From Somniosus microcephalus (lineage: Eukaryota): a stretch of 64,000 nucleotides of DNA. Positions within the stretch are counted from its first letter, which is position 1. Every line of letters begins with the position of its first letter. The notes beneath the pieces are model-generated. The model was given only the letters and a program-made list of their open reading frames with translations. It made no database searches and had not been told where the DNA came from. Positions 1 through 64,000 of this stretch are shown in pieces. The stretch is taken from NCBI GenBank assembly GCA_052327205.1, contig CM126223.1, positions 35,030,001 to 35,094,000 on the forward strand, in the 5' to 3' direction. Both the position numbers and the translations under genes were made by a program.

Positions 1-2046
1 CCCTCTCCTCTCTCCTTCACCCCTCTCCTCTCCTCTCTCCTTCCCCCCCCTCCTCTCCTCTCTCCTTCCCCCCCCTCCCTCTCCTCTCTCCTTCCCCCCC
101 TCCCTCTCCTCTCTCCCCCCCTCCTCTCCTCTCTCCTTCCCCCCCTCTCCCCCCTCCTCTCCTCTCTCCTTCCCCCTCTCCTCTCCTCTCCCCTTCACCC
201 CCTCTCTCTCTCTCCTTCACCCCCCCTCCTCTCTCCCTCACCCCCTCCCTCTCCCTCACCCCCTCCCTCTCCTCTCCCCCTCACCCCCTCTCCTCTCCCC
301 TTCACCCCCTCTCCTCTCTTTCACCCCCTCCCCTCTCTCCTTCACCCCCTCCCCTCTCCTCCACCCCCTCCCCTCTCCTCTCTCCTTCACCCCCTCTCCT
401 CTCTCCTTCACCCCCTCTCCTCTCTCCTTCACCCCCTCTCCTCTCTCCTTCACACCCTCCCCTCTCTCCTTCACCCCCTCCCCTCTCCTCTCTCCTTCAC
501 CCCCTCCCCTCTCCTCTCTCCTTCCCCCCCCTCCCTCTCCTCTCTCCTTCCCCCCCTCCCTCTCCTCTCTCTCCCCCCTCCCTCTCCTCTCTCCCCCCCC
601 TCCCTCTCCTCTCTCCCCCCCCTCCCTCTCCTCTCTCCCCCCCCTCCCTCTCCTCTCTCCCCCCCCCTCCCTCTCCTCTCTCCCCCCCCTCCTCTCCTCT
701 CTCCTTCTCTCCCCCCCTCCTCTCCTCTCTCCTTCCCCCCTCTCTCCTCTCTCCTTCCCCCCCTCCCTCTCCTCTCTCCTTCACCCCTCTCCTCTCCTCT
801 CTCCTTCCCCCCCCTCCTCTCCTCTCTCCTTCCCCCCCTCCCTCTCCTCTCTCCTTCCCCCCCTCCCTCTCCTCTCTCCCCCCCCCTCCTCTCCTCTCTC
901 CTTCCCCCCCTCTCCCCCCTCCTCTCCTCTCTCCTTCCCCCTCTCCTCTCCTCTCCCCTCCACCCCCTCTCCTCTCTCCTTCACCCCCCCTCCTCTCTCC
1001 CTCACCCCCTCCCTCTCCCTCACCCCCTCCCTCTCCTCTCCCCCTCACCCCCCTCTCCTCTCCCCTTCACCCCCTCTCCTCTCTTTCACCCCCTCCCCTC
1101 TCTCCTTCACCCCCTCCCCTCTCCTCCACCCCCTCCCCTCTCCTCTCTCCTTCACCCCCTCTCCTCTCTCCTTCACCCCCTCTCCTCTCTCCTTCACCCC
1201 CTCCCCTCTCTCCTTCACCCCCTCCCCTCTCCTCTCTCCTTCACCCCCTCCCCTCTCCTCTCTCCTTCCCCCCCCTCCCTCTCCTCTCTCCTTCCCCCCC
1301 TCCTCTCTCCTTCCCCCCCTCCCTCTCCTCTCTCCCCCCCTCCCTCTCCTCTCTCCCCCCCTCCCTCTCCTCTCTCCCCCCCCTCCCTCTCCTCTCTCCC
1401 CCCCCCTCCCTCTCCTCTCTCCCCCCCCTCCCTCTCCTCTCTCCCCCCCCCTCCCTCTCCTCTCTCCCCCCCTCCTCTCCTCTCTCCTTCTCTCCCCCCC
1501 TCCTCTCCTCTCTCCTTCCCCCCCTCCTCTCCTCTCTCCTTCCCCCCCCTCCTCTCCTCTCTCCTTCCCCCCCTCCTCTCCTCTCTCCTTCCCCCTCTCC
1601 TCTCCTCTCCCCTTCACCCCCTCTCCTCTCTCCTTCACCCCCCTCCTCTCTCCCTCACCCCCTCCCTCTCCTCTCTCCCTCACCCCCTCTCCTCTCCCCT
1701 TCACCCCCTCCCCTCTCTCCTTCACCCCCTCCCCTCTCCTCCACCCCCTCCCCTCTCCTCCACCCCCTCCCCTCTCTCCTTCACCCCCTCCCCTCTCCTC
1801 CTTCACCCCCTCCCCTCTCCTCTCTCCTTCACCCCCTCCCCTCTCCTCTCTCCTTCACCCCTCTCCTCTCCTCTCTCCTTCACCCCTCTCCTCCCCTCTC
1901 TCCTTCACCCCCTCTCCTCTCCTCTCTCCTTCACCCCTCTCCTCCCCTCTCTCCTTCACCCCCTCTCCTCTCCTCTCTCCTTCACCCCCTCTCCTCTCTC
2001 CTTCACCCCTCTCCTCTCCTCTCTCCTTCACCCCCTCTCCTCTCCT
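1..2046. repeat. CT-rich low-complexity polypyrimidine tract
   Basis: About 2 kb almost entirely C/T with sparse A (ctctcctt, cacccc units); it explains the Gly/Glu/Arg ORFs on the minus strand. Confidence 0.97.
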
Positions 2047-3384
2047 GACAGCAGCCAGAATAGGAATGCCAGCAAACCTCTCTAAATCAACCAGTGGTTC
2101 CGCCTCAGAGTTCTTAAAGTCTCTGCAGAGTAGGCCCTGAATTCTTTGCCTACTGTTCAAGGGGCAACAGAATTGCCAAAATACCACAGAACTGCGAGAG
2201 AGGTGAAGAAAGAGGGGGCGTCTGTGAGGTATAGATTTGCATGGAACCATCTCTTAATGCCATGTGGGCTTTCTGTATCCTGGATACAGCTGAATTAAAA
2301 ATGAGGATCATGTGTGCACATCGTGCTGAGAAATTCCTGAATTAGGTAATATTTTGAGACTGGCCAACACTTGGGGGGAAAAAATCAAATGGAAACTTTA
2401 ATAAAACTTGATGTGACGGTTGGGATCAGTTGATAAAAAATCCAGTCTATTGGCAATGCAGGTGCCATATGACCATGAGCTCAAGCTCTTGTCAAGATGG
2501 AGGGAGAGCGGGGAATTGTGTGCACAATGGGTTATATTGGCTCTGAGCTGAATGCACTGCTTTTCATGTTGCTGTGGGCAAAGTTAAAAAGAAAACCTCT
2601 GGTTCACCAACACTGTCCTTTCTCACCATGCTGGGTGCAATCCAGCGCCGATCCCTCGGAGTTAGTTAGCAGTAAAAAAAAGCAGCTGCCTTTGTTTGAC
2701 ACTAAGTACTTTCCTATTTAGCAGATGTAACATCTTTCAGACTTCATTTGATTAGTGGTATTTAAGAGGACCATCGAGAGTATAATTTTCATGGTAAGTG
2801 GGAACAGTTGTGAGCAGTGATACTGGGGTCGAGAGACTGTAAGCTCAGCCAGCTGTTATTATACCAGGTCCTGTGAAACCTGCTGAGGAAGTTGAGAGTG
2901 TGACCATGCTGGTAGCCTTCTGAGCTACTCACTCCAGTCAATCCCTGTCCAAAGAATAAGCTGCTGACCACGAACTGTGGTGGTCTGTATTCAGTACCTC
3001 GGGTTTCATGGCTCAGATGCGACTTGTGAGGTAACACTTGGCTTTCAGAGCCTAACAATCCTTCAATATATAGGCGAGAGAAAATATAAATCCATGAGAG
3101 CTTAAAGAGGAAATACAAATGCGGAAGACACTAAATGGGTGGTGCATTACTAAAGGTGTGCGCCCCAGAAAATGTAAACTTTTTACGTGAAAATGATGTA
3201 TTCTGGTTCATTTTAAGCACTGTTAAACTTCGCAATTAATAGATTGTTTAATCTAAAAGAAAGGAAAAATAAATGGCATGGACTTTCAATCGATCAACCA
3301 GACCATCACTTTCTGAACGGATCCTTCAACACTTGCTCTCCCGCATCCAACCAACCTAGTCCCAGTTCAAACTGCACTCTGCCT

Positions 3385-4985
3385 CTCTAGATCCAGTTCA
3401 GAGATACTGCATCCCATCAACTTCACACCCTTTCCATGATTACAAGATGAGGAAGACCATGCAGCTCTTCCAGTCGTGAATGGTGGTGGACCATTAAACA
3501 ACTAACTGGTGGAGGAGGCTCCATGAATATCCCCATCCTCAATGATGGTGGAGCCGAGCACGTGAGTGCAAAAGACAAGGCTGAAGCGTTTGCAACCATC
3601 TTCAGCCAGAAGTGCCAAGTGGACAATCCATATCGGCCTCCTCCTGAGGTCCCCACCATCACAGAAGCCAGTCTTCAGCCAATTCGATTCACTCCACATG
3701 ATATCAAAAACGGCTAAGTGCACTGGATACAGCAAAGGCTATGGGCCCCGATAACATCCCAGCTGTCGTGCTGAAGACTTGTGCTCCAGAACTAGCCGCG
3801 CCTCTAGTCAAGCTGTTCCAGTACAGCTACAACACTGGCATCTATCCGACAATGTGAAAAACTGCCCAGGTATGTCCTGTCCATAAAAATCAGGACAAAT
3901 CCAACCCGGCCAATTACCACCCCATCAGTCTACTCTCAATCATCAGCAAAGTGATGGAAGGTGTCATCGACAGTGCTATCAAGCGACACTTACGCACCAA
4001 TAACCTGCTCATTGATGCCCAGTTTGGGTTCCGCCAAGACCACTCGGCTCCCAACCTCATTACAGCCTTGGTCCAAACATGGACAAAAGAGCTAAATTCC
4101 AGAGGTGAGGTGAGAGTGACTGCCCTTGACATCAAGACAGCATTTGACCGAGTGTGGCATGAAGGAGCCCTAGTAAAACTGAAGTCAATGGGAATCGGGG
4201 GGGAAAACTCTCCACTGGCTGGAGTCATACCTAGCACAATGGAAGATGGTTGGAGGTCAATCATCACAGCCCCAGGACATCACTGCAGGAGTTCCTCAGG
4301 ACAGTGTCCTAGGCCCAACCATCTTCAGCTGCTTCATCAATGACCTTCCCTCCAACATAAGGTCAGAAATGGGGATGTTCACTGATGACTGCACAGTGTT
4401 CAGTGCTATTCACAACTCCTCAGAAAATGAAGCAGTCCATGCCCGCATGCAACAAGACCTGGACTTGTGATGGAATACTCTCCACGTGCTTGGATGAATG
4501 CAGCTCCAACAACACTCAAGAAGCTCGACACCATCCGGGACAAAGCAGCCTGCTTGATTGGCACCCCATCCACCACCTTAAACAATCACTCCCTCCACCA
4601 TCAGCATACCGTGGCTGCAGTGTGTACCATCTACAAGATGCACTGCAGCAACTCACCAAGGCTTCTTCGGCAGCACCTCCCAAACCCGCGATCTCATCCA
4701 CCTAGAAGGACAAGGGCAGCAGACGCATGGGAACACCACCACCTCCAAGTTCCCCTCCAAGTCACACACCATCCTGACTTGGAAATATATCACCGATCCT
4801 TCATCATCGCTGGGTCAAAATCATGGAACTCCCTCCCTAACAGCACTGTGGGAGTATCTTCACCACACGGACTGCAGTGGTTCAAGAAAGCGGCTCACCA
4901 CCACCTTCTCAAGGGCAATTAGTGATGGGCAATAAATGCTGGCCTTACCAGCGACGCCCACATCCCATGAAAAATTAAAAAAAAC
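3385..4985 (+). mobile_element. 5'-truncated, internally deleted non-LTR retrotransposon (CR1/L2 superfamily) RT fragment
   Basis: Frameshifted motifs NYHPISLLS, QFGFR, LDIKTAFDRVWH, GVPQDSVLGP and FTDD. QQDLD jumps straight to VMEYSP at ~4466 (deletion). The 3' tail has aataaa plus an A-rich end. Confidence 0.88.
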
Positions 4986-5109
4986 ATTTATCCATCTAGG
5001 ACAACCCTCAAAATTACACCTCCATCCATACCTCTTGCTTTGTACCCTTCAGCCAAATTTCTTATCCATACCCATGTTTTGCCCTGATTTCCCCATACCT
5101 TAGTAATTG

Positions 5110-5530
5110 GTAATCTTTCATGTGAAACTTTATCAAATGTCTATTGGAAGTCTAAGTACACACTGTCTTAGGATTTACCACAGTCAACTTGGGCTGTCAT
5201 TTCCTCACATAAATCAAGGAGGTTGGTCAGACAAGATCTTCCTGTCTAAAGCCATGTTGACTGCTGTTTCTTAGGTTATTGTTGTACAGATATCTCAAGT
5301 TTACTCCTGGTAATTGAAATTCAATTACCTGACACAGAATTGAAGTAAGACTAATGAGCCTGTAGCTGCCATTGTCTGCTTTCATCCTTTTTGGATAAAG
5401 GCACCATGTTAGCCTTTGTCCAATGTGCTGGTATCGCCCCAGTGTTCATGGATGTCCTCATAATGATTGTCAGTAGCTCACAAATCTCGCTAAGCTCCCT
5501 CAGCACCCTGGGGATTTATTAATTTTAAGC
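5110..5530 (-). mobile_element. Old CR1 LINE RT fragment
   Basis: Minus strand gives a degenerate VYLDFQ.TFDKV motif and an NKSPG-like motif. Confidence 0.6.
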
Positions 5531-5535
5531 CCTGT

Positions 5536-6393
5536 ATAATCACCCACACTCTCCTGAGGGTCTGTACAATCACCCATTCTCTACTGGGCGACTGTACAAT
5601 CACCCACTCTCTCCTGGGAGACTGTACAATCACCCACTCTCTCCTGGGAGACTGGACAATCACCCACTCTCTCTCCTGGGAGACTGGACAATCACCCACT
5701 CTCTCCTGGGAGACTGGACAATCACCCACTCTCTCCTGGGAGACTGGACAATCACCCACTCTCTCCTGGGAGACTGGACAATCACCCACTCTCTCTCCTG
5801 GGAGACTGGACAATCACCCACTCTCTCCTGGGAGACTGTACAATCACCCACTCTCTCCTGGGAGACTGTACAAACACCCACTCTCTCCTGGGAGTCTGTA
5901 CAATCACCCACTCTCTCCTGGGAGTCTATAATCACCCACTGTCTCTCCTGGGAGTCTGTATAATCACCCACTCCTGGGAGTCTGTATAATCACCCACTCT
6001 CTCCTGGGAGACTGTACAATCACCACTCTCTCCTGGGAGTCTATACAATCACCCACTCTCTCCTGGGAGTCTATAATCACCCACTGTCTCTCCTGGGAGT
6101 CTGTATAATCACCCACTCCTGGGAGTCTGTATAATCACCCACTCTCTCCTGGGAGACTGTACAAACACCCACTCTCTCCTGGGAGACTGTACAAACACCC
6201 ACTCTCTCCTGGGAGTCTGTATAATCACCCACTCCTGGGAGTCTGTATAATCACCCACTCTCTCCTGGGAGACTGTACAATCACCCACTCTCTCCTGGGA
6301 GACTGTACAATCACCCACTCTCTCCTGGGAGACTGGACAATCACCCACTCTCTCCTGGGAGACTGTACATTCACTCACTCTCTCCTGAGGGTC
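5536..6393. repeat. Minisatellite, ~30-bp unit gtacaatcacccactctctcctgggagact
   Basis: Direct tandem copies with small length variants and no unique spacers. Confidence 0.95.
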
Positions 6394-7295
6394 TGCTTGC
6401 TGACGCTGACGCTGACCCTAACCCAGTCACATGTTTCTGCAGCATGTGAGCTGTAGGAGATTAAATAGCTTTCGTTCCTGCTCTGTTACTGTATGACTGT
6501 GTCTCTTCTTTGCCTTTTACCAGCAAAAAAGATGGAATGTTGTGAAGAAAATAAGGAAGCGCGCAGTTATCTGTCCGCAGCACAAAATAATCGTGGCCGC
6601 AACTTAACAGTTTAGACCCTTCCACCCGCCTATAACTACATGCCTCACACAAACACACGCATTGACCGAGGCCTTTGGCTGCACCAGCTCTACGCAATGA
6701 CCCCCACACATACAGCTCCTGCCTGCATGTTGTCAGGGCCTGCAATGTGTCCAGATAACTGCTTCGGTTTAACGTCTCATCCGAAAGACGATCTCGGCCC
6801 AGATTTTGCCACTAGGGTTATTAGCAGCTCCTTGATGAACAGGGAGCGGGGAGAATTTGATGGTCACTGTACTCGTGCTGCCTGCATTTTCCATGCATTT
6901 TATTATTCATTAGTTCCCAAGTTAATTAACTCCAATGGTAGCAGTTCCATTTTAAAGTGGTAACCAGCAGAGTGCCTCGGGGTTCAGTAATGGGACCTTT
7001 GCCTTTCACAGTATTTATACGAGCATTTGCTAGATATCGAAGTGTGAATAACAGCAGTATGTGTGTGTGCGAAGAGCTAAAGATAACATCAATGAAGGTT
7101 AGTCAGCAGCTGAGAACATTTCAGTGATTGTGTGTTAATTGATTGGCACAATAAGTCTCCCTGTTTCTAATTAATCTGTGTAACTGGGCCATTTTTAAAT
7201 GTACTGCTTCTTCAACTGGTGTTTGTGCTGAAGCCACAAACAGTACATCAGAAGAACGAGCTAAGAGTCCTTTTGTTGTGGAACTGGTCTCTGCA

Positions 7296-7558
7296 TAGGG
7301 TTTGCCAACTCTGGCTGGAGGTATTACTGGAGGCTTCATCACACGCCCTCTCGCCGCCAACCACCCCGCTCAGTCAAACACCCTTTCTTTTCCATCTCCA
7401 ATATTTTTATAATGAATAAACTAAAGTGTTCAAGGAAAATGAAAAAACTTGTTTAATGCTCCTATGATTTTTTTCCCGTGTGGCTCGCTGCAGAGTCGAG
7501 GAGATTAATCTTTCATTCTTGGAGACTCCGGGATAATCCTGGAGGGTTGACAACTCCA
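7296..7558. mobile_element. hAT (Blackjack-like) MITE, copy 1
   Basis: Imperfect TIRs tagggtttgccaac...gttgacaactcca; 8-bp flanks tctctgca (7288-7295) and tctctaca (7559-7566). Confidence 0.8.
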
Positions 7559-8827
7559 TCTCTACAGTACCTGTAACTGCCCTCTAGCACAGAGTCCCTC
7601 GGCAGAGGAATTGATGACATTCTGAAAGGCTCTGGTTCGAGGTCTGATAATTGCAGCCACTCATTAGTAAGGGTACGGACGACAAAACAGTGAGGTGGTT
7701 TTCGTAGGAGAGCGACAGACAGCTGGATGAACAGGCAGACACGGCAGCCTGAAACACGAGGCCCGCTCCCTCCTTTGAGGAGGAAACTGTGGGTCTTTAC
7801 CGCCACTTCCCCTGGTGAACCCAGGAAGTGGCGATAACTGGGGAGCAAAGAAAGGAAATTCGCTGCGGACCTAGGCCGTGTCTTCGCCACCATTTGCAAG
7901 CAGCGGGCAGGGAAGGTGTGGCCAGCGGCAGTACCGGCGGGGTGAGGGAAATCTGGATTGGGGTCGTGATGTGCCAATAGGCCTCCCCACCCAAATATCT
8001 GATGCCCTCCACTGCAATCCCACCCGATTTCCTCCTATGGTGTTCTGTCAAAGTTAGCAGAGAAAATAAACAGAGAATCGGGGCCCAGGTAAAGCATGGA
8101 TGGAGCCAGGATACAGCTGAGATGTAGGCTGCAGATCAACAACACCCTACAGGACACAGCCTATTACTATGTCTGTCACACCTAATACTGGCTTTACACA
8201 GTGACCTGGGCTTTAAATAAGTTGTATCCCAGGGTGTTGACTTCTGTGCTCTATAAATTCATGAGCTCAGGATCTTATTAGGTCCCTGCAGCCTGCCTTA
8301 GTGTATCATGTCCTTGTATGCACAGTAACTGACAAATAACACAAGGAGCAGCTTACCAGTTTGTTGATAGAGTATGACAACATGGGCAGGTTTGGTCACT
8401 CCTCTGTGCCCCGCACCATGTCCCGCCACCTCGTCTGTTGGAATTTTACAGAATGTCAGTTTACTTAAAAATATCTCTTGGTGGAGCAGCCAGATGGCAT
8501 GCTTTGTTTGCGACATGGCAAAATGTGGGTGTTAGAACTCTGGCTTTTTCTCGCCATGTTTTTCTTGTGCATGACTACTGCTTCCATAACAGGCCGAGCT
8601 CCTTATAAACCAAAGTCTACATTTGTATTCAGTGCCATGTGTGGATTAGTGTGTCCCAATTTTTCTATTTAATTCCTAAACGGGATAAATTGCTGAGTGG
8701 AGAATGAACGGGATGCCCACTATTCACCCATCAGAGCGCAGAAAAATGCCACACAATTGACCACCGGGAACAGATTATACAACTGGGCCAGCTGTATCTA
8801 CAGATAAAGCAATACACAAGCAGTAAG

Positions 8828-9263
8828 ACACAGCGAGATACTGATACACTACAACTACCAGGCTTACACAGCGCGATACTGATACACTACAATTACCAGG
8901 CTTACACAGCGCGATACTGATACACTACAACTACCAGGCTTACACAGCGAGATACTGATACAATACAACTACCAGGCTTACACAGCGAGATACTGATACA
9001 CTACAACTACCAGGCTTACACAGCGAGATACTGATACACTACAACTACCAGGTTTACACAGCGAGATACTGATACACTACAACTACCAGGCTTACACAGC
9101 GAGATACTGATACAATACAACTACCAGGCTTACACAGCGAGATACTGATACAATACAACTACCAGGCTTACACAGTGAGATACTGATGTACTACAATCAC
9201 CAGTCTTACACAGTGAGATATTGAAACACTACAATAACCAGCCTTACACAGTGAGATACTGAT
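8828..9263. repeat. Minisatellite, 38-bp unit acacagcgagatactgatacactacaactaccaggctt
   Basis: About 11 tandem copies, degenerating toward the 3' end. Confidence 0.95.
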
Positions 9264-9293
9264 AACTGGGTCATTTTTAAATGTACTGCTTCT

Positions 9294-12200
9294 TTATAAG
9301 AACATAAGAAATAGGAGCAGGAGTAGGCCAATCAGCCCCTCGAGCCTGCTCCGCCATTCAATAAGATCACGGCTGATCTGATCCTTACCGCCAATCCACT
9401 ATCACAGAACCATCTCCTGAATCTAACAGAATTAGACACACAAAATAGGAGCAGGATCAGGTTACACGGCCCCTGGGACCGCTCCGCTACCCACAGCCAT
9501 GACCGATCCGAACCTAGACTCATGTCCAAATTCCTGCCCGCTCCCCGTAACCCTTAATTCCCTTTACTTCTAGGAAACTGTCTATTTCTGTTTTAAATTT
9601 ATGTAATGATGTAGCTTCTACAGCTTTTTGGGGCAGCATATTCCATGGACCTACCACCCTCTGAGTGAAGTAGTTCCTCCTCATCTCAGTTTTGAAAGAG
9701 CAGCCCCTTATTCTAAGACTATGCCCCCTAGTTCTAGTTTCACTCATCATCGCGAACATCCTCCCCGCATCCACCCGATCCAACCCCTTCACAATCTTAT
9801 ATGTTTCAATAAGATCGCCTCTCATTCTTCTGAACTCCAATGAGTAGAGTCCCAATCTACTCAACCTCTCCTCATATGTCCATCCCCTCATCCCCGGGAT
9901 TAACCGAGTGAACCTTCTTTGTACTGACTCGAGAGCAAGTATGTCCTTTCTTAAGTATGGACACCAAAACTGTACGCAGTATTCCAGGTGCGGTCTCACC
10001 AATACCTTGTACAACTGAAGCAATACATCCCTATTTTTATATTCTATCCCCCTAGCAATGAAAGCCAACATTCCATTGGCCTTCTTAATCACTTGCTGCA
10101 CCTGCATACTAACCTTTTGAGTTTCGTGCACCAGGACCCCCAGATCCCTTTGTACTTCAGTACTTTCCAGTTTCTTGCCATTAAGATAATAACTTGCTCT
10201 ACGATTTTTCCTGCCAAAGTGCATAACCTCACACTTTCCAGTATTGTATTCCATCTGCCAAATCTCTGCCCACTTACTTAGCCTGTCTATGTCCCCTTGC
10301 AGGTTTTTTATGTCCTCCCTCCCATCTTAGTATCATCTGCAAACTTTGATATGTTACACTCGGTCCTCTCCTCCAAATCGTTAACATAGATTGTAAAGAG
10401 TTGGGGACCCAGCACTGACCCCTGCGGAACACCACTAGTTACTGATTGCCAGTCTGAGAATGAACCATTTATCCCAACTCTCTGCCTTCTGTTAGATAGC
10501 CAATCCTCTATCCATGCCAGAATATTACCCCCAATCCCGTGATTTTTTTATCTTAAGCAATAATCTTTTGTGTGGCACCTTGTCAAATGCCTTTTGTAAG
10601 TCTAAATACACTACGTCCACTGGTTCCCCTTTATCCACCCTATACGTTACTTCCTCAAAGAACTCCAGCAAATTTGTCAAACATGACTTCCCCTTCATAA
10701 AACCATGCTGACTTTGTCCTATTAAATTATGATTATCCAAATGTCCTGTTACTGTCTCCTTAATAATGGACTCCAAAATTTTACCTACCACAGATGTTAG
10801 GCTAACCAGTCTATAGTTTCCAGCCTTCTGTCTACTGCCCTTTTCAAATAAGGGTGTTACATTAGCAGTTTTTCAGTCTGCCGGGACCTTTGCCGAGTCC
10901 AGGGAGTTCGGGAAAATTATTACCAATGCATTCACAATCCCTACCGCCACTTCCCTCAAGACCCTAGGATGTAAGCCATCAGGTCCAGGTGATTTATCCG
11001 CCTTGAGTCCCATTATTTTACCGAGTACCACTTCCTTAGTGATTTTGATCGTGTTTAGCTCCTCCCCCCCTGTTTGTCCAGTGTTGGGATATTCTTAGTG
11101 TCCTCTAGTGTAAAGACTGATACAAAATATTCATTCAGTGTTTTTGCCATCTCCATATTTCCCACCATTAAGGGACCAACATTTACTTTAGCCACCCTTT
11201 TTCTTTTTATATAACTATAAAAACTCTTACTATCTGTTTTTATATTTTTTGCTAATTTACTTTCATAATCTATCTTCCCTTTCTTAATCAATCTTTTAGT
11301 TATTTTTTGCTGTCTTTTTAAAGTTTTCCCAATCCTCTATCCTCCCACTAGATTTGGCTACCCACTAGATTTGGCTACCTTATATGCCCATGTTTTTAGT
11401 CGAATACTGTCCTTAATTTCTTTACTTAGCCACGGATGGCTGTCTTTTCTTTTACACCCTTTTCTTCTCAGTGGAATATATATTTTTTGGAAGTTGTAAA
11501 ATAACTCCTTAAATGTACACCACTGATCATGTATCATCTTACCCTTTAATCTATTTTCCCAATCCACTCTACTCAATTCCGCTCTCATACCTTCATAGTC
11601 TCCTTTATTCAAGCTTAGCACGCTTGTTTGAGATCCAACCTTTTCACCCTCTAATTGAATATGGAATTCAACCATGTTATGGTCACTCATTCCAAGGGGA
11701 TCCTTTACAAGGACATTTTTAATTAATCCTGTCTCGTTACACAGGACCAGATCTAAGGTTGCTTGCCCCCTGGTTGGTTCAGTTACATACTGCTCAAGAA
11801 ACCCATCCCTAATACACTCAATGAACTCATCCTCAAGGCAGCCCTGCCCAATTTGATTTGTCCAATTAATATGATCGTTAAAATCCCCCATAATTATAGA
11901 TGTTCCCTTATTACAAGCCTCAACTATTTCCTGATTGATACTCCGTCCAACAGATTTGCCACTGTTCGGAGGCCTATAGACTACGCCCACTAGTGTTTTT
12001 TTCCCCTTATTATTCCTTACCTCCACCCAAACTGTTTCATTATCCTGATCTTTTGACCCAATATCATTTCTCTGTATTACATTGATTCCTTCCTTTATTA
12101 ACATAGCCACCCCACCTCCCCTTCCTTCCTGCCTGTCCTTCCTGATCGTTAAATAACCTGGTATGTTTAATTCCCAGGCATTGTCACCCTGCAGCCATGT

Positions 12201-12508
12201 TTCTGTAATGGCCACAAGATCATACCCATATGTAGTTATTTGTGCCATTTACTCGTCTATTTTGTTACGAATGCTACGTGCATTCAGATAGAGAACTTTC
12301 AAATATGTTTTGTGACACTTAGTTCCTGCTTTTGCCCTTTTTATTACTTTACCTTTTACTCCATACCTTCTGCCCCTTCCTGACACGCTCCGGTTTTTAA
12401 TTTCCCCACTGCTACCTAAGTCTATGACCTTCTCTGTTGTCATTTTTATTATTTGCTCTCTAGGAACCTCCCCCCCCCCACTAGTTAGTTTAAAGCCCTC
12501 TCTACAGC
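9294..12508 (-). mobile_element. CR1 LINE (end of ORF1 plus disrupted ORF2 EN-RT and 3' tail)
   Basis: Motifs [61 protein letters not shown] and RPHLEYCVQFW. There is a stop at ~12249 and a 17-bp tandem duplication at 11344-11377. The tail is ttcttatg-type. Confidence 0.95.
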
Positions 12509-12572
12509 CTTTAACTGGTGTTTGTGCTGAAGAACTAGCCAAGAGCCATTTTTTGTGGAACCGGTCTCTGCA

Positions 12573-13182
12573 TAGGGTTAACCAACTGTGGTTGGAGGTA
12601 TTACAACAACAACTTGTATTTATATAGCGCCTTTAACAGGAGTGTTATAAGACAAAAAATTGACACCGAGCCACATAAGAAATTAAGGCAGATGACCAAA
12701 AGCTTGGTCAAAGAGGTAGGTTTTAAGGAGCATCTTAAAAGTGGAAAGAGAGGCGGAGAGGTTTAGGCAGGGAATTCCAGAGGTTAGGGCCTAGGCAAGA
12801 GAAGGCACGGCTGCCAATGGTTGAGCGATTATAATCAGGGATGCTCAAGGGCAGAATTAGAGGAGCACAGATATCTCTTGGGGGGGGGGGGGGGGCGGGG
12901 AGGGGTTGTGGGACTGGAAGAGATTACAGAGATAGGAAGGGGCTTAGTTACTGGAGGCTTCATCACACGCCCTCTTGCCGCCAACCACCCCGCTCAGTCA
13001 AACACCCTTTCTTTTCCATCTCCAATATTTTTATAACTAATAAACTAAAGTGTTCAAAGAAAATGGAAAAACTTGTTTAATGCTCCTATGATTTTTCTCC
13101 TGTGTGGCTCGCAGCAGAGTCAAAGAGATTAATCTTTAATTCTTGGCGACTCCAGGATAATCCTGGTGGGTTGACAACCCCA
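12573..13182. mobile_element. hAT MITE, copy 2 (interrupted by an L2 fragment)
   Basis: Same element as 7296-7558, with a perfect 8-bp TSD tctctgca (12565-12572 and 13183-13190). Confidence 0.82.
12605..12946 (-). mobile_element. L2 LINE 3' fragment
   Basis: The caacaacaacttgtatttatatagcgcc terminus is shared with the RT-bearing copy at 25598; it is absent from MITE copy 1. Confidence 0.8.
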
Positions 13183-13658
13183 TCTCTGCAGTACCTGTAA
13201 CTGCCCTCTAGCACATGACCATTTTGGGTCCCTCTGCAGAGGAACTGATAACATTCTGAAAGGCTGTGATTCGAGGTCTGATGATTGCAGCCACTCACTA
13301 GTAAGGGTATAGACGACAAAACAGTGAGGTGGTTTTCATAGGACAGCGACAGACAGCTGGATGAACAGGCAGATGCAGCAGCCTGAAACACGAGGCCCGC
13401 TCCCTCCTCTGAGAGGGAATTGTGGGCCTTTACCGCCGCTTCCCCTGGTGACCCTTTGTAACAGAGAGCTAATAAGATTGGCAAGAAAGTTAATCGTAAC
13501 TTGACATCGGCAGAATAAGCTGGGGAATGGGTGTAATTTCGGTTACAACTTCCAGGTTGTGCCCCTACAGGAAATTCCAGACCAAGATATATAAGCCCGA
13601 TTTTGTGAGACTAGCAAAAACTATGCTGGGAATAGCTGGCTGCCATGCCCCAAGTTAG

Positions 13659-16447
13659 CAGGGCTGGGAGCTTAACATACAGGGGTATTCAGTATTTAGG
13701 AAGGATCGACAAAAAAGAAAGGGAGGAGGGGTAGCATTGCTAGTAAAAGAGGGGATAAATGCAATTGAAAGGAAGGATATTAACTCAGTTAATACAGAAT
13801 CTATATGGGTGGAGCTAAGAAATAGCGAGGGGCGAAAAACATTAATAGGAGTGGTATATAGGCCTCCAAATAGTAAAATAGAGGTTAGGGAGGGCATCAC
13901 GAGGGAAATTAGAGAAGCGTGCAATAAGAGCACAGCTGTCATCATAGGTGACTTTAACTTACATATAGATTGGACTAGCCTAATCAGTAAAAATAATGAG
14001 GAGGAGGAATTCCTTGAGTGTTTGAGGGATGGTTATCTGGATCAATATGTCGAGGAACCAACTCGGGAACAGGCTATATTGGACTGGGTACTGTGCAATG
14101 AGAAGGGACTAATCAGTAATCTTGTTGTACGGGGACCCTTGGGTCAGAGCGATCATAACATGATCGATTTCTCACTCGAAATGGAGAGCGAAGAAATTGA
14201 CTCAGAGACTAAGGTCCTGAATTTAAACAAGGGGAATTATGATGCCATGAGACGGGAACTGAGTAGGTCTGATTGGACAACGTTCCTGGGAGGACTGGAG
14301 GTAGATAAACAATGGCAAACATTTAAAGATAGAATGACAAAATTGCAAAAATTGTTTATACCAATCTGGCATAAAAGGAAATCTAAAAAGGTGACTCAAC
14401 CGTGGATAACAGGGGAAATTAGAGACAGCATAAAATCCAAAGATAGGGCGTATAAAATAGCCAAAAAAAGCGCCAGAGCGGAAGATTGGGAACAGTTTAA
14501 GATAGAGCAAAGGAGGGCAAAGGGCATAATCAAGAGGGGCAAAATAGCTTACGAAAACAAGCTGGCGGAAAATATAAAAACTAACTCCAAAAGCTTTTAT
14601 AAGTATATTAAAAGGAAAAGACTGGTGAAAACCAAAGTTGGTCCATTGCAGTCAGATACGGGGGAATATATAATGGGAAATAAGGAAATGGCAGATCAAC
14701 TAAATGCATACTTTGGGTCAGTCTTTACGAAGGAAGACACAAAAAACCTCCCTGGGATATCGGGAAAAATAGGGACATTGGCAAAGGAGGAACTGACGCA
14801 AATCAATATCTCTAAGGATATGGTGTTAAGGAAGCTAAAGGGATTGAAGGTGGACAAATCCCCAGGGCCTGATAACATGCATCCTAGGGTACTGAAGGAG
14901 GTGGCCCTAGAGATAGCGGATGCACTAAGGATGATTTTTCAGAATTCATTAGACTCGGGAACAGTGCCGATGGATTGGAGGGTAGCTAACGTTACCCCAC
15001 TATTCAAAAAGGGGGGTAGGGAAAAAGCAGGTAATTACAGACCTGTAAGCCTTACATCAGTTGTGGGCAAAATGCTGGAGTCCATCATTAAGGATGAAAT
15101 AGCGGAGCACTTAGCAAATGGGGACAGGATAGGACAGAGTCAACATGGATTTACAAAGGGTAAATCGTGCTTGACTAATCTATTGGAATTTTTTGAGGGA
15201 GTAACTGGTAGAATAGATGGGGGAGAGCCAGTAGATGTGGTGTACCTGGACTTCCAAAAGGCCTTCGATAAGGTCCCACATAAAAGATTAGCATGGAAAA
15301 TTGAGGCTCATGGGATAAAGGGGAAAGTTTTGGCGTGGATAGGGAACTGGCTGTCAGATAGAAAACAGAGAGTTGGAATAAACGGCTCATTTTCTGAATG
15401 GCAGGCAGTAACAAGTGGGGTACCACAGGGATCTGTCCTGGGCCCCCAGCTGTTCACAATTTACATTAATGACCTGGATCAGGGAGTCGGATGCAGCATT
15501 TCCAAATTTGCAGACGACACTAAACTAGGAGGGGGGGGTGGGCTCAGAGGAAGAGACCAGGAAGCTCCAGAGCGATTTGGACAGACTGGGCGATTGGGCG
15601 GATAAATGGCAGATGCACTATAATGTGGACAAGTGCGAAGTTATCCACCTTGGGTGCAGGAACGGGAGGGCAAATTATTATTTAAATGGCAATAGATTGG
15701 GAGAGGGGGAAGTACAGAGAGACCTGGGTGTTCTTGTACACCAGTCACTGAAGGCGAGCATGCAGGTGCAACAGGCGGTCAAGAAGGCAAACGGTATGCT
15801 GGCCTTCATAGCAAAAGGGTTAGAATACAGGAACAGGGATACCTTGCTGCAGCTGTACAGGGCACTGGTGAGACCACACCTCGAGTACTGTGTACAGTTT
15901 TGGTCGCCTCATCTGAGGAAGGATGTTCTTGCCATGGAGGGGGTGCAGCGGCGATTCACCAGGCTGATACCAGGAATGGCGGGAATGACCTATGAGGAGA
16001 GACTATGTAGTTTAGGGATGTACACACTGGAGTTTAGAAGATTGAGAGGGGACCTCATAGAAGTGTATAAAATTCTGACAGGTCTAGACAGACTGGATGC
16101 AGAAGGAATGTTTCCCTTGGCGGGTGAGAACAGAACTAGAGGACATAATTTAAGGATAAGGGCTAAACCATTTAGGACAGAGATGAGGGGGAATTTCTTC
16201 ACTCAGAGAGTGGTGAACCTGTGGAACTCATTGCCACAGAGGGCAGTGTACGCCAGCTCATTAAATATATTTAAGAGGGAATTAGATATATTTCTACGGG
16301 CAAAAGGGGTTAAGGGTTACGGAGAGAAGGCGAGGACGGGATACTGAATTAAAGGATCAGCCATGATCTCATCGAATGGCGGAGCAGGCACGAAGGGCCG
16401 AATGGCCTACTCCTGCTCCTATCTTCTATGTATCTATGTATCTATGT
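13659..16447 (+). mobile_element. Young 5'-truncated CR1 LINE with near-intact ORF2
   Basis: The 622-aa and 269-aa ORFs are joined by a single +1 frameshift in the G run at 15531-15538. EN (VYRPP, GDFN, SDHNM) and RT ([14 protein letters not shown]) motifs are present, with a (tatctatg)n tail. Confidence 0.97.
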
Positions 16448-16665
16448 AACTCCCCTGCTCCTCTTCAAATAGTACTATGGGAATATTTATGCCCAGCTCA
16501 GAAAGCACATGGGACCTTGGGAATATTTATGCCCAGCTCAGAAAGCACACGGGACCTTGGTTTAACATGTCAGCCAAGAAAAGGTGCTCAAGTCTCTGGA
16601 GTGGGGCTTGAAGCCAGAATCTACTGACTCAGACATAAAGTGCTACAACTGAGGCAAGGCTGAAG
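16448..16665 (-). mobile_element. Deu-domain SINE fragment with internal short duplication
   Basis: Resembles the SINE at 29590-29960; ggaatatttatgcccagctcagaaagcac occurs twice. Confidence 0.55.
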
Positions 16666-16719
16666 GGGGATACTAAAAGACAACGCAGCTACAGAAAGAG
16701 TGGGAATAGCAGGGTATTA

Positions 16720-19700
16720 TGAATGATACAGCAGCTATATAGTAGCTGGATAGTAGCTGAAGGGGGTAAGGGCTGATTTAACAGCAATAGAAAGGATCGG
16801 TATAGCAAGAAGGAGATAAGGGTGAAATAATATGGATAGAGTAACAATAAGGAGCCAAATTATTAATTGGTAACTGTTATAAACCAGCAGTATAAGGTGG
16901 ACAGGGAGCAATTTGGGCAGATAAGGAGGGCTGTAGAATATTGTAAGATACTAATCACGAGATTTCAACATTCCGCAGGTTAACATAGAAACATAGAAAA
17001 ATAAGAGCAGGAGTAGGCCATTCGGCCCTTCGAGCCTGCTCCGCCATTCAATATCATCATGGCCGATCCTCTATCTCAATACCATATTCTCTAGTTCTCC
17101 CCATACCCCTTGATGCCTTTTGTGTCTAGAAATCTATCTATCTCCTTCTTAAATATATTCAGTGACTTGGCCTCCACAGCCTTCTGTGGTAGAGAATTCC
17201 ACAGGTTCACCACCCTCTGAGTGAAGAAATTTCCCCTCATCTCAGTCCTAAATGTCCTACCCCGTATCCAGAGACTGTGACCCCTCGTTCTAGACCCCCC
17301 AGCCAGGGGAAACATCCTCCCTGCAACCAGTCTGTCTAGCCCTGTCAGAATTTTATACGTTTCCATGAGATCCCCTCTCATTCTTCTAAACTTGAGTGAA
17401 TACAGGCCCAGTCGACCCAATCTCTCCTCATACAACAGTCCTGGCATCCCAGGAATCAGTCTGGTGAACCTTTGCTGCACTCCCTCTATGGCAAGTATAT
17501 CCTTTCTTTGGTAATTTAAATGGATAGATCAGGGACAACCTGTGGGGAGAGGCAGAATACAAATAAATTCACTGGCAGTCCCAGATGGTTTTGTCACACA
17601 ACATGGGTCCAGCTGATCAAGCAGAGGCTGTGCTGGATTTGGTGTTTAGTAATCTACCAGAGCTGGTTACTAACCATACAGAAGGCCCATTATGCCTGTG
17701 CTGGCTCTTTGAATGTTGGTGAGCTCCGGGATCGAGTAAATCTTCTACTTGTAGATTTAATATTGTTGTCGGTGCTAAGGCTCAACACATGGAGGGACAG
17801 GGCTCTGGGAATGCAAATTTTGGAGCTAAAGAAGAGTGGCGGGCAATATCAGTTAACAAAAATAGAACAGTAAGAAATTAGTCCCCGATGCAGCAAGAGG
17901 AATCCAAAAAAGTTTTACAACTGTGTTAATACTAGAAAGGTCAAGGAACATGATGAATTGGGTGAGGCTATTCTAGATGATCCGGATGTGGCAAAGACAC
18001 TGAATGGATTCTTCATATCCGTTTTCACAAAAGAGAACTCGACAATTTCTCATCACGGTCAATGAGGCTAAGTGATCTGTAACAAATAAAGTAGTTCGTA
18101 AGGAATGTGTAATAGAGAAACTGGGCCAATTAAATATCCACAAGGGTCCTGGCCATATAGGATACATCCTAAAATCCTCAAAGAATTAAAGGAGTAAATT
18201 AATGATGGTTCGGTTGATATTTTTCAGAGCTCCATAACTACTGAAGAAATCCCCAAGGATCGTGGTTCCAATATTCATAATGAGTAAAGCACAGACCTAG
18301 TGATTACAGGCCAGTTCGTATTAACATCTGTGGTGGTAAAATTGCTTGACAGTCTTCTGCAGCCTGCAATAAATGAATTTTCAAAGAGCGCAGCTCTTTA
18401 GGCAGCAGTCAACATGGTGTCAGAAGCAATAGGTCACGCCTCACAAGCCTGCGCGCATTCTTTGTAGAAGTAACTAGTCGGCTAGGGAAATCTAATAGAT
18501 GACATTTGTTTGGATTTTCCAAAAAGACATTTGACAACGTTCTTCATGCAAGACTAGTAAGGAAGTTTAAGACTGGTGGAATAGTTGACAGGCTGTCTGG
18601 AAGAATCAAGCATTGGCTTGGGTAACGGAAGTCAGAGGATGATGATCAATGGAAAGCATTTTGCTTCGGAAAAAAAGTAACCATTGACGCTCCACAGGGA
18701 CCACTCTGGAATCCCTCCTATTTACAATATTTTGGAATGATATGGAGCTAAGGTGTCTGTAGTATTTTACATTTTCTCAGTGGCACAAAGCTTTGTGGGC
18801 AGGCAACCAGTAGAAGCGAAATTGATTTTGAGATTTATCAGAGTTATGTAGAGAGACTGAAAAGTGGCAGATGAATTTTAACGTGGTTAAATGTAGGGTA
18901 ATGTATATAGGAAGAGGTAACCGTACATAGCTGTACAGCATGAAAGTATCCTATTTTGAATATTCATTGGCATTTGGGAGTAATCATTGAACAGACTCAA
19001 ACATCTAGTCAGTGTAAGCCAGCTATTAATCAGGCAAATTGTATACTGGGGTAAATCTGAGGGCATTGGATTGCAAGTCAGAATGAGTTGCACTAATGTT
19101 GCACAGATCAGTTCTGAAGTATGGCATGCAGTATGGTTGCCCAACCGCAAAAAGGATATAGATGCATTCGAAAAGTTTTGGAGAATATTGGCCATGATTA
19201 TTTTAGGCAGCAGGAGACTGCGTTATGAAAAAGGACTCGGGTGACGAAACTTATTTTTGCTGGAGAAAAGAATGAAGGGAGATAGGTCCTCTGAATAATG
19301 AAAGGTATAAATAAGGAAGTAAACAGAAGTATTTAACTTGGACAACCAGCATGGGAGGAGAAGACTCAAATCCAAAATTCACTAGCCTCAGGCAAAGTTA
19401 AAAACTAAAAAAAAAAACGTTTTGCCCCACAGAAGAGCGGCTGTAGCAGATTTCCAAATAAGGGAACAGATTCCAGGTCAATTGGCACCTTTACAAAGGA
19501 GCTGAACCAATGTCTGTTGAGAAACAGTCCAGCGGATTATAAAGATATTAAGAGTTTGATTTTTTTTCTAGGGGTAGTAGGAGAAGGAACTTTTAATTCC
19601 ACTCAAAGTAAGGTATTGGCAGGTGAGGTGGGGGGTGGGGTTGGTGGTCAGAATGTGATGTAGAATAATCCTGCATTACCTCTGGATGGAGTGTGTCTGA

Positions 19701-19745
19701 CAGGCTAAGTACCCTTGCCTCATTCTGGATTTTCATCTGTTTGTA
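16720..19745 (+). mobile_element. Ancient, heavily decayed CR1 LINE (interrupted at 16984-17512)
   Basis: Remnants in colinear order: AVLDLVFSN, NGFFISVFTKE, YRPV..TSVVVK, SQHG, KWQMNFNV.KC.VM; many stops and indels. Confidence 0.75.
16984..17512 (-). mobile_element. CR1 LINE 3' fragment
   Basis: ORF 17091-17480 is the ORF2 C-terminus (RMRGDL, RTRGHS, FFTQRVVNLWNSLP); aacataga tail repeats. Confidence 0.93.
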
Positions 19746-21002
19746 TGTGTGTGTACTATATTTAAGTGAATATGCTGCTGTGTTCTCCTCTTATGCTATT
19801 TATGCTAGTGAACTAAAAGGTCTTTTCAGGACCTGCTTTCACTGAAGGCCCACCTTTTCTTGTTGCAGACCTAGGCAATCCTGCCTGTGTGCCAGAGATG
19901 GCCTGTCCTTCTCAGTCTGTGGGGGCCTGCGTGCTTTGAGCGTCTCTTGTCACTTGCCCAGGCGTAGGTATTGGTTAGGGACTGGTCACTTGAGAGTCAC
20001 CCACTCAGTTTGGTTCTTTGCTTTTGCACACAAGCCACTCCTGGAGCCAAGTCCTGACTGTGACTACTCGTGTGTGTGTGTGTGTGTGCAGCGGTCATTG
20101 CCCTCCTGCGGGGCTGCGGAATCCTGTCCTGGTGTGTTTCCAGGTTGTCGAAACCAGCCTTGGATTATAGACCCCAATGACTCAACATCATAACTAGAGC
20201 ATTCCTGAGAGATGCTCTAATGGTGCATGCTATGTGTGCCTGAGGACTCCCTGCAAATGTCACTGCTGTATACTTTCAGAGCAGTCAACCTTTGATCACA
20301 AGAGTTCCCACTTGGGGTGATATGATCCAAGTTCCACCTAGACCAGTTTACATAATTTTATGCTATGAAGCAAGTGATTTATCAGCAGTTCATTCTTGTG
20401 AAGCACCCTTCATTGCATCGATGGCCCCAGTAAAGTCAGAATCGCTCACAAGCAACGGCTGGACCTCCAGCCACTCACGATCAGTGACCCACCCTGAGTT
20501 GCCTCCTCAAACTCACAGTACCCTCCAAAATCTGTGCATCACGGTTGAAATGATGTGGGTGACTGAGGTAAGTATGACCGTCTCGGTATCAATTTCCTCC
20601 TCTTGAGGCTTGCACGATGGCAAAGGATGAGCACTTGGCAATTGCCACGCCTATAATTGTTGCACAGACAGGACATGATGGCCTGGAATCTCTGCAGGGA
20701 CGCGACGGGACGGGACAGCCGCCTGCCCAGCGGTGTGAGCGCTGACGTTGCCGTAGTTTCCAGGATCGGTATGATTGCCACAATTTGAGCGTTCCCCGGG
20801 CACAGCAAACAGTTGTCACTGGGAGCTCACCCGTTTGGATCAGGGCTTTAAATTGTTACCGTGACATCCTTTAGGGCAGAGCTGTGATCCAGAGCAATGT
20901 GTAGGCGTGAACAGGCCCTACTGGGGTAAAATAATGGAGACAAACTTCCTCCTCAGCCAAGGCCAGGATAATACTTAATTTTTACCACTTAAGTTGTTTG
21001 TG

Positions 21003-21378
21003 CCCTACACTGTGTACTGCTGCCTGGTGCTAACTTGAGACTGTGTTGCCCTACATTGTGTACTGCTGCCTGGTGCTAACTTGAGACTGTGTTGCCCTAC
21101 ATTGTGTACTGCTGCCTGGTGCTAACTTGAGACTGTGTTGCCCTACATTGTGTACTGCTGCCTGGTGCTAACTTGAGACTGTGTTGCCTTACATTGTGTA
21201 CTGCTGCCTGGTGCTAACTTGAGACTGTGTTGCCTTACATTGTGTACTGCTGCCTGGTGCTAACTTGAGACTGTGTTGCCTTACATTGTGTACTGCTGCC
21301 TGGTGCTAACTTGAGACTGTGTTGCCTTACATGTGTACTGCTGCCTGGTGCTAACTTGAGACTGTGTTACCTTACATG
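21003..21378. repeat. Minisatellite, 46-bp unit
   Basis: About 8 near-identical copies of ccctacattgtgtactgctgcctggtgctaacttgagactgtgttg. Confidence 0.95.
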
Positions 21379-23204
21379 TGCATGAGGATTTGAATGGAAA
21401 ATTCAGGTCAGGTGTTCAATAATTTGGTTTTCCTCATGTCTGTGAAAGAATTCCCCAGGGCTGTCAATTCTGGATAAACTCGTTGTATCAGCTAGTGCTC
21501 ATGGTCAGGCTGAAAAAACCTTTGACAGACACAGTGGACCCAAGAGTAAAGTGGGCCACAATGGTCCAATATATTATTCTACTTCTGGCCTCACTGCGTA
21601 CTTAATATCCTACCCCTTTATGTTGGGCCCCCTCTGGCCAGTAGCCGCTTTTAATTCAATATATTAACTTTGTTTCATTTTAAGAGAGCCTTTTATTCTG
21701 CATGAGTGTGTGTATATATATGTGCACAAGCACGTGACCACAGTCTCTGAATTCTTCCTTTCTAGTGTAGAGTTCTGGCAGAAAGCAAAACTGGGACCTT
21801 GTGGGACAATACAGTACAGCCGCAGCCTTGTGGATCAAGGTCGTGATAGACAGGATGAGACTCGGTCAGTGTAGGGGTATTTTCAGAGCTGATACGATCA
21901 GCTCAGTGAGTGACACGGATAGTCAGGGTCATCATTCTTGTGCTTTTGTTTGGATGATTTTTTAACCCAGCACATTTGCAATTTGAATAAGTTGAGCTCC
22001 TGATTGTAACCTGACCTGCCCCCACCCTAGTCCCACTGCCTGCTGTTACGTGTAGGGGGAGTGGCTAAAAGCGATGGTTCCAGATCCTCGGCTGAGATAC
22101 AGGGCAGACTGCAAGGGGACAGAGCTTTTCCCACCAGGAGTGCCTCCACGTACGGACACCAATTGGAAATGTCAGCAACCTGGTTCTGTACTCCACTTGA
22201 TTGGAGACAACTCTATAGTAAAATGAAGACAGACGTGGAGAAGGGTAATGATCAGGACATTGGGTTGAAGGATTCCCAGGATCACGGAAAAATAGACAAG
22301 AAGACAGCTATAACTAAGGTGTCAGAAGAAGCTGCAGGGGGTTCCATCCAAACCCACTCACCTGGTAGGTACTGGGATCGGTGGCACAGAGTTCAAGGGT
22401 GGTGTAGACTGAGCATTTGTGGACCTTGTCCACAAGCATTAAGGTTCTAGATTCAGTTTACACATCTACTACTGTGTATTTACTGGGCTTCAAGAAAGAA
22501 GAAGCCTTCCAATCTTGGGATCGGCTCCTAGAGCAGCCCGATAGCACCAGCTGTATCACACAGCATTGCAGCTCAGGAGCCCGGTTCCAGTTCTAGCCCT
22601 TTATTCTGCACACTTGTCTGACCTCTCTAGGTGTGCAGGGAGAGTTCAGGGCTGTCCCTGGTCCAGAGAGAGTGGCGATGAGGGATCCTCATTGGTAAGT
22701 GTGTCCTCCTGCTGGTTAACGTGTGTTGGGATTGGCAATGGAGCAGGAGCCCAGACTTTCATAGACTTCTGTTTGAAATCAGATAACAAATGATTTGCCA
22801 AAAAAATGAACGTGATATTGAAAGGTCGGGTGTAAAGAGACCAAATTGTCCGTTAGTGTTGATTAGGCACCTGTCAGAATCTGGAAACTCGGGCCAAACC
22901 GGGAAAACTTAAAATACAATTCAAAGTATCAGGAAATATTGATTCATACAGGTAAAAAATAGTAAGAGCCCAACAATCAACTGGGCATGAACAGTTTCCT
23001 GAAGCATCCCAAGGGGAATCGGAACTAACGCAGCCAAAGTTCAGTCAGCCTGGAATTTGTGAGAGTTTTGAATTTAGAATTCACCTTGGTAGCTTTGCAA
23101 CTTTCTGGGGCTCTCCTTTGGTGTTATCACAAATAAGTACAAAATCCGTTGGTTTGATTTGTCCAGTATTGCCAGTGTGACTGAGTTTACACTCAATCCA
23201 ATCT

Positions 23205-23382
23205 GTCAGTGTGATGGGGTGTGTGTGTACATATGTGAATTTGATCGTGTATGTGAGAGTGAGTGTGTGTGTGTGTACACATATGAATTTGATTTTGTGT
23301 GTGTGTAGGTGCATCCGTGTGTATGCACGCACGTGTGAATTTGATTGTATATGTGTGTGTGTGTGCACATATGCATGTGTGG
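23205..23382. repeat. (TG)-rich compound microsatellite
   Basis: TG runs separated by a recurring tgaatttgat motif. Confidence 0.85.
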
Positions 23383-25597
23383 GAAGGCCAGTGCACAATG
23401 GGTGTCTGCAGCCCTTCAATCAGTGGTGTGCAGAGAGGTTGGGTGAGCTGCTGTTTAAAGAGCTGAAACCTAAAAGGGGACATGGGCCCGGATTTGAACT
23501 TCCAGCGGGTTTTTGGTGAGAAATAGCGCTGACGTGTTAATTTCCCGCCCGCCTGCGGTAGAATGAAACCCAACCCATTTGAACGGCCAGGTCTCATTAA
23601 AATCCCATTCCGTGCGGGAAGCCGTGGAAAATCACGGAGACTGACAGCAGATAAGTGATGGGATCGGCTACTGGACCGTCCTGCAACTGGGGGGGGGGGG
23701 GGTGCGGGGCGGAGGAGCAAGATCATGGCTGGGGAGGCCTAAGCTTTTAATCCAAATCAAGCACTGCTGCTCCTCCTGGCCCCTCAAGGAAAGCAACAAC
23801 AAAAAACATTTAAAACGTACTTTTTTGGGTCTCTTCTGGCCCCTGAGCCACACCGGCATTGGGTTGACCTGGTGGGAAACTAGTTGCCACATCCCGTTCA
23901 GGCCAATCAAAATTCCAACTGGTTGGTTCCCAGTGGCTTCAGGGCAGGTAAGTAAGTGGGCAGGTTTGTGTCTGTCGGTGTGTTCGGGGCGGGGTTGTTG
24001 CCATGGTAGGTAGCCTGCGGGACTCTCACCAGTGTTTGTGTATAGTGCCGTAAACAGTACCACAGTGTGAATGCCACAGTCTCGTCCCGTACCTCTGCCA
24101 TGAATTTGAAGGATTAAGGTCAAATCTGTAAGAAAAGTGTGTCAACAAACTTTGCACTGCGACTGGACATCACATTTTCTAAATGTGTATCCCGTCACTT
24201 TAATACTGGGACACTGCCCTTTTATTACCAGGACACTGCATGTTCAAAGCATTTGGGAGTGAGAATACAAGTCTGCTTTTGTTTTCTCTTTAGATTTTCA
24301 AAAGGGCCGTTTATTTGACCTAGGTGTGAAGGGTCTGATTTCACAACTGCAAATCGAGCGATTGTTTTGTTGATTAATTATGTTTTGAAATTTATACCCT
24401 CTTGAATTTTGTTTCAATCGAAGTGATAGGTCCCAGTGCTGTCAATAAAACATTTTCCACTTCACACTCAATGTCAGTATCCAGCACTCACTCCCAGGTC
24501 AGATACAGCACTGCTTAGTTACAGAGTGTTGGGAACAGCAGCACAGTGCGCTGATCAGCAGAGGGATCTGGCTGTCATGGTGTGTGTTAAATGGAGCATG
24601 ATCGGCAGTGAGAACTAGGGTTTATAGTGGAGAAATGTGTTGTTGGTGTAGAATGAGGTGCTGCTCAGACTCTGTCTGGAGTATTGTGTACAGTCCTGGT
24701 CACCCAATTATAGGAAGGATATTATTGCCCCGGAGAGAGTGCAGACCAGGCAACACAGATCATTCCAAATCTTGGGAATCCAAGTGATGAGGAAAGGCTA
24801 AAAATATTGGGTTTGTTTTCTTTGGGAAGGAGGAGATTTGAAATGACCTAATTAAAGTTTTCAATTTTACAAAAGGAATTGCCAAATCAATGGCTGTGGT
24901 GATGGGTTCGAATCGCAGGGAACCCAAGTTAAAAATGAGGAAGTCAGGTGCGAGACTGGGCATCGGGGAAACAATCCCACCCAAAGGGTAATCAAATTGT
25001 GAAAGAAGTTCCCAATGCAGGTTCACTCAGACCCCACAGAAAAGACATCATGGCACTGCTTGTCCGGCCGAGAATTCCGGAATCACAGCTGGAGGCTGGG
25101 ACAGGAGTTCATTCCCTAACTTTCGGGAGTCCCGCTATTGGATTCTCGGACTCCAAACTGCAGACAGCCCTGATGATGTTCAGACCATAGGTGCAAGATA
25201 TTTTGAGATCCTGCATCAGTGGCTGTACTTTTTGCAGCACCTGCACCTGCAGTTATCTGACAAGCCAGCCATTGCACCAAGACCCTGTCCGTGGTGCTGG
25301 TACTCGGGATAGTTTGGCCCCGTGTGTCGCTGGCTTTGCCTGCTGACACCTGGTGGCAGAGTATTGGCACTGCATCCACTGTGCATGGAGTTATTATGGC
25401 CCAGAGTTTGCCGGAGTGGGAGATTTTTGTTCCTCACCCTTCAGCTCGGAAAAGTTTTGCGCCACAAGTTGTGGGAAATGTCCAGCAATTTGTGGCAATT
25501 TGCAACTCGTGTATCTCTTCCTAGAGTGTAATTATCAGGGAGCTGAGTTAGGGATTCCTCGAGTATGAATAGTGGGGAGCTGGGTCAGGGATTCCTC

Positions 25598-26690
25598 AAC
25601 AGCAACAAAAACTTGTATTTATGTAGCACCTTTAACGTAGCTTCACAGGAGCGTTATAAAATAAAATTTGACTCCGAGCCACATGAGATATTAGGGTAGA
25701 TGACCAAAAGCTTGGTCAAAGAGGTAGGTTTTAAGGAGGGAAGAGAGGCTTAGGGCCTAGGCAACAGAAGGCAGGGCCACCAATGGTGGAGCAATTAAAA
25801 TCGGAGATGCTCAAGAGGCCAGAATTAGAGGAGCACAGAGATCTGGGAGTGTTGTGGGGCTGGAGGAGATCATAGAAACAGGGAGGAGCGAGGCTGTGGA
25901 GGATTTGAAAACAAGGATGAGAATTTCAAGCAAGGCGTTGCTTAACCAAGACCCAATATAGGTCATTGAGCACAAGGGTGATGGGTGAATGGGACTTGGT
26001 GCGAGTTAGGACACGGGCAGCCCAGTTTTGAATTACCTCAAGTTTACGGAGGGTAGAACGTGGGAAGGCAGCCAGGAGAGTGTTGGAACAGTCAGGAATA
26101 GAGGTAACCAAGGCATGGATGAGGGTTTCAACAGCAGATGAGCTGAGCCACAGGTGGAGATGGGCAATGTTACGGAGGTGGAAATAGGCGGTCTTGGTGA
26201 TGGTGCGGACATGTGGTCGGAAGTTCATCTTGGGGTTAAATACAACACCAAGGCTGCGAACAGTCTGGTTCAGCCTCAGACAGTTACCAGGGAGAGGAAT
26301 GTTGTCAGCCTACATGTGGAATCTGACGCTGTGTTTCAGATGATGTCACCGAAGGGCAGCATGTAGATGAGAAACAAGAGAGGACCAAGGACAGATCCTT
26401 GGGGGATACCAGAGGTAACACTGCGGGAACGGCAAGAGAAGCCATTGCAAGAGATTCTTTGGTTACGATTGGATAGATAAGAATGTAACCAGGCGAGTGC
26501 AGTCCCACCCAGCTGGATGATGGTGGTGAGGTGTTGGAGGAGGATGGAGTGGTCAACCGTGTCAAAGGCTGCAGACCGGTCGAGAAGGACGAAGAGGAAT
26601 AGTTTACCTTTGTCACATAGGATGTCATTTGTGACTTTGATAAGAGCCATTTTGGTACTATGGTGGGACAGAAAACTGAAGCGAGTGTGA
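25598..26690 (-). mobile_element. L2 LINE, truncated RT and 3' end
   Basis: Minus-strand ORFs contain [41 protein letters not shown] and AYFHLRNIA. It is inserted in a short gggattcctc-containing tandem repeat that continues on both sides. Confidence 0.9.
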
Positions 26691-27077
26691 TCATCAGGGA
26701 GGTGGCTGCAGGAATTCCTCGAGTGATTATTAGGGAGCTAGGTCAGGGATTCAGTGAGTGCCAATAGAGGGGGATCTGGGTCAGGGATTCCTCGAGAGCG
26801 AATAGTGGGGAGCGCCTAGTTCTCAGTGGCAAGGATGAGCACTGATAGAAACGAAGTGGTGTGAGTAACATGGTGGTCAAAAGGCAGGGCTTGTGTTACA
26901 GCAGATACTCCACCCACTAAGACTGGTCATACATCAGACCCATCTGATACTGCCCTGGACCTCAGCTGGGTACTTCTGCAAATCCAAGGAAAGTGTCCAG
27001 GATGTTCCCATGTACCTATCCCAGCCTGCTCCCATGCCCTGTCCTCCCAGCCCATTCCCATTCCCTGTCCTCCAAGC

Positions 27078-27790
27078 ATGTTCCTGTACCCTCTCCTCCC
27101 AGAATATTTCTGTACCCTCTCCTCCCAGAATATTTCTGTACCCTCTCCCAGAATGTTCCTGTACCCTCTCCTCCCAGAATGTTCCTGTACCCTCTCCTCC
27201 CAGAATGTTCCTGTACCCTCTCCTCCCAGAATGTTCCTGTACCCTCTCCTCCCAGAATGTTCCTGTACCCTCTCCTCCCAGAATGTTCCTGTACCCTCTC
27301 CCAGAATGTTCCTGTACCCTCTCCTCCCAGAATGTTCCTGTACCCTCTCCTCCCAGAATGTTCCCGTACCCTCTCCTCCCAGAATGTTCCTGTACCCTCT
27401 CCTCCCAGAATGTTCCTGTACCCTCTCCTCCCAGAATGTTCCTGTACCCTCTCCTCCCAGAATGTTCCTGTACCCTCTCCTCCCAGAATGTTCCCGTACC
27501 CTCTCCTCCCAGAATGTTCCCGTACCCTCTCCTCCCAGAATGTTCCCGTACCCTCTCCTCCCAGAATGTTCCCGTACCCTCTCCTCCCAGAATGTTCCCG
27601 TACCCTCTCCTCCCAGAATGTTCCCGTACCCTCTCCTCCCAGAATGTTCCCGTACCCTCTCCTCCCAGAATGTTCCCGTACCCTCTCCTCCCAGAATGTT
27701 CCCGTACCCTCTCCTCCCAGAATGTTCCCGTACCCTCTCCTCCCAGAATGTTCCTGTACCCTCTCCCAGAATGTTCCCGTACCCTCTCCT
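27078..27790. repeat. Minisatellite, 26-bp unit gaatgttcc(t/c)gtaccctctcctccca
   Basis: About 27 copies; cctgta variants dominate the 5' part and cccgta variants the 3' part. Confidence 0.96.
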
Positions 27791-27999
27791 CTCTTATGCT
27801 CCTATGTGTCAGTTCCGATACCTCCCGACCTGCCAGCTCCCATACCCTTCTGCCAACCGCCTCCTCTTCTGGAAGCTGCTATATACACTCTGAGCACCAA
27901 TATACGATCCAACCAAGCAGCTTCCTTACCACCTCAGCCGGCTCTGCACACACTGCCAACTGGTTGTGAGCAGCATTAGGGCAGACCTGCCCTTACTCC

Positions 28000-28178
28000 A
28001 ACAACAACAACAACTTGTATTTATATAGTGCCTTTAACGTAGTAAAAGTTCCCGAGGCGCTTCACAGGAACGTTATCAAAGTTTGACACCGAGCCACATG
28101 AGATATTAGGGTAGAAAGAGGTAGGTTTTAAGGATCGTCTTAAAGGAGGGTAGAGAGGCAGAGAGATTTAGGGAGGGG
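28000..28178 (-). mobile_element. L2 LINE 3' fragment
   Basis: (caa)n plus cttgtatttatatag terminus, as in the other L2 copies. Confidence 0.75.
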
Positions 28179-28342
28179 CAAAAAAAATGGCGTGTGGCAC
28201 ATTGGACATGAGCGAACAGTGTGGGGTTTAAGTTTGAAGTTGTGATCTTACTGTGTTAGTGATGAATTGTAAACATTCCAAGGAGTGCGATTCAGTACTG
28301 GAGTCACAACTGATAGGGTTGTTTTTATTTGCTTTATTCCAG

Positions 28343-28416
28343 CTGGGAGAACGACCACAAATGAGGAGCTGGAAGACATGCTGGAGAGTGGAAATCCCGC
28401 TATCTTCACATCTGGG
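28343..28416 (+). CDS. STX1A: Syntaxin-1A coding exon (equivalent to human exon 7, 74 nt): (T)[24 protein letters not shown]
   Basis: Acceptor ttattccag| and donor |gtgagt, phase 1 to 0. The linker peptide carries the syntaxin LE motif; GNPAIF.SG favours STX1A over STX1B or STX2. Confidence 0.95.
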
Positions 28417-28423
28417 GTGAGTG

Positions 28424-28782
28424 AATCATAGAATGGTTACAGCACGGAAGAAGGTCATTCGGCCCATCGAGCCCGTGCCGGCTCTCTGCAAGAGCACTTC
28501 AGCTAGTCCCATTCCCCCTGCCCTTTCCCCGTAGCCCGGCAAATATTTTTCCTTCAGGTACTTGAAAGTCGTGAGTCAGCCTTCACCATCCTTTCAGGCA
28601 TTGCATTCCAGATCCTAACCGCTCGCTGAGTAAAAAAAGTTTTTCCTCATGTCGCCTTTGGTTCTTTTGCCAATCACCTTAAATCAGTATCCTCTGGTTC
28701 TCGACCCTTCTGCCAATGGGAACAGTTTCTCTCTATCTACTCTGTCCAGACCCCTCATGATTTTGAATACCTCTATCAAATC
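28424..28782 (-). mobile_element. CR1 LINE 3' fragment
   Basis: aatcatagaatggttacagcac tail; the minus strand encodes RTRG..FK and FFTQRAVRIWNAMP. Confidence 0.85.
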
Positions 28783-28979
28783 AAAAAGTGCAATGTGTGG
28801 TTCTTTTTCTCCCTAACACTGTGATGCTAAATTCCTAAGCGGGATGAGATCCGTTACGCAAGACAATGATTACACTGGAATTAGTCACTAAGCATCAACG
28901 AAGGCATTAAATTTTAAGCTACAGCAAAAAAAATAAGCAACATGTTGGGTTAAAAAAAGGAAGAATGGCATTTAAACAT

Positions 28980-29395
28980 CGGTATGGTTCAGTTGGTAGT
29001 ACTCTTGCCTACTAGCCAGAAGATTGTAGGTTGAAACCCCACTATGGACTTAAGCTGATAATCTAGGCTGATACTTCAGTGCAATACATTGTCGGAGTCG
29101 CTATCTTTCAGATGAGATGTGAAACCAAGGCCTTCTCTGCCTGTTCACGCAGAAGTTAAAGATCCCATGGCACTGTTTGAAAAAGAGTTCTCCTGGTGTC
29201 CTAGCCAACATTCCTCACTCAACCAAAAGCAGATTATCTTTGCTGTTTGTGATATTTTCATGTGTGGAAATTAGCTGTCATGTTTACTTACACAACAACA
29301 GTGACAGCACTTTAAACCGTATGCATTGGTTGCAAAACATACTGGGACATCATGAGGATGTCCCAAAAGGTGCTACATACATGTAAGTTTTTCTT
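28980..29395 (+). mobile_element. tRNA-derived Deu-domain SINE
   Basis: A/B-box-like head (tggttcagttgg, ggttgaaaccc), core tttcagatgagatgtgaaaccaaggcc...gatcccatggcact, L2-like tail. Confidence 0.7.
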
Positions 29396-29589
29396 TTCAT
29401 CCTATCATATCTGAGGAAAGTCTCAAAACCCTTCACATCCAACTTTAACGTGCAGTAGCTGCTGTTATCAAGTGCAGTGACTGCAGCACTTTGTGCAGAG
29501 CAAGATCCCACTAAACGCAATGAAATGAATGGTCGTTTATTCGGTTTTTGGAGATGATTGAGGGAGGCATTTTGGCCAGGTTGCTAGGA

Positions 29590-29965
29590 TAAAGGATACA
29601 ACTTGTATTTATATATCCTCAGGGTGTCCCAAAGTACTAATAAATCACTTTAGAAGTGTAGCTAATAAATCACTTTAGAAGTGTAGTCATCATTGATTTA
29701 TAGGCAAACACAGCAGCCAATTTGCGCACAGCAAGGTCCCACAAATAGCAATGAGGCAAATAACCAATTAATCTATTTTTTGGTGGTGTTGGGTGAAAGC
29801 TAAATGTTGGTCAGGACATAGGGAGAACTCCCCTGCTCTTCAAATACCATCATGGGATCTTTGACTCCCACTGAACAGGCAGACGAGGCTTTGGTTTAGC
29901 GTCTCATCTGAAAGACAGCACTTCCAGCAATGCAGTACATCCTCTGTACAACACTGAAGCATCAA
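29590..29965 (-). mobile_element. Deu-domain SINE
   Basis: Reverse complement of the same core; contains a ~26-bp tandem duplication near 29637-29688. Confidence 0.65.
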
Positions 29966-31269
29966 CCTTTTGACTTTAATTTACTTAATTTTAGTTGTTT
30001 AAACTTGTTTATTTGGTCCCTTACCTGTGGACTGTTTGAGCTAGTATTAGGTTCGTTAATTTGTTGCATAGGTCGGATGGATAGTGAGATTCTGGTCATT
30101 TCTTCCTGTGGCCGTTGGTCTATTGTGTACATTAAGTAAGTTAAAAATTTGAGTTTACTAGTCTTGAGCAGCAAGAGACCAGTGGAGTGCAATAGGCTAG
30201 GGGAGTGTTGAGTTCAGCCATAGAGAGATGCAGTTGGGGGCAGCTGAAGCCTTTGATATGTGATACCTGCACAATGTGAGAGGTCCTGGATGTTTTGTGT
30301 GTCTGGGATGACTATGCACGTGGGAAGTATCTCTGACTGTGAGCATTTTAGCTCAAGGTTTCTGAGCTCGAGGAGCGGCTGGGGCCAGCTCGTCGGGTTT
30401 GGGAGGCTGAAAGGTTCCTGGAATGCACATTCCAGGAGTTGGTCACCCTGCAGGCAGGGTGAGTTGCTGATGAAGGGAAGTGGGTGCGAAACGAAGACTG
30501 GAGACAGTGGAGGGATCCACTAAGAGTGGTGAATTGACAAATGGGTATTCAGTATTGAACACCTATGCTGCATTTATTGCCCATCCCTAGCTGCTGTGAG
30601 AAGGTGTGGACCATGGAACACCAGCGTCCTGTGGACTGTGGAGCACCAGGACACGGATTCACAGGCTGATCACTGTAAGGTGGCTTTGAGTGAAGGCCCA
30701 TACTTCCACAAGGTTGTAAAGAAAACCAGAAGTGCCTGTAATGACACATCTTCGAGCGGCTTTGACAAAGGGCCCGGAGCAGGGGACTTGTCTGTTGTCT
30801 CGCCAGTTGATGGAATGTGATGTGGGGTGTCTCCCTCGACATCAGAAAGGCTGTTGAGAATTGGTAGTGCCAATGTAGAGACGGTCTTCACATGAAGAAG
30901 AGGTTTAGTGATATCTAAGGAAGCCATGTGTGAAGGTAATGCAGGAACACTTAGGAACTGTTATTTTATGGAGAATTTGAGTCACCGAGCTCCACGAATG
31001 TAGACTTGGCCAAAGCATTCAAAAAGGAAACGGATTATCCCTGATGCCAAAGGATTTGAAAATAACAAGCCTGGCACCAGGGCAGAGGGAGAGGAAGGTG
31101 CTTTGTGCAAGTGCTGATAGAGTGGCCAAAACCTGTTTTCTTAAATGTAACTTTTTTGTTCAGCACATGCCCAGATATACCAGGCTTTGTATCTAAACTG
31201 GTCAGGCCCAGAAATGTTACGCCTTGACCGGGTGATCAGCTGATCCTGCGCCTGCTTTTTCCCCCATAG

Positions 31270-31407
31270 ATCATAATGGACTCGAACATTACGAAGCAGG
31301 CACTGAATGAGATTGAGACACGACACCATGAGATCATCAAGCTGGAGAACTGTATCCGTGAGCTGCACGATATGTTCATGGACATGGCAATGCTGGTGGA
31401 AAGCCAG
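31270..31407 (+). CDS. STX1A: Syntaxin-1A exon (equivalent to human exon 8, 138 nt): [46 protein letters not shown]
   Basis: Acceptor ttttcccccatag| and donor |gtaaga, phase 0/0. Encodes the N-terminal half of the Qa-SNARE motif, ending on the zero-layer Gln. Confidence 0.97.
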
Positions 31408-34400
31408 GTAAGAGAAGGAATGAACAGAGTGAATCTGTACCACAAACACTAGCTGTGAACTAAATAGAGAACAGGCCCAACTTGGTCAGTAATAGCGGAT
31501 TGAATTAAAAACCTTTATGTTTCCATGATGATGTTGATTTTAGCGGCCACAAAATCCTGATCAGACGATTCCCGTTAGGGGTGTGTGTGAACAAAATCTC
31601 ACTTCACTTTACACTGTGCTTGTGAAGGAATTGCTCAATGACGAGTATTCTACATGTCGATGTTAAAGGGTAATCTTAAAGTCAGGGTGTGCTAATGTGT
31701 AACCCACTGACTGTGTCCATCCCAAACTGACCTTAGTATGAAGCTTCATGTTCTTAGTTTTTAGACTTCTTCCCCGAATCTTCCTTCCAGCTTTCAATGC
31801 TTATCACTTTTCCCCTCCCAAGCCAGCGGTGCCGAGTCCACTCGCACTGCTTTTACCGACACCCAGCGGAGATTAACTAACTTAACACAGACTGGGGACG
31901 GAACTTTAGACCTTCTTGACCTGTATGACTCAGTGACACACCAGGAGGGCCATTAACCTCACTGCTCCATGTGAGACACTGGCCTCTTAGTGCCAGGTTT
32001 CAGGTGGGTCCTACCCAGGAAACCACAGTTCCACAAACCCGAGCAGAGAAGTGAATTGGTAACGCTGTCATGCCCCCTAAACCTGCTTCCTCCACAAGTG
32101 GTGCTGTAACCTCCCTGCCCATTAAAATAAGCACAGCTGAAAGACATTCAATGTCCTCCTACTAAATATGAGCGATGCCACTGGAGATTCACTACTTATT
32201 AATGATAACTTAGGCCTGAGCACAGTGACATCTTCCCCCTCTCCGCCTCTGGGAGGCTTTGTGCTTCTATTTGTGAAAATCCCCAAATATGTTGACATTC
32301 ATTGAGAGGGACCTGGGAGCAAGCTATTCACTTTGGGATGGGGGAATATCTGTCCCATTCAGCACCCGCTTTCAATTGATAAGGAGTAAGACTGGTAGAG
32401 TCAGCAGATTTCAAGACTGTCCAGAGCTCCTGGTGGGGAGCGGATTGCATGATGCTCCGACACAGTAACATTAGACCCTGTTCCTGATGGTGATAAATCT
32501 ACATTTTCAGCTCCCAGCATGGGACACATCACCAGCAGGTGTATAGGAACAGGGGCAGGCCATTCAGCCGCTTGAGCCTGTTCCGCAAAATGGCACCTCC
32601 GACAGTTCCCCGCTCCCTCGGTACTGCACTGGAGTGTCGGCGTATATATGCATTCAAGTCTCTGGAGTGGGGCTTGAACCTATGACCTGACTCGGAGCCA
32701 AGTGTGCCATCACTGAACCAAGGGCAGGCTAGCTGCTTCACATACAGTCTTCCTCTCTTCCTCCTCCCCTGCCACTCTCGCATATGCCACCATCCCCCAT
32801 GTCCCAGTTACTCTTACTGATCACCCCATCTGACCGCGCACAAAGATCTCCCATTCCAAGCACTCCCCCTCTCCCCCCCCCCACCCCTCAACACACTGGG
32901 CAAGAGCTGAAAGCAGGGTTTCTTCTGTTTGGGCTGAAGAGACTGTGGATTATGGAAAACTAAAACAAACTGGATTAAAGAGCGAGTAATAGAATCATAA
33001 CAGAGCTCACTGTAGCACTGATTCACAGTGTCACTGGGAGGCTCTGCCTGTGAGCCTGTTCTTCCTACGCTGGTAACAGCCTATGTTTTCTCCTGCTGCT
33101 AATACCCTGGACTGGATGGTGGAGTCCTGCAGGTAATGGCATCTCTGTGTTTGTAGCATGCAGTGACTGTGAAGTTTGCACGATGGCATGTACTACAAAC
33201 TACTTGCATGATCTCGGGTACTTTTAATGTAGAAACTTATCACCAACCCTTCCAAGAGAGCAGACTTGTTGCACTGCAGGATTGTTCACTTGGTTTCAGC
33301 CACCCCGCCCCCTCCCCCGGCCTGGTAAATACCGGCAGCAGAGCTGCTGGGTAAAGCTGCAGCCCTGTTTGAGCCAACCACACCCCCATGGTGGGTGCCA
33401 GCACAGTGCCAGGCCCAGGCTCCGCCGGCAATCTCAATGCAGCTACTTATTCTCAAGCTGCGAATGGGTAAGATCCCTCTAGTTGCTGCATGAGTAATAA
33501 ATAACCAACACTAGAAAGGGCAGATTTTCCTGCTAATTTCCACCACTCCACCCCCCCACTGCTCCGCGCGCCAACACTGGGCAGACGCAGCACACGCGAA
33601 GCGCTGAGATTTCCTGACCCGCGGCAATGCCTAGTGCTGAGGGAAGGGGCAGATCACTCGGGCCTGTAGCTGCGTGTTGGGAACATCTGGCTGCAGACAG
33701 AGGCCAGTAACCAGAAGGTCCCAGTTAGACATAAAAATCCTGGGGTGACGTGGGTTCAAATCTGTTACCTCCCATCTTTGGTCCTTCAGTCAGTGAGGGT
33801 TTGGGACAGCTGGGAGAAAAATAAAAAGCGGGATACCAGGAACACTTCCCTCCCACCTCACGGGATAGTCAAGCCGGCACCAACTGGTGACCCAGCAAAA
33901 CAGGCCTTTGCTCCTTTTCCCTGAACTTTGCATCTGGGGAAATGGACTTTCCTTTGGGGACGAGCCAGAAAAAATCTACAGATACATATGGTGTCGTGTC
34001 CCGAGGAATTTTCATCCCAGTTTAAAAGTTCTGAACAGCAGTGCTAGAGTCTGGAAACATTCTTATTAAATAAATGAAATCATTAGCTGTTAAGATTCAA
34101 AACTAAATCCATACTTTTAGTGATCCAGCAACTCTCCACATGGAAGTGATCTGATGAGTGAGTTACGGAGAGAGTGAATGACTCACTGTGCCGTGGCGGG
34201 ATGCTGCTTTTGCGCTGTGTTTCACCCCACATTGAGTTCTTGTTCAGCTCAGCCATTAGTGGGACACACTAGGCAGAAGGATGAGCTCCGTACAACCGGG
34301 CAGGCGTTACTGCGGGACTGTAATGTGGAGCCCCCTGGAGGCTTCACCTGGGCCCCCAGCCAGGGAGTGCTGTAAGGTGTGGGAGGGTGAGCAGGTTGAA

Positions 34401-34477
34401 GGGGTGATGCTCACGTTGTGCGTGCTCGGCATGTCTGGGGCTCTTCATGGATGTGAACCCTTTTCCTTCTGTTTCAG

Positions 34478-34588
34478 GGTGATGTGGTCAATAGTATCGA
34501 GCGGAATGTCGTCAATGCAGCAGATTATGTCGGGCAAGCGAAGGAAAACACCAAAAAAGCAGCTAATTTTCAGGGTACCAGCAGACGG
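34478..34588 (+). CDS. STX1A: Alternative exon 9a (111 nt), syntaxin-2-like SNARE C-half: GDVVNSIERNVVNAADYVGQAKENTKKAANFQGTSRR
   Basis: Strong acceptor ttttccttctgtttcag| and consensus donor |gtaagt. Same length and phase as 9b, 16/37 residues identical to it, SNARE layer residues kept. Confidence 0.88.
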
Positions 34589-34612
34589 GTAAGTGGCCGG
34601 AGAGAACGGCAC

Positions 34613-34618
34613 CCTAAT
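34613..34618 (+). promoter_or_regulatory. Putative branch point (cctaAt, A34617) for exon 9b
   Basis: Best yTnAy match in the 77-nt intron, followed by a pyrimidine-rich tract up to AG 34664-34665. Confidence 0.55.
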
Positions 34619-34665
34619 CAGATCTGTTATTTTCATGTGTCTTTGCTCTTTTCCTCACTGCCCAG

Positions 34666-34776
34666 GGAGAGATGATAGACAGGATCGAATACAACGTTGA
34701 GCACTCAGTTGACTACGTAGAGAGGGCAGTGTCCGACACGAAAAAGGCGGTTAAGTACCAGAGTAAAGCGCGACGG
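34666..34776 (+). CDS. STX1A: Canonical exon 9b (111 nt): [37 protein letters not shown]
   Basis: Acceptor cactgcccag| and donor |gtgagt; essentially the vertebrate syntaxin-1 sequence. Confidence 0.97.
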
Positions 34777-34908
34777 GTGAGTAGTGCGAGTGTCTCCACC
34801 CCAGCATGTGGCGTGGGCGACCCCATTTGTGAATTGTGCTTCCCCAATTCCATCACAAGCGAACACGGGAAAAAATGTTTCTCGAACCTTGCGTTCACGA
34901 TTGTCCCG

Positions 34909-35570
34909 CGGACTGTATTAGTCACTAGTCATCAGGCAGACTGTATTGGTCACTAGTCATCCCATGGACTGTATTAGTCACTAGTCATCCCACGGACTGC
35001 ATTAATCACTAGCCATCCCATGGACTGTATTAGTCACTCGTCATCAGGCGGACTGTATTAGTCACTAGTCATCCCGCGGACTATTAGTCACTCGTCATCC
35101 CGCGGACTGTATTAGTCACTCGTCATCCCGCGGACTGTATTAGTCGCTCGTCATCCCGCGGACTGTATTAGTCGCTAGTCATGCCGTGGACTGTATTAGT
35201 CACTCGTCATCCCGCGGACTGTATTAGTTGCTCGTCATCCCGCGGACTGTATTAGTCGCTCGTCATCCCGCAGACTGTATTAGTCGCTAGTCATGCCGCG
35301 GACTGTATTAGTCACTCGTCATCCCGCGGACTGTATTAGTCACTCGTCATCCCACGGACTGTATTAGTCGCTAGTCATGCCGCGGACTGTATTAGTCACT
35401 AGTCTTCAGGCGGACTATTAGTCACTAGTCATCCCGCGGACTGTATTGGCCACCAGTCATCCCGCGGACTGTATTGGCCACTAGTCATCCCGCGGACTGT
35501 ATTGGCCACTAGTCATCCCGCGGACTGTATTGGCCACTAGTCATCCTGCGGACTGTATTGGCCACTAGTC
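34909..35570. repeat. CpG-rich minisatellite, 28-bp unit ggactgtattagtcactcgtcatcccgc
   Basis: About 23 tandem copies with variant blocks. Confidence 0.95.
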
Positions 35571-36407
35571 GGTGTTGCTCTCTGCACTTTTTGTCCCAAT
35601 GAAGTGCGCTGTCCAACCCTCGACTAACGGGGCATATATTCTGCATACATTGTCACTGGCTTTAGGATGGCAAGTCTCGGACAGAAATTCACCTGTTACC
35701 TACATCTGAGGAAATTCCTGCAGTTTACAAATACTGACACAGCCTAACACTCTTACACAGTCTTATACACTTATATACACGTAACAGACACTTAACAAAT
35801 CAGAAGCAAGGTAATTATAGATGCACAAGCAAAAAAAAATGTAATATATACAGGAGCATTAGACCCATTAGCACGCAGTGTGCTGTTATATAGTATACAT
35901 GTGGAGTGTTATATAGTATACATGTGGAGTGTTAGACCCAGTGACACGCAGTGGACTGTTATAGATTATACACCCGGAAGTATTAGACCGAGTGTCTCAC
36001 ATTTTGCCAGTTTAAGCTGAAGCATTCAGTACAGTTGAATCTTTTCTAATAAAATCTGCCTGTTGCAAACTATCTCAAATCAATCTATACCAAGCCAACC
36101 TATCTAGATGCAATCAAGCCAAAGATTACAATTGGCAAAGTCTACCTCAGGACTGTCCTGACATGATAGGTCTTTGTACAGTGCACCTAATGCCACCTAT
36201 TTATCACCGTTTCATCTATTCCAATACAATCTACCCCAATATATTTATCATAGTTTAATCCATTCCAATACAGCCCCAACCTACCCCAATACATTTATTG
36301 CAGTTAATTTAATCCAATGCAAAGCATCCCAGGATATATGTACTTTTTAAAATCAAAATAAACTCCAATGACATGGATGGGAACCAGACCTATTGTCACT
36401 GTGAGAT

Positions 36408-37163
36408 AGGCCCTGAATTTCCGATCGGAGGCTTCCTGCGGGCGGATGCCTCCGATCGGAAAAAATCTACGCACTTACCTGCTGGCTCCGTAGGTCCCGA
36501 GACTTGCGATCCTGGGCCTTTGCTCTACCAAATGCGCAGAGGCCCAGGTATCCCAGGGGTGCAGGTGGTTTGCAAGCGCGTCTGGGATCACGTGGGTCTT
36601 GGGGAACCAATCGAAGAAGGGAATCCCCCTTCACACTTTTGACAGGTCTCTCAGCTTAGACCCGTCAAAAGTATGAATGGGGATCACATTTAAAAATGCA
36701 GTTAAACATTAAATACATTTTTTTTAAATCACATTTAAAATTAATTAAAATTACATTAAATTAAATATTTTAAACAAAAATTAAATTTTTTGAAAAAAAG
36801 AATTCGTTTTTGACGGGGCTAAAAAATAAACTTTTTTTTTTAAGTATTTTTAAATTATAAATGAGTGAAAACATATTCTTTTTATACTTTTTTAAAATCT
36901 TATGCTGGTAAAAGCAGGCCATACGCCAGCTTTTACCAGGCGTAAGATTTTTTAAAGGTTTTCAGCGGGTAGAGGTTGTGCAGAAAGCGGAAGTCTCTGC
37001 CCGCGGAGGCCCTTTTCCTGGGCAGGCAAACGATCTATCAAGAGAATTCTTGACAGATCGCAAGTGCCGGGTTTTAGCGCATGTGCTTCGCATGCCTAAA
37101 CCCGGCACTTGCAAGGCCCCTACACACCTTGTACGCACCCGCGGGGGTCAGAAAATCCGGCCC
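36408..37163. mobile_element. Non-autonomous DNA transposon (Harbinger-like MITE)
   Basis: Imperfect inverted ends aggccctgaatttcc / gaaaatccggccc, GC-rich arms, AT-rich centre and internal hairpins (~36894-36951, ~37060-37112). Confidence 0.6.
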
Positions 37164-37363
37164 ATTATGTTTAAGCACTGCCATGTAGCCTGTACGTACA
37201 CCACTGTGCCAGACTTGTCAGCTGGGAGATGTGGCAGGGACCCAAAGAAGTTATTTATGAATTTATAATATTCAAATACAATTCATATGCCCTGATCTGT
37301 GCTAGATTTAAAGCCAGATTCTGTTGTACTGCCCAAATGTTAGAACGTAAATTGTGAATCACT

Positions 37364-38069
37364 GGGTAGAGTTTTCGTTTTGGTTGCAATCGAGAAATTG
37401 CACCCAAAATGTGCTTGAAATTGCGCTCGTTTGGTCACAGTTCAAGTTTCTGCTAAAATTAATTTGCATAATCGCAAACGTAAAATCTTCTGTGAACCAG
37501 TGCAATCGAGCAGCATAATAGAATCGGTTTTTTTCTTTCCATCAAGAAGTATTCCTTGATGTATTTAAGACTGATAAACTGGTGCAGTTTTATTAATACA
37601 GCTGAAAATGAGTATATTACTAAAAATAAGCATTTTTATTAAGTGTCCAGTCCTCCACCTGTGAGTAACCTGATTTAAAATCACTGAAAATGACTTTAAA
37701 AGACTATATTGAACCATTTAATAGTTTCATTGGTGTACATTAGTCAGTTATTTGGTAAATTATATATTTTCTGATATGAAAAACCTTTTAAAACATTTGC
37801 CTGTGCACCTGAGAGAATGAGAACAATTTGAAGAGCCTTCCTTAACCAGCGCGATCTCGCAATTCCAACCTGGGGACGTAGTCAGTTTTGTGGGTGGAGC
37901 CTGATTCAGGTGAATCGAATCTTGAACCAATGTAAAAGATTGCGAAAAACACAAACGTAAATTGTTTTGGGCGTAACTCACATACGTTTAAAGTTCTTTT
38001 GCGCTGGTTTGGCTGATTCCACCCGGATTGTGCTGATATTACTGGCTTAAACGAGCAGAAACTCCACCC
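37364..38069. mobile_element. Non-autonomous DNA transposon (Harbinger-like MITE)
   Basis: Inverted ends gggtagagttttc / gaaactccaccc; CpG-retaining arms around an AT-rich core. Confidence 0.55.
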
Positions 38070-38734
38070 TCTAACCTTTGCTAGCGACCCAGAATTGGTA
38101 CATGAGACCATGGTAGGACCCCAAGACCCAGTGTTCACAGTTACCATCACAGCCTTGCTCGTGAAGATGTGACACAAAATATTAGATCTTAAAACTGGAA
38201 GCTCTTGGGCTGAACTCATGTTGTGGAATAACATGTTTTATGAAATTCCTTTAGACAAAGTTTAATGAAGATGTTAACCATAATTGGTTAAAACGTTTGT
38301 TAAAATAGCAAACAGAGGATTTTCAAAGCGATGTGTTAATGTTCCAAATATCAGATAGCACAGTTTCAAATGATTTGTGTTTATTTGGAAAACATCATAA
38401 ATGGGAGAGCAACAGTGGAAAAAGTATTTGAGGAAGTGTTTGTGAAGCTTAAATTGAAATTTGTTCCAGTAGAAGCTGATATTCAGTAGGCATGTAAAGA
38501 AAAGTAGTAAGGCTAAGAATAAAGCTTTTAAAACATGTAAAGAACCTAGTAGACGGGAGGTTGTGGTAAAATATAATTGCCAACAAGAGCAGGTAAAAAT
38601 AATTGGAGAAGTGAAGAGGAACATTGAATGAATGCTGAGCACACTGGAAGTAACAATAAAGGGTTTTACAAATATCTACTCATTAAACAATGGATGCAAG
38701 GGTATTGGTCCACCTAAAATGATGGTGGAAACCT

Positions 38735-39558
38735 GGGAGGTGATTTTGCCAGACCTGGGGAGGCGGATATGGAGGCAGTCTGCTGGGAAAATGGCAGAAT
38801 TTGGGGGCAGGTTGCCAACCCGCCTCCATGCCATCTTCCTAGGAGGTAGGTAGCCATCCTGTGCCGGGTCCCGTTTCCTTGAAGACGGGAAGGGATTAAA
38901 GCCTATTAACTGCCTGCTACAGGTAGTTAACAGGCAGAAAATAGGATTATCCCTTTTTTGCCCTCAAGTGCGGACTTCTCAAAGGGTCCAAAACCCGCCG
39001 GCAAGGCAAGTAGTGGGCCTGCAGGGGTGGGGGCGCAAATGTGTGCTGTGAAGGTAAGTGATGGGTGCAGGAGTGGAGAGGTGAGTATCTGAGGTAAGTG
39101 CAAAGTGTTTTTAAAAGTGTACTTACCTTTGCATACAAACCGACTGAAGCTTGCAGGAAGAAACAGAGTGTCTCGGACCTCCGCGTTGGGATTGACAGGT
39201 GGCCATTGCATTCACAGATGCAACAACCATCTCAATTCTGCAAAAGAAAGAAGTTTGATGGGGTCTTCTATTCAAGACCTCATCAAACTGCAGAGAATGT
39301 CACTGTTTGACAGCTTCACAGAGCTGTCAAATGATGACAATTCATCTGTCAAAAATTTTTGACAGATGAAACGTCATACATTGACGTGCTCTGCAATCAG
39401 CTTTCCCTTAATTGGCCTGCTAAGCCCACTGGACTTGCTTAACAAGGACAATCAAGGGAAAATAGTGTGGGTTGGCCACAAATCGATGGAGGCGGGACAT
39501 CAACCTGACAAGCAGCAGTCCCGCCTCCAACGCGCCCCCTGTCAAAAAATCGCCCCCT
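38735..39558. mobile_element. Harbinger-like non-autonomous element
   Basis: Inverted ends ggaggtgatttt / aaaatcgccccct. Confidence 0.45.
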
Positions 39559-41914
39559 TAGATTCTGCAATTAAATAGCTACTACAAACCCATCTGTACT
39601 CGGGGAGAAGAGGTTGAGTTGCTTGAATCTGATATCATGTTTCCAGGGACAGCTAGACAGTCTGTCAATAATGATGGATGTGGTTATTTAAAAGATTGAA
39701 TACTCTTAAACAGACAAAAGTTAATGCACCAGATAACTTGAATCTACGAGTTTTAACGGTAATAGGGAATTAAGTTTCAACTGTCATGTATGAGCAATCC
39801 ATGAAGATTAGAAAGTGGTTGACATAACTATTATTTAAGAAAGGGAAACTATAAGCCAGCAATTTAATGTCAGTCATAGGAAAAGCCTTTAAAACCATTT
39901 TGAAGATGCAATGGGTTAACACTTGGACAAGCGTTAACGTGTGAAAGGAGAAACTGAATAGATTCAGCTAAATAGGTCATGTTTCACTTGCCTGCTGGAG
40001 TTTTTCACAGACAATACCTTCCTGGTGGACAGGGAAACAGTTGGTATAAAGTTGGATTTCCGAAAGCTTTTGACCAGATTTCACACTGACAATTGATGGC
40101 TGAAATAAGGAGTCATGGAGCAGGGGGTAAAAGTGCTTAGCTGCAGTTGAAGAAGGCAAAAGGTTCTGAGTTACAGCAGCAGAGAAACTTGAGTACAAAT
40201 CGAAAAAGGTTGTACTGTTGCTGTATATGGATTTGGTCAGATTTCACCTGGAGTCCTGGGTGCAGTTCCAGGCATTTAATCAAAGGCTACAAACCAACTC
40301 CAGAATATTCAGTAACGGTACAGGAGCCATTGTGTCCTGCGGTCGCTCAAATTACGCCGTGGAATACTGGTGCACAAATTCTTTAATAGCTTAGATTGCC
40401 CGTTGCATTCCCCCCGATGTTGAGGTACCTGCAGTAATCAGGTGACGGGTATGGCAGGGTGAGAAATAGTACAGGGATCTATAATGCCAATTCCTATCCA
40501 CTTTATTTCTGCCAGGTGCATGTAAACAAGGCAGTAAAGATGTGGTGACATCCCAATTCCCATCATTATCCGCTCTCCTATTACTGAGTCTTAATTACAG
40601 CATATGAAACTGACGTCCTGGGATGCTGCGTACTACCCTGAAGGAGAATTAGGTTCACGGACAAATGTGTCTGGTTACTGTTGTTGTTAAAACCTTATTA
40701 TTGCACTGTATTTGCTGTTTCTGCCTATTTTGCCATTTGCTGGTTGGTTGATGTTTACCTCTCCCCCCCCGCACCCCCCCCCCCCCCTCTTTTAAGCAAA
40801 CAATGGTTTTCCCATCAGGGGTTTTTCTCTATCTTTGCTTCTTGCAAAAGGTAGAGGAGCAATTGAGGGTAGCCAAGCTGATGAGTCCTGCGCTATGGCC
40901 ACATGGCACCAGTTGCCGATACCCACACACCAGAGTACCCAGGCAGAGGCAGTCCTACCTGCATTTGACCGAGGAGCAATGCCTGAGGAAGCTTCACTTT
41001 TCGAAGGGAGCTGTTGGAGTGATGTCATGGTGCAAGCAGATCTCCAGTCCACTTCCACTAAATCCACCACTCTATCAGTGACTGTTATGATCACCACCAC
41101 CCTTGACTTCTATACTGGTGTCATTTCAGTCTTCCATTGTGTACATCTGTAACAGCCAAACAGTTGTGCACAGATGCATCAAGCAAGTCACAGATGCATT
41201 GTCCTCTAGCGCTACTAATCTTGTCATTTTGCCATGGACAACTGGTGCCAACATGACTGGGCACTCTACTTTTATTGAGTAACAGATTTTCCAAGGCCCA
41301 GTGTTTAATGCTTGAACTCAAAGCTAAACAGTGCTTCTCCTAAATGCTGTCTGAGTGTTCAGCTGCTGTGTGTCAGGACGTGTCTCTTGGGTTTGAGGTT
41401 GCCCTTGTCTGACAACAGCTAAGACCTGAGATGGACCTCGTGTAGACTACAATTTTGTGCTGCATGGGCAACCTGACCCCTACCTCCTATATGCCATGGA
41501 GAATGGTGGGGGGTGGGCACACATGTGCTGCTATCCTGGCAGCACCATCACCTTTGCGTGGTCGGGCCACGCCACTGGTACTGGGCATTGATCTGTGGGA
41601 AAGCAGACCCAATGGTTGTAAGGAAAGCAGTGACATCCTGTGTGATGCTTGTCTGCAACTGGTCACCAAGACCGTTCAAACTGAAAGAGGCAGCTTTCTC
41701 CAACCTGGCACTCAAGACCTCTATAGTGGCAGTCTGAGTTTCCATGGAGGACCTCTAGGGTGATCTCTGCTGGAGATGTTCCTGAAGCTGCTACATGCTC
41801 CATGGTGGACTTCAGTGCTCCAATGTGATATACACTGTCGGATATGGTCCTGCTCAAAGGGTCTCCAATAAATGTGCTACTGGCAGACTACCGGCACTGA
41901 ACCTGTCTGTAGTA

Positions 41915-42098
41915 CATCGTTGCTGGGTCAAAATCCTGGAACTCCCTCCATAACAGCACTGTGGGAGTACCTTCACCACACGGGCTGCAGCGGTTCAAGA
42001 AGGCGGCTCACCACCACCTTCTCAAGGGCAATTAGGGATGGGCAATAAATGCTGGCCTTGCCAGCGACGCCTACATCCCAGGAACGAATTTTTAAAAA
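41915..42098 (+). mobile_element. LINE 3' fragment (same family as 3385-4985)
   Basis: Closely matches 4803-4985. Confidence 0.9.
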
Positions 42099-42348
42099 AG
42101 TGGTGCATACTAAGTTATCCATTGAACAGCCTCTGACCCTGTGCCATAGAGACACAGGGTAGGAGAGAAAGACGTTTAGGGCCATGTCATGCTTTTGGGG
42201 CGTATTATTCCACAGCGTGTGAGAGACACCCAGTGTTCAGCTGGGAATCTGCATAATATTCTGAATGTTTTGTTTGCTGCTGCAGTTTTCTTGTGTTGTA
42301 TTTTTTGCATGCTGAGCTTCATCTGGTTGTTTTCTTCCCTTCCCACAG

Positions 42349-42426
42349 AAAATGATCTTTATAGGAATTTGCATTGCAGTAGTACTGTTGGTTATCATCA
42401 TTGTTCTGGCTGTGTCTCTCAGTTAA
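42349..42426 (+). CDS. STX1A: Alternative last coding exon 10a, transmembrane anchor KMIFIGICIAVVLLVIIIVLAVSLS*
   Basis: Strong acceptor tttcttcccttcccacag|, phase 0. Lys plus ~22 hydrophobic residues then TAA makes a tail anchor. Resembles the recalled STX2 tail KLMFIIICVIVLLVILGIILATTLS. Confidence 0.85.
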   Translation, partial: KMIFIGICIAVVLLVIIIVLAVSLS

Positions 42427-42929
42427 TGCTCCAAAACACCATGATCCCGCAGAATCATCCTGATTGAGACTAAAGCTGGGCTTTTGTTCCGTCATCACCA
42501 TACAGCACTCATGTGGAAAGGAGAGACAGCAACCCATCATTACTGGGCATTTCCGTTTCATTTTGACAAACACCTATCATTTTCCAGGAGGTGCTGTTCA
42601 CAGCCAGCAAGACCATTACTCAGGTTTCAGTTCTATCCTCCTGTTGTGGACCTTGCTTCTTTTGGCATCACTGTAAGCTGAAGAACAACATCAGGATTCA
42701 AGCACAGTCTCTTCTGTATTGTTTATTGCTTACCTTCAATGCCATAATCTCATTTAAGAAACATTATCAGAATGAACCTCGCCTTAACAGACCTTGATCA
42801 CACCAACTTATTGGGTGACTCTGAATCCAGCTGAAGTTCTGCTGTAATAAGGTTTTTATAATAATTTCTAAATCAAATATCTCCCCTTTTCTCTTCTTCC
42901 ATCCTTCCCTCTCTCCTCTCCTGACTCTC

Positions 42930-43130
42930 NNNNNNNNNNNNNNNNNNNNNNNNNNNNNNNNNNNNNNNNNNNNNNNNNNNNNNNNNNNNNNNNNNNNNNN
43001 NNNNNNNNNNNNNNNNNNNNNNNNNNNNNNNNNNNNNNNNNNNNNNNNNNNNNNNNNNNNNNNNNNNNNNNNNNNNNNNNNNNNNNNNNNNNNNNNNNNN
43101 NNNNNNNNNNNNNNNNNNNNNNNNNNNNNN
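42930..43130. other. Assembly gap (~200 N)
   Basis: Run of N flanked by CT-rich repeats. Confidence 0.99.
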
Positions 43131-43765
43131 TCTCGCCCCTTCCTCCCTCCCTCTCGCCCCTTCCTCCCTCCCTCTCGCCCCTTCCTCCCTCCCTCTCGCC
43201 CCTTCCTCCCTCCCTCTCGCCCCTTCCTCCCTCCCTCTCGCCCCTTCCTCCCTCCCTCTCGCCCCTTCCTCCCTCCCTCTCGCCCCTTCCTCCCTCCCTC
43301 TCGCCCCTTCCTCCCTCCCTCTCGCCCCTTCCTCCCTCCCTCTCGCCCCTTCCTCCCTCCCTCTCGCCCCTTCCTCCCTCCCTCTCGCCCCTTCCTCCCT
43401 CCCTCTCGCCCCTTCCTCCCTCCCTCTCGCCCCTCCCTCCCTCCCTCTCGCCCCTCCCTCCCTCCCTCTCGCCCCTCCCTCCCTCCCTCTCGCCCCTCCC
43501 TCCCTCCCTCTCGCCCCTCCCTCCCTCCCTCTCGCCCCTCCCTCCCTCCCTCTCGCCCCTCCCTCCCTCCCTCTCGCCCCTCCCTCCCTCCCTCTCGCCC
43601 CTTCCTCCCTCCCTCTCTCCCCTTCCTCCCTCCCCCTCTCCCCTTCCTCCCTCCCCCTCTCCCCTTCCTCCCTCTCCCCTTCCTCCCTCTCCCCTTCCTC
43701 CCTCTCCCCTTCCTCCCTCTCCCCTTCCTCCCTCTCCCCTTCCTCCCTCCCTCTCTCCCCTTCCT

Positions 43766-43810
<45 letters not shown>

Positions 43811-43858
43811 CCCCCCCTTCCTCTCTCTCTTTCTCCCCTCTCCCCATTCTCTCTCTTT
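43131..43858. repeat. CT-rich 21-bp minisatellite grading into (CT)n
   Basis: Unit tctcgccccttcctccctccc. Confidence 0.95.
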
Positions 43859-44929
43859 GAAAAATCCTCTGATGGTGTTTGAACTGCCAAGGGCGGGTTT
43901 TACTAGAAGCAGCTTGACCTCCAGCCTCTAGCAAACACTATGCTGAGGTTGCTAGCGAAGTATCTCCCACATTATGCATCCAACACAAATTGGACATAAC
44001 AGTATCTTTGGCAAAGAGGTTTTATTAAACATCTTCCATAGCAAATACCTATAGATACATCACGCACAGATCCCCTACAAACAGACCCCTACACACGGCT
44101 CCAGATAGACAGAGACACATACCTGCTCAAAGATACAAGCGTACACCAATACAGACCCACATGAACGTACCCCTCCTGATTAACCTGTAAAGAAGCTCCA
44201 TTGACACCAGCAGTGTAGATGTGCCCGCAGAGCTTCCCTTCCCACTGTTACTCTCCTTGCAGACAGAAGCAAGGAAAAGTAAAAAAATTTGATACAGTGA
44301 AGGGCAGGGAAATGCAATTACCTGTACATAGATATCTCCAATTGAAGAGTTACAAGCACAATGGGACAAATGGCCTCCTCTGCTGTAATTTATAGGATTC
44401 TATAAGACTTATAGAAAAATCCAGTAAACCCACAAATAGAGGAACAAGAACTGATTCAGGAACAGGAAACAATACAGATACAGGAAAAGATATGGAAACC
44501 GGAAAAGATACGGAAACAGTAAAACATACGGATACAGGAAAAGGAACGCATACAGGAGTCAGAACACATACAGGTACAGAAACATGAACAGATATGGATA
44601 TAAAAACACATATGAATACGCAAACAGGAATTTTTGCAGCAACAGATATATAGAATTTTATAGAACACAAGGTGGCCATTTAGCCCATCACACCTAACAG
44701 CATAAAAACAATTATCCTAACCTTTCCCTCTTTTTTTGGTAGTGATCTTTAATTTATGTGCTCTAGTTACCAACACACCAACCAGTGGAATTAGTTTTTC
44801 ATTATTATCTGATCAAAACTCCTCCATCAGACCCCCTCATAACTTTCTCTGCTCTGGTGAAAAAATGACTCACTTTCTCCAGTCTCTCCTCCTAACTAAA
44901 GCTTCTCAATTCTAGCATAATCTTAGTAA

Positions 44930-46789
44930 ACTAGCAAGAGACATAAAAACAGATTATAAAAGCTTCTATAGGTATGTAAAAAGGAAGAGATTAGCAAAAG
45001 TAAACATAGGTCCCTTCGAGGCAGAGACAGGAGAAATTATAATACAGGAGAAATTATAATGGGGAATAAGGAAATGGCAGAGACATTAAACAAATACTTT
45101 GTATCTGTCTTCATGATGGAGGACATATTACATTCCAGAAATAGTGGAGGACCAAGAGTCTAGTGAGGAATTTAAAGAAATTAGTATTAGTAAAGAAATA
45201 GTACTGGAGAAATTAATGGGACTAAAAGTCGACATACCTTGGACCTGATAGCCTACATCCTAGGCTTTTACAAGAGGTAGCTACAGAGATAGTGGATGCA
45301 TTGGTTTTGATTTTCCAGAGTTCCCTAGATTCTAGAACAGACCCAGCAGATTGGAAGGTAGCAAACGTAACCCTGCTATTCAAAAAAGGAGCGAGAGAGA
45401 AAATGGGAACTATAGGCCAGTTAGCCTGATATCAGTGGTAGGGAAAATGCTAGAATCTATTATTAGGGACGTGGTAACAAGGTACTTAGAAAATCATATG
45501 ATTGGGCAGAGTCAACATGGATTTATGAAAGGGAAATCGTGTTTGACAAATCTAATATAATTTTTTGAGGTTGTAACTAGCAGGGTAGATGAGAGGAACC
45601 AGTGGATGTAGTGTATTTGGATTTATCAAAAAGCAGTCGATAAACCACACAAGAGGTTATTACACAAAATTAGGGCTCATGGGATTGGGGTAATATATTA
45701 GCATGGCTTGAGAATTGGTTAACGGACAGAAAACAGAGTAGGAATAAACAGGTCATTTTCGGGTTGGCAGGCTGTAACTAGTGGGGTACCGCAAGGATCA
45801 GTGCTTGGGCCTCAGCTATTCACAATCTATATCAATGACTTAGATGAGGGGTTCGAGTGTAATGTTTCCAAGTTTGCTGACGACACAAAATTAGGTGGGA
45901 AAGTAAGCTGTGAGGATGTCTCCAAGAGGCTGCAAAGGGATACCGACAGATTGAGTGATTAGGCAAGAACATGACAGTTGGAATATACGTGGAGAAGTGC
46001 GAAGTTATCCACTTTGGTAGGAAAAATAGAAAAGCAGAATATCTTTTAAATGGTGAGAGATTGGGAAATGTTGGTACAGAGGGACCTGGGTGTCCTTGTA
46101 CATGTATCACAGAAAGTTAACATGCAGGTATAGCAAGCAATTAAGAAAGCAAATGGTATGTTAGCCTTTATTACAAAAGGATTGGAGTATAAGGGTAAAG
46201 AAGTCTTACTACAATTATATAGAGCCTTGGTGAGACCACACCTGGAGTATTGTGTACAGTTTTGGTCTCCTTACCTAAGGAAGGACATACTTGACATAGA
46301 GGGAGTGCAACGCAGCTTTACTAGACTGATTCCTGGGATGAGGGGATTGTCCTATGTGGAGAGATTGAGTCAACTAGGCCTATATTCTCTAGAGTTTAGA
46401 AGAATGTGAGGTGATCTCATTGAAACATATAAAATTCTTAAGGGGCTTGACAGGGTAGATGGTGGAAGGATGTTTCCCCTGGCTGGGGATTCGAGAACTA
46501 GGGATCACAGTCTCAAAATAAGGGGTCGGCCATTTAGGACTGAGATGAGGAGAAATTTCTTCACTCTTGTGAATCTTTGGAAATCTCTACCCCAGAGAGC
46601 TGTAGATGCTCAGTCATTGCGTATATTCAAGACAGGTTGATAAATTTTTGGATACTAAGGGAATCGAGTGATATGGGGATAGTGCGGGAAGGTGGAGTTG
46701 AGGTAGAAGATCAGCCATGATCTTATTGAATGGCGGAGCAGGCTCGAAGGGCTGAATGGCCTACTTCTGCTCCTATTTCTTATGTTCTT
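44930..46789 (+). mobile_element. Degenerate CR1 LINE (RT to 3' tail), nested in an older minus-strand CR1 (~44650-44930 and ~46790-47190)
   Basis: [32 protein letters not shown] and RPHLEYCVQFW with stops and frameshifts; tail ttcttatgttctt. Confidence 0.92.
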
Positions 46790-49305
46790 GTGAACCTCTC
46801 TTGCACCCTGCCTATGGACTTGATATCCTTCATAAAGTTGGGGCGTCCAAAACTGGATACAATGTTCAAATGCAGCCTAGCCAATGACTTGTATAGATTT
46901 AGTATTACCTCTTTGTTCTTGTACCCTACTAAGAACTTTTTTTTACAGCTTTATCAATTGGTCCTTCCAATTTAAAAGATTTGTGTATCTGAACCCCTAA
47001 GTCCCTCTGCTCCTCTACTCCATTTAAAGAGCATATGCCCTCTAATTATTCTTTCTCCAAAAATGAATCACTTGACATATCTCCACATTAAATTTCATCT
47101 GATGTCTATCTGCCCAATCTACTACCCTGTCTAGGGCCTCCTGAAGTCACTTAGTCTTCTTCACACTCCCTATTTTGTGTTTGAGAATTTTTATATAATG
47201 CCCCTATAGCCAACTCCCAAAGTTACAGTGGCGAAACGGGAGTAGTTCCGAGGAAATTCCTGGTCATAATCATACTGAAGCCTAAGAGATACAGTATTTT
47301 TCACCAATTCCCCCTTCCCCAAATGTGCTAGTGTACAGTTCCATTGGCAGCAGATACCCTCTAATATCCTGTCTGAATAGTCACTCTGCATGTGTGGGCC
47401 TAGATAGTGTTCAGTCAGGGGGCCAAGGGAGGCGGCGCAACCATCTGAAATTCTGTCCTTGGTAAGTACTCACATGGACTCTCTAGTAGGAGTGACTGAT
47501 TTTTCTCCCCTCCTAATCTGGGGTACTGAGGCCAATTGTAGTGCCCCCCCCAACCATGGCTATACTGGCCTGTGTGGCTCAGCACTACACCGGGTAGTAC
47601 ATTTATTTACTGAATCATCAGAGAAGCTTAGAAAGAGTTGATTTTACATACACCAAAATATAGCCCTGGTGTGGTAAGGCTTGTAATTCCATAATGACTG
47701 CTCGTTTTGTGTCATATTAAGGGGGAGGAGATAATTTGTCAAAGTTTGTCAGTATGGCTATATACATTGCCATGTACAGAATTACATTAATAACAAAAAA
47801 GGTCAAAAGAATTTTTAAAAAAGACACTCTTTCACTGGTCTCAAAGAGAACATTGTCAGCAGTGACGAAAGCTACTTGAAAGCCACTAAATAACAGCAAA
47901 GGCGAGGCTGCTAAAACAGTAGTGTACTGCAGGGGAACGAGTTAAATGAGCTCACTTTAATAACAAAAGCAATACCATTTATCCTTGAAGCTAAAATGTA
48001 TTATTGCTGCGGGAGCAATGAACCCAATTACGGTGTGGATCCTCTTTCCTGTCTCTCTCTGTCACGGGACACGTGTGCATCATGTGGCTGTAAAACTACA
48101 GCACTGCTCAGTATGTGCGGATAATGTGGTCATTCTGCAGGTGGCTCATCCCTTCTTCCTATATGTTATCCTGTTCTTCTTGCATCTACATTGCAGCTCT
48201 CGCTTTCTCCATTTATGAAGAACTGGCTCACTGTTTTTGCATGATTGTATATTTTATGGCTGCTTTGTTATTACTTTATAAAGCGTAATATTTAGAAAAC
48301 GTTTTTCTAAACTCATGCAACTCATTTACGAGGTGTGCGGGAGGTGGATGGTGACTCACTCTGTGGGAGGCAGTTGAACATTTCTGACAGACCGGCAAGA
48401 GTTTGAGAAGCTGATCATTTCATCGGCATCACGGGATGAAAGGAACTCAGGTTTGAAATGTGGGCTAGACCTTCACGGAGAGAGTAGACAGCCTTACATA
48501 GTGAGCCTATTATTGGTCACAATACCATGCAGTGCCTGATGAAGGGGATCAGGCTGAAGGTGAGTACCACACATAGCAGTGGCCTCGTGAGTAGTATCAT
48601 GATATGGTATCAGCAACTAGTGTGTGAATGCCAGTCTCCATATTCCGAAACCAGCTCCTTTTTCCAAATCTGCACATCATCCTGCAACTGGACAGCACAG
48701 CACCAAGCAGTTGGGTCAATGGGTAACCAGTTAGCCAGCGTATCAGTCAGGAGCCAGTTAACTAAAGTCAAAGGTTTACAAAAAAATTATACATTGAGGT
48801 TAAAAGATAATAAAGCAACAAACCTCCTGCCTTCCCCGCTGCTTCAGGTTAGTGTTAATGTGAAGAGTTTGTAATGAGTGGGATTGTAATGTCAGATGTT
48901 TGTTAATGTGAGACGTGTTATAATGTGGGGGGGGAGGAGGGTGGTTAATGTGTGAGGGGCTTTACAGTGTGGGGGATTTGGAGTGTGATGGTTGGAATTT
49001 GAGGTGTGTTGATGCTTAGAATGAGAGTGTGTTTAGTGTGGGAGGTTTGTTTAGTGTGGGAGGTTTGTAATAGGGGACTTGTGTTGTGAGGTGGGTTTGT
49101 AATGTGAAGAGTGTGTTAAAATGAGGGGGTAGTAAGTATTATTAAGGCAATTTGTTAATGTAAAGGGAAGATTTTAATCTATGGTTGGAATTGTTCATCT
49201 TCCATTCTGTAAAGATCCTGAATTAATTCAATATAAAATAAAAGCTCCAGAACTAACCCTTTCTCCTCTTCTTCCTGTCATGCTGCTTGGATTTGGGGAC
49301 TGCAG

Positions 49306-49386
49306 AAGAAGATTATGATCATTATATGCTGTGTGGTGCTGGGGGTCGTCATCGCCTCCACAGTTGGGGGAGTATTTGGATTTTGA
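49306..49386 (+). CDS. STX1A: Canonical last coding exon 10b: KKIMIIICCVVLGVVIASTVGGVFGF*
   Basis: Acceptor tgcag|, with branch point actaAc (A49256) and a pyrimidine tract upstream. Encodes the syntaxin-1 TMD with the CC pair; IASTVGG favours STX1A. Confidence 0.96.
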   Translation, partial: KKIMIIICCVVLGVVIASTVGGVFGF

Positions 49387-50813
49387 AAAACACAAAATAG
49401 GAGAGAATCCACCAATGTGATGTGGGCAGTTCAGCTACTTTGTGAGATGAAGTGACTTTCACTCGGTAACACTGAGAACGGTTTCTCTGCATGACTATCT
49501 AGCATTACTTCCTTTACTGGTCCTGCTCTTTCTGGCTGTTAAGGTATGGTAACATTTCTTTTCTCTTTAATTTTTTTTTTCAATGATGCGCTGTTTGCCA
49601 TAAACACATGAAAATTTGGCCCTGGAAAAAAAAACTTCATATTTAAAGGGATTGCTCTTAACCCATTGATTGCCAAAGCCAAAGAAAGCCCAGTTAACAC
49701 CAACAGACACAGCGGCTGGAGTCGACATTTTATAATAAGATACTGATCACAAAAAGGCAATATCTTTTTTAGAAACTCAATTAGTGTGCACAAGCTTTCA
49801 AATCTTGTCAAGGTTGGAAGAATGCAGTGATCCAACATCTCATCAGCACAATGGTACCCACTGGACTAGGCTGAAAGCCATTACCCCAACAGCATGTGTT
49901 CTGTGGAAATTCTTATCTTCATAATAACACTTCCATAGATGGAGGAGTGATCTGGTCTGGGAAAGTTTTGCTCTAATTGTATGACTTGATGTTTGCTACT
50001 GTGGGTGAGGACCACGAGGCTGTCTTTGAAGCCTCTCTTCTGATCTCAGCCTTACTCCTTTGCTAATTACAGTATTTTTCATTCGCTGTCATTTCTTCAT
50101 GTGAAGAAGAATCGCTGATGAAGATTTCTCTCAAGTGGTGCTATCGCTCCCTGTGATGTTAGAGAAAAGGCTGACAAGATCTGAAGAGTATCTTTAAAGG
50201 ATTCGGCTCTTTTTTAAAAAAAAAAGTGAAATGAGGTTGAAACAATTCAAATAAGTTTTCATCAATTTTTTTAATGTATTCTGGTCTGACAAAAAAAAAT
50301 CAGGAACCAGGCAGGTGAACCGTCAACAGTTCTACCAGTCAAAAATAAATTCTTCCAGCCAGGAAGCAGAAACCCTTAGAAAGCGTGTGCTTCACATCCA
50401 TCCTCTCTAATGTCATGAAAGGTACCCTCAGCGAGGAGCAGCTTCCTTCTCCTATTTAACATATGTCCTAAACAGATGAAGCTCTCATTTTAACATCTAT
50501 AAAGGGCTTGTGTTGGGAGATTTTGTACCTTGTCTATAATCAGTTTTCCTGCTTTAGGGTTCTAGTTTCTTTTAATTCCATGTGACAAGCTTTCGTTCTG
50601 GCTGGTTTACACATGTTTTTCACTTGTGCAGTTTTACCAAGAATACACAAATGCAACTAGGTATCAAAGGGCTTGAAAGAGCAGTTAGTCAAGACTTGCC
50701 AGTTACCATCAAACTGCACTCTGGTTTGGCAGCTCCTTTGGGTTGTTGAGGTGATCAGTCTGCATGTGGTGCAGAAAGTTCTGTTGCCAAGTTTCTTCCA
50801 GTCTTAAGTTAGA

Positions 50814-50819
50814 AATAAA
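50814..50819 (+). terminator. Candidate polyadenylation signal for the 10b isoform (another AATAAA at 50344-50349)
   Basis: AATAAA in AU-rich, largely repeat-free sequence ~1.4 kb after the stop, with a U/GU-rich region downstream. Confidence 0.4.
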
Positions 50820-52559
50820 TTTTATTTATGCAATTCATGTATGAACAAAAATGTAACCGGATTTTTAAAATTCCAGCTTTTTGTCGTCTATTCCAGCAGT
50901 GGTGATGCAAGAAGGCTTCCTACGCAGGGCGCTGACACGGTGCCATTAATCAAATCACTAAAAGTCCCAGATCACTTACTTGTACGTTCCAGTTTTTATG
51001 TTTTAACTTTCCATTTTTAGCTATCCAGTTCCATCAGCCTCTGTTGTGTTCACCTCGCACCTCAATATCTTACACATCGAGATATTTCCAATTCTGCAAC
51101 TCTGTTTCCTATGTTCTTACCATTAGTATAAAAAACGGAGTTTCTCACTGTTTTATTATTACATTGCCCTATTTCTACCCCTTGTTTTTTCCATACCATT
51201 TACTTGTAAGCACTTTCCCTTGGGTTTCAACTCAAGAAGGGTGTTGAGGGACAGACCTGTATTAATGGTGGTGTTGTTTTCACCTTGACATCAATGCACT
51301 TCACACACTCCCAGTGCAGTCACACGCTGAGTGGCTATCAGTAGCAAGAAACTTGGCTGATTTTCCCTTCTTAGCCCAGTCGTGCTGAGGTCAGCTACAG
51401 TCACCAACTGGGTTGAGATCTGCTAACTCCACATAGACCAGGTTAAACCTGGGGACCTTCCTTATGTGGACAGCTTGGCTATTCTTAACCAACTGATCTA
51501 CTGGGGCAGCTTCCAGTAGGTAACTATAAGTAGAAAGAAGTCAGTAAAAACTTTCAGAAGCCAGGACAGAATCTGAAACTGGAGCATGCTAATGAGACAA
51601 GAGACTACAAAGATTAAACAAAATTCCCCTGTTTCTAACTGTAGATAAATTGAAAGGTCACACACTAAAACCATCTGACTTAAGTTGCTTTGTGTTCACG
51701 TTCTGAAGTTATAAATATCAGGAATAGTCTGGCTGACGCATGCAATGTACACTCCTTCAAACAAAACCAGTGTTATCTGCATAAGCACAGTTTGCATTAT
51801 TCACATAGAGACTAAAGCCAAGACTTTGCACAGTAAGGACTGAGATCCCTCAGCTGCACAACCATTATTGAAATTACTTCTTGTTCCCTTTAAGTACTTT
51901 TGTATCACCAATGTGATGATAGCTGACTGCTGATGTGCAGGTCTTGCAGAGGCTATTCTGGATCTAATCTTTAGTAATCACTCACTTGAACTCGCATGTA
52001 AGTGGCCTAGCAGCAGTGAAATGCTGTGTGTCTCCCGATCTTTCAGAATTCCGACCTCCTCTGGTAAATGTGTTGAGCCAGTTCAGTGCATCAGTGTGCA
52101 AAACAGTGTTACGCTGTGAGCACACTGAAGTATGGGGCCAGTTCAGTGACAAAATGGGCAATTGCCAATTAGATGCGAGCCATTAAATAAAGTTAGTAAG
52201 TCCAGTGCCAAAATAGTTGGGGAAAAAACCTATTCAGTTCACTGCTCCAAAAATGTGCAGCATGGTCTCGGTGCATCTAATCAACCGCCAGCCACCAAGT
52301 GGGAGATGGATGCCAGACTCAAATATGTCTGGAGAGAAATGAGGGTGAGGTGATTTTTGTGGTACTCCCCCAAGCCCCAGACTGCACCGGGTCACAATGT
52401 AGAAGGGCCTCTTACTATCTTGATATTGCTGCAATCTCTTGGGTCAAAAAGATACCAACTAAATGTAGGGGAAAATAAAGGCAAAAAAAAGACCAAGAAA
52501 ATAATGGAAAAGCTCTGTGTTTATACTAATGGTTGGAACACAGGAAAGATGTCTGCAAA

Positions 52560-54760
52560 CGGGACAACATAAAATGAGTTGTAATATGGAAGGGGCAGAG
52601 ACCTGGTTAAACCATGACATTGACTGTGAGCCTAAAGTACCAGGGCAAAGAGTATACAGAAGGGATAGGCACTGCAGCAAAGTGGGTGTTTGGGGGGAGG
52701 GGGAGGTTGTGTCAATATGGGTAAGCAAGGCATGTAAAAAGGTCAGAACATTAATTGACTTTCAAATTACTCGGGTGTTACCTCGAAAGCAACCAAGGAA
52801 AAACGAAAATGAGCACTTGTTTCTAAAAGTGGTGCAGGATTGTCTCTTACTCCGTTTGACTCACAGGCAATGCAGGCTATTCTGGATCTAATCTTTAGTA
52901 ATTACCCAGGAATGATGTATAAGGCAGTTGTAGGAAAACATCTAGGAGAGTGCCGGCTTCTTCCAGAAGGCAAACTGAGGAGCTAAAGAAAATATTAGAA
53001 AAAGATTACAAGAGGGACCCGAAAAAGCACTCATGTTAATAGCAGAAGAAAGGTCAAAGAACAAGAAGGTCTGTTGAAGGATAAATTGGGAGAAACTATA
53101 CATGATTGTCAGGATATGGCAGAGACATTGAATGGTTTCTTCACATCAGTTTCCACAAAGGAGAACTGTAGACAAATTCTAGTAAATGGGGCAAAGTGAT
53201 ATGTATAACAAATATAGGAGTCCGTAAATAATGTGTTATAGAGAAACTGGAAGAATTAAATATCGGCAAAACTCCTGGGCCAGATGGAATACATTCTTAA
53301 GTACTCAAGGAATTAAAGAAGGAAATTATTGATGGTTTGGTTGATATTTTTCAGAGTTCCATAAATACCAGGAAGTACCAAGGTCGCCAGGGTGGTAAAT
53401 CTAGTTCCAATATTCAAAAAAGTAGTAAGATGCAAACATGGTAATCACAGGCCAGTTACCCTAACATCCATAGTGGAGAAAAATGTTTTGAGGGCATTCT
53501 AAAGGATGTAATAAATGAACATTTAAATAACACAAGTATCACAAGGTAAAGTACAGTCACCATGGTTTCAGAAGTAATAGCCTTAAAAACCTACTGGAAT
53601 TCTGCAGGGGGGAAATAAGCTAGTGAACAAGAATTTTCAAAAGATACAGTATTTGATGAGGTTCCTGACATGAGACTAGAAAGGAAGCTGAAGATTCATG
53701 ATGCAAAGCTCTGTGGGATATTAATGGATAGAAAGGAGATAGGTTATCTTCAAGAGATTTGGATCAATTATTTAGATGGTCTGAGATATGGCAAGAGGAT
53801 TTTATTCTGGATAAATTTAGAGTATTGCATCTAGGAAGAGGTGATAGTGAATATATTTACAAGACAAAATTTCTGCTGCAGCATATCAAACTCCTAGAGT
53901 TTCAGCTGGTCTTATTAAAGGGTGGGAACATTCAAGAAGGGATAACACGAATGGGAATCCAGTGGCAGAACCCAAATAGAAAAGGATTTGGGAGTGATCA
54001 TACTCTGAAAGCATTTAGTCAGTGCAAGGTGGTTATTAATCAGGCGAACCAGATCCTGGGTCTCATCTGGAGGTCACTGGACTACAAGTCATAAGTTTTG
54101 GACAGATAAATGGTGATGCCAATTCTGGAGCATGGATACAGTTTGGATAACCCTACATCGAAAAGGATATATATGTATTAGAAAGTGTTCCGAGAAGAGT
54201 GACCAGAATGATTCCATGCCTTAGAGAACTAAGTTATGAAGTAATGTTCGAGCAACTATATTTATTTTCATTGGTAAATACTGAGGGAAGACTAGATTCA
54301 TGTCTTCAAAATAATGAAAGGTATAGATAAAGTTGAAATAAACAACATATTTAACAAGGGCAAAGAGCACAGAACCAGAGGGAAAAAGAAAATTCTAATT
54401 CAAAAGAAAATGTACAAACCTTGAGCAAGGTTAAAGAATAGAAACAAATCACCCCCCCGCCCGCCCGCCCCGGATAATGGATGTGTGCAATAAACTGTCA
54501 GAGAAGAGCGTTGATTCAAGATCGATTGGCATCTTTGAAAAGGAGTCACATCATTCTCTGTTGAGAATTGGGATTAAAAGTTATATAGGTACTTAACAAC
54601 ACATGACTTTTTTTTCATGGGAGGTCAGAGAGGAATTTACTAAGGGAGAGATCAACAGGTGGTGTGGGAGGCAAGTGCATGATAGAATAATCTGACATAG
54701 ACTGGATGAAGAGGGCCAATGGCTGAATGACATTTTCTTGCTTTGTATTGTCTTATGTTT
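52560..54760 (+). mobile_element. Ancient decayed CR1 LINE
   Basis: AILDLIFSN, NGFFTSVSTKE, KTPGPDGIH, RPVTLTSIV and ESVPRRVTRMIP remnants in order. Confidence 0.78.
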
Positions 54761-57700
54761 TCACTCCTAGTTCCCTAATCTTTAATTTATGTCCCTTGGT
54801 ATTTAAACTCTTCATCAAAGTGAGCAATTTGCCTGAATCGATTTCTTTCACAATCTTGAAAGCTTCAATAAATTCCCCTTAAAGTCTCATTATTTTTCTG
54901 AGGAAACGAGCTCTACTTATTTAATCTCTCCTCCAAACTTAAATTTCTGATACCCAGAATCATATTTGTTGCTCTGCTCTGTACCCTCTCGGTAGCATTT
55001 ATCCTATGATCACATGGCCAGTACTCTGGGACAAGGGTTTCCTCTGTTTGCCACTTGCACCTGCATCTTTATGTACAAATTTACTACAAATAGCAAACAG
55101 GAAATCTTCCCTTGATGATCAGACCAGATTAGATTTAGGTCAACGTCTTGAGCTCTGCTCAACACACCACAAAAAAACAGATTTACATTACAAAGGATAC
55201 AGAAAACAACACGACTGATCCCAGTGTAAAGGGAACGAGCTACCAGGGAAGAATGGAGAAACTGAAGCTTCATAGCCTGGAAAGAAGGTAGATAAGGGGG
55301 AATATTACTCGTCAGAAAAGTAGAACATAATGGAAATTAGGGAATGTAACATAGCAACAAAAAAATCGAGTAGTAAAGTTATGTGCAAAAATGTGGGAAT
55401 GTTAAAATATAATTAGATGCGATGATGGAAGATTGAATTCACTAGAGGGATGGGCTTTTATAGGAAAGTTCATGTATTAGAGGGATGGCTTTTGAGGAGA
55501 GATTTAATGCACTAGGGAGATGGGCTTCAATAGGAAAGTTTATGTGCTAAAGAATTGGGCTTCAGTGAGATTGAATGTACCGGAGGGATGGACTACAATG
55601 GAAGAGTTAATATACGGAATAGATCAAATGCTGTTTTCTCAGATTGTTCTTATACAGCAGCGATAAATTTATATTCTCTTGTTAATATAACCCAGTACCT
55701 CATTTGTCTTTCTAATAGAACTAAGCACTATGTTGACAGTTTCTTATCCACTATAATTTCTAGATATCTCTCCTGATCAGCCAGCAGGACCACCATGTGA
55801 TGCATACACTCCCCCTTTTTATTCCTTTCTCCCACCGTAATTATTTTCTGCTCTTCCACATTGAACTATATTTTGCCATCTATCAGCCCAGTTCCTAAGA
55901 GATCTAAATCATTCTAAACCTGGTTGTATTGTTCCTCATTTATTCTGCATCCCATTTTCCTATTGCTTGCAAACTATAGATTTTTCTAACTACACTTTTC
56001 TAAATTATTCATGCATATTACTAATAGAAAAGGCCCCAGTACTGATCATATTTAATAGTTCTGCTATTTCTTTATCCCTGGATTCCAGTTTCTCACTTAT
56101 TATGAAGTGGACCAATATTTATCACCCATTGTACTCTTTTTATATTCAAATAACCCTTAATTGTTATTTGAGATGTTCTCAGAAGACTAACATTCAACAT
56201 TTTGTTTGGCTTCTCTTGTTACTAACTAAAGCCATCTGTTTATCCCTAATACTATTTTTTCCATCCCTATTTAACCATGTCCTCCTTCGTTGCCCTTTAA
56301 TGTATTTTGATATTGGCTATAATTAATTTCAATTGTTTCCTTACAAATAGTTCTTCAAATACTTATACTTTTCTAAGGAAGATTTCTAAATGATTAATTT
56401 TTCAGTTAACCTTTAAGTCCTTGTGTATTCCCCTCACTCTGCTCTTTTAAAGTCTAGTATTTTCTATCATTGGCCTTTCTTCCATGATATGTTATGAGTA
56501 TGGAGTTGCTATAGTCCTTCAACGGGGAACTTGACAAGTTCCTGAGAGACAAGATCACTCCCAGTTACAAGGAGTAAATTACTAGTTAGTTGTGAAGTAT
56601 GTTGATTCATGCCCAGGCACAATCTCCTGGTGCTTACTCGGTTGCCTTGGGAATTGGAGAGGAGTTTGTCAGAGTTTTTCCTGAATTGCCTGCAGTTTGT
56701 TTTTTTATCTGTCCCAAGAAATAGCATGGTATTGCTGGGAGGGGAAGGGGTGGCGGGGTGAGGTAAACAGTGTACAAGGTTATGCTATTGACTGGATGGG
56801 GTGGGCTTAATGGGGCTTATACCATTTCTTGCCTTTTTCGTACGATCTTGTATCCTCAAATATTTCAGTGTAATTTATATTATTATAACTGGATCCTGGA
56901 TGCTTCCTTATGTATGATTGATGTACCATACCTGTTTCATTGTTAAAGATCAGACCCAGAATAGCCTCTGCCTGTTTTGGCTGCACAACAATCCTGCACC
57001 ACTTTTAGAAACACGTGCTCCTCTTTTCCAGAAATTATGTGGATAATTTAAGAGTCAATTAATGTTCTGACCTTTTTCCATGCCTCACTTACCCATATTG
57101 GCACAGGACCACCTGCTTTGTTGCAATATCTGTCCTTTCTCTCTACTTTTTGCCCTGGCGTTTTAGTCTCCCAAATCAATGTCATTTAACCAGGTGTCTG
57201 CTCTTCCTGTTACATCATACATTTTTTCCAATCTGCAAACTTGTTTCCAAACGTGCTTCTAATATTAGTATACACACGCTGCACTTTTCCTTCTCTTACT
57301 TTTTCTGCTTTCTTTTTGCCCTTTGTTCTTTCTCTTCAACTTTTACCCATAAACACTTTCTATGCACATAGAAATACAATAAATAGCTTTACATACCATC
57401 CCCATGGCATTACTGAACCCCTGTATAAACTAGTATTAAAACTGATCAAGTCATTTTCTGTATTGGCTGCCATACAAAATAACTGATAATCAGTATGATA
57501 GAGAACCAAATCTGAATTCAGAGTGCTTGTCTCTACCTTGTTCACTGGTTTGAAGCAGGTCCTACTGCCCTTATTCTCTCCACGCACAATGAACAGGAAA
57601 CCGACAGCCAGGTAGCTGGTCATCTCAGCTCCTCTCCCTAATTGCACCTCATTTCATTTATTTATTCAGGTTTTCTCTCAGAATTCTTAACTGTGCTTTC

Positions 57701-59127
57701 AGCAGGATAACATTTAACTGTGTATCAGTGAACCTCACAATTAACTGTCTGGGGTGTGGGCGAGGGAACTGCACACACCAAGTAAGGAACCTCTCTCTCT
57801 CGAAAGGAATCCATACCCCAAATATTGTCTCCAGAGTCAGTCGGTGGAGCCTGCAGCTGTCACCAAAGAATATCTGGCTTTTAATATTTCAAGTTAATTC
57901 ATCAAATGACCCAAGCACAGACAGATGCACTGGAACCCTGGTGAGGCCATTTCAAATGCACCTGAACACTTGCTAGAGACATCTAAGAGTAGAAGAGCAT
58001 GTCATGTCAATTAGCTTTCACTGTGGCCTCATCCGCAGATTAAGAAATACGTCCTGCAACATACATCTATGAAGTGTTACCTCTTTTATTCTCACTGCCT
58101 CATAAGCAAGTCCAGCCAACATTAAACAGGACTGATTCCAGTCCTGCTGATGGTGGGAATTAGCTGATTCCGAATAAGTAAGTACAAATAAAAAGAAATT
58201 GCAAATCAAATAAAAAACAAAAGACTTGGAATGTACACAGCAGGCCACTCAGCTTCTGTAAGAAAAGGCAGGGTCATGTTTCAGCTGTGGACCCTTCAGA
58301 TCCGGAGACGACAAGATGAGTGAGCTCTTTAACTGAACTGAACAAAGCAAAAGGGTTGGAGGAAGAGAATTAAATACATAAAATAGCTGGGGCTAGCGCA
58401 CAGAGAGCAGACTCTCACAGGCAGGGGCATGCAGTTCTCAACAGATGATTAGGCACTAACCATTTAGTGGTACTAGATGGTTTCAGTTTTTGACCAATGT
58501 GAGTGGTCTTCATTATTTCCCAAAGTTGATGGTAATGGGTCCCATAACTAATTCCCCGTGTCTTCTCACCTCTGTGCTCTGAGTGCTGCTAGTCCACTTC
58601 AAAAGTGCATTTCGCAATGTCCATGTGTTCACTTCTGAATGCCTTTCTTAAGACTGGGACAGTCTGGTTCTGACACATTTTCTGACTTCCCACACTGCCG
58701 TTTCCATATTATTGTTTTTTTCTGTTGCCTGCTACTGACTTTTTGTAATACAGGACTCCTTTGGCTGAGACCTGTAGTCACCACATTGTTGCTGTCTTCA
58801 GCTACAAGCTTCAGCTCCATAGAGACTGCTCAATGGGCATTCCATTGGGCTTGCCAATGGCTGTCATGGATTTAGAGGATCAAGGGAAGTTTAGGCAGAG
58901 GGCAGAAAGGCAAGTGCGCTTGCAACTTGGGAGTTTGGCACCCAGCTGGAATTGACCTAGAAATGTTTTACGACTCGGGCACACCCATTTGGTTATGTCT
59001 GAGGAGACTTGTCTTTGCTGTCTCCACTTCACGAGGGAGGCTGTGACAGAATGATGCCGTCTGGAATCTGACCCGCAGAGAAGATCTAGTGCAATTAGTG
59101 CCCTGACGATTGGTATGAATCTCACCA

Positions 59128-59465
59128 CAACAACTTGCATCTATATAGAGCCTTTAACGTAATAAAACAACCCAGGGTACTTTACAGGAGTGTAATCAGA
59201 CAAATATTGACACCGAGCCAAAGAAGGAGATATTAGGACAGATTGGTCAAAGAGGTAGGTTTTAAGGAGGGTCTTAGTGGAGAGGCAGAAAGGTTTAGGG
59301 AGGGAATTCCAGAGCTTAGGGCCTAGACAGCTGAAGGCATGGTCACCACTAGTGGGATGAGGGAGTGGGGGTGTACAAGAGCCCAGAGTAGGAGGAACAC
59401 ACAGTTCTTGGGTTGTAGGGCTGGAGGAAGTTACAGAGGGATTTGAATGCAAGGATTGAATTTTA
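59128..59465 (-). mobile_element. L2 LINE 3' fragment
   Basis: caacaacttgcatctatatag terminus; AFSCLGPKLWNSLP and LLKTYLF motifs. Confidence 0.85.
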
Positions 59466-60067
59466 ACATAGCTGGATCCTTTCAAGCTATCACTTGTGCC
59501 ATTTGCCACATTATACAGATTTCAGTCCACTAACTTATGTCACAGTACCTTTGTCCATTTCCCATTGGAAAGGAGGCAACAACACAAGAGGGTGAAGCAC
59601 CTTATCAGGTGACGGGCTTCCCTGAAGTGTAAGATTCAATTGATGGTACAATTTCAACAATCAAGGTCTGCAATAACAATCTTCCAGCTTAATGCAGGTG
59701 AATGCGCTATATCCAGCAACAGTCAGGATGACTTAACTTTGCCGCAGTCCACTTTGTCAGCACTATTTCAAGCAGCAGACAGACTGGGTAAATTACTGCA
59801 AGGAGACTAGAGCTACCCGCTGGAGCCCTGGTCATTAACACCACTGAGGAGCCGAGGCCAACCGAAAGTACAGTGACTCCATCTGAATAGTGGTGGAATA
59901 TACAGCCAGCATGCTGAAGTGCATTGGGATGCTTTGTATGTTAAAGGCAAAATATAAATCAGCTGAGATGCTGCTTTAAAGTTCTGATAACTGCCTGTAA
60001 TTACTGTGTCTTGTATAATTTGGCAATTCATTCAGCTGAGGATCAGCAAGGTCAGCCTGGGCTCTTC

Positions 60068-60399
60068 ACAGAATCACAGAAACCCCACAGTGCAGATAGA
60101 GGCCATTTCGGCCCATCGAGCCTGCACCGACACATATCCCACCCAATCCCCGTAACCCCTACACCTAACACATATCCCCATTTAATCCCCCTAACACTAA
60201 GGGTCAATTTATCATAGCCAATCAACCTAACCCGCACATCTTTGGACTGTGGGAGGAAACCGGAGCACCCGGAGGAAACCCACGCAAACACGGGGAGAAT
60301 GTGCAAACTCCACACACACAGTCGCCCGAGGCCGGATTCGAACCCGGGTCCCTGGCGCTGTGAGGCAACAGTGCTAACCACTATGCCACCGTGCTGCCC
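60068..60399 (-). mobile_element. Full-length tRNA-derived V-SINE (HE1-like)
   Basis: Minus strand has A box tggcatagtgg, B box ggttcgaatcc and V-domain tgtggagtttgcacattctccccgtg...ttcctcccacagtccaaaga, with a CR1-type tail. Confidence 0.9.
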
Positions 60400-61529
60400 T
60401 GAGGAGAAGGAAGAGGAGGATTGTGAAATGACCGAGGCTGATGTGCAGCCAGGAAAACTGGTGCATCAATCATTGATTGACATAACTTTCCAGTAAAAGT
60501 ACACTGTGACCCTGCACTAATGGTCCTCGCACCCTTGCTATATTATAGGAGCCCTATTAACAACATGCCGGGCCTAATCACTTTTGCTGCTATCCCTGTC
60601 TGCTTCGCCCCCCCTGCAAAATTCATATGACCCCTGCTGACAAATTACCCAGTATAATCCAAAGAGAGTGCAACCAGTATACTTCCCTACTCAAGTTTTG
60701 TGTCTTGCTTCAATGTGTATTTCCCTACTGCTTGTCCTTGGTGAGAATGTAGGGTGGGTTGTATTTTCTACCTAATCTTATGCTCTTTCTAAGTGCCACA
60801 TCACTGAGAGGAGTAAGTATGGTGACAGGCTGCTCCCAATGGAGACCTGGGGGTAGCGATTCTCTCTGTTAGATCACCAAATAACCTGTAACTACTGCTG
60901 GCACTTTGGTGTTTGTGCTGGCTGGGTGCTTCTGTCCATGGCCTACGTCTTCTGTGGTCCTCTGAGGAGGCCTGCTGGATGAGGAAGATGGAGCATCAGC
61001 CAGAGAGGTAAATGCCTTGTGTGCTTCTTATCGCTAAGCCCCAGCTGTTGGGTGCCGCTTGCAAATGATCAAGGATCAGCGTGGGGACAGATCCTTGGCC
61101 ACCACTCAGGAGTGTCAAGTCTACCAGCAAGGTCCTCTCCAGCTGATCTCCAACCCCACCCCCCCCCAAGAATTGAGAGGCTCCAGCAAAATGCAGCTAA
61201 AGGTCTCAGCAGCAGTAGATACAATGTTGCCCAGCAACACTACCTCTGCAGTTGGGCCTTCTGCAGATCACCCACCTAGAGTGACGATTCGTTCCATGAT
61301 GGTCTGCAGGTTTCTAAAATCCCCTCACATATCTATATAGATGTCAGAATACCACCATCATATATTCTCCTCCATTCCATGTAGGGGGTGCTGAAGATTC
61401 TCAATGGACTACATGAAGCACTTATGCTGATTAAGTTCAGCTTTGTTTGCAGCCCCTGTTTGGACCCACAGCAGATGCCGGTCTGGATCTAGCCCTTCCT
61501 CTTGTTGCTGCTCATCTGCTGCCTTTAAA

Positions 61530-61916
61530 CATTAGCCTTGGATCAGTAGTTGCACTCTCACCTCTAAGTCAGAAGGTTGTGGGTTTGAACCCCACTCTAG
61601 GACTTGAGTATATAACCTAAGTTGACACAAAGGTACTAAGGGGGTGCTGCATTGTGGTGCCATCTTTTGGATGAGACATTAAACAGGTAGATGTAAATGA
61701 TCCCATGGCACTACTTGTCTCTCAATCAACATCATCAAAAATAGATTCACTAGTTATTCATCTTATTGCTGTTTGTTGCACCTGGTGTAAATTGACTGCC
61801 TTGTTTGTCTACATAACAATAATGATACACTTCAAAGGTAATTTATTGGCCACAAAGTGCTTTGGGATGTTCTGAGGATGTGAAAGGTGCTATATAAATG
61901 CAAGTTTGTTCTTTAT
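61530..61916 (+). mobile_element. Deu-domain SINE
   Basis: Same head, core and tail organisation as 28980-29395. Confidence 0.7.
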
Positions 61917-64000
61917 TTGTCCACTTGCTCCTCCTCACTGGTGCTAGGTGCTTCCCAATGAGCTCCCTCAGGACTCTGTCGGACTTCCTTGAAGTGGATG
62001 TTTCTGTGCTGGTGCCTGTATGTTGGAGTGCTTAACAGGTGCCCATGTGATGGGCTTGCTCCCTGGTATTAGTTGTATCATCTTTGAAGCCCTCTACCAA
62101 AAGAAAAAAGGGATTTGTATTTGCATGAGATGTGCAGCAAAAGGCTGTGCACACAGTGCCATTCTGCTCAGGGGGTGGTGTCTATCTATGTGACTTGCCG
62201 GGCGAGTTTGAATAGCTGGCAAGAAAAACTGAAAGCGCTTACCTTGTTGGGCTACCACATAGTCACCAAGCTTTCTTTCTGTGGGCTCCACCCTCCAGTA
62301 ATTTGGAGGGCAGGGTCCTTATGGTGAATGAGGTAGCCTGGTGGACAGTCAGCCACCAGAGTGACTCTCTCGTCGTGGACAACCTTCTTCTTTAAAAATA
62401 GATGGTTTCAGCATAAGGACATAACACGAGTAACATCCTAAAGATCTACCTCCATTCACTTGGTATGAAAGGACAACTTTAGAGCACTCAAGTAGTTTTA
62501 CGAGCCATACTAACTTGGTAGCAAAACATGCAACAGTATGTGAGTCAAAGGAAGCCTTTCCCTTTGGCAGCCAGCCAGCTGCTGCTGCAGCTTTATAGAT
62601 GTGGTAGTTATAGGATTGTAAGATGTGAGGGGTGGGGCAAATGTTTTGCCTGCTGCATTTTGTGGGCTCATTGTTTTGTGACATTTCTTTCCCATGAACT
62701 GGCACGTTTTAGTCAACCCTAACGTGGCACTCTTCTCATTTGATCCCATGACCCAGTGGGAGACTGCATTCCGTCAGGTAGCCACTTCCTGCCATGCTTG
62801 CTGCACACTGGTTCAGTTGGGAACGTTCCCCTCAGCTCCAAGATTGACTCTCATCTTCTGCACATTGTGCAGCAACACATTCAGCCTCTCCTTGTAGGAG
62901 GTGGCACTCCTACTACTTGCTCCTGCCACCATCACAGCAGATTAACTAGCCATTCACCTTATTTTGTGGGACTATGAAAATTGAACAGCAGCAGCCCTTT
63001 AAGCGACGCTGCACTCTCCATTTCCTGTCCACCTGTTGCTATAGTATTCCATGTGCATGAGGAAAACATGTAGGAAGCATATTTAAATTAGGTGACGTCA
63101 ATGAATCAAACAAGGCTGCAGACCACTCGAGCACATGCAATTGCCACGAGCACAGGTGCATTTTCTCTGTGACCACGAAATTGGCCTGGAGGTGAAAGCT
63201 GTTGCGTAATGTACGTAGATCATTAGTGAACCTTTGGCTTAGGGGTAGCATTCCCACCCGAGTCAGAAGGTGCAGGATTTGAATCCCACTCCAGACAGTC
63301 CCAGGGAGTGGAGTCCGTAGCTCTGGCTCTGAATTCTCGGTTGACATCTCAGTGGATACTCGCGTCCAGTGGGTGCCCCCCCGCCCTCCCCCAAATCACA
63401 TGGGCTGTGGGAACCCATGAATCCCTCCCGCAGTATACGACTAACCACCCTATCGGTTGGTAGAAAGATAGCTGCGGCCATGGAAGGAGCATTCACTTCA
63501 TGGCCTGTCAGACTGTTAATGAGACCGTGAATCCTTCCACTACTTCACACTATTCTCCAAGGGAAGAGTGTGAAGATATGAAAACAACAACATCACAGTG
63601 AGCCAATGAAGGGGTATTAACAGAACAAGTGTGACTGCCGCTTCTTTATTCAGTGCCAATGGGCCTACTCTCTGTTTCCAGCCTTTTCTGTATTTATTTT
63701 CACTTCTTTCCAGTTTTCCAAATACCTGCTTATCAATTCAACTCTCTTCCTTCCAGTTTCCCTATTTGTTTTGTTCCCATTCCATTAAATAGCCTATCTC
63801 ATCAGACAGATCAACAGAAGGGCCTGCTGTGTAATTGCAGCATTTTCTGCTTTTTTTGTCCTGAATAAAATGTGTTGCATCTTTATGGTGTCACACGCAA
63901 ATGCTTCAGTGTTATTTTAGCAAGCTGATGTCATGACATCACAAACCTAACCTTTTACCGCAGCCCCCTTTAAACCACAACACGGCACACAGCCTCCTGG

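Follow-up and report, generated by a model that had tools for sequence, protein, structure and literature searches.

The closest described counterpart of the locus reported here is syntaxin-3, whose isoforms STX3A and STX3B have exons 1-8 in common and differ in the SNARE motif's C-terminal half and in the membrane anchor, the alternative exons being joined in a coupled manner as 8/9A/10A and 8/9B/10B (available portions of PMC11476516 and PMC8263458). The alternative exons 9 of this gene are 111 nt in length, with the a-type situated upstream of the b-type. The use of the two forms is divided by tissue, b being neuronal/retinal and a being broad/epithelial. A single a-type exon 9 with alternative anchor exons is described for STX2, where it is recorded as event 205 in the available portion of the PMC8373072 supplement. 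An engineered counterpart also exists in the form of the STX1A-2(Cter) chimera, in which an STX1A backbone carries a C-terminal SNARE half of the STX2 type (PMC10957171, in part). More distant parallels are exons 5a/5b of SNAP-25, which are duplicated alternative exons in a neuronal t-SNARE, though of a different gene (PMC2581893, in part), and exons 8a/8b of Caenorhabditis elegans unc-64, which form a neuronal versus non-neuronal switch that affects the anchor only, unlike that of STX1A (PMC4946901, in part).

Comparison of the STX1A locus of the shark Somniosus microcephalus to these systems showed that it shares with STX3 the common upstream exons, the alternative SNARE half and anchor, the a-then-b order, the 111-nt size of exon 9 and the coupled junctions. 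It differs from STX3 in that the main form of STX1A is the b-type, in the intron between the two exon-9 copies (77 nt in STX1A, 160-166 nt in STX3 of the same genome) and in the number of a-type anchor exons (one in STX1A, two in STX3 of the same genome). The a-form resembles STX2, as exon 9a gives a higher score with the STX2 exon than it does with 9b or with the STX3 exons, and exon 10a is similar to the TLS-ending anchor of STX2; STX2 is, however, a gene of its own, and a scan of approximately 50 kb around its exon 9 revealed no b-type exon.

The reading that we favour, with a rough probability of 0.78, is that STX1A holds a four-exon cassette giving rise to a neuronal form (8-9b-10b) and an STX2-like form (8-9a-10a), that this cassette is likely to be ancestral, and that the a-form is predicted to be less clamped and probably non-synaptic. 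The four exons lie within one locus, both splice paths occur in contigs of relatives, 9a and 10a are conserved among jawed fishes, and a- and b-type exons are distributed among the paralogues. A literature search among journals outside subscription found no published study of a second exon 9 or 10 in STX1A. As events of this kind are known from STX3 and automatic RefSeq/UniProt models already contain the isoform, the surprise is limited. Such models hold 9a, or 9a with 10a, under the name of syntaxin-1A (XP_041054338.1, Latimeria isoform X1 [P0014] and Narcine isoform X4 [P0019]), but they are uncurated and many of those from sharks are without 10a.

Organisation of the STX1A locus

The window, that is the whole 64-kb stretch of DNA that was analysed (C22:35030001-35094000 of a 6.4-Gb genome), was found to contain exons 7, 8, 9a, 9b, 10a and 10b in this order on the forward strand, with STX1A exons 1-6 not found within its 64 kb. 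Exon 7 (28343..28416; 74 nt) was located using tblastn with protein P0003 (24/25 over the block), its boundaries being read directly, and is common to both forms, as is exon 8 (31270..31407), which encodes the SNARE motif's N-terminal half and has the zero-layer Q226 as its last residue. Exon 9a (34478..34588; 111 nt, phase 0) was defined from the sequence, splice contigs, a PDB alignment and relatives, and is separated by an intron of 77 nt (34589..34665) from exon 9b (34666..34776; 111 nt), which encodes the canonical neuronal STX1-type C-terminal SNARE half. Terminal exon 10a (42349..42426) encodes an a-type membrane anchor of 25 aa plus stop with one cysteine and is followed by its own 3' UTR, and terminal exon 10b (49306..49386) encodes the canonical STX1 membrane anchor of 26 aa plus stop with a CC pair. 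Orthologues of 10a were identified in Narcine, Latimeria, Huso, Megalops and Anguilla among the database matches listed.

A second acceptor-like site was noted at position 42506 of the window, within the 3' UTR of 10a. It opens a long reading frame similar to the tails found in isoforms X1 and X2 of Stegostoma STX1A (P0007, P0005), and its use would give anchor-less forms with 9a or 9b alike.

The sequence-only reading had assigned the locus to STX1A, and this was borne out by the names of the database proteins identical over exons 7 and 8, which are called syntaxin-1A in five shark species, and by the presence of a separate STX1B-like gene on contig C35. Exon 8 scored 234 against itself, 199 against the C35 gene and 167 against the gene on C19. 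On C35 the STX1B-like gene lies head-to-head with an STX4-like gene at a distance of approximately 110 kb, and we take STX1B to be adjacent to STX4 in human as well. An STX2-like gene was located on C19 and STX3-like genes on C36. The possibility that the locus represents STX3 or STX1B was rejected. The neighbours presumed for STX1A are BUD23, ABHD11 and CLDN3/4. A search with PF12589 for BUD23 gave one weak match on a different contig, which is uninformative, and five single-exon claudins were found on C22 at 3.7-3.9 Mb from the locus, which are only weakly informative.

Scanning of 30-50 kb per locus identified the exon content of the paralogues of the same genome. In STX1B, exon 9 and the anchor are each present once and are of the b-type; in STX2 and in STX4 they are likewise single, but of the a-type. 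STX3 possesses exon 9 as an a-type followed by a b-type copy, together with two a-type anchors and one b-type anchor. The a-type anchors of STX3 (L020:1636 and L020:3009) match two anchor types found among STX2 proteins, and 10a of STX1A resembles the second of them; three terminal exons may have been present in the ancestral gene. The 3' region of STX3 was observed in two inverted copies on C36 at approximately 6.31-6.39 Mb (L019-L023), with identical exon peptides and approximately 93-97% DNA identity, the cause being either segmental duplication in recent times or duplication within the assembly.

Comparison of exons 9a and 9b

Two 111-nt exons in phase 0 with good splice sites and 16/37 identical residues had been proposed for this locus, and their coordinates, frames and sites were confirmed. 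Both possess open frames, pyrimidine-rich CAG acceptors and a GT donor (GTAAGT for 9a, GTGAGT for 9b). At the nucleotide level 62/111 positions are identical, distributed as 24, 26 and 12 of 37 over the three codon positions. The exons span STX1A residues 227-263, as numbered by alignment to PDB chains. The hydrophobic or small residues of Qa-SNARE layers +1 to +8, which follow the zero-layer Q, are present: at positions 230, 233, 237, 240, 244, 247, 251 and 254, exon 9a encodes V, I, V, A, V, A, T and A, just as had been claimed, and exon 9b encodes I, I, V, S, V, A, T and A. A PDB sequence search matched 9a to STX1A at E = 1.2e-4, and in a window scan with nine references the mean score of 9a was 103, with the best unrelated window position scoring 19; by these sequence scores the match is not due to chance. 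Furthermore, 9a scored 113 against the STX2 exon of the same genome and 85 against 9b, in agreement with the earlier description of 9a as being more similar to syntaxin-2 than to 9b.

Exon 9a shares 30-32/37 residues with shark and ray proteins, in keeping with a cartilaginous fish as host. In STX1 rows from bird, mammal, lamprey and hagfish the exon is identical (37/37) to 9b. The rate of evolution is much higher for 9a than for 9b, and drift is seen at the 3' end of 9a in teleosts. Between the window and a contig of run X3, derived from a relative, 16 differences were found across 9a. Ten of these are listed, of which eight are at third codon positions and seven are silent or lie within one changed codon; the codons affected by these ten comprise six silent changes and three that alter a residue (A241T, V244I, E249D). 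Pseudo-exon, processed copy and different paralogue were each considered for 9a and rejected. The proposal that 9a is functional rather than decayed gains support from the spliced X3 contigs, the conservation among jawed fishes and the bias of the differences towards silent changes and third positions.

Splicing of the alternative exons

Splicing was investigated in six of the 22 sequencing runs listed, all compared as assembled contigs and all from other species. No RNA data set listed carried the window's own sequence, which has no bearing on expression. The runs were guessed to be RNA, with X3 flagged as 'probably DNA'; introns of 3 to 15 kb are missing from the contigs, with the breaks precisely at the exon borders, and on this basis the contigs are read as spliced cDNA. 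One X3 contig (2043 nt, depth 8.5) runs from exon 8 through 9a and 10a into the UTR, with the joint 31407>34478, and a second (4981 nt, depth 79) runs from exon 8 through 9b into the first 30 nt of 10b, with the joint 31407>34666. Both junctions anticipated from the sequence were therefore present in contigs of a relative, and the joints of these contigs are GT..AG at the predicted sites. The 8>9a joint was found in one contig only, with 25 nt on its short side, and the depths of 8.5 for the a-path and 79 for the b-path are a poor measure of level. In run X1, from a separate study, the end of 9a directly precedes 42349. A contig of X2 begins at the 10a acceptor and covers approximately 500 nt of exon and UTR, to about 42862, and an unspliced 222-nt contig of X5 extends across the 77-nt intron with 20 differences and 2 gaps. 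Runs X7, without coverage over exons 8/9, and X18, without coverage on 10a, gave no evidence either way.

Four runs listed no joint between 9a and 9b, with the caveat that contigs drop rare forms. A motif scan of the 77-nt intron identified a branch-point-like A at +29 (CTAAT) and at +47 (TTCAT). A donor-to-branch-point distance below 50 nt has been described as the steric criterion for mutually exclusive exons (PMC5740500, in part), and in this short intron the branch point would be too near the 9a donor, with a predicted steric block to the joining of 9a to 9b. The other mechanisms among these criteria are splice-site incompatibility and a frameshift. The donors of 9a and 9b are both GT, and, as the lengths of 9a and 9b are both multiples of three, a frameshift cannot enforce exclusion. 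Strict mutual exclusion of the two exons is considered likely from these sequence features. The sequence-only reading had termed the exons probably mutually exclusive; in X3 each exon is joined on both sides with no 9a>9b joint listed, and in other fishes there are database models with a tandem of 9a and 9b (Acipenser X4, Arapaima X5, gobies, Scyliorhinus and others; some ab initio, some RefSeq).

Use of 10a or 10b would amount to selecting a terminal exon together with a poly(A) site, and this selection would be tied to exon 9 in the manner of STX3. Models combining 9b with 10a exist for the ray-finned fishes Acipenser, Anguilla, Scleropages and Paramormyrops (some ab initio, some RefSeq), indicating that the coupling of exons 9 and 10 is preferential and not absolute. 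Two models, P0052 (Anguilla) and P0137 (Paramormyrops), were observed to contain a hybrid exon with the start of 9a and the end of 9b, this being either a model artefact or the result of an internal splice at the TKKAV stretch common to both exons.

Predicted properties of the a-form

The outward residues D231, R232, Y235, E238, V248 and S249 were found to be replaced by N, S, R, V, K and E in 9a. Exchange of the C-terminal SNARE half of STX1A for that of STX2 has been described to shrink the readily releasable pool and to raise the release rate, with STX2 surface residues loosening the spontaneous-release clamp in mouse neurons, the point substitutions tested being D231N, R232N, Y235R, E238V, V248K and S249E (available portion of PMC10957171). 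Exon 9a matches five of these six substitutions and 9b none, and this count is the highest among a-forms (two in other sharks, two in Latimeria, four in ray-finned fishes). In comparison with the engineered chimera, the natural a-form is of fish origin, has S and not N at position 232, and also alters the linker and anchor. On the a-path K260 is replaced by T, the linker holds three basic residues at 260-265 where the b-path has five, and the anchor has one cysteine instead of two, with C272 lost. K260 and C271/C272 have been tied to palmitoylation and spontaneous release, the same deficits having been noted in STX3A, and loss of K260/C272 lowered spontaneous release (PMC9183232, in part).

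With the inward layers retained, the 9a form would still be able to zipper with SNAP-25/23 and VAMP. By analogy with the mouse chimeras, it would be expected to have lower priming stability, a weaker spontaneous-release clamp and less palmitoylation, and it would be suited to constitutive or endocrine/epithelial exocytosis, with the b-path providing the synaptic form. The surface replacements and the loss of K260/C272 pull spontaneous release in opposite directions, and the net effect is thus uncertain. A non-synaptic or leakier a-form is what this analogy predicts. The safest version of that prediction, which we hold to be somewhat more probable than its opposite, is an STX2/STX3A-like and poorly synchronous t-SNARE for non-synaptic exocytosis. 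Such a protein would be a naturally selected variant of STX1A at the residues controlling vesicle priming and the spontaneous-release clamp, and antibodies, knock-outs and expression data for fish stx1a may mix two functionally different proteins.

Distribution among species

Database rows consisted of the best 120 of 3799 matches and the best 120 of 1309. In the P0003 cluster, six of the eight members were found to carry exon 9a (Carcharodon, two Chiloscyllium, Stegostoma twice and Cetorhinus; five shark species), and these 9a forms end in intron read-through or another exon and not in 10a. Among the matches listed, proteins named STX1A with both 9a and 10a were found in Latimeria, Narcine, Huso/Acipenser, Megalops and Anguilla, and 9a was additionally found in Synaphobranchus, Silurus, Arapaima, Hucho, Pampus, Tetraodon, Menidia, Prochilodus and gobies. 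The open frame, layer residues and length of 9a are retained across sharks, coelacanth and teleosts.

Of 67 tetrapod STX1A rows, picked by name from the best 120 of 3799 matches, none showed an exon 9 or an anchor of the a-type. As these rows are annotated proteins only, with one amphibian and no lungfish STX1A, we infer rather than observe the loss of the a/a pair in tetrapods. Nor was an a-type exon 9 seen in lamprey or hagfish STX1 protein rows, those of lamprey showing 9b with two different anchors.

Evolutionary origin of the cassette

Trees were constructed from exon 9 and 24 residues of exon 10 (61 columns) and from exon 9 alone (37 columns), under LG+G4 in both cases, using a chosen subset of non-identical sequences, with both STX3 a-anchors included in the tree of 26 rows. 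The a-exons of STX1A grouped with STX2, STX3A and STX4 at SH-aLRT/UFBoot values of 91/93 (26 rows) and 96/89 (31 rows). Vertebrate b-forms grouped at 98.7/90 in the 26-row tree; in the 31-row tree they were not cleanly apart from some invertebrate rows. That STX1A and STX3 underwent separate duplications was rejected by AU testing (p = 0.0013, 0.0003), as was an origin of the a-exon inside the STX1 lineage (p = 5e-6, 0.0015); an a-clade without STX4 was not rejected (p = 0.32, 0.096). Both of the former alternatives were also rejected for exon 9 alone (p = 0.004, 1e-5; constrained trees by fast search). The a-side of the exon-9 tree additionally takes in two divergent insect copies, an intronless STX11/19-like exon and two unnamed proteins, so that fast-evolving copies may attract one another. 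Common descent of the a-exons, and likewise of the b-exons, is supported by these short alignments, subject to the caveat of long-branch attraction.

The four-exon cassette would thus likely have been inherited from the common ancestor of vertebrate STX1/2/3. Following the vertebrate genome duplications, STX1A and STX3 would have retained both pairs, STX1B the b/b pair and STX2 (and probably STX4) the a/a pair, with the a/a pair later lost from tetrapod STX1A. The sequence-only reading had envisaged an ancestral two-module switch at STX1A; its ancestral character agrees with the trees, within their caveats, but its extent was too small, the cassette consisting of four exons with 10a and 10b having been missed.

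An older date is possible though doubtful, namely that the cassette predates vertebrates, with an a/b split (at least of the anchors) that is bilaterian and shark exons that are orthologous to the alternatives of arthropods and nematodes. The STX2 and STX3 alternative-exon events have been dated to Bilateria, with Daphnia cited (PMC8373072, in part), insects hold both a-like and b-like anchor exons, and unc-64 possesses alternative anchor exons 8a/8b (PMC4946901, in part); moreover, monophyly of the vertebrate a-exons with the divergent insect copies was not rejected in the exon-9 tree (p = 0.069). However, the order of exon 9 is reversed in arthropods, the three divergent insect copies do not group together in that tree, and in the 61-column tree (31 rows) the insect copy falls outside the a-clade. 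This earlier origin is compatible with the best explanation of the vertebrate data and shifts the date only. The available portion of the PMC8373072 supplement, which covers a human set, holds no entry for STX1A or STX1B, and the main text of PMC5740500 makes no mention of syntaxin or STX.

An independent duplication within STX1A of early jawed vertebrates, with likeness to STX2/STX3A arising from convergent relaxation of the same surface positions, in the way of the separate duplicates of arthropods, appears unlikely. It would accommodate the assorted divergent copies on the a-side of the exon-9 tree, the tandem copies of arthropod STX1 in the opposite order and the lack of an a-type exon 9 in the lamprey and hagfish protein rows examined; it is, however, rejected by the AU test for each of the three data sets, the addition of exon 10 takes the insect copy out of the a-clade, and the a-then-b order, 111-nt size, phase and paired terminal exons are common to STX1A and STX3. 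That 9a is a decaying or noisy relic, spliced at a low level into mostly truncated, anchor-less products, is highly improbable, since its rapid evolution with 3'-end drift in teleosts, the shark RefSeq cluster of five species with 9a forms lacking 10a and the contig depth of 8.5 against 79 (itself a poor measure of level) are set against a frame, layers and length kept across sharks, coelacanth and teleosts, differences biased to third codon positions, and the observation in two studies of 9a joined to an anchor exon that is intact and conserved.

We consider a broader proposal evenly balanced between being correct and incorrect: the plasma-membrane syntaxins of vertebrates would be frozen splice forms of one ancestral gene, with STX1B fixed as the neuronal b/b form, STX2 and STX4 fixed as general a/a forms, and STX3 and fish STX1A still switching. 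As fish STX1A still switches, it would provide a natural version of the 'unclamped' STX1A-STX2 chimera, which tetrapods would have deleted, leaving STX1A as a gene of neurons and endocrine cells only. The cassette in STX1A shows the STX3A/3B switch to be peculiar neither to STX3 nor to retina. It would offer an account of how STX1B and STX2 arose, and it provides a clean case of splice forms partitioned between gene duplicates after the vertebrate genome duplications.

Other alternative C-termini and repeats

Several further variations were observed among the STX1 rows. Mammalian STX1A models (P0092 and similar) possess an alternative sequence straight after exon 8, presumably of the STX1C type, which comes from the intron that holds 9a in fishes; comparison of the peptides found no likeness of this tail to 9a. 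Lamprey STX1A models (P0119, P0121, P0123, P0124) contain a second, short anchor exon and NAGNAG-like variation of one residue. The STX1 of arthropods (mites, insects and crustaceans; P0133, P0134, P0136, P0159, P0169, P0199, P0245, P0248) contains tandem copies of exon 9 and several anchor exons, with the conserved copy placed first in insects, the reverse of the vertebrate order.

Repeated elements were also identified in the window, namely LINE reverse-transcriptase-like fragments at 3947-4847, a highly repeated SINE-like element with deep run coverage at 32530-32740, 24 copies of a 28-bp tandem repeat at 34904-35570 that start 128 nt past the 9b donor, and, at 42930-43856, a stretch of N followed by a 21-bp pyrimidine repeat.

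Follow-up and report, generated by a model that had tools for sequence, protein, structure and literature searches.

A 77-nucleotide intron as a probable steric lock between duplicate SNARE-motif exons of syntaxin-1A in the shark Somniosus microcephalus

Exon layout of the syntaxin-1A gene

The window, the whole 64,000-nucleotide stretch of Somniosus microcephalus contig CM126223.1 that was analyzed, covers the 3' part of the syntaxin-1A (STX1A) gene, and the nearest proteins are named shark STX1A. All features described here lie on the forward strand, and the exon numbering is taken from an earlier note on this DNA. A tblastn search with the shark syntaxin-1A protein P0001 locates exon 7, a coding exon with splice sites in place, at 28343..28416 and exon 8, which encodes the SNARE motif's N-terminal half, at 31270..31407. 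The donor of exon 8 is common to two downstream exons, 9a (34478..34588) and 9b (34666..34776). Exon 9b is identical to syntaxin-1A in the PDB at 36 of 37 residues, while the assignment of exon 9a is based on a match to PDB syntaxin-1A (E value of 1e-4), 85% identity to a Carcharodon RefSeq protein, and its position in the tree described below. The two exons are each 111 nt long, open, and in phase 0, and they agree at 16 of 37 amino acids and 62 of 111 nucleotides; judged from these comparisons, they are duplicates, each encoding a version of the SNARE motif's second half in syntaxin-1A. The equal length and phase bear out the earlier note's point that including both exons would stay in frame and escape nonsense-mediated decay (NMD). 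Exon 9a has small or hydrophobic residues at all eight SNARE layer positions under the usual layer numbering. Among the last eight residues, 9a has two basic ones and 9b has four.

The interior of exon 9a contains an acceptor-like stretch (34562-34580) with a branch-like motif, a T run, and a CAG at 34570-34573. A weak GT is found at 34575, 14 nt upstream of the real 9a donor; its use as a donor would widen the gap between donor and branch site but would shift the frame.

Two alternative last exons follow. TM-A (42349..42426) encodes a transmembrane anchor similar to those of STX2 and STX3A, and TM-B (49306..49386) encodes the canonical syntaxin-1 anchor, with 92% identity to the last exon of the STX1B paralog. 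Proteins of Narcine, Latimeria, and Acipenser, and also a carp model, have TM-A spliced to 9a. The gene thus has the STX3A/3B-type layout, with an a-type and a b-type exon 9 and two transmembrane last exons. The 3' UTR of TM-A at position 42506 matches an alternative C-terminal piece of the zebra shark models P0003 and P0005, which suggests a second internal acceptor in this last exon. A 28-nt unit is repeated 24 times in tandem at 34904-35570, starting 130 nt past the 9b donor, and a repeat array likewise follows directly on exon 9 of the STX1B paralog (L002).

The intron between exons 9a and 9b and its predicted branch sites

Exons 9a and 9b are separated by a 77-nt GT-AG intron (34589..34665), which begins with GTAAGT and ends with CCCAG. 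Its position and length agree with the earlier note, which had described a tiny, repeat-free intron amid multi-kilobase neighbors: the other introns nearby measure about 2.85, 3.07, 7.6, and 6.9 kb, those of 3.07 and 7.6 kb flanking the exon pair, and Tandem Repeats Finder reports nothing within 34589-34665.

Branch motifs were scored with a human yUnAy matrix, and the sites given here are predictions from it. The earlier note had named a single best branch adenine at 34617, arguing that its closeness to the 9a donor blocks splicing. This adenine does lie at +29 of the intron, with 48 nt to the 3' end, in a candidate site at 34612..34618 (matrix score of 3.68, U2-pairing score of 3.5), but it does not stand as the sole best one. 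A second candidate site at 34630..34636 has a similar score (3.34, with a U2-pairing score of 3.0), and its adenine at 34635 (+47) lies at the canonical distance, 30 nt from the intron 3' end. The top score (3.89) belongs to a branch-like motif at 34652..34658, whose adenine at 34657 (+69) lies 8 nt before the 3' end. Since most human branch sites are reported 19 to 35 nt from the AG and the shortest distance is about 8 nt (PMC5378181), the +47 site is at least as likely to be used as the +29 site, and the +69 motif is marginal. The latter is probably too close to the end but could be a leak route for 9a-to-9b splicing.

The adenines of the intron run from +3 to +47 and then resume at +69 and +76, leaving a pyrimidine-rich tract without adenine at 34636..34656 (+48 to +68). 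In HeLa extract, a spacing of 46 nt between donor and branch site abolished splicing and one of 56 nt slowed it, and the structural minimum has been estimated at about 52 nt (PMC6692369). As there is no adenine from +48 to +68, all usable branch adenines would be at or below the 46-nt spacing that abolishes splicing in vitro. The claim that the geometry falls under the published limit of about 50 nt therefore holds, whereas the block does not follow from the +29 site alone; from the positions of the adenines, it likely results from the absence of later ones. The predicted sites at +29 and +47, less than about 50 nt from the donor with the +69 motif alone beyond them, and the tandem homologous exons of equal length and phase are both features of the steric class of mutually exclusive exons.

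For comparison, we collected introns from six sarcomeric myosin genes of the same genome, analyzing 18 of 20 fetched stretches. Paralog comparison predicted 192 junctions, of which we kept the 125 whose flanking peptides matched a junction list compiled by eye from the paralogs. None of the 125 kept controls is as short as the 77-nt intron, the shortest measuring 78 nt; the 67 dropped junctions include all nine predicted gaps of 40 to 67 nt, which resembled false splits or frames of retroelements. A best motif close to the donor was rejected as standalone evidence, for the top motif is at or before +47 in 21 of the 67 controls of up to 120 nt, so the +29 argument is weak when taken by itself. 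The supply of later adenines separates the intron more clearly: at least five adenines located at or beyond +50 and at least 12 nt from the end occur in every one of these 67 short controls and none in the shark STX1A intron, in a comparison with six related genes whose introns have an adenine fraction of 0.33 against 0.19 here. The interval from -28 to -13 is without adenine in 1 of 125 controls, and each of the remaining five acceptors of the STX1A gene has an adenine there. When the shark intron is shuffled with its composition kept, the stretch between +50 and the position 13 nt before the end is free of adenine in 3% of 5,000 shuffles. One ordinary 78-nt control, a myosin intron of the same genome, has +50 as its best site, which makes +47 borderline.

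RNA structure was rejected as a cause, the 141-nt region having a z score of 0.26 and 115 of 200 shuffles folding equally well. A long AG exclusion zone of the OGDH type is also absent from the shark intron, where it measures 42 nt, a length reached by 45 of the 125 controls.

From the exon pair, the intron, the positions of its adenines, the pair of alternative last exons, and the occurrence of this exon pair in the STX3 paralog as well, all observed here, we propose, with a probability of roughly two in three, that the 77-nt intron acts as a steric lock, in which U1 and U2 cannot assemble together and the message takes 9a or 9b but rarely both. The splice from exon 8 to 9b would use the branch adenine at +47, at +29, or both, either serving well over a long range, and the splice from 9a to 9b would be blocked with these sites no more than 46 nt from the 9a donor. 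If both exons were recognized, 34589-34665 would be retained. Read-through from 9a into the intron would end at a stop codon at 34673, leaving 101 nt to the 9b donor, and under the 50-nt rule for NMD, a retained message spliced onward would thus be a likely target. The choice between 9a and 9b would be set by separate tissue factors, the lock merely barring double inclusion. Exon 9b with TM-B would give the neuronal syntaxin-1A, and 9a with TM-A would give an STX2/STX3A-like form for general secretion; the exon swap likely preserves an ancient switch between nerve and general secretion. The intron offers a clean and very small test case for the limit on donor-to-branch distance.

Joining of 9a and 9b in other species

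Protein models were drawn from the best 120 of 727 and the best 120 of 2,046 matches. Among the matches listed, none of the eight shark and ray RefSeq proteins with 9a (six species) joins it to 9b: four read into the intron, stopping after 3 or 6 residues, two continue to TM-A, and two have other ends. In the coelacanth, 0 of 3 RefSeq 9a proteins join 9b. A GenBank shark gene prediction (P0009) has an altered 9a end joined to 9b. RefSeq STX1A models containing both exons are found in six ray-finned species (sterlet, three gobies, and two Carassius), and such models are usually based on transcript alignments; an STX3 model with both exons exists as well, in the stx3b gene of a chub. The mutual exclusion that the earlier note had proposed is consistent with the listed shark, ray, and coelacanth RefSeq models, but the lock is not universal because ray-finned double-inclusion models exist. 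The eel and mormyrid RefSeq STX1A models P0058, P0142, and P0153 have a chimeric exon with a 9a start and a 9b end, which is either a modeling artifact at a shared stretch or a gene conversion.

Scanning metagenomic DNA with a pattern for 9b yielded 66 loci, many of them redundant, spliced, or short. A second exon copy is located inside the fetched flank in nine of these (2 of the teleost stx1a type and 7 non-vertebrate, judging by peptides) and in none of the other 57. The teleost introns are 220 and 238 nt long, and a Hucho model reads through a much longer 9a-9b intron; conservation of the intron length, which the earlier note had put forward as a check, is ruled out by these lengths. The shark and teleost introns align too weakly for homologous bases to be called. 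The teleost introns have branch-like motifs near the donor (+32 and +36 in one, +34, +38, and +48 in the other), followed by pyrimidine tracts in which AG is absent over 213 and 206 nt, whereas no control zone exceeds 113 nt. These two orthologs thereby have the long AG exclusion zone of the OGDH type, at lengths within chance, 5 to 27% of composition shuffles reaching them. Both also have a strong branch-like motif 10 nt from the end, which matches the QKI consensus. The permitted zone of the teleost introns includes 14 to 15 adenines against none in the shark, and the pattern agrees with a conserved but leaky layout in which the branch site lies near the donor.

The ray-finned models speak for a different explanation, in which the intron splices slowly, repressors of the PTB or QKI type acting on the pyrimidine tract in certain tissues give the exclusivity, and geometry only biases the outcome. 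Constitutive introns of 78 to 83 nt occur in this genome, the best branch motif between the two STX3 exons is at +97, and a branch-like motif 8 to 10 nt from the AG recurs in the shark and both teleosts, all of which would suit regulated splicing. The leak in teleosts need not hold in the shark, though, because of the difference in permitted-zone adenines, and the listed shark and ray RefSeq models include no double one among eight. We regard control by repressors as unlikely, while giving it more weight than any other alternative to the steric lock.

It is considerably less probable that 9a is mostly a terminal or retained-intron exon producing a soluble, anchorless syntaxin, for which exclusivity would be beside the point. 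The four shark and ray 9a proteins that end a few residues inside the intron agree with such a role, but the stop varies between species (3, 6, or 28 residues past 9a), 9a has a consensus donor (GTAAGT), no AATAAA or ATTAAA is present before 36048, and models of ray, coelacanth, sturgeon, and carp splice 9a to TM-A. Least credible of all, and very improbable, is a reading of 9a as an unused exon in decay, with the short intron left over neutrally from the duplication: in the tree comparison 9a evolves faster than 9b and has a variable C-terminal end in teleosts, and all 18 listed amniote STX1A entries have 9b only, which hints at a loss of 9a in amniotes, yet sharks, a ray, the coelacanth, sturgeon, bowfin, and teleosts all retain the open frame, the consensus splice sites, and the layer residues.

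Origin of the exon pair and comparison with known systems

The STX3 gene of the same genome has both types of exon 9, separated by an intron of 160 or 166 nt, and two anchors; by the human matrix, its best branch motif at +97 would not block splicing. Within the 10 to 20 kb examined, STX1B has 9b and TM-B only, and STX2 has only an exon of the a-type and an anchor resembling TM-A. The STX3 9a/9b region is present in two near-identical inverted copies about 47 kb apart (G000:C36:6323815-6324202 on the minus strand and 6371309-6371690 on the plus strand; L003, L004, L006, and L007), representing either a recent duplication or an assembly artifact. The two STX3 last exons located within 10 kb (L016:5436-5516 and 6809-6883) both look TM-A-like, and an STX3B-type anchor was not found in that range.

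A tree of 45 exon peptides over 37 columns separates the vertebrate a-type and b-type exons by one branch (91/87), which is present in 100% of 200 bootstrap trees with the bootstrap not fully settled. Exon 9a of the window groups with STX2 exons (96/90, a starred group). The simplest reading, inferred from these groupings, is that the exon pair predates the split of STX1A, STX1B, STX2, and STX3; the STX2 and STX3 duplications have been dated to Bilateria (PMC8373072). All 18 non-vertebrate exons compared score closer to the b-type, and for a common origin of vertebrate 9a and the non-vertebrate duplicates the 37 columns give open forks.

In the seven non-vertebrate loci with two copies of this exon, about five independent cases since some have common exon peptides, the spacers measure 16, 27, 44, 58, 66, 67, and 83 nt. 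Ordinary introns in the genes with the 16- and 27-nt spacers measure about 45 to 51 nt or more (roughly, from alignment coordinates), so these two spacers (L131 and L114) are likely unspliceable, while those of 44 to 83 nt may be spliceable. Locus L159 has an intron-free frame of 266 codons upstream with the 67-nt spacer kept, as would be the case in a retained-intron transcript. Two or three alternative transmembrane last exons are present in the non-vertebrate syntaxin genes at L131:1557-1700 and L114:1973-2770. A second exon copy is also found in insect, mite, and oyster gene predictions (P0161, P0165, P0191, P0017, and P0032), and in the insect predictions it is located downstream of the canonical exon.

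We tentatively read animal syntaxin-1, at slightly less than even odds, as an old two-mode gene with a recurrent, sterically locked swap of SNARE halves, of which fish STX1A keeps both forms and from which vertebrate STX1B and STX2 arose, each by fixing one form. The recurrence refers to the 16- and 27-nt non-vertebrate spacers, the 77-nt shark intron, and the near-donor branch sites of teleosts. If this is true, the forms of fish STX1A would be a neuronal and an STX2-like one. The data suggest that fish syntaxin-1A, usually deemed purely neuronal, still has an additional SNARE half and anchor of the STX2 type and that an older splice switch was divided among vertebrate STX1A, STX1B, STX2, and STX3. 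We consider this evolutionary context the more interesting part, compared with the splice lock itself.

The 9a and 9b isoforms are already annotated in RefSeq. A literature search over titles and abstracts, excluding subscription papers and bioRxiv supplements, found no paper on the STX1A 9a/9b pair or its intron; the steric mechanism is textbook knowledge, and its occurrence in STX1A seems undescribed. By prediction, 57 of 629 human clusters of mutually exclusive exons have been assigned to steric exclusion (bioRxiv 10.1101/133215). STX3 is present in human cluster tables (PMC5740500), and a search of the human catalogue for STX1A gave 0 hits; the supplement of the OGDH study likewise names no STX gene.

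The closest gene-level parallel is STX3, whose A and B forms differ in exons 9 and 10 (PMC11476516) and which has this pair of 37-codon exons in identical order together with two transmembrane last exons. The intervening intron of human STX3 measures 119 nt by supplement coordinates (PMC8373072). In contrast to STX3 with its +97 motif, the shark STX1A intron is shorter and has no adenine in the permitted zone.

In Caenorhabditis elegans, five intervening introns that are too short for splicing have been described, in egl-15, let-2, bet-2, gly-5, and gly-6 (PMC4165533), whose main text does not name unc-64 or syntaxin. There, exons with lengths divisible by three are exclusive because the intron between them is shorter than splicing allows and is retained while the exons stay unjoined, which fits the 16- and 27-nt spacers of L131 and L114, whereas the shark intron lies at the short limit of ordinary lengths and not far below it. 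The shark intron without a permitted adenine, the leaky long teleost version, and the ultra-short non-vertebrate versions form a natural series.

Mechanistically, the shark pair resembles exons 2 and 3 of alpha-tropomyosin and the alpha-actinin exons, which are cited as steric mutually exclusive exons (PMC7969005 and PMC6692369), and OGDH exons 4a and 4b, in having duplicate exons, a size-restricted intron, a branch site less than about 50 nt from the donor, and an AG-free pyrimidine tract. The branch sites of OGDH, at 25 to 41 nt from the donor, are mapped (PMC7969005), those of shark STX1A being predicted only, and the teleost STX1A introns look nearest to the OGDH layout. Compared with OGDH and tropomyosin, the shark intron is so short that an ordinary branch adenine at about -30 already crowds the donor, and a distant branch point is not needed.

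Follow-up and report, generated by a model that had tools for sequence, protein, structure and literature searches.

The locus described here raises the question of whether a single syntaxin gene can carry two alternative last exons for its membrane anchor. An initial annotation had proposed this for a 64,000-nucleotide stretch of the Somniosus microcephalus genome (hereafter, the window), and had made its reading depend on splice junctions into position 42349 and on conservation of the exon that starts there. The window was found to contain STX1A exons 7 to 10, with two exons 9 (9a and 9b, starting at 34478 and 34666) and two anchor exons (10a and 10b, starting at 42349 and 49306), all on the + strand. 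The coding part of exon 7 (28345..28416) was located by tblastn of P0001 (96%), with a 5′ boundary that is not base-exact. Exon 8 (31270..31407), which encodes the SNARE motif's N-terminal half and ends at the layer-0 Gln, matched named shark STX1A proteins, and in the contigs described below its 3′ end forms the loose end that precedes both 9a and 9b. Exons 7, 8 and 9b were closest to STX1A, and separate STX1B, STX2, STX3 and STX4 loci, labelled from identity, are present in the same genome. The values for the other syntaxin loci were 89, 74, 67 and 62%. STX1B and STX4 are neighbouring genes. A genome search gave a single STX1A locus, with exons spread across C22:34.87-35.08 Mb. BUD23, which is fused to STX1A in one turbot model (P0131), served as the single neighbour marker; its exons lie on C3, another contig than that of the window (C22), and the orthology is therefore assigned without confirmation from synteny.

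The translations of 10a and 10b were exactly those first reported; both exons are in phase 0 and start after an AG, and the coordinates agree with the claimed a-then-b order, 9a preceding 9b and 10a preceding 10b. When both strands of the whole window were scanned for AG-started, hydrophobic, stop-ended frames, 10a had the top score (3.68) among 10 rows and 10b the second. The sequence upstream of 10a is 90% pyrimidine. At 10b, a pyrimidine tract and a branch-like CTAAC lie about 30–55 nt upstream with no intervening AG, so its acceptor was regarded as valid, if not textbook. The coding part of 10a (42349..42426) is followed by a 3′ UTR of which 42427..42876 is covered by unspliced contigs from runs X1, X2 and X5; neither AATAAA nor ATTAAA was present between 10a and 44024, an N run excepted. 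A repeat is located at 41915-42090.

Exons 9a (34478..34588) and 9b (34666..34776) are homologous, 111 nt each, bounded by AG and GT, in phase 0 and placed after the layer-0 Gln. Exon 9b encodes the canonical syntaxin-1 C-terminal SNARE half, and 9a, whose divergence is far above that of 9b, encodes a half of the STX2/STX3A class with the start of the juxtamembrane region. All eight core layers of 9a from +1 to +8 are hydrophobic or small. The anchor of 10a has 25 amino acids and, as claimed, a single Cys at the C271 position, whereas the 26-amino-acid anchor of 10b (49306..49386) has both C271 and C272. Positions 260–265 hold three basic residues in 9a+10a versus five in 9b+10b. The features of a tail-anchored Qa-SNARE, i.e., kept core layers, a basic juxtamembrane stretch and one C-terminal hydrophobic anchor, were all present.

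Splicing was analysed in contigs of seven of the 20 listed runs, which were presumed to be RNA although none is so recorded and which carry no statement of tissue; contig depth in them is no measure of isoform rank. The junctions 9a>10a, 9b>10b and 9b>10a were found in contigs from three related organisms, and junctions into 42349 were present in three of the four runs examined. Run X6 contained 9a>10a together with exon 8>9b>10b, and each loose end equalled the start of the window exon at 30 of 30 letters. Run X12 contained exon 8>9a>10a-like, and a single 1749-nt contig of run X5 read exon 8>9a>retained intron>9b>10a. Runs X1, X2 and X18 gave UTR or single-read contigs only, one of them intronic; in the single-read contigs of X18, the run that shares its organism code with the records containing the stretch in full, no junction into 42349 was seen. 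Run X7 yielded no contig, which does not establish absence of the junctions. It is confirmed that both anchor exons are real in the STX1A of this cartilaginous fish and are spliced in related organisms.

The expected pairs 9a+10a and 9b+10b both occurred in contigs, but the pairing was looser than had been anticipated: 9b>10a was seen in the intron-retaining contig of X5, so the coupling of exons 9 and 10 is not strict. In automatic gene models, on which these counts rest, 9b>10a was present in 10 of 116 classified database models, 9a>10b in three and an in-frame joining of 9a to 9b in 19, and 13 of the 46 anchored models with a single exon 9 showed mixed pairing. In the 77-nt 9a-9b intron (34589..34665), a CTAAT that resembles a branch point lies at a distance of about 29 nt from the 9a donor. 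It is known that exons become mutually exclusive through a near branch point, the threshold being a distance of about 50 nt to the upstream donor (PMC7969005). Because the motif lies under this steric limit, 9a and 9b would be mutually exclusive in sharks, and the pair is a candidate for the arrangement enforced by a near branch point in alpha-tropomyosin and OGDH; the motif was identified by sequence, and the 19 models above join 9a to 9b. The choice of 10a would be that of a proximal last exon.

The retained intron also bears on another explanation, in which 9a and 10a are real but chiefly turn synaptic STX1A down, 10a and the retained 9a-9b intron giving a soluble or NMD-bound product outside neurons, like mammalian syntaxin-1C. 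By the window sequence, the intron-retaining form of X5 meets a stop at 34673, 101 nt before the last junction. One of the three runs with 9a shows this exon solely in the frameshifted, intron-retaining form, and seven shark models with 9a have no anchor and terminate just inside the intron, after a few residues; 9a use may therefore be partly non-productive. In human STX1C, divergence sets in immediately after the layer-0 Gln, via an alternative acceptor (10.1101/162958). However, the 9a>10a junctions of X6 and X12 are clean. The anchor and the SNARE layers are, moreover, intact from sharks to coelacanth and teleosts, which argues for selection on the protein. We therefore consider it unlikely that turning STX1A down is the chief role of these exons.

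Conservation of 10a extended from rays to coelacanth and teleosts; with the junctions into 42349 also present, neither condition that would have refuted the initial annotation holds. Orthologues of 9a/10a were found in models of ray, catshark, coelacanth, sturgeon, eel, tarpon, carp, catfish, herring and perch-like fish, and were absent from 13 of 13 amniote STX1A records; in amniote STX1A, 9a and the class ii anchor would have been lost. The initial annotation had suggested looking for remnants in the STX1A introns of bony fish and tetrapods; bony fish have intact exons instead.

Anchors were divided into class i (the STX3A anchor, 10A), class ii (single-Cys) and class iii (Cys-Cys, as in STX1B and STX3B). 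The likeness of 10a to STX2 was upheld, as its nearest match is the second anchor of STX2, which has a single Cys, with identity at up to 15 of 25 positions. Its profile score was 44.4 bits for class ii, a profile that includes 10a, and 1.2 bits for class i. The a anchor here is not of the STX3A 10A class by these scores, and placing 10a with class i gave a p-AU of 0.049. In STX3 of the same genome all three anchors are intact, with class ii in the middle position, and STX1A and STX3 agree in order (a then b, ii before iii). Exon-class profiles were used to look for remnants in 32.8 kb of the window and at the STX1B-like (40 kb), STX2 (60 kb), STX3 (50 kb) and STX4-like (30 kb) loci, and only intact exons turned up. 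In these stretches no class i was detected in STX1A, no 9a or class ii in STX1B, and no 9b, class i or class iii in STX2; the search applies to intact exons, as old decayed ones would escape it. The probable inventory would be all five exons (9a, 9b, i, ii and iii) in STX3, 9a, 9b, ii and iii in STX1A, 9b and iii in the STX1B-like gene, and 9a and ii in STX2 (plus i in bony vertebrates).

Trees of exon 9 and of the anchors were calculated from 37 and 25 columns, respectively. All 25 vertebrate a-type rows fell on one side of the exon-9 tree (83/91, unstarred), and an STX1A-only clade of exon 9 was rejected (p-AU 0.0024). In the anchor tree, class iii grouped with arthropod anchors (97/91 and 98/92, both starred) and class i was recovered at 96/88 (starred), while a 10a+10b clade was rejected (p-AU 0.0028). 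Class ii was not one clade in the best tree, although its monophyly was not rejected (p-AU 0.30). That the 9a/9b pair arose in Bilateria was neither established nor rejected (p-AU 0.185), and invertebrate second exon-9 copies grouped with the b side, so exon 9 was duplicated more than once. It had been proposed that the ancestor of STX1/2/3 had both modules and that the paralogues later divided them. The trees agree that the duplication predates the split, but there are three anchors, and STX3 kept the whole set; the gene before duplication would have combined 9a and 9b with anchors of all three classes, i, ii and iii.

The short alignments, the scattered class ii and the repeated duplication in invertebrates would also fit an origin of 9a/10a later on, within the STX1A lineage of fish, by local duplication or conversion from STX2, with the likeness to STX2/STX3A due to convergence or copying. 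Such an origin is quite improbable, given the rejection of an STX1A-only duplication for both exons and the shared exon order of STX1A and STX3 in one genome. A dismissal of 10a as a hydrophobic frame arisen by chance, as an artefact of assembly or as part of a paralogue nearby has nothing in its favour beyond the missing junction from the window's own organism, and is refuted by junction contigs from three organisms, orthologues in many fish and the one STX1A locus, leaving it practically no credence. We conclude, with good confidence, that 10a and 10b are spliced alternative anchors of one STX1A, that, together with 9a/9b, they likely descend from a cassette that predates the vertebrate split of STX1/2/3, and that they offer a predicted choice between a clamped synaptic form (9b+10b) and an STX2-like, less clamped form (9a+10a).

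This layout is already known from other syntaxins. STX3A/STX3B (exons 9A/9B and 10A/10B; PMC8263458, PMC11476516) likewise have exons 1-8 in common, make their switch at the layer-0 Gln, and possess two C-terminal SNARE halves, a then b, and alternative anchors, with a syntaxin-1-like b set. Here, in contrast, the switch resides in STX1A, the canonical form is b, the class of 10a is not i but lies between it and 10B, and mixed 9b+10a products exist; the tandem exons 9 and the spliced alternative anchors are thus shared, but not the strict a+a/b+b pairing. STX2 (PMC8373072 supplement event 205; PMC4946901), which contains the anchor nearest to 10a, switches classes i/ii with one exon 9, whereas this STX1A switches ii/iii with two. 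In C. elegans unc-64, exons 8a/8b similarly provide one syntaxin-1 gene with neuronal or non-neuronal anchors via alternative last exons (PMC4946901), and the alternative-anchor layout of human syntaxin events has been dated to Bilateria (PMC8373072). Among soluble forms, STX1C/STX1AS departs from the canonical frame at the very Gln where 9a does, and in STX3S exon 9A is followed by exon 11A (10.1101/162958), whose place is taken by the class ii anchor in the same-genome STX3; both are without an anchor, and their possible descent from 9a or class ii is suggested by position only.

The function of 9a+10a can be predicted from published STX1A mutants. Compared with STX1A, 9a has D231N, Y235R, E238V, V248K and S249E, i.e., STX2-type residues at five of the six positions tested (PMC10957171), and also R232S. 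STX2-type surface residues in STX1A raise spontaneous release (PMC10957171), and 9a+10a is therefore predicted to be a weaker clamp on spontaneous fusion. K260 and C271/C272, on the other hand, govern palmitoylation and spontaneous release, and loss of palmitoylation lowers it (PMC9183232), so that the published mutants point two ways for 9a+10a. Since 9a+10a would lack K260, one of the two palmitoylated cysteines, two of the five basic residues next to the membrane and the D231/R232 surface, it is predicted to serve non-synaptic or constitutive secretion. Exons 9b+10b would give the tightly clamped synaptic form, and 9a+10a an STX2-like form with a predicted poorer clamp. The five tested substitutions are common to 9a on the STX1A backbone and to published constructs, namely the engineered chimera STX1A-2(Cter) and point mutants of STX1A (PMC10957171, PMC9183232), but natural 9a+10a also alters K260 and the anchor.

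Exons 9a/10a of fish STX1A already stand in automatic annotations of many fishes; our literature search, with subscription journals mostly outside its coverage, found no paper on them in fish or shark. A survey of splice isoforms shared out among paralogues does not mention syntaxins (PMC4494069). Tentatively, the plasma-membrane syntaxins of vertebrates may go back to one ancestor whose splicing cassette was 2 x 3, with two SNARE halves and three anchors, and is still whole in shark STX3, so that STX1A, STX1B, STX2 and STX3 would be isoforms frozen as genes; fish STX1A would still switch between clamped synaptic and STX2-like forms, tetrapods would have lost the switch, and human STX1C and STX3S may be decayed 9a and class ii exons. 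The family would then be a clear example of splice isoforms divided among paralogues after genome duplication. Within one gene, 9a+10a would be a natural, long-conserved counterpart of the hand-built STX1A/STX2 chimera, and fish stx1a knockouts and probes should allow for 9a/10a forms.

The 3' end of a syntaxin gene lies inside the window (G000:C22:35030001-35094000, in a genome of 6.4 Gb), and the earlier exons of the gene are located upstream on the same contig. Exon 7 lies near 28345 and exon 8 at 31270-31407, followed by two alternative exons 9 of 111 nt each, 9a (34478-34588) and 9b (34666-34776), and two alternative membrane-anchor last exons, 10a (42349-42426) and 10b (49306-49386). A query with 9a returned a single cluster of eight shark proteins, seven of which are named syntaxin-1A or 1A-like, and by these named relatives the gene is identified as STX1A of cartilaginous fish. 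No further copy of this gene was found in the genome. Four other exon-8 classes, at loci outside the window, were labelled by identity as STX1B-like, STX2, STX3 (two copies) and STX4-like. The synteny marker BUD23 is located at G000:C3:160439228-160449555, not on the contig of STX1A in this assembly, and the orthology therefore rests on sequence. Directly after 9b there is a tandem array of a 28-nt unit repeated 24 times (34904-35570), and directly after the 10a UTR, adjoining an N run, one of a 21-nt pyrimidine unit repeated 31 times (43131-43856). A decayed remnant between 10a and 10b (about 44960-46790), with similar pieces near 10200-10900 and 15700-16300, is presumably a LINE-like reverse transcriptase, judged by likeness.

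The translations of 10a and 10b matched those of the initial annotation, each in phase 0 after AG, and the two exons had the highest scores among 10 hydrophobic last-exon candidates from a two-strand scan. Splice junctions were analyzed in seven of the 20 read runs listed, and contigs for the 9a/9b stretch were obtained from three of four runs. The junction contigs come from relatives of the window's organism, and the RNA nature of the runs is presumed, as supported by the joins. Run X6 (organism C) gave a 235-nt contig with the 9a donor spliced to 10a, and a 3166-nt contig of exon 8, 9b and 10b; both loose ends matched the exon starts of the window at 30 of 30 letters each. Run X12 (organism G) joined exon 8 to 9a and then to the orthologue of 10a. 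The 1749-nt contig from X5 (organism B) consisted of exon 8, 9a, the retained 77-nt intron, 9b and 10a, followed by 450 nt of 3' UTR, and it meets a stop at 34673 when read with the window sequence. Junctions into 10a are present in all three runs, and 10a is a spliced exon. The pairs 9a+10a and 9b+10b, expected to be coupled, both occur in the contigs, but the 9b donor joins 10a as well (X5), and the coupling of exons 9 and 10 is loose. A short interspersed repeat at 41915-42090 was very deeply covered in each of the four runs examined there.

In the 77-nt intron between 9a and 9b (34589-34665), the 9a donor and a branch-like motif are 29 nt apart. This distance is below the steric limit of about 50 nt between branch point and donor, as cited in PMC7969005, and it would enforce the choice of a single exon 9 and would explain the intron-retaining form. 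Since 9a is joined to 9b in many bony-fish models, steric exclusion may be shark-specific or leaky. The intron, retained in one contig, is about 88% alike in organism B, and several shark gene models end a few residues into it.

For conservation, 264 proteins were collected from two region searches (the best 120 of 1479 and the best 120 of 2117 hits) and cluster look-ups, and a pattern filter, which missed a few, assigned 116 of them to the vertebrate STX1A type. Among these 116, 28 models were of the 9a>10a type (three being 9a/9b hybrids), 10 of 9b>10a, five of 9b>10b and three of 9a>10b, while 19 joined 9a to 9b and 51 lacked either an anchor or exon 9. The queries targeted 9a/10a, so the counts should not be read as frequencies. 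The 9a+10a models were from an electric ray, coelacanth (XP_005986912.1), sturgeons and teleosts (eel, tarpon, carps, catfishes, herring and perch-like fish). In the mammal, bird and crocodile STX1A records of the set, exon 8 was followed by 9b in 13 of 13 and 10a was present in 0 of 13; the matches listed included no STX1A from amphibians or lungfish. A mid-exon change from 9a to 9b in the eel and mormyrid models P0033, P0158 and P0176 is probably a mapping artefact.

Three anchor classes were distinguished: i (STX3A type), ii (single-Cys, the second anchor of STX2) and iii (Cys-Cys, STX1B/STX3B type). Profiles that contain these exons placed 10a in class ii and 10b in class iii; in this genome STX2 has class ii only and the STX1B-like gene class iii only. 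STX3 here carries 9A, 9B and all three anchors as intact exons, ordered i, ii, iii (L031:2635-2721, L031:4008-4085 and L033:765-842, on contig C36), the middle one being of the 10a class. Its position is where human exon 11A, of soluble STX3S, appears to be. By the coordinates in PMC8373072, the anchors of human STX2 are i followed by ii, and those annotated in human STX3 are i and iii. The shark STX3 lies in two inverted copies 34 kb apart (G000:C36, about 6.30-6.34 Mb, minus, and 6.36-6.40 Mb, plus; L004, L005, L031, L038), with identical translations for both anchors compared, and the pair reflects either a recent segmental duplication or a duplication in the assembly. At the 10b acceptor (49306-49312), two extra in-frame AG sites, three bases apart, lie downstream; use was seen for the first AG only, and the extra pair is likewise present in the STX1B-like and STX3 class iii exons.

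A tree of the anchors (49 rows, 25 columns) placed class i on a single starred branch and grouped class iii, likewise on starred branches, with those of ant, mosquito and prawn. It did not resolve class ii, for which a clade was not rejected (p-AU 0.30). Constraining 10a with 10b was rejected (p-AU 0.0028), and 10a with class i was borderline (p-AU 0.049). The tree of exon 9 (56 rows, 37 columns) put each of the 25 vertebrate a-type exons on one side (83/91, unstarred) and every invertebrate copy, tandem second ones included, on the b side. Both alignments are short and the bootstraps not yet settled. A duplication of exon 9 in STX1A only was rejected (p-AU 0.0024). A common origin of vertebrate 9a and the invertebrate second copies was not rejected (p-AU 0.185). 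Tandem exon-9 copies, the canonical one first, occur in insect, crustacean, mite and oyster syntaxin-1 models (P0024, P0029, P0036, P0042, P0063, P0187) and are probably separate duplications; ant syntaxin-1 has at least three anchor variants. These trees suggest that the anchor choice is probably bilaterian and that the 9a/9b pair is, at the least, older than the vertebrate paralogues. An ancestor of STX1/2/3 with both modules had been proposed; the duplication does pre-date the paralogues, but the STX3 set contains three anchor classes, not two, and we read the paralogues as having retained different subsets of this cassette.

All eight core layers are kept in 9a, which has N, S, R, V, K and E at 231, 232, 235, 238, 248 and 249, and T at 260, in STX1A numbering matched to the papers. 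In 10a, C271 is present and C272 absent, and the basic residues at 260-265 decrease from five to three in 9a+10a. In PMC10957171, the mutants D231N, R232N, Y235R, E238V, V248K and S249E increased spontaneous release and D231N/R232N had a smaller primed pool; in PMC9183232, palmitoylation of C271/C272 is under K260 control and loss of K260 lowers spontaneous release. Because these effects oppose each other, the prediction for 9a+10a is limited to a non-synaptic form that primes poorly; its spontaneous release may rise or fall on balance.

Alternative anchors are known in STX2 and worm unc-64, the latter being neuronal and non-neuronal (PMC4946901). PMC8373072 assigns a bilaterian date to the human events in STX2 and STX3, and its table has no STX1A or STX1B row. 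Two soluble variants are described: STX1C, which diverges at the layer-0 Gln, and STX3S, in which 9A is joined to 11A (10.1101/162958). The main text of PMC4494069 makes no mention of syntaxins, and no paper on fish STX1A 9a/10a was found, as judged by search listings. The STX1A anchor switch is real, ancient and conserved; its kind is already known, and in STX1A it appears undescribed, though automatically annotated. The points added here are a cassette with three anchor classes, the loose coupling of exons 9 and 10, and 9a residues that match mutants already tested.
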